Assembly: GCA_951406725.2 (NCBI GenBank)
Contig: OX597814.1
Span: 217,186,001 to 217,250,000 of the forward strand
Direction: 5' to 3'
DNA from: Octopus vulgaris
Lineage: Eukaryota
Length of the DNA stretch: 64,000 bases
How positions within the stretch are numbered: position 1 is the stretch's first letter; the number at the start of each line of letters is the position of its first letter. Below the pieces are notes generated by a model. The model had not been told where the DNA came from and searched no databases. It saw only the letters and a program-made list of their open reading frames with translations. This document shows, piece after piece, positions 1-64,000 of the stretch. The translations under genes were made by a program, and so were the position numbers.

Positions 1-857
1 CCAATACTCGGTCCCTTATATGTCTCTCCTTTTTGGTCGACATTTTTGAATCAGTTAATTCTGTTAACTTAGCATTACAAGGAAAGGACATCACCGTTGT
101 CCACTCTCATGAAAAAATGACTGCATTTAAAATGAAGCTTTGTTTGTGGCATTCTAAATTGGAATGTGAGAATTTTGCACCATTTCCGAACTTCAATACT
201 TTCCTTGACATAATGAAATAGCATGTCTTAATTCTTCGCGCTGAAATTACGCGCTGAAAAATACTTCTCCGACCTACAAAAAATACTTCTCCGACCTACA
301 AAACTTCGAAATAGTTCATCATTTCATCCCCAATCCCTTTGCAATCTCTGTTGTTGACCTTCCGTCAGAAGATTACATCATTCAAGAACAGTTCATCGAC
401 TTGCTGAATGATGGAGGTACAAAAAACGCCTTCCGTAACATGTGTTGTGTGAATTCTGGATTGAAATGACGCAGTCCTATCCGGATGTCACCAAATTGGC
501 CCTCAAATTCATCGTTCCGTTCGCAACACTGTACGAATGTGAGACGGATTTTGCGACTTTACTCACAATTAAAACAAAGGCTCGTAATAAATTGGGTGTT
601 GCGCATGACATTAGGGTTGCATTATCAAAAACGCAGCCTGATTTGGGGGACATATTACAGACCAAACATCCCTCTCATTGAAATTTTTTTTTATCAGTAA
701 ATTTTATCTCATGAAAAATTACTTTATACAAGTTCATTTTGCTTTGTTCGTCTTTGATTTTTTTTTTTCATTTTAAGGCAGGGATGAGGGTCTGCGAAGC
801 CGCGATGGGGAGGGGGGTCCGTAGGACGAAAATTTTGAAAAAATTTGGGAACCAAAG
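1..857 (+). mobile_element. 3' part of a decayed hAT (Buster/Charlie-type) DNA transposon
   Basis: ORF pieces DIFESVNSVNLALQG (33-221) and FWIEMTQSYPDVTKLALKFIVPFATLYECE...KTKARNKL...HPSH (442-681, hAT dimerisation domain); TIR-like end tttgggaaccaaag at ~844-857 followed by nnnTAnnn octamer gtctaacc. Confidence 0.85.
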
Positions 858-889
858 GTCTAACCAATTGAAAAAGGCATATCTTGTAT

Positions 890-1162
890 TTTTTATCTTT
901 TACTTGTCATTGAACTGCGGTTATGCTAGGGAACCTCTTGAAGAGCTTCGGCGAACAAATCAACCACAATACTTATTTTTTAACGCCAGTAACTTATACT
1001 ATCGGTTCTCTTTCGCCGAGCCGTTAATGTTATGGGGACGTAAACAAACCAATACCGGATGTCAAGCGATGAGAAGAAACAAACACAAGCAGAAACATAC
1101 ACATTTTCATTAATATTTAGAAGAAGTAACAGAGTGATTCAAGGTCCGAGAGTTTCGTGCGT

Positions 1163-1226
<64 letters not shown>

Positions 1227-1648
1227 CCAATTAAGGACTGAACACGAAAAGTGGACAGTCAACATGCTAGATATAGACGTCAAATCGCCATTCTCCACAA
1301 AAGATTATGTTCTCAAATCAATTGATTTGAGAACATAATCTTTTGTGGATATACGTCTATATCTATGTTGATATCCACTTTTCGTGTTCATCCTTATTGG
1401 TATATATAAATATTTTAATCTTCGGATTCTTTTAATATGCTAGACCACTGGTTTTAATTGATAAATATCAATTTCTACCCTTAATTATATATATATATAT
1501 ATATATGACGGCTTTCACAGTTTTCGTCTACTGAATTCACTCACAAGACATAATTTGGCTCGGGGTATAGCAGGTGGCGCAAAGTGGGACTGAATCCGAA
1601 ATCACGTGCTGCCAAGTTAGCTTCTATGCGATTCACAACTCTGGCGCA
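890..1648 (-). mobile_element. Diverged SINE family B copy split by insertions in its internal microsatellite
   Basis: 890-1100 matches the 3' half and 1506-1648 the 5' half of the intact copies at 41059 and 54922. Confidence 0.7.
1221..1408. repeat. Fold-back palindrome between (TA)n tracts
   Basis: Perfect 28-bp inner arms 1294-1321/1322-1349; imperfect outer arms out to tatatacc/ggtatata. Confidence 0.9.
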
Positions 1649-2059
1649 TTTCATTAAAGCTGTTTTGCTTTGTGCATGTTGTCGTTCTGTTGTGACTAAA
1701 TACAGTAAAAAGCCGTTTCACAACGGTTTTATAATTGAAAATGTAATAAAGCAGCTGAGCTTTCGTTTCTCTTTTTCTCACAATTTTTTTCTTAGATTTT
1801 TTTTTAACAACAGAAAATCTGTACCAGACGCAACTGACTAGAGTCATTATAAATAAATAAACACAAATTCTTAGATATAATCTCCCATTTTGTCTAATGT
1901 TCATTTTCTGATACGAATGGGATAAGAAAGAACAAATATTATCCTTGTATGTAAAACAGTTGCAAAACACTTGATGCCGAGGCAGACTGTTATCATCCTC
2001 CTCCTCCTCCTCCTCCTCCTCATCATCATCATCATCATCATCGTCGTCATCATCATCAT

Positions 2060-2278
2060 CATGGCAGCGTACTGGCAGAATCGTTAACATGCCGGACAAA
2101 ATGCTTACAAGTATTTCATCCGTCTTTATGTTCTGAGTTCAAATTCCGCCGAGATCGACTTTGCCTTTCATACTTTCGGGGATCGATAAATGAAGTACCA
2201 GTGAAACACTCCGGTCGATGTAATCGACTAATCTCCTCCCCACGAATTTGAGGTCTTGTGCCTTCAGTGGAAAGGATG
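2060..2278 (+). mobile_element. SINE family D (Meta-domain-like)
   Basis: ctggcagaatcgttaac...ctgagttcaaattccgccgag.tcgactttgcctttcat...gataaatgaagtaccag, as in copies at 49760 and 61095. Confidence 0.8.
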
Positions 2279-2462
2279 GTTATTATTATACTTCTATAAT
2301 GATAAATGCCAAAACGAATTTCTGTGTATCAGTGTGTCACACTTTGACCCCCTTCGCTCACTATTCAATGACACTTCCACTATTCCTCGTAATGGAGTGA
2401 GAGTAATCGTAGGCATAAAGACGGTTGTAGATTAACGGTTGTGATGGTAATGGAGTGATAGT

Positions 2463-2594
2463 AGAGTTAACTGGAGCAACGTGAAATAAAATGTCTTGCT
2501 CAAGAACACAACAGGCAGCCCGGTCCGGGAATCGAACTCACAACCTCACGATCATAAGCTCGACGCTCTAACCACTGAGCCATGCGCCTTCACC
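2463..2594 (-). mobile_element. SINE family C, head plus part of CORE-like body
   Basis: Near-identical to 17135-17262; A box tggctcagtggttag, B box gttcgattcc. Confidence 0.8.
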
Positions 2595-3298
2595 ATACAT
2601 ATATATACATACATACATATATATACACACACATATATATATATATATATACATATACATACATAAATATACATAAATATACATATATACACATATATGC
2701 ATATATATACGTATAAATACATATATACACATATAAATACATATATACACATACGTATATATATACACACATATATATATAAATACATATATACACATAC
2801 GTATATATATACACACGTATATATATATATATGTACATATATATATATATACATATATATATATACACACACACATATATACATATATACATATATATAC
2901 ATATATATATACATATATACATATACATATATATATACACACACACATATATACATATATACATATATATATATATATACATATATATATACACACACAC
3001 ATATATATATATATACATATATATATACACACACACATATATACATATATACATATATATATATATATACATATATATATACACACACACATATATATAT
3101 ATATATACATATACACACACACATATATACATATATATACATATACACACACACATATATACATATATATATACATATATATATATACACACACACACAT
3201 ATATATATATACATATATATATATACACACACACATATATATATATACATATATATATATATACACACACACATATATATATATACATATATATATAT

Positions 3299-3351
<53 letters not shown>

Positions 3352-3440
3352 TATATATATACATATATATATACACACACACAGACATATATATACATAT
3401 ATATATACACACACACACATATATATATACATATATATAT

Positions 3441-3491
<51 letters not shown>

Positions 3492-3534
3492 TATATATAC
3501 ATATATATATACACACACACACACATATATATAC

Positions 3535-3593
<59 letters not shown>

Positions 3594-3770
3594 CACGCAC
3601 GCACACATATATGTATGCATAAACACATACATACATACATACATACATACATAAACACATACATACATACATACATACATACATACATACATACGTACCT
3701 ACGTACACACATACCACAAACACACACACAAATATATACGAAAACACATACAATTTCCTCCCACATACAT
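2595..3770. repeat. Compound (TA)n/(CA)n/(TACA)n microsatellite
   Basis: Direct inspection; source of the 260-400 aa Y/I/H/T artefact ORFs. Confidence 0.97.
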
Positions 3771-4337
3771 ATCAAGACTGAAGAAAGGGTCTCTTGTTCC
3801 GTCCCCTTTTCTCTCTTGACTCAGCCTCTCCATCTCCTTCCTGCATGCAATATTTCGCAGCTGACTGCTCTTTATCTAAGGCATGTTTGTTCTCTCGATT
3901 TATTACTGACAGTCTGAGAGATCAGACGTTTAACGATTGACTCGAACCAATTCTGAAATTCGGAAGTTTCTCAGACGAATTTCCCCGACGCACATCCACG
4001 TTTAGGCCATTCCGATATTAACTTTCACAATACGGATACGGTTGCTGTAGTGGTGGTGGCAGTGTTAGTAGTGGTTATGATGGTGGGAGTGGTGAGATAA
4101 ACCTATGAACATTAAAGAAAGATCCACGGCAGAAAACAAAACGATAGTAAAACAAGGGAGGTCTAAGGGATAATAATTATTGTGTCTAACAGAGGTGCTA
4201 GGTTTCAAATTTAAGGGAGCAGTTAGACGATTAAATTGACCCCGGTACTTGACTGATACTCTATTTTTCCGGTTCCGGAAGGATAAAAGGCGATGCTGAC
4301 TTCGATGAGATATAACATCAGAATGTAAAGATAGACA

Positions 4338-4853
4338 CATCATCATCATCATTTAACGTCCAGTTTCCGTGCTAGCACGGGTTGGACGGTTCGACCGGGA
4401 TCTGGGAAGCCAGGAGGCTACACCAGGTTCCAGTCTGATCTGGCAGTGTTTCTACAGCTGGATGCCCTTCCTAACGCCAACCACTCCATGAGTGTAGTGG
4501 GTGCTTTTTACGTGCCACCGGCACAGGTGCCAGGGGAGGCACAGGTGCCAGGGCAGCGTCCACGATCGGTTGGTGCTTTTTACGTGTCACCGGCACAGAA
4601 GCCAGTCAAGGCGGCGCTGGCATCGGCCACGTTCGGATGGTGCTTTTTACGTGCCACCGGCACAGGTATCACAACTACAATTTCCATTTGATATTTATTT
4701 TGATGTCGATGTACTTGACTCAACAGGTCTCCTCAAGCACAGCAGGTCACGTGCCACCGACACAGAAGCCAGTCAAGGCGGCGCTGGCATCGGCCTCATT
4801 CGGATGGTGCTTTTTAGGTGCACAGGTATCACAACTACAATTTCCATTTGATA
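4338..4853 (-). mobile_element. 3' UTR fragment of the RTE LINE family found at 19727
   Basis: Reverse complement of 21830-22250, including (GAT)n tail and repeated gtgccggtggcacgtaaaaagcacc units. Confidence 0.85.
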
Positions 4854-4862
4854 CTATTATTT

Positions 4863-4952
4863 GAAGAAGAAGAAGAAGAAGAAGAAGAAGAAGAAGAAGA
4901 AGAAGAAGAAGAAGAAGAAGAAGAAGAAGAAGAAGAAAAAGAAGAAGAAGAA
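4863..4952. repeat. (GAA)n microsatellite
   Basis: Direct inspection. Confidence 0.97.
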
Positions 4953-5119
4953 TAGCAACAACAACAAGCCGAAGTAAATGGTGGAAATCGGTTGAAGGGT
5001 ATCAATGTAAAAGAGAACTAGATTAAAGTTTACGCAATGAGTGAAATTTTAAACAGCTGTGGCACCTTTTGAGTGTCAATATTAACTGAAGGTCGTCTTT
5101 TAATACTGGTTTTCAAAGT

Positions 5120-5295
5120 CCAGCAAGCTCGGGGAGGGGATAAGTGGATGTAATTGACACCAGTGTTCAATTGGTTCTTGTTTTATCGGCCCCGAAAGAT
5201 GAAAGGCAAAGTCGACCTCGGCGGAATTTGAACTAAGAACGTGAAAACGGATGAAGTACCAGCGTGCTAACGATTCTTCCAGCTTGCTGCCTTAC
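5120..5295 (-). mobile_element. SINE family D, diverged
   Basis: gatgaaaggcaaagtcgacctcggcggaatttgaact motif. Confidence 0.75.
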
Positions 5296-5729
5296 CGATT
5301 GTTGATATTAAAAGTAACTGAAAGAATGTTTAATATAAGAAACAATATAAACAAGTATATCCAACGAATGAGAATATTTTACTTTTCAGATAAATAAGTT
5401 CTAAGATATTTCATTTGAACAGTTCAGACTGGCTAATTGTATTTAATCTATTATATTTGTACATTTGATTGCTATATATAGAGGCGACATCCTTATCGGG
5501 CTTTATGTTAATATCAATGACTTGTCTTAACTGTAGTGGATTATGTAACAATCTCTGGTCCCTTCGGATTGACGGAATCCTTAGTTTGGCTGTTCTGATA
5601 ACATTTAAATGTATGTATGTATGTATGTATGTATGTATGTATGTATGTATGTATGGGCTCGCTATGGGCTCCGTGTGGGCAGGCATCTAAAAATTTTTGT
5701 GCATCTTGATGCTGACATAAGTTCCTTAC

Positions 5730-5812
5730 TTTTCCTGATGAGAAGGCGGCATAATGCACCCCTTATTCCTTCGAAATTAGGAATATGCAGCCTTCGAAAC
5801 ATATGTCGAAAA
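5730..5812 (+). ncRNA. Type I hammerhead ribozyme motif, canonical core
   Basis: Stem I uuuuc/gaaaa; CUGAUGA 5735-5741; stem II gaaggc-g-gcaua/uaugc-a-gccuuc; GAAA 5796-5799; palindromic stem III ACAUAUGU; GUC triplet 5805-5807. Confidence 0.85.
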
Positions 5813-5861
5813 TAAAATAAAGGAATTTTGTTAATTCGTCGCTCAACTCCATTCTTTCATT

Positions 5862-5864
<3 letters not shown>

Positions 5865-5893
<29 letters not shown>

Positions 5894-6712
5894 TGTATGT
5901 ATGTATGTATGTAGGTATGTATGCATGCATGTATGTATGTATGTATGTAGGTATGTATGTATGTATGTATGTAGGTATGTATGTAGGTATGTATGTATGT
6001 ATGTATGTATGTATGTATGTATGTATGTATGTATGTATGTATGTATGTATGTATGTATGTATGTATGTATGCATGTATGTATGTAGGTATGTATGTGTGT
6101 ATGTATGTACGTATGTATGTATGTAGGTAGGTATGTACGTATGTATGTATGTATGTAGGTATGTATGTAGGTATGTATGTATGTATGTATGTATGTATGT
6201 ATGTATGTATGTAGGTATGTATGTAGGTATGTATGTATGTATGTATGTATGTGTGTATGTATGTATGTATGTATGTATGTATGTATGTATGTATGTATGT
6301 ATGTATGTATGTATGTATGTATGTATGTATGTATGTATGTATGTATGTATGTATGTATGTATGTATGTATGTATGTATGTATGTATGTATGTATGTATGT
6401 ATGTATGTATGTATGTATGTATGTATGTATGTATGTATGTATGTATGTATGTATGTATGTATGTATGTATGTATGTTTGTATGTATGTATGTATGTATGT
6501 ATGTATGTATGTATGTATGTATGTATGTATGTATGTTTGTATGTATGTATGTATGTATGTATGTATGTATGTATGTATGTATGTATGTATGTTTGTATGT
6601 ATGTATGTATGTATGTGTATGTGTATTATGTATGTATGTATGTATGTATGTTTGTATGTGTGTATGCATGCGCGCGCGTGTATATGTGTTTGTGTGTGTG
6701 TGTGTGTGTGTG
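5865..6712. repeat. (TATG)n microsatellite ending in (TG)n
   Basis: Direct inspection. Confidence 0.97.
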
Positions 6713-6900
6713 TCTTTGTGTTTGTCCCCCACCACAACTTGACAAGCGGTGTTGGTTTGTATATGTCCCCCTACATATGTGTTAATGATTATCTTGACTC
6801 TGCTACGATATTAGATTAAGTCTCTTGACAAACTCATACAACCTGAAGATTTACCAATTTAAAATCTGGATTAACTAAATAAATAAAAAAAAAGATTATT

Positions 6901-7110
6901 GGCGCATGCATGGCTGTGTGGTTAAGAAACTCGCTTTGCAACGACGTAGTTTCGGGTTCAGTCCCACTGTGCGGCAAGTGTCTTCTACTAAAGTCTTGGG
7001 CCAACCAGTGCCTTGCGAGTGAATTTGGAACAATGTGGAAGCCATTCTTATACACATACGCACACACAAATATATGTATGTATGCATGTATGTATGTATG
7101 TATGTATGTA

Positions 7111-7154
<44 letters not shown>

Positions 7155-7375
7155 TGTTTTACCCTACTATTACTTGACATCTGGTGCTGGTTTATATATG
7201 TCCTTGTAAGCTATCGGTTCGGCAAATAAAAAAGAAAATACAAAAGAAAAAACCTGAGATAAAGTAAGTACCAGATTTATGAAAAAATACTGGTGGCGAT
7301 TTTTACCGACTAAAGCCTTGAAGTCGTTGCCACAGCATGGCCGTAGTCCAATGAGTGAAATATGAAAAAAGGAAA
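6901..7375 (+). mobile_element. SINE family B (tRNA-like head, internal microsatellite), diverged
   Basis: ggcgca...tggctgtgtggttaag...gggttcagtcccactg...gcaagtgtcttctact; internal (TATG)n(TG)n; cagcatggccg tail. Confidence 0.8.
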
Positions 7376-8723
7376 AAAGGACAACCAAATAAATAAACAA
7401 AAATGTTTAGTTTAAAATCAAATCCCAAAGCCCCTTTCATCTTTTTCTTTCATAGAGCAGCGAAATGCAAACAAACATTAGAATTACGACACTCATTCCC
7501 CAGTGAAAATCATGAATGTCATACCATTTGTCTCAGACTTCAAAATTTTGAGAACTTTTTGTCTAGTCAGTTAAAAAAAAACAAAAAAAAAACAACAACA
7601 TCGAAACAGAGGAAGAAAAATAAATAGTATGATAAGTAAAGAACAGAAGTCTGTCACTGAATGCCCTCTTTTCCTCCTCAGAAATATGTCACTGGTTCCC
7701 CTATCACCCAGTTTTTCTTACTAGTTGTACACCCTTCTTCTAGCTTATAAGCTACATTTATATAATAACGGTTTTTAGATTATTCTTTTTGTCAAGCATA
7801 CTTTTATTGCTTTTAAAACATTGGTGGAGGCAATTTTAACGGAAATAATGCACACGCATACACATATATTTGTGTATTTGTGTGTGTGCGTGTGATTGTG
7901 TGTGTGCATCCGTATAAATGAATGTATGCATACATATAATCTATCTATATATATAAAATCTACATTAAAAATCTGCGTGACTAAGTGTTTCTTGGCACTG
8001 TTTTTGAGATGAGAGAAAGTGTTTTTTACTTGTGTGTATGCATGTGTGGAGAAAGAGAGAATGAGAGAGAGTGAGAGAATGAGAGAGAGAGAGAGAGAGA
8101 GACAGAAAGAGAGGATGCTCTTGTGTATGTCTGTCAACAACTTACAATTAAAGAGAGAAAAATGTGAGACAATACAATGTCAGAAGAAAAAAAAATACAG
8201 GATAAAAGAAACAGATAGAATCAAGCCACATATTGCTGGATGGCTTTTTTACTTTTACTCTTTTCATTCAGCTGAGCAGTTTCATCTTGTGTAACAGCTT
8301 CGTAGGAGCAGACGACCCAAGGTCCTACACGTGGGATTACCATTAATATTATAAAGTTAATAGTTAAGCTATTTCTCATATTGTTGATGATCATAGTGAG
8401 TTTTGAAAGGCAACGACGGAGTGTGTTTGCGAAAAGCCTGTTAAAATAATCACCATAAATTTGGATCAAATTCTTTCTCTTCGATATCATATCTTGTAAC
8501 CCTTCCAAAGTATCATGTGGTTGTTATTGCTGCTATTGTTGTTTTTATTATTCAGTGGCGGGTGGAGAACATTTCTGTCTTAATGGACACATTTCTGAGA
8601 TAATGGAAGTTTGCGACGAGTTACTTACAGCAGATGTCGTAGCCGTATCAGAGACGAAGCGGAGTTCATATTGTTATACTTGCTTATTCAAGTTATTTAG
8701 AAAATGTGTTCATATAGTATAAT

Positions 8724-9108
8724 GGAGGCGCAATGGCCTATTGGTTAGGGCAGCGGACTCGCGGTCATAGGATCGCGGTTTCGATTCCCAGACCGGGCGT
8801 TGTGAGTGTTTATTGAGTGAAAACACCTAAAGCTCCACGAGGCTCCGGCAGGGGATGGTGGTGATCCCTGCTGTACTCTTTCACCACAACTTTCTCTCAC
8901 TCTTACTTCCTGTTTCTGTTGTACCTGTATTTCAAAGGGCCGGCCTTGTCACTCTCTGTGTCACGCTGAATATCCCCGAGAACTACGTTAAGGGTACACG
9001 TGTCTGTGGAGTGCTCAGCCACTTACACGTTAATTTCACGAGCAGGCTGTTCCGTTGATCGGATCAACCGGAACCCTCGTCGTCGTAACCGACGGAGTGC
9101 TTCCATCC
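8724..9108 (+). mobile_element. SINE family A, full length
   Basis: tRNA-like head ggaggcgcaatggcc...ggtttcgattccc; TSD agtataat 8716-8723/9109-9116. Confidence 0.92.
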
Positions 9109-9123
9109 AGTATAATACAAGGA

Positions 9124-9500
9124 GTTGTTGTTGTTGGCATCCTTTTGTCTCGGGAGTCTGGTATTTACATTTCATGTCTTCCCCAGTTTCCTCTTCAGTT
9201 TTGCGCAGGCCTGGGTTAGGTGTAAGAAAATCCTGGGTAGCCCAATCGTCAGGATTCCTCTCTCGACCTTGCTGACATAGTCCAAAGGAGTGCAGAGCAT
9301 TACGTTTGGTATCAGCTTGGTTGCAGGAACTGCCGGAAGAGTGTCAAGTTGAACACTAAACCGGTTACGGGGCTCCACTCCGGATTTCTTTGAAGGTTGT
9401 CTCTTTTCCGTAACCCTGGATAGGGTCCCATACCGGATACTGTCAGCCGGAGCCAGCTGAGCCCGAGACTCGTGTCAGGCAGGGTCATCACTCCCTGAAG
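9124..9500 (-). mobile_element. RTE-derived non-autonomous element (Ceph-domain/RTE 5'UTR-like)
   Basis: Minus strand cagttcctgcaaccaagctgataccaaacgtaatgctctgcactcctttggac recalls RTE 5'UTR sequence; ends ggatgcc(aac)n; recognised from memory only. Confidence 0.5.
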
Positions 9501-9522
9501 TAGTAAAGAAAATCGCTACCCA

Positions 9523-9567
<45 letters not shown>

Positions 9568-9631
9568 CACACACACAAACACCTGTACACGTGAGTAAAT
9601 ATGTGTGTATATATGTATGTATACCAGGAGT

Positions 9632-10188
9632 TTATGTCAGGTCACTTTCGAGTGCTACTGGTAACATGAAACCCATTACAACCTGTTGCATGGTCGGGTC
9701 GTCGGCGACTAAACCGGCAACCCCACCAAGCTTGCTTGGTGAGGAAGGTGTTTATTGGACACCCTGCGGGATGAAAAATAAAACCCGTCAAAGGGCGGAG
9801 GAACTCTTGAGAGTCAACGGCCATCCAATAAATATCTTAAGGATGCATCATGCGCGGGGACATAGAAATAATTGGACTGAATACCCGATTGTGCGGTTAA
9901 ACCATTGGAGGTGAAGGACTCCTAGCCTTTGTTAGGCCATCCTTCTAGAAGATGGTAACTCATGCAACTGGGATAAATCCGACATAAAACCTGCGGCTCA
10001 GTGGTTACCGATGATGTTGACTTTTTCTTCTTTTCGGATTAAGGCTGCTATTGCTTAGTGAGTGGGATTGACTCAGTGCACAGCTTTTCCTCACTTAAAA
10101 AAAAATCTTCTTGCACAGGCATTGCACGATAACAACATTGATTAAGCTTCACGCAATGGCCATACTCGATAACGAGGGGGCAGCCACC
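9632..10188 (+). mobile_element. 557-bp non-coding retroposon, probably RTE-related
   Basis: 11-bp TSD ataccaggagt 9621-9631/10189-10199; shares aaacca.tgga.gtga...ccatccttctagaaga with 35010-35065. Confidence 0.7.
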
Positions 10189-10461
10189 ATACCAGGAGTA
10201 GAAGTCGATAATTAGCATTTCATTACATTTGGGACAAGTTTACAACACTGTATTGTAGAAGATTCAATGAACTGAATCGACTACAGTGTTTTATTAAACT
10301 CGGGAATGATGAAAGACAAAAGCCAAAGTCGACTTCTGCAGAAGGGATGAATTAAATTAAATATTAAGATATTTAGCCCAATACTCAATCGTTTTTGTCA
10401 TTGTTCGATATCATATCCTACTTTGTGTATTAGCTTTTTTGATCCAAGTAAGCTCTGACTG

Positions 10462-10775
10462 TGTGGAGGCGCAACGGCCCAGTGGTTAGGACATCGGCCT
10501 CGCGGTCGGAGGATCGCGGTTTCGATTCCCAGACCGGGCGTTGTGTGTGTTTATTAAGCGAAAACACCTCAAAGCTCCACGATGCTCCGGCATGGGGTGG
10601 TGGCGACCCCTGTTGTACTCTTTCGCTACAACTTTCTCACTCTCTCTTCCTGTTTCTTGAGTAACGTTGCGATGGACTGGCTTCCCGTCCAGCTGGGGAG
10701 AACACATACGTCACAGAAACCGGGAATCCGGGCCCATGAGCCTGACTAAGCTTGAAAAGGGCGACGTTTTTTTTA
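10462..10775 (+). mobile_element. SINE with family A head but a different 3' half
   Basis: 12-bp TSD aagctctgactg 10450-10461/10776-10787; diverges from family A after cttcctgtttct. Confidence 0.85.
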
Positions 10776-11541
10776 AAGCTCTGACTGCGTATACATACAG
10801 CAATGACGTTCCAGATAAGACGACCGTTTAATCTTTCGTGTTAAGCCGTATTTAACACATTCGACTGCTTTCAGACGAAAAAAGACATTCCGCTACAGAG
10901 ATAGTTCTGTTCACTGCGGAGAAAATTCAATTCTTCCCTTAATATGCGTGAAAACATATTTTGAGCTGTGAATAGCGTCCTTGGATTGTAGGACACATGT
11001 GTTTCTGCGCCTTTTTTTCTGTTTTTTTTTTTTTTACTACGAACATCAATTCTGTCATTAACAACCCGATAAGAACGAGATTATTCTTATCAAAACAAAT
11101 ACGGTGCATTTGCTGATGTACGTAAAGGTTTGTTACTATTTCTGCAGCGAAATATCTTTTCACTCCCGAACATGTTAAATACAACTTTACACGAATATAT
11201 TTTATTCAACGCTGCTTCATTCGACATCATTTTTCAAATATTTGTTTCGAGCAGCGTATAGTGTGTCTAAGACCAACACATAAAGCCTCCTTCGTCGTCT
11301 CGTTCATGTACTTGTTTTATCATTGAATATTACTTACGGCCTGATCGACTTCAATCTATGCCTTATATGATAAATGTTTATTAACTTGCGCATTAAGGCG
11401 AGGGAAGACTGGATCGGAAGAACGTTAAGGAAAAAGAAACAATGTTTAGAACAGATTAAATTCTCGAGCAAAATGAGAGTCACTGTACAAATGAGGGCCA
11501 TTGTACAAATGAGGGCCATTGTACAAATCAACAGCATCAAT

Positions 11542-11931
11542 GGAAATGGAAGCACTCTGTCGGTTACGACGACGAGGGTTCCGGTTGATCCGAATCAACG
11601 GAACAGCCTGCTCGTGAAATTAACGTGTAAGTGGCTGAGCACTCCACAGACACGTGTACCCTTAACGCAGTTCTCGGGGATATTCAGCGTGACACAGAGA
11701 GTGACAAGGCCGGCCCTTTGAAATACAGGTACAACAGAAACAGGAAGTAAGAGTGAGAGAAAGTTGTGGTGAAAGAGTACAGCAGGGATCACCACCATCC
11801 CCTGCCGGAGCCTCGTGGAGCTTTTGGTGTTTTCGCTCAATAAACATTCACAACGCCCGGTCTGGGAATCGAAACCGCGATCCTATGACCGCGAGTCCGC
11901 TGCCTTAACCACTGGGCCATTGTGCCTCCAC
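11542..11931 (-). mobile_element. SINE family A, full length
   Basis: TSD acagcatcaat 11531-11541/11932-11942. Confidence 0.92.
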
Positions 11932-12084
11932 ACAGCATCAATATTGATAAGTGAAAATATATGTTAACTTCTTTTTTCTATAAGTATGCGATGCTCAGTT
12001 TCTTTTGATGAGAGAAGTGGTTGAGCTTGATTCCAAACCAGAGACTAACCTGAAGTTATATTTAGATACTCTGGCTATACTTAT

Positions 12085-12290
12085 TATTTCTTTATAGCCC
12101 ACAAGGACAAAGGGATTAAGTCGATTACATCGACCCCAGTGCGTAACTGGTACTTAATTTATCGACCCCCGAAAGGATGAAAGGCAAAGTCGACCTCGGC
12201 GGAATTTGAACTCAGAGCGTAACGACAGGCGAAATACGGCTACGCATTTCACCCGCGGGCGTGCTTACGTTTCTGCCAGCTCACCGCCTT
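12085..12290 (-). mobile_element. SINE family D
   Basis: Matches reverse complement of 61095-61325. Confidence 0.85.
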
Positions 12291-12876
12291 ACGTACTATG
12301 GCTATACATATGACACAAGAGAAATGTTGCGTTTTATCTTTTGTTTGTATTTAAGGACATGCATTTGAAGAAGAAAAAATTGGTGCGCCGCTTACAATTT
12401 TCTAAACAAAAATTAGAATAGTGTGTTTAGAATAACTGAAGAAATTCAAGCAACTTATCATTTGAGCAAATGGATAACAAAATACAAAAAAAAAACCAAA
12501 AACAAAAAGCAAAAAAACCCCCTACCTTTGAAAGTTGAGGCTTGCCATGGTTATAATTTAATGAGAACTGAAAAGAATATAAAAACAATTTGAAACAAAT
12601 TAGATAACAGTGATTCACTTTTATAGCGGTACTGAGATTATTATTCCTATAACACTTTCTAAATTTGAATGAAATTATACCAGAAGGCTATCGTATCAAC
12701 ATGTTATGAGTTAATGCGTCAGATACAAATTAAAGACACAGCAAAAGATGTAGTTTAATGTTTGCGTCGTATAAATAAAACTCAGCTTTTTATCGTATCG
12801 TTCAGTAACTGCTGGGAGATAAGAAACTCACACGGTTATTTTGGTAAGTGGCAATCTATATGGTATCTATATTCAA

Positions 12877-13259
12877 GTGGAGGCGCAATGGCCCAGTGGT
12901 TAGGGCAGCGGACTCGCGGTCATAGGATCGCGGTTTCGATTCCCAGACCGGGCGTTGTGAGTGTTTATTGAGCGAAAACGCCTAAAGCTCCACGAGGCTC
13001 CGGCAGGAATGGTGGTGATCCCTGCTGTACTTTTTCACCACAACTTTCTCTCACTCTTACTTCCTGTTTCTGTTGTACCTGTATTTCAAAGGGCCGGCCT
13101 TGTCACTCTCTGTGTCACGCTGAATATCCCCGAGAACTACGTTAAGGGTGCACGTGTCTGTGGAGTGCTCAGCCACTTACACGTTAATTTCACGAACAGG
13201 CTGTTCCGTTGATTCGGATCAACCGGAACCCTCATCGTCGTAACCGACGGAGTGCTTCC
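12877..13259 (+). mobile_element. SINE family A, full length
   Basis: TSD atctatattcaa 12865-12876/13260-13271. Confidence 0.92.
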
Positions 13260-13349
13260 ATCTATATTCAAACACACGCGTGTAGACATATTAGCTTTTC
13301 CCCTCTATATTTGTAATACTGCTCTCTAATATTGATTTCACCATTTTTC

Positions 13350-13790
13350 CGTAAAGCCAACGATTTCAGGGGAGGGGTAAGTCGATTAAATCGACCCCCA
13401 ATGTTTAACTGGTACTTATTTTATCGATCCTGAAAGGATGAAAGACGATGTCGACCTCGGTGGAATTTGAACTCAGAACGTGAAGGCGGATGAAATCGCC
13501 GCTAAGCCTCTTGCTCGACGTGCTAATGATTCTGCCGGTTCGCCGTTTTGCTGATCTCTGACATTAGATCGAAGATTCAGGCGGCGAGCTGGCAGAACCG
13601 TTAGCACGCCGGGTGAAATGTTTAGCGGCATTTCGTCCGACCTCTCGTTCTGAGTTCAAATACAGCCGAGTCAACTTTTGCCTTTCATCCTTTCGGAGTT
13701 GATAAAACAAGTAGCCGAGGATTGGGTTCGAAGTAAGCGACTCACCTCACCACCCAAAATTGTTGGCCTTGTGCCAAAATTTGAAACCAA
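13350..13790. mobile_element. Two head-to-head SINE family D copies (13350-13545 minus; 13578-13790 plus)
   Basis: gtcgacctcggtggaatttgaactcagaacg and ggcggcgagctggcagaaccgttagcacgccggg motifs. Confidence 0.8.
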
Positions 13791-16700
13791 GGATAAAAAT
13801 GAAGTGAGAAAATGCCACCGATGAATACGACCTCCATACTTAGTGGTTATCAACTCCACTTGGAGGACAGTAAAGTTGGCTGCAAAACGATTTGATCAGA
13901 GAACGCAAGTAACGCAGCAATCGTAACAAAAAATGTGAGGTCTTTTGTCTGGAAGCATTAAGAATATAAAATGCATTATATATTAACTCCCACATCTTCT
14001 TCATGTAACTATCGAAGCAATTTTGGAACTACGTTTTAAGATTCAGTTTGTCTCCAACCATGGGCCCACTTTAACACAACGATTGCTTTAGAGCTTTAAA
14101 AGGGTGTATTTCAGAAGAGATAAAGTGTGTCTATTTCGGAATGTAGGCAGTGAATTAGTAAAGTTGTTACAATGCAAGATGGATTGCCTTTGTAGGATGG
14201 ATAGTATTTGTTTCAGTTCTTTACGTCCTGAGTTCAAATACACAAAGGTCACCTCTTCTTTTTATTCTTTCAGAGTTGAAGAAATAAAGTGCCATTGAAA
14301 AACGTTATTTTGCAAAATTATTAGAGCATTAGACGACATGTTTTAAGGTATTGTTCTTGTGTGGTGCATTTAATCGTTGTTCGGCTTAACATGGCCTCCT
14401 CGTCATTGGGTGCCTTTGGCAAAATTATATCAGTTGCAAACATTTGGGCTAAACTCCAATTTGAGAATAAAATCCTCTCTTTCTCTCACTAATTTCGGAG
14501 CACCTGGAAAAATAAAGGGCCATGGACGTTGCCCTTTCCGTTCTGAATATATGGTAAAAAAATAATATAGCATTTTGCAAAGAATATGTGAGTTGATATA
14601 GTCTAAGGAGGACTGATTGGATGCAGTGATTAAAGTAGAAGGGGATGACGTAAAGGGTAAGACATGATATTGTTAATAAAATAAAATTCACAAATCAAAT
14701 AAATTACTTGTTTCATTATAAATCCGTTTAAAAACTTAATTGTCCAATAATAATTCATTCATTTGTTTCGATGACTATCGCACAGGAGATACATTTCCGG
14801 AAAACTGAATCAATCAGCTATTGATCTTCATGAAAGATGAACGATACGTAACAACTTTGATCAAATTTCCTATATATTTGTGGCTTTAAATATGAATAAG
14901 TATTAAGGATTCTAACAAATAAATTCGAAAAACCATAACAACTTTTAAAAATATTTCTAAGACTTTCATTCAAACGAATTTGCTCTGTATTTACAAGCAA
15001 TTAATATGATCTGATATTCTGATATTTGCTGGGGTTTTTTTTTTAGTTGAATTTATAAATAGAACGATTACCTGATCTAGGGATTCAAGTTTCCTTTTTA
15101 AATCTCACCGAGGCTCTAGTGTTTCGTTTATTTTTAATGATTTGAACCAAACCGGTGTTACTTAAACACGAGTCCCTATCTTATAGAACTTAATGCATCC
15201 AAGTGTTTTGTAGACATCTCTGTAATGAATATCACCTTATATTGAGCAGATATATATACAAGCGACCGCTTAGATCATCATGACAACATGAAAACTACCA
15301 TGTTCATCGATCGAGAAATCCTCTCCGAGGTCACTCATATGTGGCGTTCTGTTTCATAGTTGTTAATATACAACAAATTATTTTGAACCAAAGTCTAAGA
15401 AAATTCAACAATGAGCTACGTTAATTAATATCGAAGAATGAGAATGAGTGGTCAACACTGCATTGGTGGATAATAATTCTTTATTTATGGATTAAGGCTA
15501 CCATTGGTTTCACGTCAGAGTAGCACCGGAGTGTACCATCAGTGTCAACCGACTATATAAACTATATTATATGTACTGAAAACTTTTCTCCCATTTCTAC
15601 ATCCATACATATGTGTATATGTGTATATACCCATATACATATAGATACAAACATTGATATAGCCATACGTGTATGTGTGAACAAGAATTGTGTGTGGATG
15701 TTTGTATAAGAATGTGTGCATGAATGAATAAATATTTAGGTATAATATAAATTAAATTATGAAACCAAAAAGCATATTAATATCGTAACCCCCACCACCC
15801 ACATCTGTACGATTCCCCACAGTGTTTCTGACATGACCCTGTACTAAACACAATGCTTCTTTTCTTTATAACAAATATACCGGAACTTTTTCCCCTCGCT
15901 ATTTTGTTTATACTAGAATCTCTGTCCTTAATGACTTGAAACCAAATATCTTCAGAAATGCTTATTTTTCTGTTACAAATTTTTCATAGAAATATGGGTT
16001 CATGAATGTGGATGTGTGTATAGAGGCCACAGGGTTGGTTATGTCAATGTATTTACATCCATCCGCATGACAATGTGGGAACATATTGAATGAAGAATTG
16101 CGTGTTCATGCATGGGTATGTCTATGCTTGAACAGTGTGTTGTAGAACATGTATGTATATATGTATATATGAATATGCGTTACATCATTCACTATACTGT
16201 GCCTCTATGTATATCGTTGCTGTACACAAACACACACACTCATATATATCAATATCAATGTGCATGTGTGTAAATCATTTACTATAGAGCGACGAGGAAT
16301 GTATGCACGAATATACGCATGAATATATTATTTACAATACGTTTTTTTCAGTTACCTTAATTCATTTGTGCCTTTGGGAATGGATAACGTATATGCTTAT
16401 ATTACTTCCACGTGTTTATGCTACTGAGTTTTGGTCAGCTTGCAAGAAAAGAATAGCCAAGCAAGAATTGTAGCAACACTTAAAACTAAAATCTATATTT
16501 CGCCCGAATGCTCATCAGTTTGTTAAGCTAGCCCAGTTTAACCATGGACTCTTTCCCTCCAGCCACTTCAACTTTGTATTATAAAATTAACTGTGGAAAG
16601 CGAAGAAAAAGAAAAGGCTTCCCATAGAAAAGTCTGGTTGTTCAATGCAGCTTTGATAAAAATCTGGTATAAGTATCTGCCTCTTGGTACCTCTTGTTTG

Positions 16701-16914
16701 TGTCAGCAAAGTTAAGTAATTTGTCCTAACTATGAACTTGCCTTATATTCTAACCACTATTCAACCTTAAGAGGAAACATTGTATGTAGCCTGACTGTTG
16801 TTGGGTGAATTCAACAGAGAACAAATAATACACACTAGCTCGGATTTAAAGGGTGGATGGTATATTATGGTTTGATGATCATATTTTATATTTTCAAATA
16901 CGTTAAATGAAAGA

Positions 16915-17263
16915 CATTGCTGCTGAGACCCCCTTCGGTCATGACTGACCGTGGGATTGCACCTAGAAAGTTAGCCTCCCAGTTACAAGTCCGGGCAAGG
17001 TTGTTTATGGAAGACCAGCAGTCGCCCATGCATACCGGCCTCCTCTCTCCACACCACTGATGTTATCCAAGGGAAAAGCAAAGGGGTCGATACAGATTGG
17101 CACCTGTGACGTCGCAACTCATTTCTACAGCTGAGTGAACTGGAGCAACGTGAAATAAAGTGTCTTGCTCAAGAACACAACACGCAGCCCGGTCCGGGAT
17201 TCGAACTCACAACCTCACGATCGTAAGCTCGACGTTCTAACCACTGAGCCATGCGCTTTCACA
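16915..17263 (-). mobile_element. SINE family C (tRNA head plus CORE-like domain), full length
   Basis: TSD taaatgaaaga 16904-16914/17264-17274; gttcgaatccc B box; gtgttcttgagcaagacactttatttc...cagctgtagaaatgag CORE-like body. Confidence 0.88.
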
Positions 17264-17854
17264 TAAATGAAAGAGATAGCTGTAAACAAATGTGAAAACT
17301 AACGTTTTGCTTGCCAGCAGTTCGTCTTTTGTTCAACTGGCGCATATACTTTTAAAGAGAAGGGTTAGCAATTATACATAATAATTATGAATCTAGTAAT
17401 TAAAAGAAACTAAAATTATATCATAAAAACGTATAGAAACAAGCAAGAACAAAATTCTGATCAACAATTTGTTGTTCTCAGTCCTAATGCTTCAAAACAA
17501 TTTCAGTCAAAGTATTTGAACTTAACTTTACATTGATGTTTATCTGATTCTCTCATGGAAAACTGGACACTCTGCTTCACATCGCATAGGACTTTCAGAT
17601 TGCCATAAGGAAAATATCAAAGAAATATGTCTCCATTTTCATAGATTTAAATCTAATCTGTTTTCTTCGCAAGTTTTACTAAGAATAAAATTATCTCTCT
17701 CAATTCTTTACTGAGAACGTAAAAATATTTTTTCAGCTGCAGCCATTCAGCATACGTACATAATCTAATAGATGGTGGGAAATGAAGGAAAACTATGAAG
17801 ACGGTCTCTGTTTTCCTACAACATCCAATACACTTTCAGTTGGACATATTCTAT

Positions 17855-18236
17855 GGAAGCACTCCGTCGGTTACGACGACGAGGGTTCCGGTTGATCCGA
17901 ATCAACGGAACAGCCTGCTCGTGAAATTAACGTGTAAGTGGCTGAGCACTCCACAGACACGTGTACCCTTAACGTAGTTCTCGGGGATATTCAGCGTGAC
18001 ACAGAGAGTGACAAGGCCGGCCCTTTGAAATACAGGTACAACAGAAACAGGAAGTAAGAGAGAGAAGTTGTGGTGAAAGAGTACAGCAGGGATCACCACC
18101 ATCTCCTGCCGGAGCATCGTGGAGCTTTTAGGTGTTTTCGCTCAATAAACACTAACAACGCCCGGTCTGGGAATCGAAACCGCGATCCTACGACCGCGAG
18201 TCCGCTGCCCTAACCACTGGGCCATTGCGCCTCCAC
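17855..18236 (-). mobile_element. SINE family A, full length
   Basis: TSD ggacatattctat 17842-17854/18237-18249. Confidence 0.92.
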
Positions 18237-19059
18237 GGACATATTCTATATGCTTATACAGAAAGTATCGTTCTCAAAGTGGACTGGGACAGATGAACGT
18301 CATTTTTAGTCTGTTGACTCAAAATTAAAATAAGCTGGGACTAAGCCGCCAAGAAACAGCATTTAACAATTTCTAAAGAACTGTAAATGAACTAGAGAAA
18401 GAAAAAAAGGATTAAATACAACTTGACCACAAGTACTTAACAACAACTGACCATACTGTTTTTGTTGGAAAAGATTGCAACACTGATATAAAAAGACACT
18501 TTAAATGGAGACTGTTACGATATCGACAGACTGAAACAAAGATAATTCAATTCTATGTTTGTGAGAAGGGATTTATTCTCGCTCGGTACTATAAACTATT
18601 AGCGTTATGTTGATAGCTTTTTGCTCCACACATTCACATTTCTTGTATTTGCAATAGGAATTCACTATTTCTGAATATATGTGCGTCATATGATTTTGTT
18701 TAGAAGATATGATATGATTATTGGATGTCGACCTTAAGTTAATTACTGTAACATTTAATTAATTATCATAATCCATTAAATGAAAATTAAAACTTTGCAG
18801 AAGCAAACTTCCACCACCACCACCACCACCCACCTATATTGCGGCTTATACTCTTGTTATTAAATTCATAGTGTCACGATTAGATTTGTATTTATACAAT
18901 CTAATTATAATACTCATTAATATATGTACTATGCATAATACATAATTAATCTCAGACGCAAACAACTGTGTAAATACATCTCCCCCACACTCTCTCTCTC
19001 TCTCTCTCATACACACACATATCAGGGAACATGTATTATGTATATAAATGAAAATTAAT

Positions 19060-19142
<83 letters not shown>

Positions 19143-19289
19143 CATGCGCATGCAAACGCACAGAACTCGAAGTTGATTGAGTTATAATAGCGTATAAAAA
19201 CTGGATTAGAAAAATGCATACATAAATATATACATGCATACATACGTACAAACGTACGTATGTACGTACATACATACATACATACAGGA

Positions 19290-19419
19290 TAATTTTTTTT
19301 TAAACCTAGTACTTATTCTATCGGTCACTCTTGCCGAACCGCTAAGTGACAGGGACGTAAACACACCAGTATCGGTTGTCAAGCGATCTTGGGGGTACAA
19401 ACACAGACACACAAACACA

Positions 19420-19485
<66 letters not shown>

Positions 19486-19656
19486 CTCACACGGCGGGCT
19501 TCTTTCAGTTTCCATCTACCAAATCCACTCACAAGGCTTTGGTCGGCTCGAGGCTATAGTAGAAGACACTTACCCAAGGTGCCACGCAGTAGGACTGAAC
19601 TCGGAACCATGTGGTTGGTAAGCAAGCTACTTACCACACCAGCCACTCCTGCGCCT
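19290..19656 (-). mobile_element. SINE family B
   Basis: Matches 41059-41507; internal (CA)n(TA)n. Confidence 0.85.
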
Positions 19657-19726
19657 ATACATACATACATACATACATACATACATACATACATACATAC
19701 ATACATACATACATACATACATACAT

Positions 19727-22217
19727 GTATCAGACTGCCAAAAGAGAAGCTAGGAGACAGGTTTATTTAGCCAGAGGGGAAGCAGATAAGAAAAAATTTG
19801 CCAATGTTCTGCGCCGTGAGGACCAAAGACTTGAGGTATTTCGCGTTGCAAGACAGTGTGCGAGAGAGAATCGTGATGTGGTAGGAGAGAAATGTGTTCG
19901 CATGGATGATGGTTCACTTGCGCTAAATGAGGATGCAAAGAGAGAGGTTTGGGACGCCACTATGAAAGGTTGCTGAATAAAGAAAATGAATGGGATAAAG
20001 AGAGTCTGCCGAATGTCGACTCAACAGAGGGACCAGCTATCCGAGTTGGCAGTTCCTTGGTAGTTAAGGTAATAAGAGGCATGAAGACAGGGAAAGCCCC
20101 AGGCCCATCAGGAATCACTGCAGAGATGCTCAAAATATCTGGTAGTGTCGGCTATAACCTAGTCACCCGTATAGTTAACCAGGTGATACACGAAGGAGTC
20201 ATACCCAATGACTGTGTAGCAGCATAATAGTCAACTGCTACAAAGGTAAAGGTGACGCCCTAGATACAAATAACTACAGGGGTATCAAGCTGCTGGATCA
20301 GGTAATGAAGGTTACGGAGAGGGTCATAGCCCAACTAATTAGAGAGAGAGTTAGTTCAGATGAGATGCAGTTTGGATTCGTGCCAGGGAAAAGCACCACT
20401 GATGCCATATTCCTGGTAAGACAGCTGCAGGAGAAATATCTAGCCAAAGATAAGCCCCTGTACCTGGCTTTCGTTGACATTGAGAAAGCCTTCGACAGGG
20501 TCCCTCAATCCCTTATCTGGTGGTCAATGAGGAAACTAGGGATAGATGAATGGTTAGTCAGAGCTGTGCAAGCCATGTACAGGGACGCTGCTAGTAAGGT
20601 GAGGGTTGGCAACGAGTACAGTGAAGAATTCCGGGTAGAGGTAGGAGTCCACCAAGGTTCAGTCCTCAGGCCCCCCTATTTATCGTAGTCCTCCAGGCAA
20701 TAACGAAGGAATTCAAGACAGGATGCTCCTGGGAGCTCCTCTATGCTGATGACCTTGCTCTAATTGCTGAGTCACTATCAGAACTGGAGGAGAAGTTTCA
20801 AGTGTGGAAGCAAGGATTAGAATCGAAGGGCCTTAGAGTCAACCTAGCTAAAACCAAAGTCCTAATAAGTAGGAAGGTAGACAAGTCACAAACGCCTTCA
20901 GGTAGATGGCCTTGCTCGATCTGTAGGAAAGGCGTAGGTAGAAACTCTATAAGATGCACCAAGTGTAAGCTATGGACACATAAGAGATGCACCAACGTTG
21001 AGGGAAGGCTAACTAGGAAGATAGTTTTTGTATGTGGCAGATGCACAGGAGCAATAAACACTGAAAATGCGCAGAGAGCAACTTCCGTCACATTCCAGGG
21101 AGAAAAACTAGAAATAGTTGATAGCTTCCGTTACCTAGGTGACCAAGTCAGTAGCGGGGGCGGGTGTGTTGAAAGTGTAACTGCTAGAGTAAGAATAGCT
21201 TGGGCAAAGTTCAGAGAGCTCTTACCTCTGTTAGGGACAAAAGGCCTCTCGCTCAGAGTAAAAGGCAGACTGTATGACGCATGTGTGCAAACAGCCATGC
21301 TACATGGCAGTGAAACATGGGCCGTGACTGCTGAGGATATGCGTAAGCTCGCAAGAAATGAAGCCAGTATGCTCCGATGGATGTGTAATGTCAGTGTTCA
21401 TACTCGACAGAGTGTAAGTACCTTGAGAGAAAAGTTGGACCTAAGAAGCATCAGTTGCGGTGTGCAGGAGAGACGTTTTCGCTGGTATGGCCATGTGGCG
21501 AGAATGGATGAAGATAGTTGTGTGAAAAGGTGCCACACCCTAGCTGTTGAAGGAACCTGTGGAAGAGGTAGACCCAGGAAAACCTGGGACGAGGTGGTGA
21601 AGCACGACCTTCGAACTTTAGGTCTCACCAAGGAAATGACTAGTGGCCGGGACCTTTGGAAATATGCTGTGCGTGAGAAGACCCGGCAGGACAAGTGAGA
21701 CCATAACCCATGGCCTCAGTCCACTTATGCATACCTCTCCTTCTTGGGACACAAAACTCTACTTGTGAAGACCTGTTGAGGCAAGTGAAAATCAAAATCA
21801 AAATCAAAATTCAAAATCGATCAACATGAATGGAAATTGTAGCTGTGATACCAGCGCCGGTGGCACATAAGAGAACCATCCGAACGTGGCCGTTGCCAGC
21901 GCCGCCCCGACTGGCTTCCGTGCCGGTGGCACGTAAAAAGCACCATCCGATCGTGGCCGTTTGCCAGCCTCGCCTGGCCTCCGTGCCGGTGGCACGTAAA
22001 AAGCACCATCCGATCGTGGCCGTTCCCAGCCTTGTCTGGCACCTGTGCCGGTGGCACGTAAAAATCACCCACTACACTCATGGAGTGGTTGGCGTTAGAA
22101 AGGGCATCCAGCCGTAGAAACACTGCCAGATCAGGCTGGGCCTGGTGCAGCCTTCTAGCTTCCCAGACCCCAGTAGAACCGTCCAACCCATGCCAGCATG
22201 GAAAGCGGACGCTAAAC

Positions 22218-22250
<33 letters not shown>
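19727..22250 (+). mobile_element. 5'-truncated RTE-clade LINE; frameshifted RT ORF (19727-21698), 3' UTR and (GAT)n tail
   Basis: KAPGPSGI, NYRGIKLL, QFGFVPGKSTTDAIF, FVDIEKAFDRV, GVHQGSVL, YADD at ~20742, FRYLG, GRGRPRKTW; frameshifts near 19950, 20215 and 20670-20705. Confidence 0.93.
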
Positions 22251-22294
22251 ATATATATATATATATGTATATAGACATATATATATGTCTATAT

Positions 22295-22361
<67 letters not shown>

Positions 22362-23444
22362 ATTATGCACATTTCTGGTACTGATGAGTCAGCTCCATTC
22401 TCTCTTTCCTATACGTGTACTTGAATGGGCATATACATACATCCCCGTTTATGCGCTTTTACAGCTACATACATACAATGTGTATGTAGATGTGTGAAGA
22501 TGCGACGTAGAATTCTATGCAATCAAAAAATCGTGAAGATAAATATCTGCTGCGATGTTTCATTTGTTAAGCACACTAAACTATATTTCTAACAATACTT
22601 CATTAGGATATAAAAAATATGACGGGACAAACTATTATAATTTTTTTGTTTGTTTCATCAACGTTTGATACCATCTGCTTTTAATTACCCTCTCTTCAGG
22701 AACTTTCTTTCTATTATATAAACATTTATACCTATCCGTATATATAGTTACAAACATAAATACTTATTTTTATGTATTATCATACACTCACGCTGCCAAC
22801 GCAGACACATACATACACACTTATACGACACATACATTTGTATGTGTGCGTTTGCGTATGTACGTATGTTTGTGACATCATATATTGTAAACACACACGC
22901 ACACACACCATCTCTTTCTCTTTTTCTCTCCTTCCACACACGCACAATCAAACACATTCTCTCTGTCTGTCTCTTAACACACACACACACACACATACAC
23001 ACACACACACACACATGCACGGATTCTTCTAAAAGTCTGAGTTTATTAATGTATTAACAGCTGTATTGTCAGTTTATTATTTAATAGTATAAAGAAATAT
23101 ATATAAATGAAGATACCTCAATTATATAATTTTAAAAAAACTACTCTCCCTTATGTTTGATAAGTTGAAAAGTGGAATTCAAGCAAACGCATCACTCTGA
23201 AATATACGCACACATACAAAAATACAGAAAAAAAGCCCCCAAAGAAACAAACATGACATATAAGTATATTCAAACGCGTTCATACTTTGAAAGATTAACA
23301 GAGAAGCAGATGGTTTGAACAAATATTATGAAATATGTTATGTCGTCATTTTTGAAGACAGTTTATCAAAAAAACTAATACTAAAAGAACTAAGGAGAAA
23401 ACTTCTATGTGGTCAACCGAACTGCTCGAAATAATATCCATAGT

Positions 23445-23660
23445 GTATGTTTGTGTGTCTGTGATTGTCCCCCTAGCATTGCTTGACAACCGATGCTGGT
23501 GTGTTTACGTCCCCGTCACTTAGCGGTTCGGCAAAGAGACCGATAGAATAAGTACTGGGCTTACAAAGAATAAGTCCCGGGGTCGAGTTGCTCGATTAAA
23601 GGCGGTGCTCCAGCATGGCCGCAGTCAAATGACTGAAACAAGTAAAAGAGTAAAAGAGTA
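23445..23660 (+). mobile_element. SINE family B, 3' half
   Basis: Ends gactgaaacaagtaaaagagtaaaagag like other copies. Confidence 0.88.
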
Positions 23661-24346
23661 TATCTCTCTCAGCTCAGAGAAAGAAGAAGAAGAAGAAAAA
23701 AAGAAAACAGAATGGTCAAGGCCAGAATCTTTTGATCCCATGCTTAAACCAAAGAAAACTTGTATCTAAACAACAACAGCTACAACAAAAATACAACTGA
23801 ACTGCCAGGTTCAAATCCAAGTTTCATAACTGTCAACCAAGGTGAAGATCCGACTAATCCATGAAAGTAATATAATGGTATCCAAGATGTAAGATAATCC
23901 TAGAATTAAGATAGTCCAATATATTGGCTGGAGAGACGTGGAGAGTCCGAATGAGCGTAGGATAGTAAAGCAAAGCAAATACAAAAAAAACCCCCAAAAA
24001 ACAAAACAAAGTCCAAGAATGTCCTTTGGACTTTTGTTGTTTTTTGTTATGTGTACTGGCTTTGTTTTATAACTGACGCCATCTTAGCTTTTGCCGTTGT
24101 TTCTGGGGTTTTTTTTTTCAGTCCCATGTCAATCCCAACAGAGCCAATATATTTTCAGAAGCGTTCTAGCCATGACCGACACGTCTTTCCAGATGGTTTA
24201 TCTTATGCTACTTTAACATATATCCTTCCCTTTTTATATCTAGAAAGATTTGGTTGCTATTTCTAGCAGATCACGCCATTACGTGATGGTTTCCATATTG
24301 TTTTTTTTGTTGCTGTGCGGCATCACAAAATATGTTAAGTTAAGTT

Positions 24347-24983
24347 CGGCCCAGTGCATCCATGCTGCCAACAAAGCACGCGGAGTTCTGTTTTTGATTC
24401 GGCGGTCATTCGGAATGCTCACAGCAGCCATATTCCTGTGTCACGCTGGTGAGACCCATATTGGAGTACGGGATTCAAGCCTCTTCTCCTTATCTCCTCA
24501 AAGACATACATCATCTCGAAAGAGTCCAGAAGCTGGCTACCCGCATGCTTCTTGGTCTCAAGAATTTGTCTTATGAAGAAAGGCTGAAGACGCTTGACCT
24601 TTATTCTCTAGAAAAACGACGACGCCGTGGTGAACACATTCTCGCTCACAACATCATAAGCGGAAAGTGTAACCTCTCGAAAGAGCTGGTCTTCACTCCT
24701 GCTCCAGAGCGTCGGCTGCGGGGTCACTCCGAAAAGCTCTATCTGCGACGATTTCATCTCAATCGAAGGAGAGGGACTTTCTCCGTCCGGGTTGCGGATC
24801 CGTGGAATAAGCTGCCAGACGAGATAGTGAAGATGCCGACGACCGCTAGGTTCAAAGTCTCTCTTGACCAGAAATGGCCTGAACTCTTTGCATGAACACC
24901 TTCCCTGTACATAACTCCATGTCCCCCTACATGGCCTTGCTTTTTGCTTTTTGAGCCAAAAAATTAACTTAACTTAACTTAAC

Positions 24984-24985
<2 letters not shown>
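24347..24985 (+). mobile_element. 3' end of a CR1-clade LINE
   Basis: AANKARGVLFLIRRSF, RPILEYGIQASSPYLLKDIHHLERVQKLATRM, SYEERLKTLDLYSLEKRRRRG; (AACTT)4 tail 24966-24985. Confidence 0.9.
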
Positions 24986-25013
<28 letters not shown>

Positions 25014-25014
<1 letters not shown>

Positions 25015-25330
25015 GAAAAGGAGAAACTTTCAAAATACAAAGACCTGGAAATAGAAGTAACTCGAATATGGAATCTAAAAACAGAAACAATTCCTATCAT
25101 AGTAGTCGCATTAGGTATGATAAAAAAATATTCTGACAAATACATAACAAAAACATCAGGACTTACAAATATATATAACATACAGAAAATTGCACTACTG
25201 GACACTGCACGCATCCTACGCAAAACACTTTCAATACAGTAACCATAAGAGCATCACAGCACATGCCCAAGGCACACAGAGCTGCGCTCGGTAGTGAAGT
25301 GAACGCTATAAAATTAAAACTACTGAATAA
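25014..25330 (+). mobile_element. 3' end of an R4/Dong-like non-LTR element in (TAA)n
   Basis: Translates KEKLSKYKDLEIEVTRIWNLKTETIPIIVVALG...IQKIALLDTARILRK; same 3' UTR in reverse at 49526-49663. Confidence 0.85.
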
Positions 25331-25402
25331 TAAACAACAACAACAATAACAGTAATAATAATAATGATAATAATAATAATAATAATATCATCATCATCAT
25401 CA

Positions 25403-25459
<57 letters not shown>

Positions 25460-25789
25460 TTTCTTCAGTTTTTTTTTCCATTTCTTGCCGAGTGTCTTAT
25501 TATTATTCGATTTTGCCTTTCGGGTTGATAAAATAAGCACCAGCTGGGCACCGAGGTTGATGTAATCAATTTATCCTCTCCCCGAAAATTGTTGGCCATG
25601 TGCCAAAATTTGAAACCAGTATTTTACATTCAATACTGTGGTATTGGATCGGCAGATTCGGTAGCACGGTGGGTGAAATCTTTAACGGTATCTATTTGTC
25701 CCTTAACGTTCTAAGTTCAAATTCCAGTCTGCGGCCGATAAACTATAGTACCAGGGAAGTACTACAATCGACTAACAACCTCATAGTAA

Positions 25790-26318
25790 TACAGTTCTAT
25801 CTTTCAGAGATGAGGAATTATGTACATTATTTATATTTTAATTTATGCTTTTTTCCAACGGTTGTAATGGATCCTCTCACGGACGAGGGCGTGTCCTGCC
25901 CTTTTCGCTACTCTTCTAGCTTTGTATGAATCCACTGGTGTCATTATACTCAAGCCAGGTGGTATTAGCTTTGAGTCTCTACATCTACACAGGAAATATC
26001 CGTCAATCTTTATATATAAAACTGTAGTTCTGTGAGTGTCTGTCCCCTTCGATTTAGATTCCTAACTACTCCCACATTTTGCGGTGCAGTTTAACCAAAT
26101 TCGGGTATCTTATAGTCGTGATTCATATCGAACCCTTCTGGGTATTAGCGCTTGTCTACGATGAGTCTACGATTTTAAAAATAATTTACCATCATTTCTT
26201 TCCATTTTTAATGCATTTTTTGCTATTTTTTGGCTATAACTTTCTAAAAATGCTGTATAGTTATTTCCCTTACAAACCCGAGCAACGCCGGGCGATACTG
26301 CTAGTTGTAAATAATGTA
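25790..26318. mobile_element. TSD-flanked element with short inverted termini, hosting a Helitron
   Basis: 13-bp direct repeat aacctcatagtaa 25777-25789/26319-26331; tacattatttata vs tgtaaataatgta. Confidence 0.65.
26007..26304 (+). mobile_element. Non-autonomous Helitron
   Basis: A|TC start, subterminal hairpin cccgagcaacgccggg, CTAG|T end; second copy at 53290. Confidence 0.88.
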
Positions 26319-26637
26319 AACCTCATAGTAAATTTCTAGCCTTGTATCTTCATTAGAAATTAGAAGGTGGTTGAGTGACAGAATCATTGGAGAGTCGGAC
26401 AAAATAACTTCCGGTTATTTGTTCCGGTTCTTTACGTTGTGAATTCAATTCACGTCAAGATCAACTTTTCCCTTCATCGCTCTGGGGACAATAAAATAAA
26501 GTACAAGCAACCGTCGCTTCAAAAAACAGATATATGATGGATTGAGAAATATGTACTGACCAAAACATTGAAACCACCAATTTCAAATGCATACCGTTTT
26601 ATATGTGAGTCGGATTGTGTCCCCGTCATGATGTTTT

Positions 26638-26680
26638 CACTACGTTTCCAATGATGTACGTTCCAGCCTTCATTCAGGTG
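26638..26680 (-). ncRNA. Degenerate hammerhead motif
   Basis: Minus strand cac-CUGA(A)UGA-aggcuggaacguacaucauug-GAAAC-GUA-gug; stem II poorly paired. Confidence 0.5.
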
Positions 26681-28835
26681 TCTTGTGACTCACCTTACTG
26701 CCTTACCTGGGATTGATCTCAGAACCTCTGATTTACCAAGCTGCATTTCAACGCCTTTATTCACTACGCTAAGCTCTTAGTCAATGTAAGAGTGAACTTT
26801 TAAGGCTGATAAACTCCAATTGATGTTTCATGTCGGCTCCGTACCGATTGGATAATACTATTCTCTATTTCTGAGATGATTATGTATTAGTCGGAATTGT
26901 GTCCTCATTTTTATTGTCTTAGCATACCGTTTTATCTTTCCGTCTCTTCAACAATAGTTTCCTTTCCTCTGAACTGGCAACTATTGCACTACCTCTTCTC
27001 AAACCAACTTGAATTACGAGCTGTTCCACCTCTTGTCATTCCAGAACCACATAAAACGTTTTTCGCAGTCAATTCTCCCCAAGACTTCAAATATAGGCAG
27101 AAAAGGAACCCAAGTGGATTTCCTCTCTCAGCCGACGTTTATGGTTTTAAGAGTGAAGCAACCGTGTTGACCTCATCAACAATCTGGGAAGAAGGTCTGC
27201 AAAATTAATGGAAACCACATTTGCTCCGATTAAATAAATATAAAATAAAATCTTGATTTTCTACCGACTAAAGTCCTTTCATTTAGTATAGAATATAGTA
27301 ACGGTTATAATTCAACCAAAGTTGGCAAAGTTGGGTAAACATGTTAATTTCAATTCCATAAGTGTAGCATAGTAGTATATTCAAATTCATTCTTTTTTTT
27401 TTTTGTGGATCAGATCTATTATGATTTAGTCTACATTATTACGAAGAGGTAATTTAAGATAGGAGTGGGAGGAAATGGGATAAAAAAAACAGGAGTTTAG
27501 CGAAAATTAACAAGCAGAAGTCAAACAATTGAAGTAAGAAACAGATGTTTAATGGTTCAGCCACTTCTTTATTTAATCAAATAAGTGCTGTGAAGACACC
27601 GCAAGTGGTAGGAAGTTACTTCATAAGAACCCAAAGCATGAAATTCACTTTTCAAATCCACCTTTTTAGATATGCACGTTTCACTATGTTAATTCAAATA
27701 CACTATATACATAAATATGTATATCTGCACGTTTGTGTAAAAGATTATACGCATATTTAAACATTTTCTAAAAGGATCAAACAAGGAAACTGGCTGGTAT
27801 CGTACTGGCTTTGTGGGGGGCTCTACTGCTTTATTGAAGAATGGGGTTTCAGGAGGAAGGGGCTGTTTTTTATTTTTTATTTTTTAATTTTTACTTTTAC
27901 TTTAGTGCAGGTAAACATATTCATAAATGTAAACAAATACACACACACACACACAAAGAGCAGCACACATGCACACATTCGCACGCACAATCACATATAC
28001 ATATATACATCCACCATCATACATACACAATCACGCACAGATGCATATCCAATCAAATACACAGAAGCCTCAAATATACAGTCACACACAAACACACACT
28101 TAGACAGTCACACACAAACACACTTAGACAGTCACACACAAACACACGGTTAGTGAAGATTATGAAGAGATGTATCAAACTCGTTCATCATATGAAATTC
28201 TTTCTTGGCATTATAGTATCCGCCGTCGGCTCCACCCCCTCTCACAAATATGTGGGGATTTCTGTACAACTGGTTTAACACAATACAGGCATATTGGAAC
28301 TATTAATGTTGTGAATTTTAGAGCAGCAACAGCAACAACAACAACAGGAACAAGTGAGGAACAGGCATTCTTTTAATATGAAATATATATGTAACGACGA
28401 CAGTCGGAGGAGGCTTGGGAGCGCTTTTTTTCTTTTTTGCTTTTTTGCATACTTTTGTTTTTATCTCTTTAGGGGAAGACAAAATAAAAATAGAACTTAC
28501 TCCAAACGTTTTCACACGCAACACAGAACACGCACACGTGTGCGTGTACATGCACACCCACGTACACGCAGACCACTCACACATCTACATAAACATATAA
28601 TGCAGAACACGTATTTCTCCAAGCCATCTACCTCTCTCTCTTTTTGTATACACACACACACACACACATAAACACATACACACATACACACACATAAACA
28701 CATACACACATACACACACTTTCTCTCTCTTTCTCCTACTTCTCCCCTAGCCCCACCCTTATTCTTTCCCAACATTCTTGTGTCATACACGATAAAATAC
28801 AGCATGAAAGTTCACACATACATACACACACATCA

Positions 28836-29003
28836 TCATGAAGCTGTTCGGAGTATTTTAAGTTCCAGAAAGAAGGAGCGCTCTTCTCCTCCTGTTATAT
28901 AACACCCTTTTATACGCTGATAATTCAAAGCATCTTCCTGAATAATTTCTGGAATAGGAATAATAATAGGACACTCGGCAAGAAATAGGAAAGAAACTGA
29001 AGG
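28836..29003 (-). mobile_element. Highly decayed R4/Dong-like 3' end next to (TAA)n
   Basis: PIIIPIP...LELKILRT resembles the C-termini at 25014 and 42540. Confidence 0.4.
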
Positions 29004-29025
29004 AATAATGATAATAATAATAATG

Positions 29026-29062
<37 letters not shown>

Positions 29063-29087
29063 TAACAACAATAACAGCAACAGCAGC

Positions 29088-29120
<33 letters not shown>

Positions 29121-29159
29121 AACAACAACAATAACAACAAAAACAACAATAATAATAAT

Positions 29160-30548
29160 CCACATAATTAGATACTCAAGGCCCTTGAAATATATAAGAT
29201 CTCTTCTGTCATCTCCAAATTCTTACAAGGTAGCCATGGCCAAGTAGAACATACGTCTCCTTCTAAACCATAGTAATAGGATGAGCCAAACTAACAACAT
29301 CAACATCAAACGACTTCCTCTCCCTATAACTCTTTTGTACGACACTGATCCCACACTCAAACGGACTAAATAACACCAGGTATGGGCTCAAAGTTTACAA
29401 TTCGATAATAAACCATCTGTCTCATATGGACGACCTGAAGCTGTTTGCTAGAAATGACGAAGAGCTAGTAGGGCAGCTAACAACTGCTAAATAATTCAGC
29501 AATGACATCGGGATGGACTTTGGCCTTGATAAGAGCACTAAAGCAACTTTTTTAAGAGGCAAACTCAGGCAAACAGCTTCAATTTAATTAGATACCGACG
29601 CTACCATCAAGAAGCTTGACCCACAGGAGAATTACGGATACCTGGAGATAAACGAAGGAGATGGTATACAACATGCTACTATGAAGGAAAAAATAAGAAA
29701 AGACTATTACAGGAGAATACGACTCATACTAATAACTGAACTCAACTTTAAAATTTGCATCGAAGCCATTCCAGTAGTCCAATATAGTTTTGATATCATT
29801 AACTGGAATCTTACAGTTAATGTTACAGTTACTCCAACACCTGGACAGGAAAACAAGAAAAATACTAATTTCTAAGAGCATGCACCACCCAAAAGCAGAT
29901 GTTGACCGTCTGTACCTACCTAGAAGTAATGGGGAGAAGAGGAATAATGCAGGTAGAACTTTGCTACATGACCTCCATTATAGCAATGAACAGGTACTTA
30001 ACTAGTACAGAGGACTGGACGCTGCAACTTGTGTGCAAACACGAAAGCAGCAAAAAGTCACATTTGATTGCTAAGGAAGCTTGATCGGGCAGAAACAAAT
30101 TGAGAAGCGATGGAGTCAGAAGCCGCTGCATGGACAGAATATACTTCGAAGTCGAAATGCTGACGTAGATTCAGGACCGAAAGTAGAGACTGAAGGTTTC
30201 ATATTGCTCACAAAAAACAACCTGGCTAAGGTTCTTCAAAACGGTTCTAACCCTAAATGCAGATTTTACGATACATTTGACGAAACGATAGACCATCTCG
30301 TCGCCTTGGGGGTGTCCTGTGCTGACACCAAACGAATATAAAAATCGACAGTATTTACATTGGAAAATATGTAAACACTACAAATTCCGCACTCCTACTC
30401 ACTGGAATGAGAATCATCCTGAGCCAATCGTTGAAGGTAAAATGTCACTATCTTCTGGGATTTTCCAGTCAGCACTTACAGAAAGATCCAGGCTACTCGA
30501 CCAGACATAATTATAAAAGACAGGGAAGAAAATACTTGTAGACTAATA
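29160..30548 (+). mobile_element. Decayed R4/Dong-like RT and restriction-like endonuclease region
   Basis: INHLSHMDDLKLFA, FSNDIGMDFGLDK, YLGINEGDG, HHPKADVDRLYLPR, CRF...ETIDHL, YLHWKIC, RPDIIIKD; many stops and frameshifts. Confidence 0.88.
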
Positions 30549-30660
30549 GGATGAAAAGCAAAGTCGACCTCGGGGGAATTTGAACTCAGATCGTGCAGAC
30601 GGACGAAAGGCTGCTAAATATTTCGCTCGGCCTGCTCACGAATCTATCAGCTCCCCGCCT

Positions 30661-30731
<71 letters not shown>

Positions 30732-30820
30732 ACAATAATAATAATAATAATAATAATAACAATAACAATAACAACAACAACAATAATAATAATAATAACA
30801 ATAATAATAATGATAATAAC

Positions 30821-30870
<50 letters not shown>

Positions 30871-30880
30871 TAATAATAAC

Positions 30881-30914
<34 letters not shown>

Positions 30915-30915
30915 T
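30548..30915 (-). repeat. SINE D fragment (30548-30660) followed by (ACT)n/(AAT)n microsatellite
   Basis: aaagtcgacctcgggggaatttgaactcaga, then triplet arrays. Confidence 0.8.
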
Positions 30916-30955
30916 AATAGATGGGGCAACATAAGCTACGGCTTTCCTGATATAT

Positions 30956-31977
30956 TATCAGGTCATTACTACTAACTAAGTTGAAAGGATTATAGAAATT
31001 CCCATAATACAGATGACAAATGCCGGTTGTGTGGTATACTTTCTGAAACTAAACACCCACCTCTCAGAAGTTAGCAAAATATACTTGGAGACATAATAAC
31101 GTAGCAAACTTCCTCTTCATACGCATAGATACACAATTTTCGGTTCTTTAATAACAACAAAAGCTCTGTGGTACTCGCATGAATCTCCACCTGCCATTTA
31201 AATTGACTATGAAGATATTGTATGGAATTTTAGAATGTATATAAATCACTAGATAACATTTCACGAACCTGGCGTGTTGTTTGTTGTCAGTCATTGCTTT
31301 CACGACACCTTAAGGAACCATTCTTAGGAAGGTTTGTTAGGAGTGATGAGAAGTGGATCCTTTACCATTATGTTAAACGCCGCTGATCGTGGGTCAGTCG
31401 AGGAGGAAGACCTGTTCACCAACCAAGAGGAGGATTTCATCCAAGGAAGATCATGTTGAGTGTATGGTGGGATGTTGAAGGAATTGTGCATTACGAATTG
31501 TTAGACAACAATCAAACAATTACTGCTTAACTTCTACTGTGATCGACTTCATCGTTTGAAAGCTGCTTTGAACAGAAAGCAAACCTGCTTAGTCAACAGA
31601 AAGGGTGTCACATTCCATCATGATAATACTCGTCCTCACAGCTCAACTGACCAAAGATCTCTTGGAAGAGATTGGTTGGGAAATATTGCTTTGTTTTCTA
31701 TAATCTCCAGACCTTGCTCCTGATTATCACTTGTTTCGGGGACTACAGAACCATTTGAATGTTCTTAGGTTGACATTAAGAGAAGTTTAAAATGAGTTGG
31801 ATTTATATATTGCATCAAAACCTAAACAATTTTACAAGCGTGGTATTTATAAACTTGTTGAAAGATGGAATGAAGTTCTAGAAAGCAATGGAAATTATGT
31901 TAACGAATGAATATTGTCTTTTTAAAATTGTTAATAGAGACCTTAAAATCGGCCATTACCTTTGCACCAACCTGATA
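30956..31977 (+). mobile_element. Decayed mariner transposon
   Basis: DEKWILY, HPRKIMLSVWWD, HHDNTRPH, SPDLAP-DYHLF; right TIR ggccattacctttgcaccaacctgata; left end only tatcaggt, so left boundary uncertain. Confidence 0.85.
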
Positions 31978-32806
31978 TATATTAAATACGTGCGTGCATT
32001 AGCTATGGGCGGGACATCAGTTTCAGATCTCACTCACCAAGAGAAATATTTATCTCTCGGTGAGTGCCTGATCCAGATCTGAAACGAAAGCTTCACTTGT
32101 AGGGACTATATCCAAATTTTTAAAAAAATTAAATTCTATATTTAAAACGTATTGAATACTTCATAAAACGGTGATCACTTTAGTGAATAATTTTACATGT
32201 ATGTAGAAGTACATAAACACATACACACATACATGCACACATAAATACACACATACATATATACATATATACATAAAAAGACTGTCCTGGATTAATATAG
32301 AGAAACCCCCTGCTATTGAATACGTGCACAGATATCAACACAAAGAAAACTGTTGGAACATTCCCATCAAAACACCTGTCTAGTGTAAACATAGACCAGG
32401 TATTGTTTTTTGGGACAGACAAGTATGTACTGTCATAGAGGTCAGCTGTCCTGCTGATGTGAATATCTCATTGAAAATCAAAGAGAAAGAAGAATTATCG
32501 ACAACTGGTTCGAAACTTCCAGCTTCTATATTTGGAAAACAAATTTACATTTATTCTAATAATTGGAGCATTTGGTTTTGTAAGTAAATGACTAACTGCC
32601 AGTCAGGATAAGCTTGGATTTTTAGAAAAAGAAAACCAGCCAACTGATTCGCACATTACAAATGCAACCTGTAAGCGGAACGATAAAACTATGCAAGACT
32701 TTGTTTTCGTTGTCTGACTACCAAAGATGGAACTTTGTATCTTTGTTAGAAACCAGCTCCTTTTTCAGAGGAAGAATTTAAATAATTAAAAACAGAAGAG
32801 ACATAC

Positions 32807-32875
<69 letters not shown>

Positions 32876-32897
32876 CACGCGTGCGCATTTATAATAG

Positions 32898-32995
32898 GCA
32901 GAAAGTTGCAAAAGTGACTCGTGGACCAAGAGATTCGTGCATGGTTATGCACGAAACTCTCATTACTCGAGTCATGAGAATGACTCGAGTCGACT
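32898..32995. repeat. Decayed fold-back of the hammerhead-bearing family at 58655
   Basis: gactc-N9-gagattcgtgcat|ggtt|atgcacgaaactc-N9-gagtc. Confidence 0.6.
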
Positions 32996-33059
32996 AAAAG
33001 AAATAAATATATATACATAAGTATTAATTTCTATTTTTTCCGTTTGTTCTATAAAATGT

Positions 33060-33349
<290 letters not shown>

Positions 33350-33411
33350 ATCCAAACAAGAAAACACCGAAAAAAAACAGCAACTCGAGGACGTGGAACA
33401 ATTAAAGTATT

Positions 33412-33481
<70 letters not shown>

Positions 33482-33879
33482 CATATACACACACAGAGAC
33501 ATACACGCCAAACGCGTATATGTATGAATGTGAATCTATTTTCATTCAGTAACCTTCAAACAATTTTAAAAATATGCGTCTGGCATGGTAACGGAAACAT
33601 CACAGGGTTTCCGTTACGGAAATCAGAAATCAGAACGGAATTTAGACTAAAGTTGATGATATTTTATTACAAGGGTTCTGAACTATCTTTTTAAATGTAT
33701 TTCCGTTATTTATATATCACTAGTAAAAGTGAAAAAAATTATTATTTAAATGTAGTCTGTATAACAAACATTTTGTACTTCTTTTTGTACCTATTTTTGT
33801 GGGCAGTTCTTTTATTTGTTGCAGTCAAGGACTCGGATATGCTGTAGGGGGAGGGGGTTCTACCACCAAGGGTTTTAAG

Positions 33880-34013
33880 GGAGCAAATTTACCCAGTACT
33901 TATTTTCTAATTCTGATACTTATTCTGTGGACCTAATACTCGAACCGCTAAGTCACAGAGACGTAAACAAACCAACACCAGCTGGTGGGGGAGCGACACA
34001 AAGGCACGCACAC

Positions 34014-34049
<36 letters not shown>

Positions 34050-34198
34050 CGAGCTTCTTTCAGTTTCCGGTTACCAAGGCTTTGGTCGCCTCGGGGTGAT
34101 AACAGAAGACACTTACCCAAGGTGCCGCGCAGTAGGACTGAACCCAAGACCATATAGTTGGGGAGCAGGCTTAATATCCACGCAGTCACGTCTGCGTC
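33880..34198 (-). mobile_element. SINE family B, diverged
   Basis: gaaccgctaagt...agaagacacttacccaaggtgccgcgcagtaggactgaaccc. Confidence 0.8.
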
Positions 34199-34211
34199 TA
34201 GAAAATATTCT

Positions 34212-34650
34212 AGAAAATGTTGCTCTGAAATGGTTTTGGATGTCGTAGATAGAGACTGAGCTTATGGTAACATTGTTGTTGTTGCTGCTTCTGTTTACCT
34301 CCAGCTCAACTCTGATTAAATTCATTGATAACCGAAAGCATTCCAGCCATGACCATTCCATTCCTTTTAAAACAATGGCGAGGACTACATTATCCAGTGT
34401 GTTCTTTTTTTTCGTTTAAGATGTTAAGACGTTTCAGAGGGACATTTGGCTGCTCTTCTTTGGAGGTTGTGGAAAAAAGTTCTGAAATGATTTTAGATGT
34501 CGTCGATAAAGACTAAGATTATGCTTACATTGTCGTTATTATTGTTGCTGCTGTTGTTGTTTATCCCCAGCTCAACTCTGATTAAACTCATTGATAACCA
34601 AAAACATTCCAGCCATGACCATTCCATTTTTTTAAAGGAATGGTGAGGAC
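34212..34650 (+). repeat. Diverged direct duplication (~175-bp copies at 34212-34386 and 34472-34650)
   Basis: Both contain ccagctcaactctgattaaa.tcattgataacc.aaa.cattccagccatgaccattccatt. Confidence 0.85.
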
Positions 34651-36336
34651 GTATAATCTCCATTGTGGGATCGATTAGGAGTTCCGTTTTATTTTTCTGC
34701 TTGTTGTTGTTGTTGTTTACCCCCGGTCAGAAATAACCAAGCCGTATTTAATATTTATTCAAATATGTTGTATCTAATGCAATATTATCTATTGCAATGT
34801 AGCGCGGGTATCACTAAACTGCATCCAGTCATGGAGATCCGGATCGGGTGTTCCAAGGTTTTGAAGAGTGCGGAATCCCCTTTTAACCACTATTGTTTCC
34901 AAGTCTACTTTGACCCGAGGCAGTAACCCCTGTCTGAGTCCCAGCTGTGGGTTAAGTAGCATATGTGATGATGAGAGCGGAGATGCAACAATAACCTTGG
35001 ACGCGCAGTAAAACCACTGGAAGTGACAGAGCCCTAGCTGTTGTCACACCATCCTTCTAGAAGAGGGACCCTCTGATGTAAAACCATTTGGTTTCATTGA
35101 TTACTGGTCAATTCGATTCATTTGTCACCATAATCCTATTATTGCAATAAGAAAAGATACATTGGATAATTGGGTCCTCGACGAATTTGGTTGAAAATGT
35201 AAATGGGATGGTCACAAGTAGAATGCATTTGATTATAGGTCAGCTAGATTTTGCTGACTTGGGGCTAGGCAACAACAAAATTGATAATCTTCGATCCTAA
35301 AAAAAAAGAAAAGCAAATAATCGCAAATAAAATCTCGCCTCCAACTTTATCGCAGGCATGGTTACCCATAAGATTTAGAGGTATATGGCATTCCACTGAA
35401 CACTTGATAGAGATGAACATTTAACATATCGTATAATCAATTATATTTTTCTTTTAATCGTGTTATAAATGCTTGGAAATGTCAAGCAAGACATGGCTTC
35501 AGTAAATTTCTCTTCTTATTTCATATTTAATCATCAAATTGTATATATATACCAATTTCCGAAACACCCAACATTAGATTAATCACCCGTCTTATGATAG
35601 CAATTATTATTTGATAGTTACTGTCAAAACATTCATTTACAATTATACACACATACATACTGACATGCACGCAAGCACGCACGCATACACCCAAACACTT
35701 ACGCACCATGCAAAGTAATGGAGAAGATTTTCTCTTTCAAGTCTGTTGTGTGGTAATTTTGCCCCAAGTTCTTTCAAATTTGTGAATCATCCTTTCCACC
35801 CCACTTCTTTGTATAGTTAAAACGGTAACAATTTTCTGGAATGTCGCCCCATCCATCAAAAGAGTTTCCAATACCCATTCTCACGATTTTGTCCAAATAT
35901 TTATTTTCATCTTTATGTTCCGGGCTTGAATGTTAATCAGTTATTGGTCCTGTCTATGTTTTTCTGACGCTAAATTCTACATGATCAATTAATGCATAAG
36001 GCTGACATTTAAGAAAAGTTTTGTAAAATTTTAGTGTCTGACCCTACGGTTAAGTCATTAGCATAAGCTACATCTATTGGGACTAGATAACCAGGACACT
36101 GATTTTGCGAGTTAAGATGTAATCAACTGAAGGATGGAGGACATAATTAAAACAGCGTATAATTAAGCAAGGTACGAGAGTGCTTTCTTGTAAAACACCA
36201 GCAAAATGTTTGTAAAGAAATCTGCAATGGTATTCATCTCGATCGAAGTAGTAGGACATGCATATCTCTTCAACTCAAAGAGCTCTACAAGTAGAAGTCT
36301 TATTCCTAACATGTCTAAGTAAGCCAAGATCTAGAG

Positions 36337-36528
36337 CATGCATGGGCAACCTGCGGCCCTCGATGAGTTTCTAGATTATTAATTTCATACTAAGATAAAT
36401 AAAATTAAGAAGAACTGCAAAAAATTGGGCAAGTAATATTTCATGCATATGTGTTTTATCATGCGGCCCTCTCCCACTTGGAAATGGTATGATGCGGCCC
36501 CAAGTTGACGAAAAATTGCCCATCCCTG
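36337..36528. mobile_element. hAT (Charlie/Buster) MITE
   Basis: TIRs catgcatgggcaa / ttgcccatccctg; 8-bp TSD atctagag/gtctagag; subterminal tgcggccc motifs. Confidence 0.85.
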
Positions 36529-37083
36529 GTCTAGAGCGAGGGATTAGACTAAATGAGAGTCACCATCCGAAAACTTGCGATGCCGCGTGGCAGAATTATA
36601 TCTTCGAGAGAGGAATCGATTAAGCAATAATTAACGGGGAAATTTTTACGACAGAATCTTAATGGGATGTCACTTTCTGAGAATTCTTGATTGATGAGAG
36701 CAATTATCTCTCCTTGTTTGAAGTTGCTTTAAATTACCACTTAGCTATTGTTTACTATCACTGGAAACGGAGATACTTTCATAAAGCCAATAGTTTATCT
36801 TGTATCGTTTTCGTCTTTTTCCTTCAAATATCTTTCATTTGCCAAGCTACAGACAACTACCAAAGTGTATTCTAATCGAAATTAGTAAGACAGATTAAAA
36901 CAACGAAGTACTTTTCGCCTGACGAGGTACATCTACATCAAAGATGTACCACAACTGTTTGTACAGCATCTCACTCGCGAGAGATCGATGCACGATGGGT
37001 CGAAACGATCGGAGTAGTTAATAAAGGAACTCGTGAATTCTTTGTGTGTATATGTGTAATACATACATACATACATACATACA

Positions 37084-37169
<86 letters not shown>

Positions 37170-37308
37170 GAGGAGATAAATTAATATTAATTTTAATACC
37201 AATTTAAAACCAGTAGTCTATACAAAAAATCTGAGAAGTCAGAAAATTCTAATATTGTGTATATTGGCAGGCAAGACTGCTAGGTAGTTGGCCGATGTAT
37301 ACAAAATA

Positions 37309-37357
<49 letters not shown>

Positions 37358-37358
37358 T

Positions 37359-37396
<38 letters not shown>

Positions 37397-38005
37397 ACAC
37401 ATGTATACACATGTATATGTACGCGTATATATTTCATATATTTATGTCCGTATATGTATATATTTGTGTGTGTGTACTTGTGCATGTATGTATACACACA
37501 CAAACTACACATACACGCAAATACCCACGTATATATTTACTCAGAACAAAGACGAACATATACGAACCTCCTTAATATACTTTTTTTTTGCTGTATTTTA
37601 AGAAAACTTACAAACTAGATAGTTTCAAACTGGGAATATATACTACTACTACCTTTTAAACAGTTTACAGACGGCCACCAGATGTGATGCAGATGACTCT
37701 AGTTGCTGTCGCTTTTCTACGCATTATATTAAGTTATCACAGTCGTTTGAAAACGGCTGTTAACTTCATAAAAAGTGTCGTCACTTCATTTGTTGCTTTT
37801 CCTCCCATTTTATAAATAAGAAACTGAAGTTGTAATTCGATTGGTTTCAGATGGTGTGGAAAATCTAAACCAAACTGTCTCGTAAGTCAGCAAAAGTTTG
37901 ACAACTTATCATACCTTTTGATGCAAATTATTCATAGCTTTATTTACTTCGAGAACCACCGTTCTTATAAGGAATTATTTCTAAATTTAAGACGTCAACA
38001 TTATA

Positions 38006-38886
38006 CAGGGTGTTCGGGTTAAATTTGACAGTTTGCATAAAAAGAAAAGAACACACAAAATACCATCCAAAAGGGAAAAGTATTTCGAAAACTTTTCTAA
38101 ATATTAAGAAGTTTATAGGTGGGAAATAACAGTTTACTCAAAGTAGCTGCCCTTAGCTTCTACCTGTGGCCTCAGGACGCCTCTGAAACCTGATGAATGT
38201 GTTCCTCGTTGTATCCCTGGGAAGATCTTTGAATATCTCTTTGATCATGGCCTCCATCTCGGCCTTGGTGTTGCAGTCAGAGCAGTTGGTGTTTTTCTGA
38301 ATCGCGCTAAACACATAATAACCCATGGCATTACAACCAGGGGAATTAGAAGGTCAGAAATTGGAGTTTATGAAGTCGTAAAAATTCTCCTAGAACCACT
38401 TTTGACTCTTTCCGGAAGTATTGCAAGAGCCGAATCCGTCTGCTACATATATGGGCTTCAAGCAACAACCCTCTCCAGGCAGGGATTGACCACAGTCCGC
38501 AGCAGATTCACGTTGCCGTCTGAATTGAGCTTAAGGCCCTTTTTAAAGATGTGAGGCGGCATGACGTTGCCCGCCCAAAGACCATCATAGCTCGGGGAAA
38601 ATTTAGTTTTCATGATGTCCATGTCACATCATACAGCCGTTACAGTGTTCACAGAGCATTGAGCAATGGTCATGGTGTCAGCATTTTGATACCTCGCACG
38701 AATCATCATAACACAGGTAACTCTTTTCAATATTCAGATGCATTCCACTGCTCCATTCCAGCTAACTTCTTCTCATGCATAACTTTAATCTGTATACTCT
38801 CCAATGCTGTTGACTGTTCATCAATACATGGAGCGGTTCCAGAGAAAAGGAGACACAAAAATCGTCTAATTCATTCCTAGCACCCA

Positions 38887-38887
<1 letters not shown>
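38006..38887 (-). mobile_element. Internally deleted Tc1/mariner-superfamily (maT-like) transposon
   Basis: TA-flanked termini cagggtgtt / agcacccag; minus-strand remnants like ENFYDFITPNF-PSNSPGCNAMGYYVF. Confidence 0.75.
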
Positions 38888-38959
<72 letters not shown>

Positions 38960-38989
38960 CATATATACATACATATATATATATAATAT

Positions 38990-39039
<50 letters not shown>

Positions 39040-39044
39040 ATATG

Positions 39045-39120
<76 letters not shown>

Positions 39121-39121
<1 letters not shown>

Positions 39122-39870
39122 ATATTAATAAAAGGAATTCCAACCTTGTCTGATTTTCACGTTTTATTTACAATCTTATAAATATTAGATAATATAATAT
39201 AATAAAATAAAATAAAATAATAGAATGTTAAATGTTCATTCTGATTGAACTAGTACTTTCATGCATTAAATTCTGCAATCTTCAGGTTCATGTAGTAGTG
39301 GTGACAGTCATGCTTCACAATTTTTGACTGTAGCGAGATGGTTAAATCTGTGCCTTAAATACACCTGTGTAGGCTCCAGATTGTTAGGTTTTGCAAACTG
39401 TATTCTGACCAATCAGTGTGTAGTATCACTCAATTACTTAAGCTGATTGGTTTAGGCGTCACGCTTTGTTGAACATGTCAAGAGTCCCGTATCTTAACCC
39501 TGGCCGAGGCAGCAATTGTTGGGCTATTTTTAGAAATGTTGTAAATAGCCTTTGTCAGGGATTTTTATATTTCAATTGTCATCATCATCATTGTCAGCAC
39601 CTTAATTATTGTTGCTAGTGGTGATATTGGTGGCAAAAGAACTTTTAACCCTAAATAAGATAATTTTCCTGCTATCTTCATCTTGATCACCTTTAGTATT
39701 GTTGTTGTTGTTAGTGGTCATGGTCGTAGCAGTAGAAGTAGTACCTCTAAGTATTATTATTATTGCTTATTTAGCTTGGGTTCGAATTTATCAATATTAT
39801 ATTATATCATTATAAGATTATAAATAAAACGTGAAAATCAGACAAGGTTGGAATTCCTTTTATTAATATA
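39121..39870 (-). mobile_element. 750-bp non-coding element with 60-bp inverted ends and a hammerhead (Penelope pLTR-like)
   Basis: 39121-39180 vs 39811-39870 match 59/60 as inverted repeats; (TA)n tracts nearby on both sides. Confidence 0.8.
39246..39290 (-). ncRNA. Minimal type I hammerhead ribozyme motif
   Basis: ugaac-CUGAAGA-u-ugca-gaauuuaa-ugca-u-GAAA-guac-UA-guuca: 5-bp stem I, 4-bp stem II, palindromic stem III AGUACU, CUA triplet. Confidence 0.8.
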
Positions 39871-39897
39871 TTCATCTATACACAATCAGACACACCC

Positions 39898-39974
<77 letters not shown>

Positions 39975-39981
<7 letters not shown>

Positions 39982-40214
39982 AAATGAAGAAAATGCTGAC
40001 AAAATAATTTAAGTAATTTAAGTAATTTAATTAGGTGAAAGTTCTTTTTACCGGTTGCGCATTTGTTATGCTTATCAAAAGTTTCTTCCTCTTATAAGAG
40101 GAAAAAACTTTTGATAAGCATAACAAATGCGCAACCGGTAAAAAGAACTTTCACCTAATTAAATTACTTAAATTACTTAAATTATTTTGTCAGCATTTTC
40201 TTCATTTCCTTTTT
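39975..40214. repeat. 240-bp spacerless palindrome next to (TA)n
   Basis: 120-bp arms, centre ctta|taag 40094/40095, single mismatch 40085/40104. Confidence 0.95.
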
Positions 40215-40248
40215 ATATATCACAACTCGTGTTCCACATCTCCTTTTT

Positions 40249-40315
<67 letters not shown>

Positions 40316-41058
40316 GTATATACATTTATATATGTATATGTATATATATATATATGTGTTTATGTATGTATATATATATATATATATATGTATGTATATA
40401 TAATGTGTATGTATGTGTGCATGTATATGTATGTATGTGTGTTTGTATGTATGTATATGTGCTAAGATGTATCTATATTTTGTTAGGCCATCTGATCACC
40501 ACTGACAGAAACACAGTCTTCTTTATGTAGACATTCATGTACACAAGTCTAAATGTAGAATTATATTTTAATATATATTATCTTTTATGCTGATGTTGGA
40601 TGACGTTATTTTGGGTATGAATGAATCATTGGTTCTGTGTGGGAAAGTACTTCCAAAATTGGTTCAACATGTCGTTGTAATATACTAAATATACTCAAAT
40701 CAGGACACTCTAGTACAACCTCTACTACAGTCATTTCCTTTCATTGAAGACTTTTACAAAATCGTACGAGTAAATGTGTTAATAATTGTAGCAGTTCTAT
40801 AAAAACCCGAGTCTATGCATTTGTTCACTGAATTTATATTATCCTTATACCTGACTGGACCATGAATATCTGTCTTTCTCCACCCCATCTCCTCTCTTTC
40901 ACCGACATCCACACGTATAAATGGCCGGTTCTGTATTATGAATCTCTATAAATTATTTGAGTCAGAAAAAAACTGAACATCACAGCTTAATATTTTTTAA
41001 AATATGACTTTTGAGATATTCAAGGTTCAGTGTAGCAGTGCTTTTTGTAACAAAGCAA

Positions 41059-41288
41059 TTACTCTTTACTCTTTTACTCTTTTACTTGTTTCAGTCATTT
41101 GACTGCGGCCATGCTGGAGCACCACCTTTTAGTCGAGCAAATCGACCCCGGGTCTTATTCTTTGTAAGCCCAGTACTTATTCTATCGGTCTCTTTTGCCG
41201 AACCGCTAAGTGACGGGGACGTAAACACACCAGCATCGGTTGTCAAGCAATGCTAGGGGGACAAACACAGACACACAAACACACACAT

Positions 41289-41344
<56 letters not shown>

Positions 41345-41507
41345 GACAGGCTTCTTTCAGTTTCCGTCTACCAAATCCACTCACAAGGCATTGGTCGGCC
41401 CGGGGCTATAGCAGAAGACACTTGCCCAAGGTGCCACGCAGTGGGACTGAACCCGGAACCATGTGGTTGGTTAGCAAGCTACTTACCACACAGCCACTCC
41501 AGCGCCT
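41059..41507 (-). mobile_element. SINE family B, full length
   Basis: tRNA-like head, internal (TA)n(TG)n, (taaaagag)n tail. Confidence 0.92.
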
Positions 41508-41895
41508 ATAAACATTTCGGTTAATAATGCACTGTTTTATCTCTACGCCTCTTCATCCACTGCATAAATGCTTCTGGTCGCCTGCACCAAATAATTTCAC
41601 ATGTCCTCTTCCCGATCTCGCTCGTCACTCCTATTTCTCATCATTTCGTCATCCCTACTCGTCCTACAGCGAGTCATTTCGTAAATCCATCTCTGAATAT
41701 TTTAAAATATTTTTCTTCTCCGGAATTGGTTTGAATTCAAGCTTCTGCCCACTTTTTTCCTGCAGATATTGAGACATCAATCTTATTAGTCACACATGTG
41801 CAAGGAGTGCTGCACATGTCATAAAAATTAACTCGCTCCTTTAACTTATTTAGAATATGATAGAATATCAAACACACACACACACACAAACACAA

Positions 41896-41933
<38 letters not shown>

Positions 41934-42534
41934 GTGCAAGAGTTTGTAACTTTACTCACTACCAAAATGCTTGAGAGACAAGGGAGTCTCTGTGAGGTTT
42001 ACGACCTGCTAGAAATATTAACCAAATCTGCCTGAAACCTAACAGGCCATCTTAGGAAATAATATATTGAGTAATGTAATTTGAAAGGACACTTTAGTAG
42101 AAAAAAATGTGTTGCTCATGGCTGGAAATGTCTTTCAATCATATGCCTGCTTAATAAAGAGCAGCGACTTGGGGCTAAGAAATAAACAACTCGTCTAGAA
42201 AAGACGGATCCAAGTAGTTAGGATCCTGTTGATTTGTCTGTTGTTATTGTTACTATCAAGTTTAAACATCAAAACATTTTATATCTGTCATGTTTTATTG
42301 CAGCAGACAGTAAACCGAAGATAGATTGAATTAAAAAAAAAAAAAGAAAAAAGAAAGAAAATTGTCTGTAAACTTCAATACTGTTTGGAAGATCTTGTTG
42401 CTGATATTGAACAAGGAGCTTGGCAAATGACAGCAAATTGTATACCATTTCACTTTATAATGTAACACTCCTTATTTTTCGAGCATGTTCCGGAGTATTC
42501 GAGCGGTTCCAAATGAGGAAAAAATCAATATGAG

Positions 42535-42786
42535 AGGAATAGCAAAAATAGAAATGTACCGGAACCTAGCCGTTGAATTGCAGGGACTACGTGCGGGTAA
42601 AATGTATCCCAGTTGTTATAGCTGCATTGGGAAACATCCCTAAAAATCTGAACAGATGGATAGAGGAAATAGGCACAAAACCCAGCTTAGTGCAACTCCA
42701 GAAAACAGCTAGGATACTTAGGAGGGTTCTTGACATCTAAGGTTACTTGTAACTTGTAACAGTCTAATCTATTGTGCGTATATGAA

Positions 42787-42844
<58 letters not shown>

Positions 42845-43195
42845 GCAAAAGGGGCTGATAGCTACCTAACTCAGATACCAGGAAACCCCCAAAATGGCAG
42901 AAATTCAAAAGATAGTGCTTATGGGAACTGCTCATATCCTACGCAAAATACTTTCTATGTAATCTCAAGGTTTAAAAGAAACATAATTTTCGGTTTAAAA
43001 AAAAAAAAAAAAAAACCTTTTTTTTTTTAGACATTCATTAGTACAACACCCCCACCCCCAAATATATGGCACACTAGGCATAACAACAACATGAACTTCC
43101 AATCCTGTTGTCTCTTGAGGTCTCTGGGTGAGACTTGGAGCCAACTTGTACAAATATAAAGCAAAAGTCAAACATAGAATAATTATAATAATAAT
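42535..43195 (+). mobile_element. Two tandem R4/Dong-like 3' ends separated by (TAA)n
   Basis: KIEMYRNLAVEL...PVVIAALGNIPKNL...ILRRVL (42540-42740) and GADSYLTQIPGNPKMAEIQKIVLMGTAHILRKIL (42845-42960). Confidence 0.8.
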
Positions 43196-43784
43196 GATAA
43201 TAATAATAATAATAATATGTCATCAAAGTGACACTAGGGTACAAATATACGAAGCCCAATAAACCCATCATGACTACCCGTCTGACATGGGTAAACCAAG
43301 CACATACATCACCACCATATGTGTGCGATATGATGATTCATATCAAGATAAACAGCACAGGACCTTGCAGGTGGGGTACAGTTAGAATTTTCTTCATGTT
43401 GAGTAGCTCATCCCGCTCAAAAGGTCCCAGGATAATGGTTGATTCAGTATTTTGAACAAAACACCCATATTTCCAGAGGGGAATTATTCAAACTCCAAAG
43501 AATTCCTATCAGCACATTGCTATGATGCTCCCACTACTCTTGCTCGTGATCAGAGATGCACATATCGTCAGCCACCAAGGGACATGCTCAACTGGTTAAG
43601 GTCAAACAACTGACAAGCAGAACTGTGGTACTGAGCAGAATATTTGCTGTAGACCGAGACAAAATACGTACACTTCCAATCAGTTGAGAGCCGAAGCCAT
43701 GAATTCACTACTTGTTACTGCATATTATTACATGTTAATGAGGGTCTCTCCGAATTATAAGAGTCTCTCCGAATTATAAAAATC

Positions 43785-44080
43785 TTCTGAGTTCAAATTC
43801 CGCCGAGGACAACTTTGCCTTTCATCTTTTCAGGATCGATAAAGTAAGTACCAGTTGAACGCTGGGGTTGATGTGATAAACTCATCCCCACCTCCCCCAG
43901 CCTGCCCTTGTGGCAAAAATTTGAAATAATAATGATTATAATGAAGAAATTTGCTTCCCAACTATTTAGCTCCGTGGTTAGTCCCACTGCGAGGCACCAT
44001 GGATAAGTGTCTTCTACCATAGCCCCGAGCCAACCCTGTGAGCGATTTTGGTAGACGAAGACTGAATGAAGCCTGTCATA
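43785..44080 (+). mobile_element. SINE D fragment (43785-43925) and SINE B 5' fragment (43940-44080)
   Basis: Family motifs as above. Confidence 0.75.
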
Positions 44081-44340
44081 CATGTACAATTGGCCTATCC
44101 AATTGCGTTACACTGCTAAATCTAGCGGGTATTTAAACGATTTGTTCGTGGTTGGTTAGAGGGTTAGATGTGGTGCTGAAGAAGAAGCAATAATTACTGA
44201 AATATGCATATACACCCATTACCCATATTTGGTATCTTCGATTGCATTCTCTAGATACAAGTATTCATATACGAAACGTTGTAGCTCTCAGTGCTGGCTC
44301 TAAATTCTGTAGCATATCTGTAGAGATTACTTCAAAAAGT

Positions 44341-44411
<71 letters not shown>

Positions 44412-44470
44412 CACATATACATACATAATCACACAAATATATATGTATGTGTGTGTGTGCATTTAAATGC

Positions 44471-44506
<36 letters not shown>

Positions 44507-44514
44507 CAGTGAAA

Positions 44515-44529
<15 letters not shown>

Positions 44530-44552
<23 letters not shown>

Positions 44553-44690
44553 CGGGAAAGTTTACGAAAATAAACGAAAGACGAACGCAGGTGGAGTACA
44601 AACAAAGAAATGTATTAGTATAGCGCTCATGAATAGAAATAGAAAAAAGTCTTTTACGTTTCGAGCCTACGCTCTTCGGCAGCTTTTGCA
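44530..44690 (-). mobile_element. (TA)n-anchored element end with mutated hammerhead
   Basis: Minus strand CUGCCGA-a-gagc-guag-gcuc-GAAAC-GUA-aaag at 44651-44682; related to 61461-61660. Confidence 0.6.
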
Positions 44691-45416
44691 TATTCTGGCA
44701 GAGAAGGAACATTGCTTATAAACTACGGACCCAAACTGTAATTGGACAATCCTTGAAGGAATGAGCAGAGACTCTTTGTCGGGAACGCAGTAAGGGAAAT
44801 TAAAAGATAGATTTTCAGAGATGCTATAGGCTTTTATGCTAATAGCAAGGTATTAACATAATACAACTGGGTGCTGGAGTAAATTTTCAGCTAATCCAGG
44901 ATACACACACGCACATACGAGCGCACACAACACGCGTGTCTGTAAGTACATATTTATATATATTTATACTTATGATATACATATATATACTTAAGCTTAT
45001 AGACGTATGTATGTGCGTTTGTGTAGGTACTTATGTACTAGTATGAATTTTATATATTTGCGCATATATACGCCTATGTATGAGTACGCCCACGTGCATT
45101 TGTGTGCACATATATGTTCGCGTGTTTGCGTGCGCGTGTGTACGCGTGTGTGTCTATGTATAGGAGAAATATTAAAAAATACGGAAATATAATGAAAGTG
45201 TTTACTTCAATTCAAAATATAACTTTAAATAGCTTTTTTTCTTTCATAATTTAAAAATACCATAGCAACAATAATCACGGATAGTTTCCTCTCGGTTTCC
45301 GTATAAATGTTATGCATGCATACATAGATACCTACATTTATGTATGCATATATCATGTATTTATCGGTATACGTATAATGTATATATACATATGTATATA
45401 TATATATATATGTGTA

Positions 45417-45477
<61 letters not shown>

Positions 45478-45872
45478 ATTGGTGAATTGAAGAAATGGAG
45501 CTGAACGCAGATTGAACAGAAATCGTTTTATTTCATTCTACACGTGTTTCGAAAATTATATATATATATATATATATATTATATACATATATATATATGT
45601 ACATATTTGTTTTTGGTGTATTTATTCATTCTAAAGTGATCTTATGATGGTAACATGTGCTATTCCATTTTCTTCGGATGGTTCACTGCTACATAATGGT
45701 AGAGAACTACCAACAGGAAGAGCCCAACACCAAGAGCATTAGCAAAAATGGCTAACTGAACGTCTGTGATCATTCTGTTAATTATAATTAATTAATTAAT
45801 TAATTAATTATAATTAGCAATTAGCAAGGGTTGAGTCTTGATGTGAATCGTGGCTTTCTTTCTGGGAAGATT

Positions 45873-45922
<50 letters not shown>

Positions 45923-46328
45923 TACATATATATTTGTGTGATTATGTGGTACGTATGATTTACGTATCCTGCATGTTGCAAAAATATTGCAAAATAATCT
46001 TATCTGGAAAACATCTGAATGCAATATCTCATCGTAAACTTTAGCATCACTGACATTAACATCGCTAGAAATTCGATCTGCCCTTCCCATGGGACATATA
46101 TTTTAGGGATGGCTACAAAAGTATCAAATTGTGTTGGTGCATTTATGTGTTTACTTTTACTTACGTGTACGTGTTTGTGTATGCAAGAGACCCGTTAGTT
46201 TCCTTAAGCGTAGACATATGCGTTTATGCAAGTGCTGTTGAATCTATAAATATATGCATGTGTTTCATTTTCAGCTTTACGTATACGTCTATTTGTCCGT
46301 TGGATATCGTTTTGTGTGTACATGTGTG

Positions 46329-46638
46329 AGGGCAGCGGTTTATTAAGCGAAAACACCAAAAAGCTCCACGAGGCTCCGGCAGGGGATGGTGGTGATCCCT
46401 GCTGTACTCTTTCACCACAACTTTCTCTCACTCTTACTTCCTGTTTCTGTTGTACCTGTATTTCAAAAGGGCCGGCCTTGTCACTCTCTGTGTCATGCTG
46501 AATATCCCCGAGAACTACGTTAAAGGTACACGTGTCTGTGGAGTGCTCATCCACTTGCACGTTAATTTCACGAGTAGGCTGTTCCGTTGATTCGGATCAA
46601 CCAGAACCCTCATCGTCGTAACCGACGGAGTGCTTCCA
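46329..46638 (+). mobile_element. SINE family A, head partly deleted
   Basis: Body and tail match other copies. Confidence 0.88.
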
Positions 46639-47279
46639 ATTATATGTATTATGTTACTGTGAAGCGAAGTGTCTCCTGCGCGTCAAATCGCAGCCCGACC
46701 GGTGAACGAGTAAAGCACATAAGCTGTGTATGTGTGTTCGATAATGGCATAAATATTGTGACTAACAGAAGATGTGCAGTTCCAATAGAACTAAAACAGA
46801 AGGTAATCGAAGTTCAAATGTAACTTTAGAAAATATTTTGAAGGTAGAGCTAGAAATAATTTCTTCTGTGGAATTCACCTGCACACCTCAAATATATGTA
46901 TGAACGATGCACAACAGAATACACACAGCATGTATCGCATTTTAAAGTTATCTCTATAGATTTTCTATAGTATTGACGAATAAGCCTTTAATAAATTTGG
47001 TAGTCTCTTACCGGCAATTTAACTGTATGTAATTTGTGGGATCTAGTGTTTCTCCTTCGCAAAATGAGCCTCCCTTCATTTTGCTCAGATTGCTTTCAAT
47101 TTTGGTCTAACGATGCAGCTCTGAATTTTGATTACGATCAATACTTTCTCTCGTAAATTAAAGAATCTGATGTTATTTAGAATTAAATTTGGGAAATTTG
47201 GGTAATTTTAGCCAATCAACAGACAGCGTGGCATTAGCAACTTGTTACCATGACAACTGCACGCTGTGTTGAGGTTCAC

Positions 47280-47785
47280 TGTTGTTTGTGCCGCTATGTC
47301 TATGTTGATTTCAACCGAGTGTTTTAATTTTTCTGTGCGTTAGTATATCAGATATTTTCTTTCCACGGGACCAGCGTTCGGCCAAGCCTGTTCTTTCTTT
47401 TTGGTCTGGCCATTGTCCGTGCAACATCGTTATTTCTCCCTGTGTTTGTGAAATCTTCTACCCATGCCGTAAGGCTTCATTTCCACACATGCCAGCTTAA
47501 TTTAATTTGTCCTTAGTCGAAAGACACCTGTTGTTATTATTATTTTAATTTTTATTGTATTTGTGTAACGTCCGTTTCTTCCGTCCTTGTTTTTGTATAT
47601 TATTCTCTGCTTTCTTCCAAGGAATCTAATGCTCTTAGCTTAGTTTTTCCTTGGGGCTGGGCAGATTGGATTAATTTCAAGTATTATCAGCCGAAATTGC
47701 GAGGACAATCTGGTGCTTGACTGAGGAAAGAAAACTTCGAATGATCCGTCCTTGTTTTCTTTGTATCGTCTATCTGGATGCTTTA
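47280..47785 (+). repeat. Unclassified (TA)n-anchored repeat, homologous in reverse to 48160-48550
   Basis: cttgactga..a...cttcgaatg..ccgtcc.tgtttt.tttgtatcgtct and atcagccgaaattgc shared. Confidence 0.7.
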
Positions 47786-47809
47786 TATATATATGGGGAC
47801 TGTGGTGGG

Positions 47810-48095
47810 GTGGCCAGATAACATTTTCAACTTCACTAGAATGTTCCTGTGTGAATTCAGCTGTGTGAATTGGTGTACATTATCATCCTGAAAGATTGCG
47901 TTTCTTTCCGGAAACAGTTCCGCAACCATAAGATAAATTTGATCAGATAAAATGCTTAAATAGTCTTGACTATTACTGCTGCCATGAACAGAAAGCATTG
48001 GACCGTCAGATTTCCAAGATATAGTTCCCTAGATCATCACTGATCCTCCTCCAGTTAGAAGAAGGCAGTCTGGGTCAAATGCTTCTTTTGTCTTT
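47810..48095 (-). mobile_element. Tc1-type transposase fragment
   Basis: GGSVMI-GTISWKSDGP, DYLSILSDQI, AIFQDDN. Confidence 0.8.
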
Positions 48096-48111
48096 CTCCA
48101 CACTTATACTC

Positions 48112-48159
<48 letters not shown>

Positions 48160-48162
<3 letters not shown>

Positions 48163-48546
48163 GAAAAATACAAACTGGGACAAGAACGTAAAACATTTAG
48201 AAGACGATACAAAAAACACGGACGGGACATTCGAAGCCGTCAATCTTCAGTCAAGAACCAGATCATCCTAGCAATTTCGGCTGATTAATCTTGAGATCGC
48301 TCCGATCCAGCCAGCCTCAAGGAACAACTAAGCTACGAGCATTAGCTTTCTTGGAAAAAGGATCGAATGTATACGAAACAGGGACAGAAAAACGGACGAT
48401 GCCACACGAATATAAAATACAAAAAACAATAATAGTAAAAACAGGACAAAAACAGCGGGTGTCTTACGACTATAGACAGTACAACTTAGTTTAGCTGGCG
48501 TATTTTGGAAAAAAATGCCTTTTTCGGCAGACGAAGACAACGATGT

Positions 48547-48550
<4 letters not shown>
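48160..48550 (-). repeat. Second member of the unclassified repeat, between (TA)n tracts
   Basis: See 47280-47785. Confidence 0.7.
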
Positions 48551-48603
<53 letters not shown>

Positions 48604-49134
48604 CATACATGCATATATATAATCTGTAAATACTAATATTATTTTATAAACTTTAAGCGATCACCGTGTATTGAGACTACATATATATGAACTTATAAAT
48701 GCATTCACATATATATATGCACACACAAACACAGATAGACAGACAGACCAACAGATACTCTGCATGGTGCCTTAAAAAAACAGTGACCTAATTTTTTTCG
48801 TAGAGGACAAAAAGCAAACAAACAAACAAAAACGAACACACAAATGCAATACTGCGTCATAAACTTTAGCATCACTAACATTAATGTCGCTAGAAATTCG
48901 GTCTCGTTTTTCCATTTCACTTGTATTATATTTCTAAATACGCAAGACTCTACTAGTGCAAGTTCATTTCTGTGTGGCCAGTGTGCACATGCATGAGCGT
49001 GTGAAAGAAGGAGGGGGTTATGACAGTTGTATACATATACATGTATGTATAGATATTTTCTGGGAGAGCTTTTTCATGTTTGATATCAACAACTTTGTTT
49101 GTATATGCATATATTTGTTTGTATATACATATCG

Positions 49135-50700
<1,566 letters not shown>

Positions 50701-51154
50701 TGCCGATATGTACAGATCTTTATCAGCCTATACATACATACATACATACATACATACATACATACATACATACATACATACATACATACATACATACATA
50801 CATACACACAGAGGTAAAGTACAAATAAATATATACGGAAAACTTATACTTGAAGAAAGGCTCTAAACTTCAATGATAAGCGTTTAAACGGGAAACGGTG
50901 AGAAGGAAAGACACTCCAAAACCGTTGCACTGAGTGTACAAATAAACAAAATATTCTTCTCGTTTTCGAAGCGATCTTTCTTATCTCTCATGTTTTCTTA
51001 TCTCTCGCGTTTTCTATTTGTTTTAACTTTACTTTTATATTTATATGAAAAATTCACGTTGGCAAATCACGTTATCTCATGGAAGACGTCAATTTATTTA
51101 GTTACTTAAGGATGAGAATTTGTTTGAAATTATTACATAAATGGCCAACCATTT

Positions 51155-51492
51155 CATTTGATCTCAACCGGGGTCCACATGGCCCCTGAAGGTCCATGTA
51201 AGATTTTTGGGGATTCATGTAACAAAATAATAAATTGGGCATCCACAATAGTAAGGGACCCCGAAAAAAATTTTGCTTCAGATGTATGTATTGATATGTA
51301 TTATAAGAAACAGTAGGTTCCTTTCCCTAACATTTTACAAGTTAATACACAAGTGTGAAAAACAAAATAGGAATTTTGAAAGAAGTTTCGAAAAAACTAG
51401 TTTTTAAACTTTGAATGGCACAGGGGGACCACCAGAATAAATTAGTAATCAAAAGGGTCCATAGGTAAAAAAAAAATGGTTGAGAATCCCTG
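51155..51492. mobile_element. hAT-type MITE, decayed
   Basis: Right TIR ggttgagaatccctg; left tctcaaccggggtcc; repeated ggtcca subterminal motifs; TSD not conserved. Confidence 0.6.
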
Positions 51493-51542
51493 CATTAGAT
51501 AGTGAATGTATAACAAGGAGGGAATAAGATCAAGGTACCGAA

Positions 51543-51838
51543 TGTAGTTGTGGTGTTAGCGGTGTTATGGGCTGTGATGAGCTATGTGGTGTTGGTGGAG
51601 AGGGTTGTAGATGAGGTAAAAGGGAAGTGAAGACTGCAGGGGCCGGCGGAAGAGCCACAGGGGCATGCGTGGGCAGGAAGCACGTGTGGTCAGTTCGAAC
51701 AGAGACGGCAGCGAGCAAAGACGTGTTTATTTCTTGAGGGTGATCGCTCATTCCACCGAGGCCAACAGGTAAGGCCCTTTGTATTTCTTTCTCCCGTTTG
51801 CTTCTTCTTCTGTTGTCCTTTTCCTCCACCACACTACA
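51543..51838 (-). mobile_element. Putative solo LTR
   Basis: TG...CA ends with inverted termini tgtagttgtggtg / caccacactaca; GC-rich; minus-strand AATAAA ~51726; no TSD found. Confidence 0.5.
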
Positions 51839-52239
51839 GTAGTTAAAGAAATCCTTGTGATTAATGATTGAGCAGTGTATTTTTGTGCAAGAATTGCGAG
51901 ATAACTAGGGTTAGAGTTAAGGATAGAGTAGAAGAAAAACTAAGTGGTCCGTGTGCTGGATTCATACTTCTGTTGCCGTCTCTATATTTCATTTATTTAT
52001 TTTTTCGTGTAATTGAATGACATGAAAATTGGCGCCAGTAATATACTTTTACACACCTTCCGTTAAAGCCTTCTCACTAACACAGTTTGACGTCGATTCT
52101 GATGAATAGAGACCCGTATTTCATTGCCTCATGCGAGCAGCTTTAATGTCAAAAAATTATTGAGAGCAATAAATATTTTATCAGCTGACTGATGTTAAGA
52201 CGAGGTTTTGATTCCTGCTCGGAGACAATTCAATACACA

Positions 52240-52494
52240 TTCTTTTCTACTCTAGGCACAAGGCCCGAAATTTTGAGAAGGGGGCCCAGTCGATTAGATC
52301 GACCCCAGTACGCAACTGATTTATCGACCCCAAAAGGATGAAGGGCAAAGTCGACCTCGGCGGAATTTGAACATTCCGAGGTTTCTGTGTCGTCAATCAG
52401 GCAAAACGACTTCATCTACTCTATGGGTAGTTCTTATTGTGTGTCCGTGCGGGCGCGTGCGTGCCAGGAAGAAATATAGAAAGAGAGAAAGAGG

Positions 52495-52532
<38 letters not shown>

Positions 52533-53057
52533 CTGGCATCCGACGGAATCAAGCTGCAGGAAATACAGTCTGTTTATTTCGTGTCAAAATATATAAATAA
52601 ATAAAACTTAAACTTCATTCAAAGCAGACGATATTCTATAGGAGTCAGTAATAAAAAATATATTTCGTTATTGCCCACAGGGAACTAAACATTGAAGGGA
52701 GAAACATGGACAGACAAAAGGATTAAGTCGATTACATCGACCCCAATGCGTAACTGGTACTTATTTAATCGATCCCGAAAGGATGAAAGGCAAAGTCGAC
52801 CTCGGCGGAATTTGAACTCAGAACGTAACGGCAGACGAAAAACCTATTTCTTTAGTACCCACAAGGGACTAAATACAGAGGGGACAAACAAGGACAGACA
52901 AACGGATTAAGTCGATTATATCGACCCCAGTGCGTAACCCCGAAAGGATGAATGGCAAAGTCGACCTCAGCGGAATTTGAACTCAGAACGTAACGGCAGA
53001 CGAAATACCGCTAAGCATTTCACCCGGCGTGCTAACGATTCTGCCAGCTCGCCGCCC
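52240..53057 (-). mobile_element. SINE D copies, including a tandem dimer at 52660-53057
   Basis: ggattaagtcgatta.atcgacccca...aaagtcgacctc.gcggaatttgaactcagaacgtaacggcagacgaaa occurs twice. Confidence 0.85.
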
Positions 53058-53289
53058 TATCAGTAATAAAATATTGGATAAAGTATTTTCAATAAAATAA
53101 TGTAGTTCAGCGCAATGAACAGTCATTGATTTTAGTGTCATGGGATGTCTAAAAATATTCGTGCCGCTGTTTAAACCAGGCCTCACACTTCATCTGTCAG
53201 ACTCTTTTTGTTTGTCTGTTATTCTACATTTGTAAATATATATATCTTCACATTCATTATTCGAATAAATAAACGCATTTATACATAAA

Positions 53290-53693
53290 CTAGCAGTATC
53301 GCCCGGCGTTGCTCGGGTTTGTAAGGGAAATAACTATAAAGCATTTTTAGAGAGTTATAGCCCAAAAATAGCAAAAAATGCATTAAAAATGGAAAAAATA
53401 TAATGGTAAATTTTTTTTTAAATCTTTGACTCATCGTAGACATTTTTAGAGAGTTACTTCCCTTTTAAAAAAATGCATTAAAATGGAAAAAAAATTATGG
53501 TAAATTATTTTAAAAATCGTAGACTCATCGTAGACTCATCGTAGACGCGCGCTAATAGCCAGACGGGCTCGATATGAATCACGACTATAAGATACCCGAA
53601 TTTGGTTAAACTGCACCGCAAAATGTGGGAGTAGTTAGGAATCTAATTCGTAGGAGACAGACACTCACACAACTACAGTTTTATATATATAGA
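53290..53693 (-). mobile_element. Non-autonomous Helitron (same family as 26007) with internal duplication
   Basis: TC start, hairpin and CTAG end on minus strand; duplicated catttttagagagtta...gactcatcgtagac block. Confidence 0.88.
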
Positions 53694-54921
53694 TTTCCTA
53701 TATCAGAATGCTTCACAGAGATTTCATTTGTGTTTCGATTCTGGTAGAGAGAGAGAAAGAGCAGCGTGTTGCGTTATTCTCATTTTGATTCCTTTACTGA
53801 ACTGGAAAGAGGAAGGAGACGCTTTCCCTACGACATGAAAATAGCTTCGTGGTTGGAATTCAAAAAGAAAGGTTTTCAACGAATGAATACCGCATGTACA
53901 CACACATTTTATCTGCACCACAAATAACCGAATAGTTCAAGTAGACGAAGAGTTATATTAAATAAGCTTACAACAACTTACAACTTAAATATATGTGCTG
54001 TATGAACGGAAGGAAGACCGGACTGAAAAATAATTTGAGGTAATTATTGTTTTATGCATATATGCATCACACACACACATTATATATATATATATATATA
54101 CATAGAAGTAAATATATGGCACAACGAAGTACCGATATTTACCTATCTAGGTATTTCATCTTTCAGATGTTCTCCCTGGAGGTAAGACAATTTTTTTCAA
54201 GTTTGTTGCACACACGCATTTTTGCTAGTACATACGCGGTGAAGCTATACATTAGCGTCGTATTTATTATGTTCGCTATTTTCCAGTAAATATCGGTACT
54301 TTGTTATGCCATATATTTACTTCTATGTATAATTTTCCCTCACGGGCTATTCTTTACTGGAAAGCAATGCTCTCGTATTGCATTACTATTTTTATTATAT
54401 ATATATATATATATAAATGTATGCATATTTGCATGTATGAATACGGCGTCGAATTAGCAGAAGCGTTAGTGCTTTGGTTAGAATGAATTACTGCTTATGT
54501 TTTAACTAACTGCATTCTGAGTCCAAATCTCATATAGTCAACGTAAAAAAAAATCAGAAAGAAAAGAAACCGGTGCATCTGAGTAGAATCTGTGATAAGC
54601 TTGAGAATTCCTTATGTAAGTGTCCGAATACTCGGATGCTGCTTATTCAAGTCGCCCAGATTTAATGAGGCTGAACAGTGACCAGCTCAACGTATATACT
54701 ACACCAAATGACGGAGAGTGACTTATGGACTTACAGCGTAAACAAACGAGTACCACATATTTAACAATACTCAACACCTTACACAACAAAACTCCACAAA
54801 ATACCATTTTTAAGGAACCGTTTCCGTTTTCCTCAAAAATCCGTGGCACCAAATAACGCGAAGATGCATCTACAGTTCAGACAGACTCACTTATCCGAAA
54901 ACTCACACTCCTTACACATTG

Positions 54922-55138
54922 ACTCTCTTTTACTCTTTTACTCTTTTACTTGTTTCAGTCATTTGACTGCGGCCATGCTGGAGCACCGCCTTTAATCGAG
55001 CAAATCAACCCCGGGACTTATTCTTTTGTAAGCCCAGTACTTATTCTATCGGTCTCTTTTGCCGAACCGCTAAGTAACGGGGACATAAACACACCAGCAT
55101 CGGTTGTCAAGCAACGCTAGGGGGACAAACACACACAC

Positions 55139-55197
<59 letters not shown>

Positions 55198-55363
55198 TAC
55201 GACAGGCTTCTTTCAGTTTCCGTCTACCAAATCCACTCACAAGGCATTGGTCGGCCCGGGGCTATAGCAGAAGACACTTGCCCAAGATGCCACGCAGTGG
55301 GACTGAACCCGGAACCATGTGCTTGGTTAGCAAGCTACTTACCACACAGCCACTCCTGCGCCT
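54922..55363 (-). mobile_element. SINE family B, full length
   Basis: Near-identical to 41059-41507 outside the microsatellite. Confidence 0.92.
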
Positions 55364-57954
55364 GTTGCGAATAAATAAGCGGGTTGTTCTTTCTTACAAA
55401 TGAGCGAATTCCTTGTATAGACATCCACATATGCAACTAGGTATAAATGTCACACACCCATTGGCGACTGTGTGTACACACACACACACACACGCTGTGT
55501 TGTGTCTGTAATGAAAGGCAGTCGCTCATCTGCTACTCATTGAAAAGTGAAAGAAAGTCAATACGATGATTATTTAATGTTCTAAATATATACACTTTAT
55601 ATACTTTATGCACAGTTTTATAGACTTTATACACAACACTCATAAAATAAATATTCACTCTTATTTTTCCATTTTCCTCATAAACAAAAAGCAAAAAAAT
55701 ATTGCTGTACATATGATAGTTAAATTGCATATGTCTGCCACGTAAATAAGCGTGAATATTTCTCAGAATTGCACTTATGCACATGCGTTAACTGATAGGT
55801 TAATTAATTCAATTAATTAAAAAATTAATTCAATTTATAAAATGCACTTTTTACTATCCAATTACTACCACCACCATCATCTCTCCCCCCTCTCTCTGCC
55901 TTTCTTTCACCTCACCATCAGAACATCACCTCTCTGCTAAAATTATACTTTTAACTCTCTTCCTTTGCCTTCAACTAACTTTTTAAACCACGTAATAAAT
56001 ATTACGTCCCCCCTACCTCACGTCATGGACTCTTCTCACTCCATCTTTCTCTTTTCCCCCTCTTTCTGTTTCACTCCTCGCCTTATCTTCTTTTTCTCTC
56101 AACTTTTTCTTTCTCCTCTCTTTCAACTCTCTTTCTCCTCTCTTTCTCCTTCAACTAATCACATGAAAGCATTACAATTATATTTCCTCTACCTCACGTC
56201 ATGGACGCTTCTCTCTACCTCTTTTTTTCTTATCACGTGTATGCGTTGCCGACGAGCTAAGTAACGCAATGACAAGCAGAATTATCATAAGATATTTGTC
56301 ATGTAATTAGAAGCAAACGAAAAACTACGTGGGTAGAAGTAAATCACAGGCGTAAGAGAATTAACGACCGATGTTGAATTAGGCTACTCCTCACACTGTT
56401 TCCAAGGTTTATTACATCTAGATTTCATGTCCCTGCTGAATATTTTATGGTCTTTTCAACATTAACTAGTTTCCCGTAGCTACGGGGCGCTTGACACATT
56501 CTAATAACAAGTTTAAAAAATCAAGCAACACTAAAATAAACCGATTAAAGGAACATCATATGAAATGAAATATGACATTTTTTTTTATTCTTATACGACT
56601 TAACAGCTTGGAAATAAAGTAGCTGACTTCTTTTAACACATATTTAAATATTTAATAGTATGGAAATTAAATGCTTCAATTTTCGTTTAAGAAATACTAT
56701 ATGATAAGAGTTAATTACTTGTCACGTTTTTGTGATTGGTTAATCTGAAATGCAAATAAAATATAAACAGTATATTGTTCTTACTTTAAACTACAACTTC
56801 ATTTCTGATTTGCTTATTCTACATTTCGTTGTCGTGTATAGTTTTTATAGTTTTAGATATTTTCTCAAAGGAAAAAAAAGTCATTTTATAAATATAACTA
56901 TTGCTTCGTTGACAAACTTTAACGATTATTTACTTTATACGTATTTTTTCCTTTTAATTACCAAGAAACGAAACTAGTGCTTTAATGATAAAAATTGTTA
57001 GTTTTTGTATATTAGGATTTCTTTCTGTGGGATTAAGATTATATTAGTATTTCTTTGGATTATATTAGTGTTTATTTTAAATATTTAGGTGACATTGACA
57101 ATACTTTTTTTTTAAAAGAGTAATGCATATTTAGTTAAGATCATTCTAGTCTTATACAATTATATCAATGATTGTCAGAAAATAGTAATTTTAGATTAAT
57201 GCGTTCTCATATGGGGTCCCAGAAGAAAGTTAGCGGAAATAAAGAATTCATGAAATTTTTCGTATTATTTTATGATGTTATAACAATCATAGTTCTTTAT
57301 ATTAATTTCAACAGCACTATTATATACGCCTACAGATACAAAAATGTCTCGTCTGCGTGCTTTACAATAAGAAATTCTTCAGGAAGGGTTGGGTAAGATT
57401 AGCTGAGTCAAACACATGCAGTAAACAAATAAAATAATAGACACAGGAGATGCCTTATGAACTACATTCAGTGTAATAGGATTTTGTAGAAGTGATTTGC
57501 GTACATTCACCCAGTTTCAGATAATAAATCCTTTATAAATATGCGTTACTTAAAGATATATTTATATCAGAACTGGCTGCTTGGTAATAATAAACAGTTT
57601 GTTTCATACGGCGCACATAGAGTAAATCATGTATTTCAAACAATTATCAATGGGTCATATGTCGATGGAGGAGATATTGTAGAATAGTCCCCCTCCTTTC
57701 AAGTTCACATCAAATGAGCAATACAGGTTCAATACCCAATCGAACTACTTGAGTTCACTTTTTTCACGTACTTGTGGCTTTCAGCTGTGTAAAAGGTCTA
57801 GAAAGAAAGACTAAAAAAAAATGACAAGTGGCGAAACATGTTGCCCCAAGTTGACTTTCTGACAGATAGGCCCTTCTAGAAAGATTTGGTGCAGAATTAT
57901 ACTCTGCCAGAGAGATTTATGATTAAGAATCTACATAATGTGGTGGTGCATATT

Positions 57955-58345
57955 GGGATGGAGGCACTCCGTCGGTTACGACGACGAGGGTTCAGGTTGA
58001 TCCGATCAACAGAACAGCCTGCTCGTGAAATTAACGTGTAAGTGGCTGAGCACTCCACAGACACATGTACCCTTAACGTAGTTCTCGAGGATATTCAGCG
58101 TGACACAGAGAGTGACAAGGCTGGCCCTTTGAAATACAGGTACAACAGAAACAGGAAGTAAGAGTGAGAGAAAGTTGTAGTGAAAGAGTACAGCAGGGAT
58201 CACCACCATCCCCTGCCGGAGCCTCGTGGAACTTTTAAGTGTTTTCGCTCAATAAACACTCACAACGCCCGGTCTGGGAATCGAAACCGCGATCCTATGA
58301 CCGCGAGTCCGCTGCCCTAACTGCTGGGCCATTGCGCCTCCACCT
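57955..58345 (-). mobile_element. SINE family A, full length
   Basis: TSD gtggtgcatatt 57943-57954/58346-58357. Confidence 0.92.
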
Positions 58346-58374
58346 GTGGTGCATATTAACCATAAAATGAAAGA

Positions 58375-58630
58375 AACTTTCAGAGATGTTTGGCGTCGTG
58401 ACTGGCACGAACTGATTAGATTTTGGGATCGATCTGGTACCGGAGAAGGATTCCGGATTATTTTTCCGTTTTTTTATTTATTAATTTTTGAGAGCGGTCG
58501 GGTTCATTTTTAATATTCTCGTTTGTGAGAATTTGAGATATTCTCATTTTAAAAATCAGCTCGAGCTAATCGCTGAGAGGCTGTTGCTGTTGTCTTGGCG
58601 GAGGTTTGCGCTCTCTGAGTGCTCTTGTTT
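58375..58630 (+). mobile_element. 3' part of a Helentron-associated (HINE-like) element
   Basis: Ends cttggcggaggtttgcgctctctgagtgctcttgttt (sub-TIR plus short stem-loop); recognised from memory. Confidence 0.5.
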
Positions 58631-58654
58631 ATTTATTTATTTATCTATTTATAT

Positions 58655-58810
58655 ATCTATTTACTAATATATAGCAGAGGTAACAGAGTTACTCAAGGTC
58701 CGAGAGTTTCCTGCGTTGGCACTTATCAAAGTAATTTGATAAGCGCCGACGCACAGAACTCTCGGACCTTGAGTCATTCTGTGACTTCTGCTAAATGTTA
58801 ATAAAAATAT
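58655..58810. repeat. Imperfect fold-back of a hammerhead-like unit
   Basis: Arms around gtaa 58731-58734; third partial copy at 1110-1165. Confidence 0.88.
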
Positions 58811-58862
58811 ACATATACTCATATTTTGAGCTCTATTTTTCCTGTTCGCATCAACGTATGTT

Positions 58863-58931
<69 letters not shown>

Positions 58932-59459
58932 AATAATTAAAAGGTCGGGCAACAGGCTGCTTCGCCGCATACCGAAGGAATTAGAAATGGCAGTCAAAGA
59001 CTGTTTTTTCCATTTTCTACAAGTATATATATATACGAGTGAGTAGACAAACGAAAGAAGGGCACTCAAGCAATTTATTGGGAGTTACATGTATGGGACA
59101 AAACAGTTTGATTCAAATTCGATAGTGCTATGAGTTTCAAGGGCAATGCTAGCCGTCAGCCATTTTGAATTTGAACGACAGAAGTAGATTGTTATTACCG
59201 TAAGGTGGGCTGCAATTGGTCGAAGAAGGTCACGCAGTGTCGTGGTATGATGTTGGTAAACGAGTAACAGTTAGTTGGAAAACACTGCATTGCGAACAGG
59301 AAATTGACCACGTGGAGGATGAGAAATAAACTAGAAGTCGGTCAGGTTGTTGGGAGGGAAGTAGGAAATGGGCGGCATGCGCCTGTACACGTGCTTCTGT
59401 ACGCGCGCGTGCGCAAGTATTCCCGGGCAAAACAAGCGTTTTGGTAAGCCTTGAGGATT

Positions 59460-60540
59460 GATAAACGGCCCTCTACAAGGACGGCTTGCTATAGGTATCT
59501 CAAACCATACGAACGACCACACCATGGGAGGACTTGATAGAAATACCTAAGGAGTTCAGCCTGACCATAACGGTTACCACCAACCTGACTACGGTCGATT
59601 TTTTGGTTGTAACCTATGACCGCAGTACGGGAAAGTATTACCCGTACAGGAAACCTAACGAGGACACAGTATACATCCACAAGAGCTCAAAGCATCCCCC
59701 GTCCCCGCAGTAATTAGAAACCTAGTTCCAGGCATTGGTAAATGACCATCTAATCTCTCGGCCATAGAAAGATCTTTAACAGGGCCGCCCCACCCCCATT
59801 GCAACGATGCTTTGACTAGGAGCGGGTTTACTGAGAAGCTCTCGTATGTGGACAACCCCAAACACTCTCTCCTCACCCTAAAAGGAATAGGAGAAGGAGA
59901 ATTATATGGTATAAATCCATTTCAACCTAGAAGTTTCCACCAACGTAGCTAGGAGCTTCCTGTCGTTAATAAAGAGACACTTCCCCAGAGGCCATAAGTA
60001 TTACAAACTCTTCAACCCCTATAATGTCAAGGTGAGTTACTCCTGCTTAGACAACATCGCACGCATCAACAGACGTAGAAATGCACCCACACCATCCCAA
60101 CCCCAACCTACAATTTCCGAAATCTCACCACGTGCTCTCTAGAAAAATCTTGACTCTCAAGGGCCGTAGTATACAGAGCCACCCTTACACCATCCGATGG
60201 CATTACTAGGCACTATACGGGTATGACAGCTAATGGCTTCAAGTGAAGATACTCCCAACATATGCATTCGTTCAGACCCAGGGATAGAGAGAACTCTACT
60301 TCCTTGTCTTGTTTTTTTCAGGAGACACCGCTATCTCCGAGATGAAATACCTAGCATCAAGTGGTCTATTATAGACAGAGCGCCACCATATTCACCCGCA
60401 GCTCCCAACTGCCAGCTCTTCCTCCGCGAAAACCTGCATATCCTCCAACAACCCGCAGTATCCATCAACAAGAAATACGATTTATCTTATTGCTGTCACC
60501 AGAGATATGCCCCTCTGACAAATTTGGTTGTTGTTTAAAT
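59460..60540 (+). mobile_element. Decayed Penelope-like element: RT C-terminal half plus GIY-YIG endonuclease
   Basis: LYKDGL (YRDD remnant), VDFLVVTYDRSTGKYYPYRKPN...YIHKSSKHPP, RRRIIWY, KRHFPRGHKYYKLFNPYNVKVSYSCLDNI, VVYRAT...HYTGMTANGFK-RY, IKWSIIDRAPPYSPAAPNCQL. Confidence 0.88.
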
Positions 60541-61094
60541 TCCATTCAAAAGACCTTGTCTCTGGGTTTAAGAGTGACTCTTTTTGGAGAGAAAACCAAA
60601 AGAAAATATATGCATACGTACATACATACTTCAATAAACGTTCACAATCACTTTCACATAATTATTCAACGATAGTCAAAAATATGAATCAGTACTTATA
60701 AGGACATACATGTGTGTGTGGAGGGGAGTAAGGTGTTGCACTCACGATCTTGAGATCGTGGTTTCAATTCTTAGACCGGGTGGTGCGTTGTGTTCTTGAG
60801 AAAATCACTTCATCTGATTTGATGCAGTACGAATATTTTGATTACTATAAACAAATCATTTGCGCAGGTCGTTCAGCAAAAGCCAAACACTTATACGTCG
60901 TCTTCGATGGGAGAGTCCATCATACACACACACACACACATATATATATCGCTGAAGGTATAGGATGTTATTCAAGCACTCGATTAAAAGTCCACTGCAT
61001 CTTATAACAGAAACAGCCGTAAGCTAATGGAGTTCATAACATAATCATTGTTTTCCCTGTCATCTCCTTTATATATATATATATATATATATTG

Positions 61095-61325
61095 AAGGTG
61101 GCGAGCTGGCAGAAACGGTAGCACGCCGGGCGAAATGCGTAGCCGTATTTCGTCTGCCGTTACGTTCTGAGTTCAAATTCCGCCGAGGTCGACTTTGCCT
61201 TTCATCCTTTCGGGGTCGATAAATTAAGTACCAGTTACGCACTGGGTCGATATAATCGACTTAATCCATTTATCTGTCCTTGTTTGTCCCCTCTGTGTTT
61301 AGCCCCTTGTGGGTAGTAAAGAAAT
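61095..61325 (+). mobile_element. SINE family D, full length, within (TA)n
   Basis: A-box-like tggcagaaacggtagc, B box gagttcaaattc, Meta-like body. Confidence 0.88.
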
Positions 61326-61334
61326 ATATATATA

Positions 61335-61396
<62 letters not shown>

Positions 61397-61558
61397 TATA
61401 TATGTATATATATATACACATATGTATACATATATACATACATACATATACATATATATAGTTAATCCAAACATGAACAAAGAGAAAACACAACAACGCG
61501 ATGACGTGGAACAAGTATAGTGTTATTGGACGCTCAGGAAAGGAAAGAAAGAAGGAGG

Positions 61559-61593
61559 ATTTAACGTTTCGAGCGGAGCTCTTCGTCAGAAAC
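61559..61593 (-). ncRNA. Minimal type I hammerhead motif within (TA)n-anchored element 61461-61660
   Basis: guuu-CUGACGA-a-gagc-ucc-gcuc-GAAAC-GUU-aaau; palindromic AACGUU stem III. Confidence 0.7.
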
Positions 61594-61761
61594 ATAGAAA
61601 AAGGAAAGGTCCAAGGAAGGGAAGACGGAGAAAGAAAATCGCCAACGATACACACACGGCCACACATGCACGCGCGCGCACACACATACACAGACACACA
61701 AATACACGCACACATATATTCTGTATATGCAAGTTGGTGGAAAAACCCCAGCCAAACTGTA

Positions 61762-62169
61762 TTACTCTTACTCTTTACTCTTTTACTTGTTTCAGTCATT
61801 TGACTGCGGCCATGCTGGAGCACCGCCATTAATCGAGCAACTCGATCTCGGGACTTATTCTTTGTAAGCCCAGTACTTATTCTATCGGTCTCTTTGCCGA
61901 ACCGCTAAGTGACGGGGACATAAACACACCAGCATCGGTTGTCAAGCGATGTTGGGGGGACAAACACAGATATACAAACTCACTCACACACACACACACA
62001 CACATATATATATACATTTCAGTTTCCATCTACCAAATCCACTCACAAGGCATTGGTCGGCCCGAGGCTATAGTAGAAGACACTTGCCCAAGGTGCCACG
62101 CAGTGGGACTGAACCTGAAACCATGTGGTTGGTAAACAAGCTACTTACCACACAGTCACTCCTGCGCCT
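61762..62169 (-). mobile_element. SINE family B, full length
   Basis: Matches 41059 and 54922. Confidence 0.9.
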
Positions 62170-63166
62170 TGTATACAGATGCAATTTATAATGTATAGAG
62201 CCACAGGAATCCATTCCGCCCCGTTTTCTCTTACCATTCAGTTTTACTTCCCTTCCCCGCACAGGTATGGTAACGTCTTCAGATTAATATCATTAAATAG
62301 CTTTCAGAGTTCTGGGGCTGATGCAGGAAGACGTAACGTTCTCTCTGTCAAGATTAGACGTGCTGTATATAAACTTATCTGATAGCTACCTAATTTTCAT
62401 CGAATAAACAGCAGTGGATGTGATGGCGGTGGGTACGAGGTCAGACGGTTGCGGGGCATGAAACAGAAAGGGGGAAAACATCTGGAGCCTACCTACTTCA
62501 TCTTTTATAAACATCATCGCTTTCATTCGTTTGCTGTATAAGAGGGGCTTAGGAGAATTGGACATGTGGGGCGAAGGAGGAGGAGAGAAAGAGAGAGAGA
62601 GAGAGAGAGATGATGATGTCATTATTTTAGTTGTTATATAATTATTGTTGTTGTTGCTGCTGCTACCAATGTGGCTGCTGGAGCTCCTGATGGTTTAGCT
62701 AATCTCTCTTAGTAGCATAACTGTTGATATAATTCATTATGACGATGATGATGATAATGCTAATGATGGGGATGAACATGATGCGGATGAGATGATGACT
62801 ATTACGATCATCACCGTCGTGATAATTTCCTTGTCATTTCATTTTTTAATCTCACCTTTGCCATGTTTACTCTCCCACCTCTTATTTCAGTGTGTCACTT
62901 CACCCGGCCATTCGTAATCATCATCATCATCACCATCATCATCATCATAATGCCCCACTATTTTCTCCTCTAGACACACGCGGTCGTCTCTATGGGATTC
63001 ACACACGTGTTGTGCAATTGTTACACGCCAACCGTGACTGACTGTTCAATTTATAGAGAACTTTTTTACGCTCATTATGCGCTGCTTTTGGTAATACTAT
63101 TTTGTAATGTGAATACATACATGTCGCAAACACACACACACATATATGTACACCTATACACCTATA

Positions 63167-63492
63167 GGGCGTTGTGAGTGTTTATTGAGTGAAAACACCT
63201 AAAGCTCCACGAGGCTCTGGCAGGGGATGGTGGTGATCCCTGCTGTACTCTTTCACCACAACTTTCTCTCACTCTTACTTCATGTTTCTGTTGTACCTGT
63301 ATTTCAAAGGGCCGGCCTTGTCACTCTCTGTGTCACGCTGAGTATCCCCCGAGAACTACGTCAAGGGTACGCGTGTCTGTGGAGTGCTCAGCCACTTACA
63401 CGTTAATTTCACGAGCAGGCTGTTCCGTTGATTCGGATCAACCGGAACCCTCGTCGTCGTAACCGACGGAGTGCTTCCATCCCATTCCATCC
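63167..63492 (+). mobile_element. SINE family A, 5'-truncated
   Basis: TSD acacctata 63158-63166/63493-63501; (ccat)-type tail. Confidence 0.9.
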
Positions 63493-64000
63493 ACACCTAT
63501 AAAAACAGAAAGAAATACATACATACATACATACATATAAACACACGCGCACGCACACACACACACACGCACACACACAAACACAGACATAATGGCTTTA
63601 AGAAACTTCTTGGATGTCGTCTCACTAATTAAATTTGTAGACTATTTCTTTATTTTCCTTGTCGTAATGGTAAATTTGATGTCTTTAAATTTTTACAAAT
63701 TTTCTGCAACATTGCTGGCTAGTACCATAACATAGTTGAAAATTGTCTCTGCTGCCACATAGCTGCTCCTATTTAGATACACCTATTTAGATACACCTGT
63801 GTTTCTGAACCTTTTCACTCTTAGGGAATCTTTGATATACCTTCCATATATCAGCGAACCTTTCACGAAAATTATTATTTTTCTTTATTAATCTTTTTCT
63901 TGAAGATAAATTTTATAATTGATCAAACAAATCAGGAAACTGTGCTGAATCCACTTGACAACATGAAGAACATTTTGAAAATTTCGTCTTAACCAAGGCC

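Follow-up and report, generated by a model that had tools for sequence, protein, structure and literature searches.

The insert at positions 5659-5864 of the window very probably represents the terminal repeat (pLTR), truncated to 206 bp, of a high-copy Penelope-like element (PLE) of the Hydra type, and the hammerhead ribozyme that it carries is likely weak and mainly dimeric in its action. The window is the whole 64,000-nucleotide stretch of Octopus vulgaris DNA that was analysed (contig OX597814.1, positions 217,186,001 to 217,250,000, forward strand). A first-pass annotation had noticed a complete hammerhead in an insert of about 210 bp lying within (TATG)n. The flanking repeats are present on both sides and the size was close, though the true bounds are those given above, and the identity of the insert as a Penelope-like fragment had been missed. 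The features are listed below in window coordinates.

5609-5655, plus strand: (TATG)n on the 5' side (repeat scan), likely the insertion target or its expansion
5652-5671, plus strand: 5' junction, where 9 nt are directly repeated (5652-5660, 5663-5671; from the sequence)
5659-5864, plus strand: very probably a truncated pLTR piece from a Penelope-like element of Hydra type, 206 bp, spanning -148 to +57 with the cut site as reference
5713-5734, plus strand: 5' strand of stem I including its predicted distal part (proximal 5730-5734, distal 5713-5727; folding)
5730-5734 and 5808-5812, plus strand: proximal stem I, UUUUC with GAAAA (from the sequence)
5735-5741, plus strand: hammerhead core CUGAUGA (from the sequence)
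5742-5795, plus strand: stem II domain of 54 nt, comprising 11 bp, a single mismatch and a loop region of 30 nt
5796-5807, plus strand: GAAA (5796-5799), palindromic stem III and C17, with the predicted cut after 5807
5808-5833, plus strand: 3' strand of stem I (proximal 5808-5812), internal loop and distal strand (5820-5833)
5864-6670, plus strand: 3' flanking (TATG)n of about 202 units (repeat scan)

The hammerhead motif is real: its CUGANGA/GAAA/NUH core and three stems are present in a type I arrangement, and the 11-bp stem II and open stem I are read directly from the sequence. The presence of all core parts was also borne out by a descriptor search. A loose hammerhead descriptor found two motifs in the window and none in 30 block-shuffled windows, and reversed-pattern controls gave no matches genome-wide, so the motif is not a product of chance. 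The stem II strands (5742-5753 and 5784-5795) form 6 bp, a G.A mismatch and 5 bp around the loop region 5754-5783, as first described except for the mismatch. The palindrome ACAUAUGU at 5799-5806 provides stem III and is followed by C17 at 5807, in keeping with the initial reading of a cut predicted after that nucleotide. Stem I had been given 5 bp. These are present but are not its limit, since a 2x7 internal loop is followed by 14 more predicted pairs (5713-5727 with 5820-5833; folding). A 5-nt duplication at 5808-5817, in the 3' strand of stem I, widens this internal loop; it occurs in the subfamily of the window copy and in L219 and L220, and is absent from most other subfamilies. The loop II region does hold the inner hairpin (AUUCCU 5765-5770 with AGGAAU 5779-5784) and the second GAAA motif (CCUUCGAAA, 5768-5776) proposed to allow an alternative fold. 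The second GAAA is found in only two of 26 aligned copies, which rules it out as a conserved alternative core. The geometry of the 11-bp stem II differs from that of the canonical tertiary contact between loops 1 and 2. Rfam hammerhead models did not match the motif, either at the gathering threshold or at E<=10, a miss probably explained by the 54-nt stem II domain.

The genome searched (G000, 2.8 Gb) contains many relatives of the insert. A 212-bp query around it returned 2,182 candidates, the best 40 of which were near-full-length and 97-100% identical, and many of these 40 had an inverted partial copy directly upstream. Two exact patterns matched 506 and 917 times, a gapped core pattern 1,630 times and a relaxed pattern 6,507 times, these counts being copies and not independent events. 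Some copies run upstream into an open reading frame (ORF) that ends in a GIY-YIG-type domain. A search for this domain gave 17,318 candidates, of which the best 150 were scored. The 206-bp piece was present in 26/26 loci (L031-L056), lying 3' of the ORF in loci picked by the nuclease protein. The parts of locus L047 follow one another as inverted piece, pLTR remnant, 5' UTR, ORF, 3' UTR, pLTR, tail and (TA)n; its cut sites are 3,560 bp apart and the ATG stands 264 nt past the cut. A sister subfamily, whose protein is 58-59% identical to that of the window's subfamily, forms a head-to-tail array with a period of 3,624 bp (L257, G000:C1:119513500-119523400), and one unit of the array has an intact ORF of 895 codons' worth of protein (895 aa). 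The element unit therefore measures 3.56-3.62 kb, with the ATG about 265 nt downstream of the cut site. Tandem or partial tandem units and inverted 5'-truncated copies are seen in the family, and the hammerhead is located in the family pLTR. Among 132 arms, 122 abut (TA)n, five abut (TATG/CATA)n as at the window copy and five abut other sequence. Within such microsatellites any target-site duplication would be masked.

A very improbable alternative is that the insert is a non-LTR retrozyme, i.e. a stand-alone hammerhead repeat of 200-400 nt amplified by rolling circle through circular RNA. Its 206 bp, low GC content, type I hammerhead and high copy number fit the short repeats described in PMC7229834, and a 2026 preprint argues for an origin of retrozymes from the pLTRs of PLEs (10.64898/2026.07.22.740005). 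Unlike the retrozymes as presented in the consulted part of the former source, however, the octopus repeat is not tandem, belongs to an autonomous element and ends away from the cut site. No head-to-tail array of a short unit (150-450 bp) occurred in 30 loci, copies come in a continuum of lengths reaching the full ORF, and the neighbours of copies are head-to-head inversions. None of the examined arms starts at the cut site, and the link to the ORF largely refutes this reading.

The Penelope-like assignment is supported by the encoded protein. The single ORF combines a reverse transcriptase (RT) of telomerase-like type with a C-terminal GIY-YIG nuclease. The longest frames contain DKT, FDISSFYPSI, MGSxDSAQIADLVG, YRDD and CxxC..E..N..CxH, and the motifs of the family protein are RW(L), DKT, YRDD, Y(I/V)G and CxxC..E..N..CxH. 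A structure model built from a 55-row alignment reached a pTM of 0.77 (pLDDT 34.6 for the single-sequence model), and its closest folds were telomerase RTs (E 1.9e-09). Pfam recognized GIY-YIG in 6/55 and RVT_1 in 4/55 of the aligned proteins; it had no match to the family's own first alignment row, and Pfam and PDB sequence searches with the family's own ORF gave nothing informative. The nearest named homologue comes from Argonauta hians. Beside family copies, the stretches L012:779-1198 and L029:229-577 look like GIY-YIG domains of other Penelope-like clades.

The motifs were compared by eye with the published alignment of the Hydra clade, whose definition, together with the link of its CxCX5C linker to (TA)n targeting, is given in PMC8557442. 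As far as the consulted portion of that source goes, the octopus family shares with the clade the single ORF with RT and C-terminal GIY-YIG, DKT, a divergent RT4(B), YRDD, the lack of CCHH and the CxxC and CxH around E and N, as well as (TA)n insertion, a hammerhead near the 3' end and inverted 5'-truncated copies. It differs in the linker. CxCX5C is missing from 5/5 family proteins, including the two subfamilies that are 58-59% identical, whereas 12/12 aligned relatives have it, as do, by pattern, 67 of the 73 homologues (among 120) whose C-terminal part carries Y(I/V)G. Its place is taken by an Asn/Ser-rich stretch of about 130 residues (632-751) that the model shows as disordered. In P0001, the nearest relative, such a stretch occurs together with the linker. 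The family also has RWL where the Hydra definition has RWK (RWK/R in 47/73 relatives). Its units of 3,560 and 3,624 bp compare with units under 3 kb reported for the clade, its 54-nt stem II domain with stem II loops of 3-10 nt in the Hydra rows of File S2 (PMC8557442), and its copies are in the thousands. The Hydra-1_Obim element in the supplement of the same paper has another hammerhead and keeps the linker, and the octopus family is therefore distinct from it. Judged by its protein and copies, the element likely works like a Hydra element and derives from one, even though it lacks the linker and is longer than the clade's elements.

The ends of inserted copies were mapped as arms on a natural copy, using 120 loci drawn in genome order from four short patterns; arms shorter than 34 nt or falling short of +45 were left out, by which two partner arms were lost. 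The 3' ends of 133 distinct arms fell into two fixed positions 157 nt apart, 63 at site 1 (about +57) and 67 at site 2 (about +214), with three elsewhere. Head-to-head pairs had one end of each kind in 47/48 cases. The sister subfamily behaved alike, with 19 and 22 of its 41 arms at the two sites and mixed pairs in 14/14. The mapping of junctions covered about 170 arms in all. Site 2 lies about 50 nt upstream of the ATG, hence the 157-nt tail corresponds to 5' UTR. The arms of 33/48 pairs overlap by more than 10 nt on the template.

For the 5' ends, 79 arms were used whose loci had been selected on sequence downstream of the cut; 40 of these arms were still at risk upstream. Stops in the interval -156 to -137 accounted for 21 of these 40, compared with 6% expected (P about 1e-15). 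Genome-wide, a non-template base directly preceded A(-152) in 79/416 matches (three matches in the control), and 29/30 inspected -152 junctions were true ends, six of these 29 being TA-flanked and 23 not. The pile-up of the sister subfamily is weaker and shifted (8/25 in -171 to -137, P 2e-4; 3/25 in -156 to -137, P 0.08). Ends at the cut site itself were not seen: 0/60 arms began at +1 and 1/60 ended near the cut (about -5 to -2) where 2.2 were expected, which makes this a weak test. Apparent 5' ends also cluster at +7/+9, and these were inspected too. Five of 33 distinct copies lacked the upstream core pattern and none began at +1; one of the five ends at -5 to -2, two are apparent joins via stem I complementarity, one ends near +9 and one has an internal deletion. 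The cluster was therefore rejected as a set of cut-site ends. As no examined copy starts at the cut site, the inserted copies likely derive from uncut RNA.

The sharp 5' stop at -152, upstream of the cut, is likely the transcription start, a position deduced from DNA ends. Contigs from four runs presumed to be RNA covered most of the element at L047, with no bearing on starts, ends or strand. It is possible, but less probable, that the same element has at -152 an RT stop or a joining hot spot, caused by ATTAT microhomology or RNA structure, and that the short copies are ordinary 5'-truncated 3' ends. At many -152 junctions the bases A, AT or ATT are common to the arm and either its partner or the TA repeat. 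The pile-up also tails off only toward -137, as a shoulder, about half of the arms continue upstream, and no clear excess of the G expected from a cap is seen (an extra G before the 5' stop in 30/79 versus 21/71, p = 0.30). Nevertheless, the stop rate at this single nucleotide (79/416) is about 60x the background of 0.3% per nt, although AT-rich sequence also lies just upstream. According to PMC6765202, in the part consulted, PLE transcripts begin within the upstream pLTR, which also speaks against the alternative.

The conservation of the ribozyme was examined in 26 aligned copies chosen across subfamilies. These related copies are not independent, and the search patterns themselves fixed the core positions and the first three pairs of stem II. 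In this set 91.5% of stem cells were paired, compared with 32-51% in slid controls. Both sides had changed in 8/20 stem pairs and in 6/11 pairs of stem II. The covariation score was 0.298 against 0.183 for shuffled alignments, none of 500 shuffles scoring as high, and slid controls stayed at <=0.09. Stems I, II and III covary across subfamilies, and RNAalifold recovers stem II unaided from the aligned copies. Conservation of the core in paralogues, which had been named as a check of the motif, is thus found in the 6,507 matches, together with covariation in all three stems.

Stem III indicates how cleavage may proceed. Its two central bases are UA, UG or CG in 6,402 of the 6,507 genomic matches (1,850 CG; 4,552 UA/UG). 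These are three lineage states of the stem III loop, each self-complementary between two copies, and this self-complementarity points to dimeric cleavage. The central loop pair also covaries, and its pairing is possible only between two molecules. The self-duplex of stem III is predicted at -7.0 kcal/mol, compared with +2.4 kcal/mol for the monomer hairpin, whose stem is 2 bp long. The hammerhead fold of the window copy lies 5.3 kcal/mol above the predicted minimum, and in 26/26 copies it lies above the minimum by 2.2-10.9 kcal/mol. Energy models underrate junctions of the hammerhead type. From these features the hammerhead likely self-cleaves weakly and mainly as a dimer, and tandem transcripts would be processed when two copies pair through stem III. 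The predicted weak and dimeric character matches that of metazoan PLE hammerheads, for which poor cleavage, as dimers, is described in PMC4209133 and similarly in PMC6765202, both consulted in part.

Efficient cleavage of the monomer, with help from the length of stems I and II and with a circular full-length RNA serving as template, is an unlikely alternative. An intact core with GUC, the long covarying stem II and the extended stem I speak for it, and a ligated circle would likewise give no 5' ends at the cut site. However, a circle has no 5' end and cannot account for the -152 stop. The two-base-pair monomer stem, the covariation of a pair formed only between molecules and the unfavourable fold of every aligned copy all argue against it as well. 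By the same features the word 'canonical', first used for this hammerhead, was an overstatement, given its 2-bp monomer stem III and a fold 5.3 kcal/mol above its competitor.

The window copy itself is solitary and is 99.5% identical to an unlinked copy, on which basis the insertion is recent. It begins 4 nt inside the sharp 5' stop of the family and ends at site 1. The 9-nt repeat at its 5' junction likely arose from microhomology joining. Being devoid of the putative start nucleotide and of a partner, the copy is probably inert unless a host transcript reads through it. Its description as the best candidate for an active ribozyme in the window accordingly went too far, in view of the solitary state, the unfavourable fold, the poor and dimeric cleavage reported for metazoan PLE hammerheads (PMC4209133, in the part consulted) and the lack of examined copies beginning at the cut site. 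The AATAAA noticed after the ribozyme is present at 5811-5816, but it overlaps the 3' strand of stem I (5808-5812), stands in the stem I internal loop and reads AGTAAA or is otherwise changed in several subfamilies. This lack of conservation rules it out as a polyadenylation signal. Domestication of the ribozyme by the host for a local function, e.g. 3' end formation with AATAAA, is hardly credible. An intact core and the nearby AATAAA could suggest it, whereas the recent age implied by the unlinked copy, the unconserved AATAAA and surroundings made of microsatellites and decayed repeats contradict it.

The following mechanism is the most likely one, its end positions being observed and its start site, priming and dimer cleavage deduced. 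The transcript would start at about -152 inside the upstream pLTR, and the element protein would nick both strands of a TA-rich repeat. Reverse transcription would then be primed at two fixed internal RNA sites (+57 and +214), one per strand. The cDNA primed at +57 on the 5' pLTR would traverse the uncut hammerhead and run off the 5' end of the RNA, giving a solo piece, and retention of both cDNAs would give a head-to-head join. At the window copy a single cDNA would have been kept and joined to (TATG)n via the short duplicated microhomology. Inserted copies would stem from uncut or re-ligated RNA. The overlap of arms in 33/48 pairs implies that twin priming on a single RNA would need strand displacement, or else two RNAs. 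A broader reading is a serious candidate that falls somewhat short of being probable. In it, every insertion of this lineage would be primed twice, once per DNA strand, at the two RNA sites 157 nt apart and on uncut transcripts starting 152 nt upstream of the ribozyme, so that the genome preserves a record of PLE integration. (TA)n would be targeted without the zinc-knuckle linker proposed to guide this bias, and the stem II domain of 54 nt would amount to a separate hammerhead architecture, holding the ribozyme off until two copies pair.

The most likely mechanism has a partial precedent in PAc, the Poseidon PLE of Anolis carolinensis (PMC11167929). According to the consulted part of that source, PAc in vitro has two RT start sites, unprocessed RNA as main substrate and protein-assisted cleavage; its tail is the distance between the two start sites and cleavage is dispensable. 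Two internal start sites (predicted ones in the octopus family) spaced by a tail, an AT-rich target and insertion from uncleaved RNA are common to both systems. The PAc tail measures 30-40 bp whereas that of the octopus family measures 157 nt, the PAc sites lie within the ORF whereas both octopus sites lie in the 5' UTR, and for PAc the start site did not differ between strands in vitro whereas the octopus sites are almost always split between the arms of an inversion (PMC11167929). Craig et al. report that the tail is often at one end only (PMC8557442, in the part consulted). Compared with the metazoan PLE hammerheads presented in the consulted part of PMC4209133, the octopus motif is likewise of type I, located in pLTRs, with a short palindromic stem III and a long stem II, and for the most part stands alone or in opposite orientations at distances of 100-700 bp. 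It differs in a far longer stem II domain with a 30-nt loop region, an extended stem I and a core that joins stem II with no additional base.

Other repeats were observed beside the family. A second small type I hammerhead occupies positions 39285-39251 of the window on the minus strand (CUGAAGA, 4-bp stem II, palindromic stem III AGUACU, 5-bp stem I). The insert around it has inverted ends at about 39860-39820 and 39160-39120 with TA-rich repeats at its borders, and is likely another Penelope-like family. Unrelated hammerhead-like motifs with a long loop II were seen at L056:1895-2031, L159:2643-2779, L143:854-995 and L165:838-977, hence several long-loop-II hammerhead families exist in the genome. 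On the plus strand of the window, positions 20212-21698 hold the ORF of a non-LTR retrotransposon, which is frameshifted and matches RT and PHD-like domains, and positions 24398-24895, for which Pfam gave no match, resemble what we take to be the C-terminal part of a LINE ORF. Related tandem units of 63-67 bp at 4500-4665 and 21856-22069 form another dispersed repeat.

Hammerheads in the pLTRs of PLEs, the Hydra clade, tails and inverted copies have already been published. The literature covered held no description of the octopus family, of any Hydra lineage devoid of the linker, or of the rule of one 3' end of each kind; most subscription papers, Repbase and Dfam lay outside this scope and the family may be catalogued there. 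As both Rfam and Pfam miss the family, such families are probably under-annotated. Overall, the octopus family allows questions raised by Craig et al. on PLEs, namely the formation of tandem and inverted ends and the bias toward microsatellites, to be tested on an element whose ORFs are intact, whose young copies number in the thousands, whose priming sites are predicted exactly and whose start is predicted as well, and which by nature targets (TA)n with no linker.

Follow-up and report, generated by a model that had tools for sequence, protein, structure and literature searches.

The element described here lies at positions 39121-39898 of the window (the whole 64-kb stretch of DNA analysed) and is bounded by microsatellite sequence on both sides, with a (TA)n/(TG) tract on the left (38889-39120), which is likely its insertion target, and a (TA)n tract on the right (39899-39974). 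Most of it consists of a 5'-truncated Penelope-like body of 676 nt on the minus strand (39121-39796), which includes the end of an open reading frame, a 3' UTR with simple repeats, and a pLTR module. The 3' terminus of the body (39121-39200, minus strand) forms the direct arm, has no tail and abuts the (TA)n tract, with an AATAAA motif (39163-39168, minus strand) 42 nt upstream of the 3' end. A second, inverted copy of the 3' end is present at 39794-39870 on the plus strand; it is 77 nt long, severely 5'-truncated and without a hammerhead, and meets the body head-to-head with a 3-nt overlap of microhomology (39794-39796), the arm aligning as far as 39794 and the body matching the family as far as 39796. 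It is followed by a one-sided AC-rich extension of 26-28 nt (39871-39898, plus strand), referred to here as the tail. The copy as a whole carries a single hammerhead and has no coding capacity.

The original prediction had described a MITE-looking but probably retroelement-derived insertion at 39121-39870, with near-perfect inverted ends of about 60 bp, an AATAAA motif and (TA)n flanks. The inverted ends are as described, with 60 of the first 61 bases matching between 39121-39200 and 39794-39870, followed by a poorer AT-rich remainder that includes a 3-nt gap; the blastn alignment as a whole has 92.5% identity across its 80 columns (E 3.7e-28). The two arms are not pristine, differing by a single substitution and by indels towards the inner side, and blastn finds no further copy of these ends elsewhere in the 64-kb window. 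AATAAA is found at 39168-39163 on the minus strand and (TA)n on both sides, and the predicted start also holds, but the right-hand limit does not, as 28 additional bases take the element to 39898.

Within the pLTR, near the 3' end of the element and on its sense strand, is a minimal type I hammerhead ribozyme motif with a palindromic stem III (39246-39290, minus strand). Stem I has 5 bp, formed by pairing of 39290-39286 with 39250-39246, and is followed by the core CUGAAGA (39285-39279, with core U4 at 39284), an unpaired U, and a 4-bp stem II around an 8-nt loop; the 3' part has a U, GAAA (39260-39257), and a palindromic AGUACU that replaces stem/loop III. A complete minimal hammerhead had been predicted at this position, and a descriptor search recovers all of the core parts, with the cut predicted at 39251/39250. 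Helix II is framed by U.U and then U-A, and the G10.1-C11.1 closing pair is absent. When the 64-kb window was locally shuffled 40 times, the descriptor found no minimal motif in any of the shuffles, and a looser descriptor gave three matches in 40 shuffles and three in the real window. Rfam returns no match across the window at gathering scores, and the hammerhead family is not among the 38 weak matches at E≤10; weak miRNA matches were rejected, as they fall on the neighbouring palindrome and (TA)n. Free folding of an 81-nt piece is no better than that of its shuffles (z +1.0), which is unsurprising given the short stems of minimal hammerheads. The hammerhead pattern has no match in metagenome contigs.

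The motif has much in common with the minimal PLE hammerheads described in the available sections of Cervera and de la Pena 2014 (PMC4209133), which are likewise type I, with a 5-bp helix I, an extra base after CUGANGA and a small palindromic helix III, and which occur mostly as single motifs in truncated copies. It differs in the short 4-bp helix II without G10.1-C11.1, a pair called highly conserved there, and in the likely existence of a subfamily with U4C (see below). In that study no cleavage was detected for minimal PLE motifs present singly, whereas dimers were weakly active, and cleavage by the anole PLE hammerhead required protein (PMC11167929); in these two accounts, as far as the available text goes, PLE hammerhead activity in vitro is weak, protein-assisted, and dispensable for insertion. 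Given that this copy carries one hammerhead and that published single motifs are inactive, the monomer is unlikely to cleave alone, and a cleavage assay would probably be negative.

Upstream of the hammerhead is a predicted promoter region, with a TATA-like TATTTAA (39355-39361, minus strand) and an inverted pair of CCAAT boxes (39408-39416 and 39443-39451) located where the original prediction had placed them. Both boxes are variant-free among 40 of the 59 variant rows from the sequencing runs described below. The second box (39441-39452) is duplicated in some family copies, with a joint depth of 577 in run X1.

Immediately next to where the inverted arm ends internally, the minus strand encodes IDKFEPKLNKQ and a stop codon (39760-39795), which, compared by eye with the rows available from Fig. 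S7 of PMC8557442, are likely the last 11 codons of a GIY-YIG endonuclease, its terminal motif alone being visible. The claim that the element has no ORF is thus correct for long frames but misses this stub (39795-39760). A 30-letter consensus upstream of 39796, examined by eye, is stop-free and in the codon frame of the window in four of four runs, and places R-x3-E-x2-F ahead of I-x4-P-x-L-N. Ten of the 17 positions of the combined motif are identical by eye to the Nematis_Pp_Pris row of Fig. S7 (PMC8557442), the motif being assembled from 11 window codons and 10 codons read by eye from contig loose ends; upstream family sequence spans 30 letters only, with one contig reaching 56. The pattern [IV]-x4-P-x-L-N occurs three times across the window's 127,996 codon positions; only here does a stop follow within six codons. 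Among 40 of the 59 variant rows, the single variant in 39763-39796 is 39766 C>T, which is synonymous (24, 31 and 27 contigs), and of the differences among the four upstream consensuses two are silent and a third is conservative, with a non-conservative one at the poorly supported far end. In the 34 of 217 stop-free window frames searched with Pfam there is no GIY-YIG match, and RVT_1 is present only in a separate LINE (20212-21695). Neither an RT, a GIY-YIG core nor a full-length element of this kind was seen in the window or the contig ends, and the ORF-end stretch has no match in metagenome contigs. Because the family runs upstream in frame with an apparent GIY-YIG C-terminus, the source is, from its sequence, most likely a protein-coding PLE and not a dedicated non-autonomous family.

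The 39121-39870 stretch, or part of it, is present in 20 of the 24 sequencing runs listed, from 12 studies and 6 organisms. Family copies were compared in four of the runs (X1, X3, X4 and X11) using contigs only; 39114-39231 was left out as repeat and is without cover, and contig cover begins at 39232. The comparison draws on 40 of the 59 variant rows, 15 of the 27 joints, 24 of the 540 rows of loose ends and 32 of the 4765 pieces. Single-contig depth in X3 reaches 11,000-13,700, against ~45-55 for single-copy-like contigs, a ratio that corresponds to at least a few hundred near-identical family copies; summed depth cannot be read as copy number, and it shows no steady fall towards the 5' end of the element.

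Pieces stopping at 39796 are seen in all four runs (among 32 of 4765 pieces), and the loose ends past this point (24 of 540 rows) have one shared consensus in each of the four (17, 13, 11 and 1 contigs), from which it follows that the family extends upstream and that the inversion junction is not the end of the family. None of the 32 of 4765 pieces crosses the junction at 39794-39796, and at the inner edge of the arm (39794/39797) contigs run on into ordinary 3' body. Strand switches are found at other positions, with 39294/39539 and 39489/39663 each represented by one X3 contig at single-copy-like depth (among 15 of 27 joints); if these are head-to-head they correspond to arms of ~174 and 369 nt. 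Probable further cases are a fold-back close to 39323 and a joint linking 39551 to 39866. Two of the four opposite-strand joints, those at 39274/39813 and 39705/39850, were rejected as evidence of inversion, being left-arm reads placed on the right arm.

The right end of the element is also variable. Ends abut (TA)n straight after 39871 in 16, 15 and 1 contigs of X1, X3 and X11 respectively, and after 39897 in one contig of X11, and in the four runs the tail is covered at 40, 51, 76 and 49% of the summed depth of the preceding bin. The presence of ends with and without the extension, together with the drop in depth, indicates that the 28-nt extension is optional within the family.

A 34-nt insertion at 39661-39663 is present in a subfamily that looks older. 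Several pieces end within 39308-39330, 20-40 nt upstream of the hammerhead, where the three large runs show a 4-7-fold drop in summed depth. Truncation may be favoured in this interval, but depth is unreliable and climbs again at 39384.

A search of published papers turned up no description of this PLE family, which may already have an entry in repeat libraries. In an octopus repeat annotation, 31 Penelope-like families are given as recently active (PMC13282606). The consensus files of PMC8557442, including that for Hydra-1_Obim, gave no match to four short DNA probes and one peptide probe, noting that FASTA line breaks can hide matches, and one probe match inside a Naiad ORF was set aside as unrelated.

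We interpret the locus, with a probability of roughly 0.83, as a dead 5'-truncated insertion of a coding PLE with a C-terminal endonuclease, to which a short stretch of its own 3' end is joined head-to-head in inverted orientation. Craig et al. 2021 (PMC8557442) describe as typical of PLEs a neighbouring 5'-truncated copy in inverted orientation, along with a tail of 30-40 bp on one side. The view that the insert is a hammerhead-bearing Penelope-like element rather than a MITE is borne out by the variable junctions, the one-sided tail and the strand switches elsewhere in the family. The original prediction also proposed that inverted ends of variable length would point to a PLE and ends of fixed length to a MITE, and the ends prove to be variable.

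An unlikely alternative is that the element is an internally deleted non-autonomous PLE, made up of a pLTR, a 3' UTR and an endonuclease stub with no working ORF, and moved in trans by another PLE. Non-autonomous PLE derivatives do exist (PMC8557442; bioRxiv 2026.07.22.740005, both as available), depth in the three large runs stays high throughout the 570-nt interior, with only a ~3-5-fold fall from the hammerhead to the ORF end, and the short reach of the upstream sequence can be read the same way. However, the upstream letters are in frame in four of four runs, the differences in the stub are mostly silent or conservative, and heavy 5' truncation suffices to explain the absent ORF. The term non-autonomous PLE, as used in the original prediction, therefore fits this dead copy but probably not its family, which has an in-frame upstream endonuclease-like C-terminus.

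It is very improbable that the locus is a MITE with fixed TIRs, using a DNA transposase with a TA target (as Tc1/mariner) and having captured a PLE end. Like MITEs the element is short, with inverted ends (here ~77 nt), TA flanks and no long ORF, and what looks like a decayed mariner-like transposase remnant (38003-38880, minus strand; no Pfam match in four frames) lies 250 bp away, directly left of the (TA)n tract. Its ends, however, are neither fixed nor symmetrical, and they derive from the 3' terminus of a retroelement. The family as a whole does not share the inner junction, other copies switch strand at different positions, the optional extension of 28 nt is present on one side, and the 'TIR' amounts to the 3' end of the ribozyme strand with its AATAAA. 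A non-LTR retrozyme, a tandem non-coding hammerhead repeat, is a similarly poor description, sharing with this element the type I hammerhead with palindromic stem III; there is a single hammerhead here with no head-to-tail tandem units at the locus, unlike the retrozymes in the available part of bioRxiv 10.64898/2026.07.22.740005, and there is an upstream coding stub and an inverted arm with a tail. An assembly or sequencing fold-back artefact in the (TA)n-rich region is barely conceivable, since in spite of several fold-backs in (TA)n within the window and the lack of a contig bridging the junction among 32 of 4765 pieces, the arms are non-identical, only one carries the family tail, and the layout is that published for PLEs.

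A truncated insertion of a coding PLE could acquire this structure through steps extrapolated from published PLE work (PMC11167929, as available). A tandem source element would be transcribed from its pLTR, and the RT-GIY-YIG protein would nick both strands of the (TA)n tract, each nick priming reverse transcription at one of two nearby RNA sites, such that one start site would yield the end without a tail and the other the end with a tail. Both cDNAs would end early (at 676 and 105 nt) and would be joined over the 3-nt microhomology to give inverted ends resembling those of a MITE. To act, the hammerhead would have to dimerise through the palindromic stem III or be assisted by protein. In PAc (Poseidon, from Anolis carolinensis) the tail is bounded by two RT start sites, and both strands are cut and extended (Frangieh et al. 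2024, PMC11167929); the AT-rich target, AC-rich tail and protein-assisted hammerhead described in the available text are those of the model for this element. The PAc ORF starts in hammerhead stem II, whereas here the two stem II AUGs are followed by frames that close after 8 and 12 codons.

By its structural features the element belongs to the canonical C-terminal-endonuclease PLEs. With the EN+ PLEs (Penelope/Poseidon, Nematis, Neptune), as far as they are covered by the sources available, it shares the inverted 5'-truncated copy, the optional one-sided tail, the 3'-end hammerhead and a microsatellite target, although the tail of 26-28 nt is shorter than the 30-40 published for PLEs. The apparent ORF ending R-x3-E-x2-F-I-x4-P-x-L-N is like that of the available Nematis and Poseidon rows of Fig. 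S7 (PMC8557442), and the end of the PoseidonFr endonuclease resembles that of the window ORF, unlike that of Neptune, which has G-[IL]-N. There are also similarities to the Hydra-clade PLEs, which share the (TA)n target and the U...UGAA framing of helix II (found in 14 of the 34 available File S2 rows, all 14 of them Hydra-clade; PMC8557442), and of which Penelope-13_HM also has an inverted 5'-truncated copy. Hydra endonucleases, however, have a CxxC before the conserved E and an extension of ~15 residues with CxH past LN in the available rows (PMC8557442), whereas the window frame stops two residues after LN and so does not group with this clade; the Hydra-1_Obim hammerhead, as available, is also unlike that at 39246-39290. 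The Naiad/Chlamys PLEs, described as having an N-terminal endonuclease and no canonical hammerhead, are a poor match for an element with a hammerhead core and an endonuclease-like ORF end.

The element is a tidy example of known PLE debris, an ordinary and well-described type of insertion. We infer that such fold-back PLE copies can be mislabelled as MITEs, a matter that no publication addresses by title in our literature search.

The hammerhead core is complete in the window copy, as predicted, but is not fully kept across family copies. Core U4 (39284) is a C in ~62% of summed depth in X1 (421,438 of 681,859; 34 contigs), ~26% in X3 (79,265 of 310,644; 5 contigs) and ~24% in X4 (1,979 of 8,150; 4 contigs), and in none of a depth of 143 in X11, a presumed RNA run with 17 contigs in all, whose figure is given no weight here. 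The remaining hammerhead variants among 40 of the 59 variant rows are in loop 2, and one X11 contig has a stem III that is two bases longer and still palindromic. Variants at 39268 and 39301 account for 56% and 48% in X1, 26% and 24% in X3, and 9% and 4% in X4, and the similar shares at 39284, 39268 and 39301 in X1 and X3 suggest one subfamily, with linkage being unproven. CpG decay is disfavoured as the origin of the U4 difference, as the variant gains a CpG instead of losing it, and 40 of the 59 variant rows contain no mirror change at 39283; for the same reasons an inherited subfamily change is preferred, if not proven.

The U4C change considerably cuts activity in vitro yet permits viroid infection (Perreault et al., PMC3088659, as available). 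That the likely U4C subfamily has out-amplified copies with the canonical core in one host lineage is possible but doubtful. If true, it would amount to a natural experiment in which efficient cleavage is dispensable, or selected against, for Penelope-like retrotransposition in vivo. A high-copy family with both U4 and C4 cores in related hosts would bear on the role of the PLE hammerhead.

Several other insertions in the window have related features. A near-perfect fold-back at 39975-40248, in the same (TA)n tract as the element, has 120-nt arms that are 99% complementary with no spacer between them. It has extra bases on one side only (~40215-40248) and an end that resembles the 3' end of the 39121-39898 element, and it is likely a truncated fold-back with tail of another PLE family. 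A second hammerhead-like motif (5730-5865, plus strand) has CUGAUGA at 5735, a long stem II and a palindromic CAUAUG followed by AAATAAAATAAA, with (TATG)n flanks, and is likely another PLE 3' end. A third, decayed motif (44085-44345, plus strand) has CUGAAGA at 44176 and a palindromic UAUGCAUA, with an inverted CCAAT-like pair and TATTTAA upstream and (TA)n downstream, a promoter-like layout as in 39121-39898 but of a different family. Three short fold-back or inverted-end inserts lie beside (TA)n at 1219-1408, 58650-58815 and 54097-54331, and no convincing hammerhead was found in any of them.

Two 386-nt copies at 11546-11931 and 12877-13261, which are 96.6% identical, inverted and 945 nt apart, are presumably two tRNA-headed SINE copies and not one element. 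The LINE reverse transcriptase at 20212-21698 (plus strand) is frameshifted, with RVT_1 in two frames and a PHD-like cysteine cluster, and we take it to be RTE-like.
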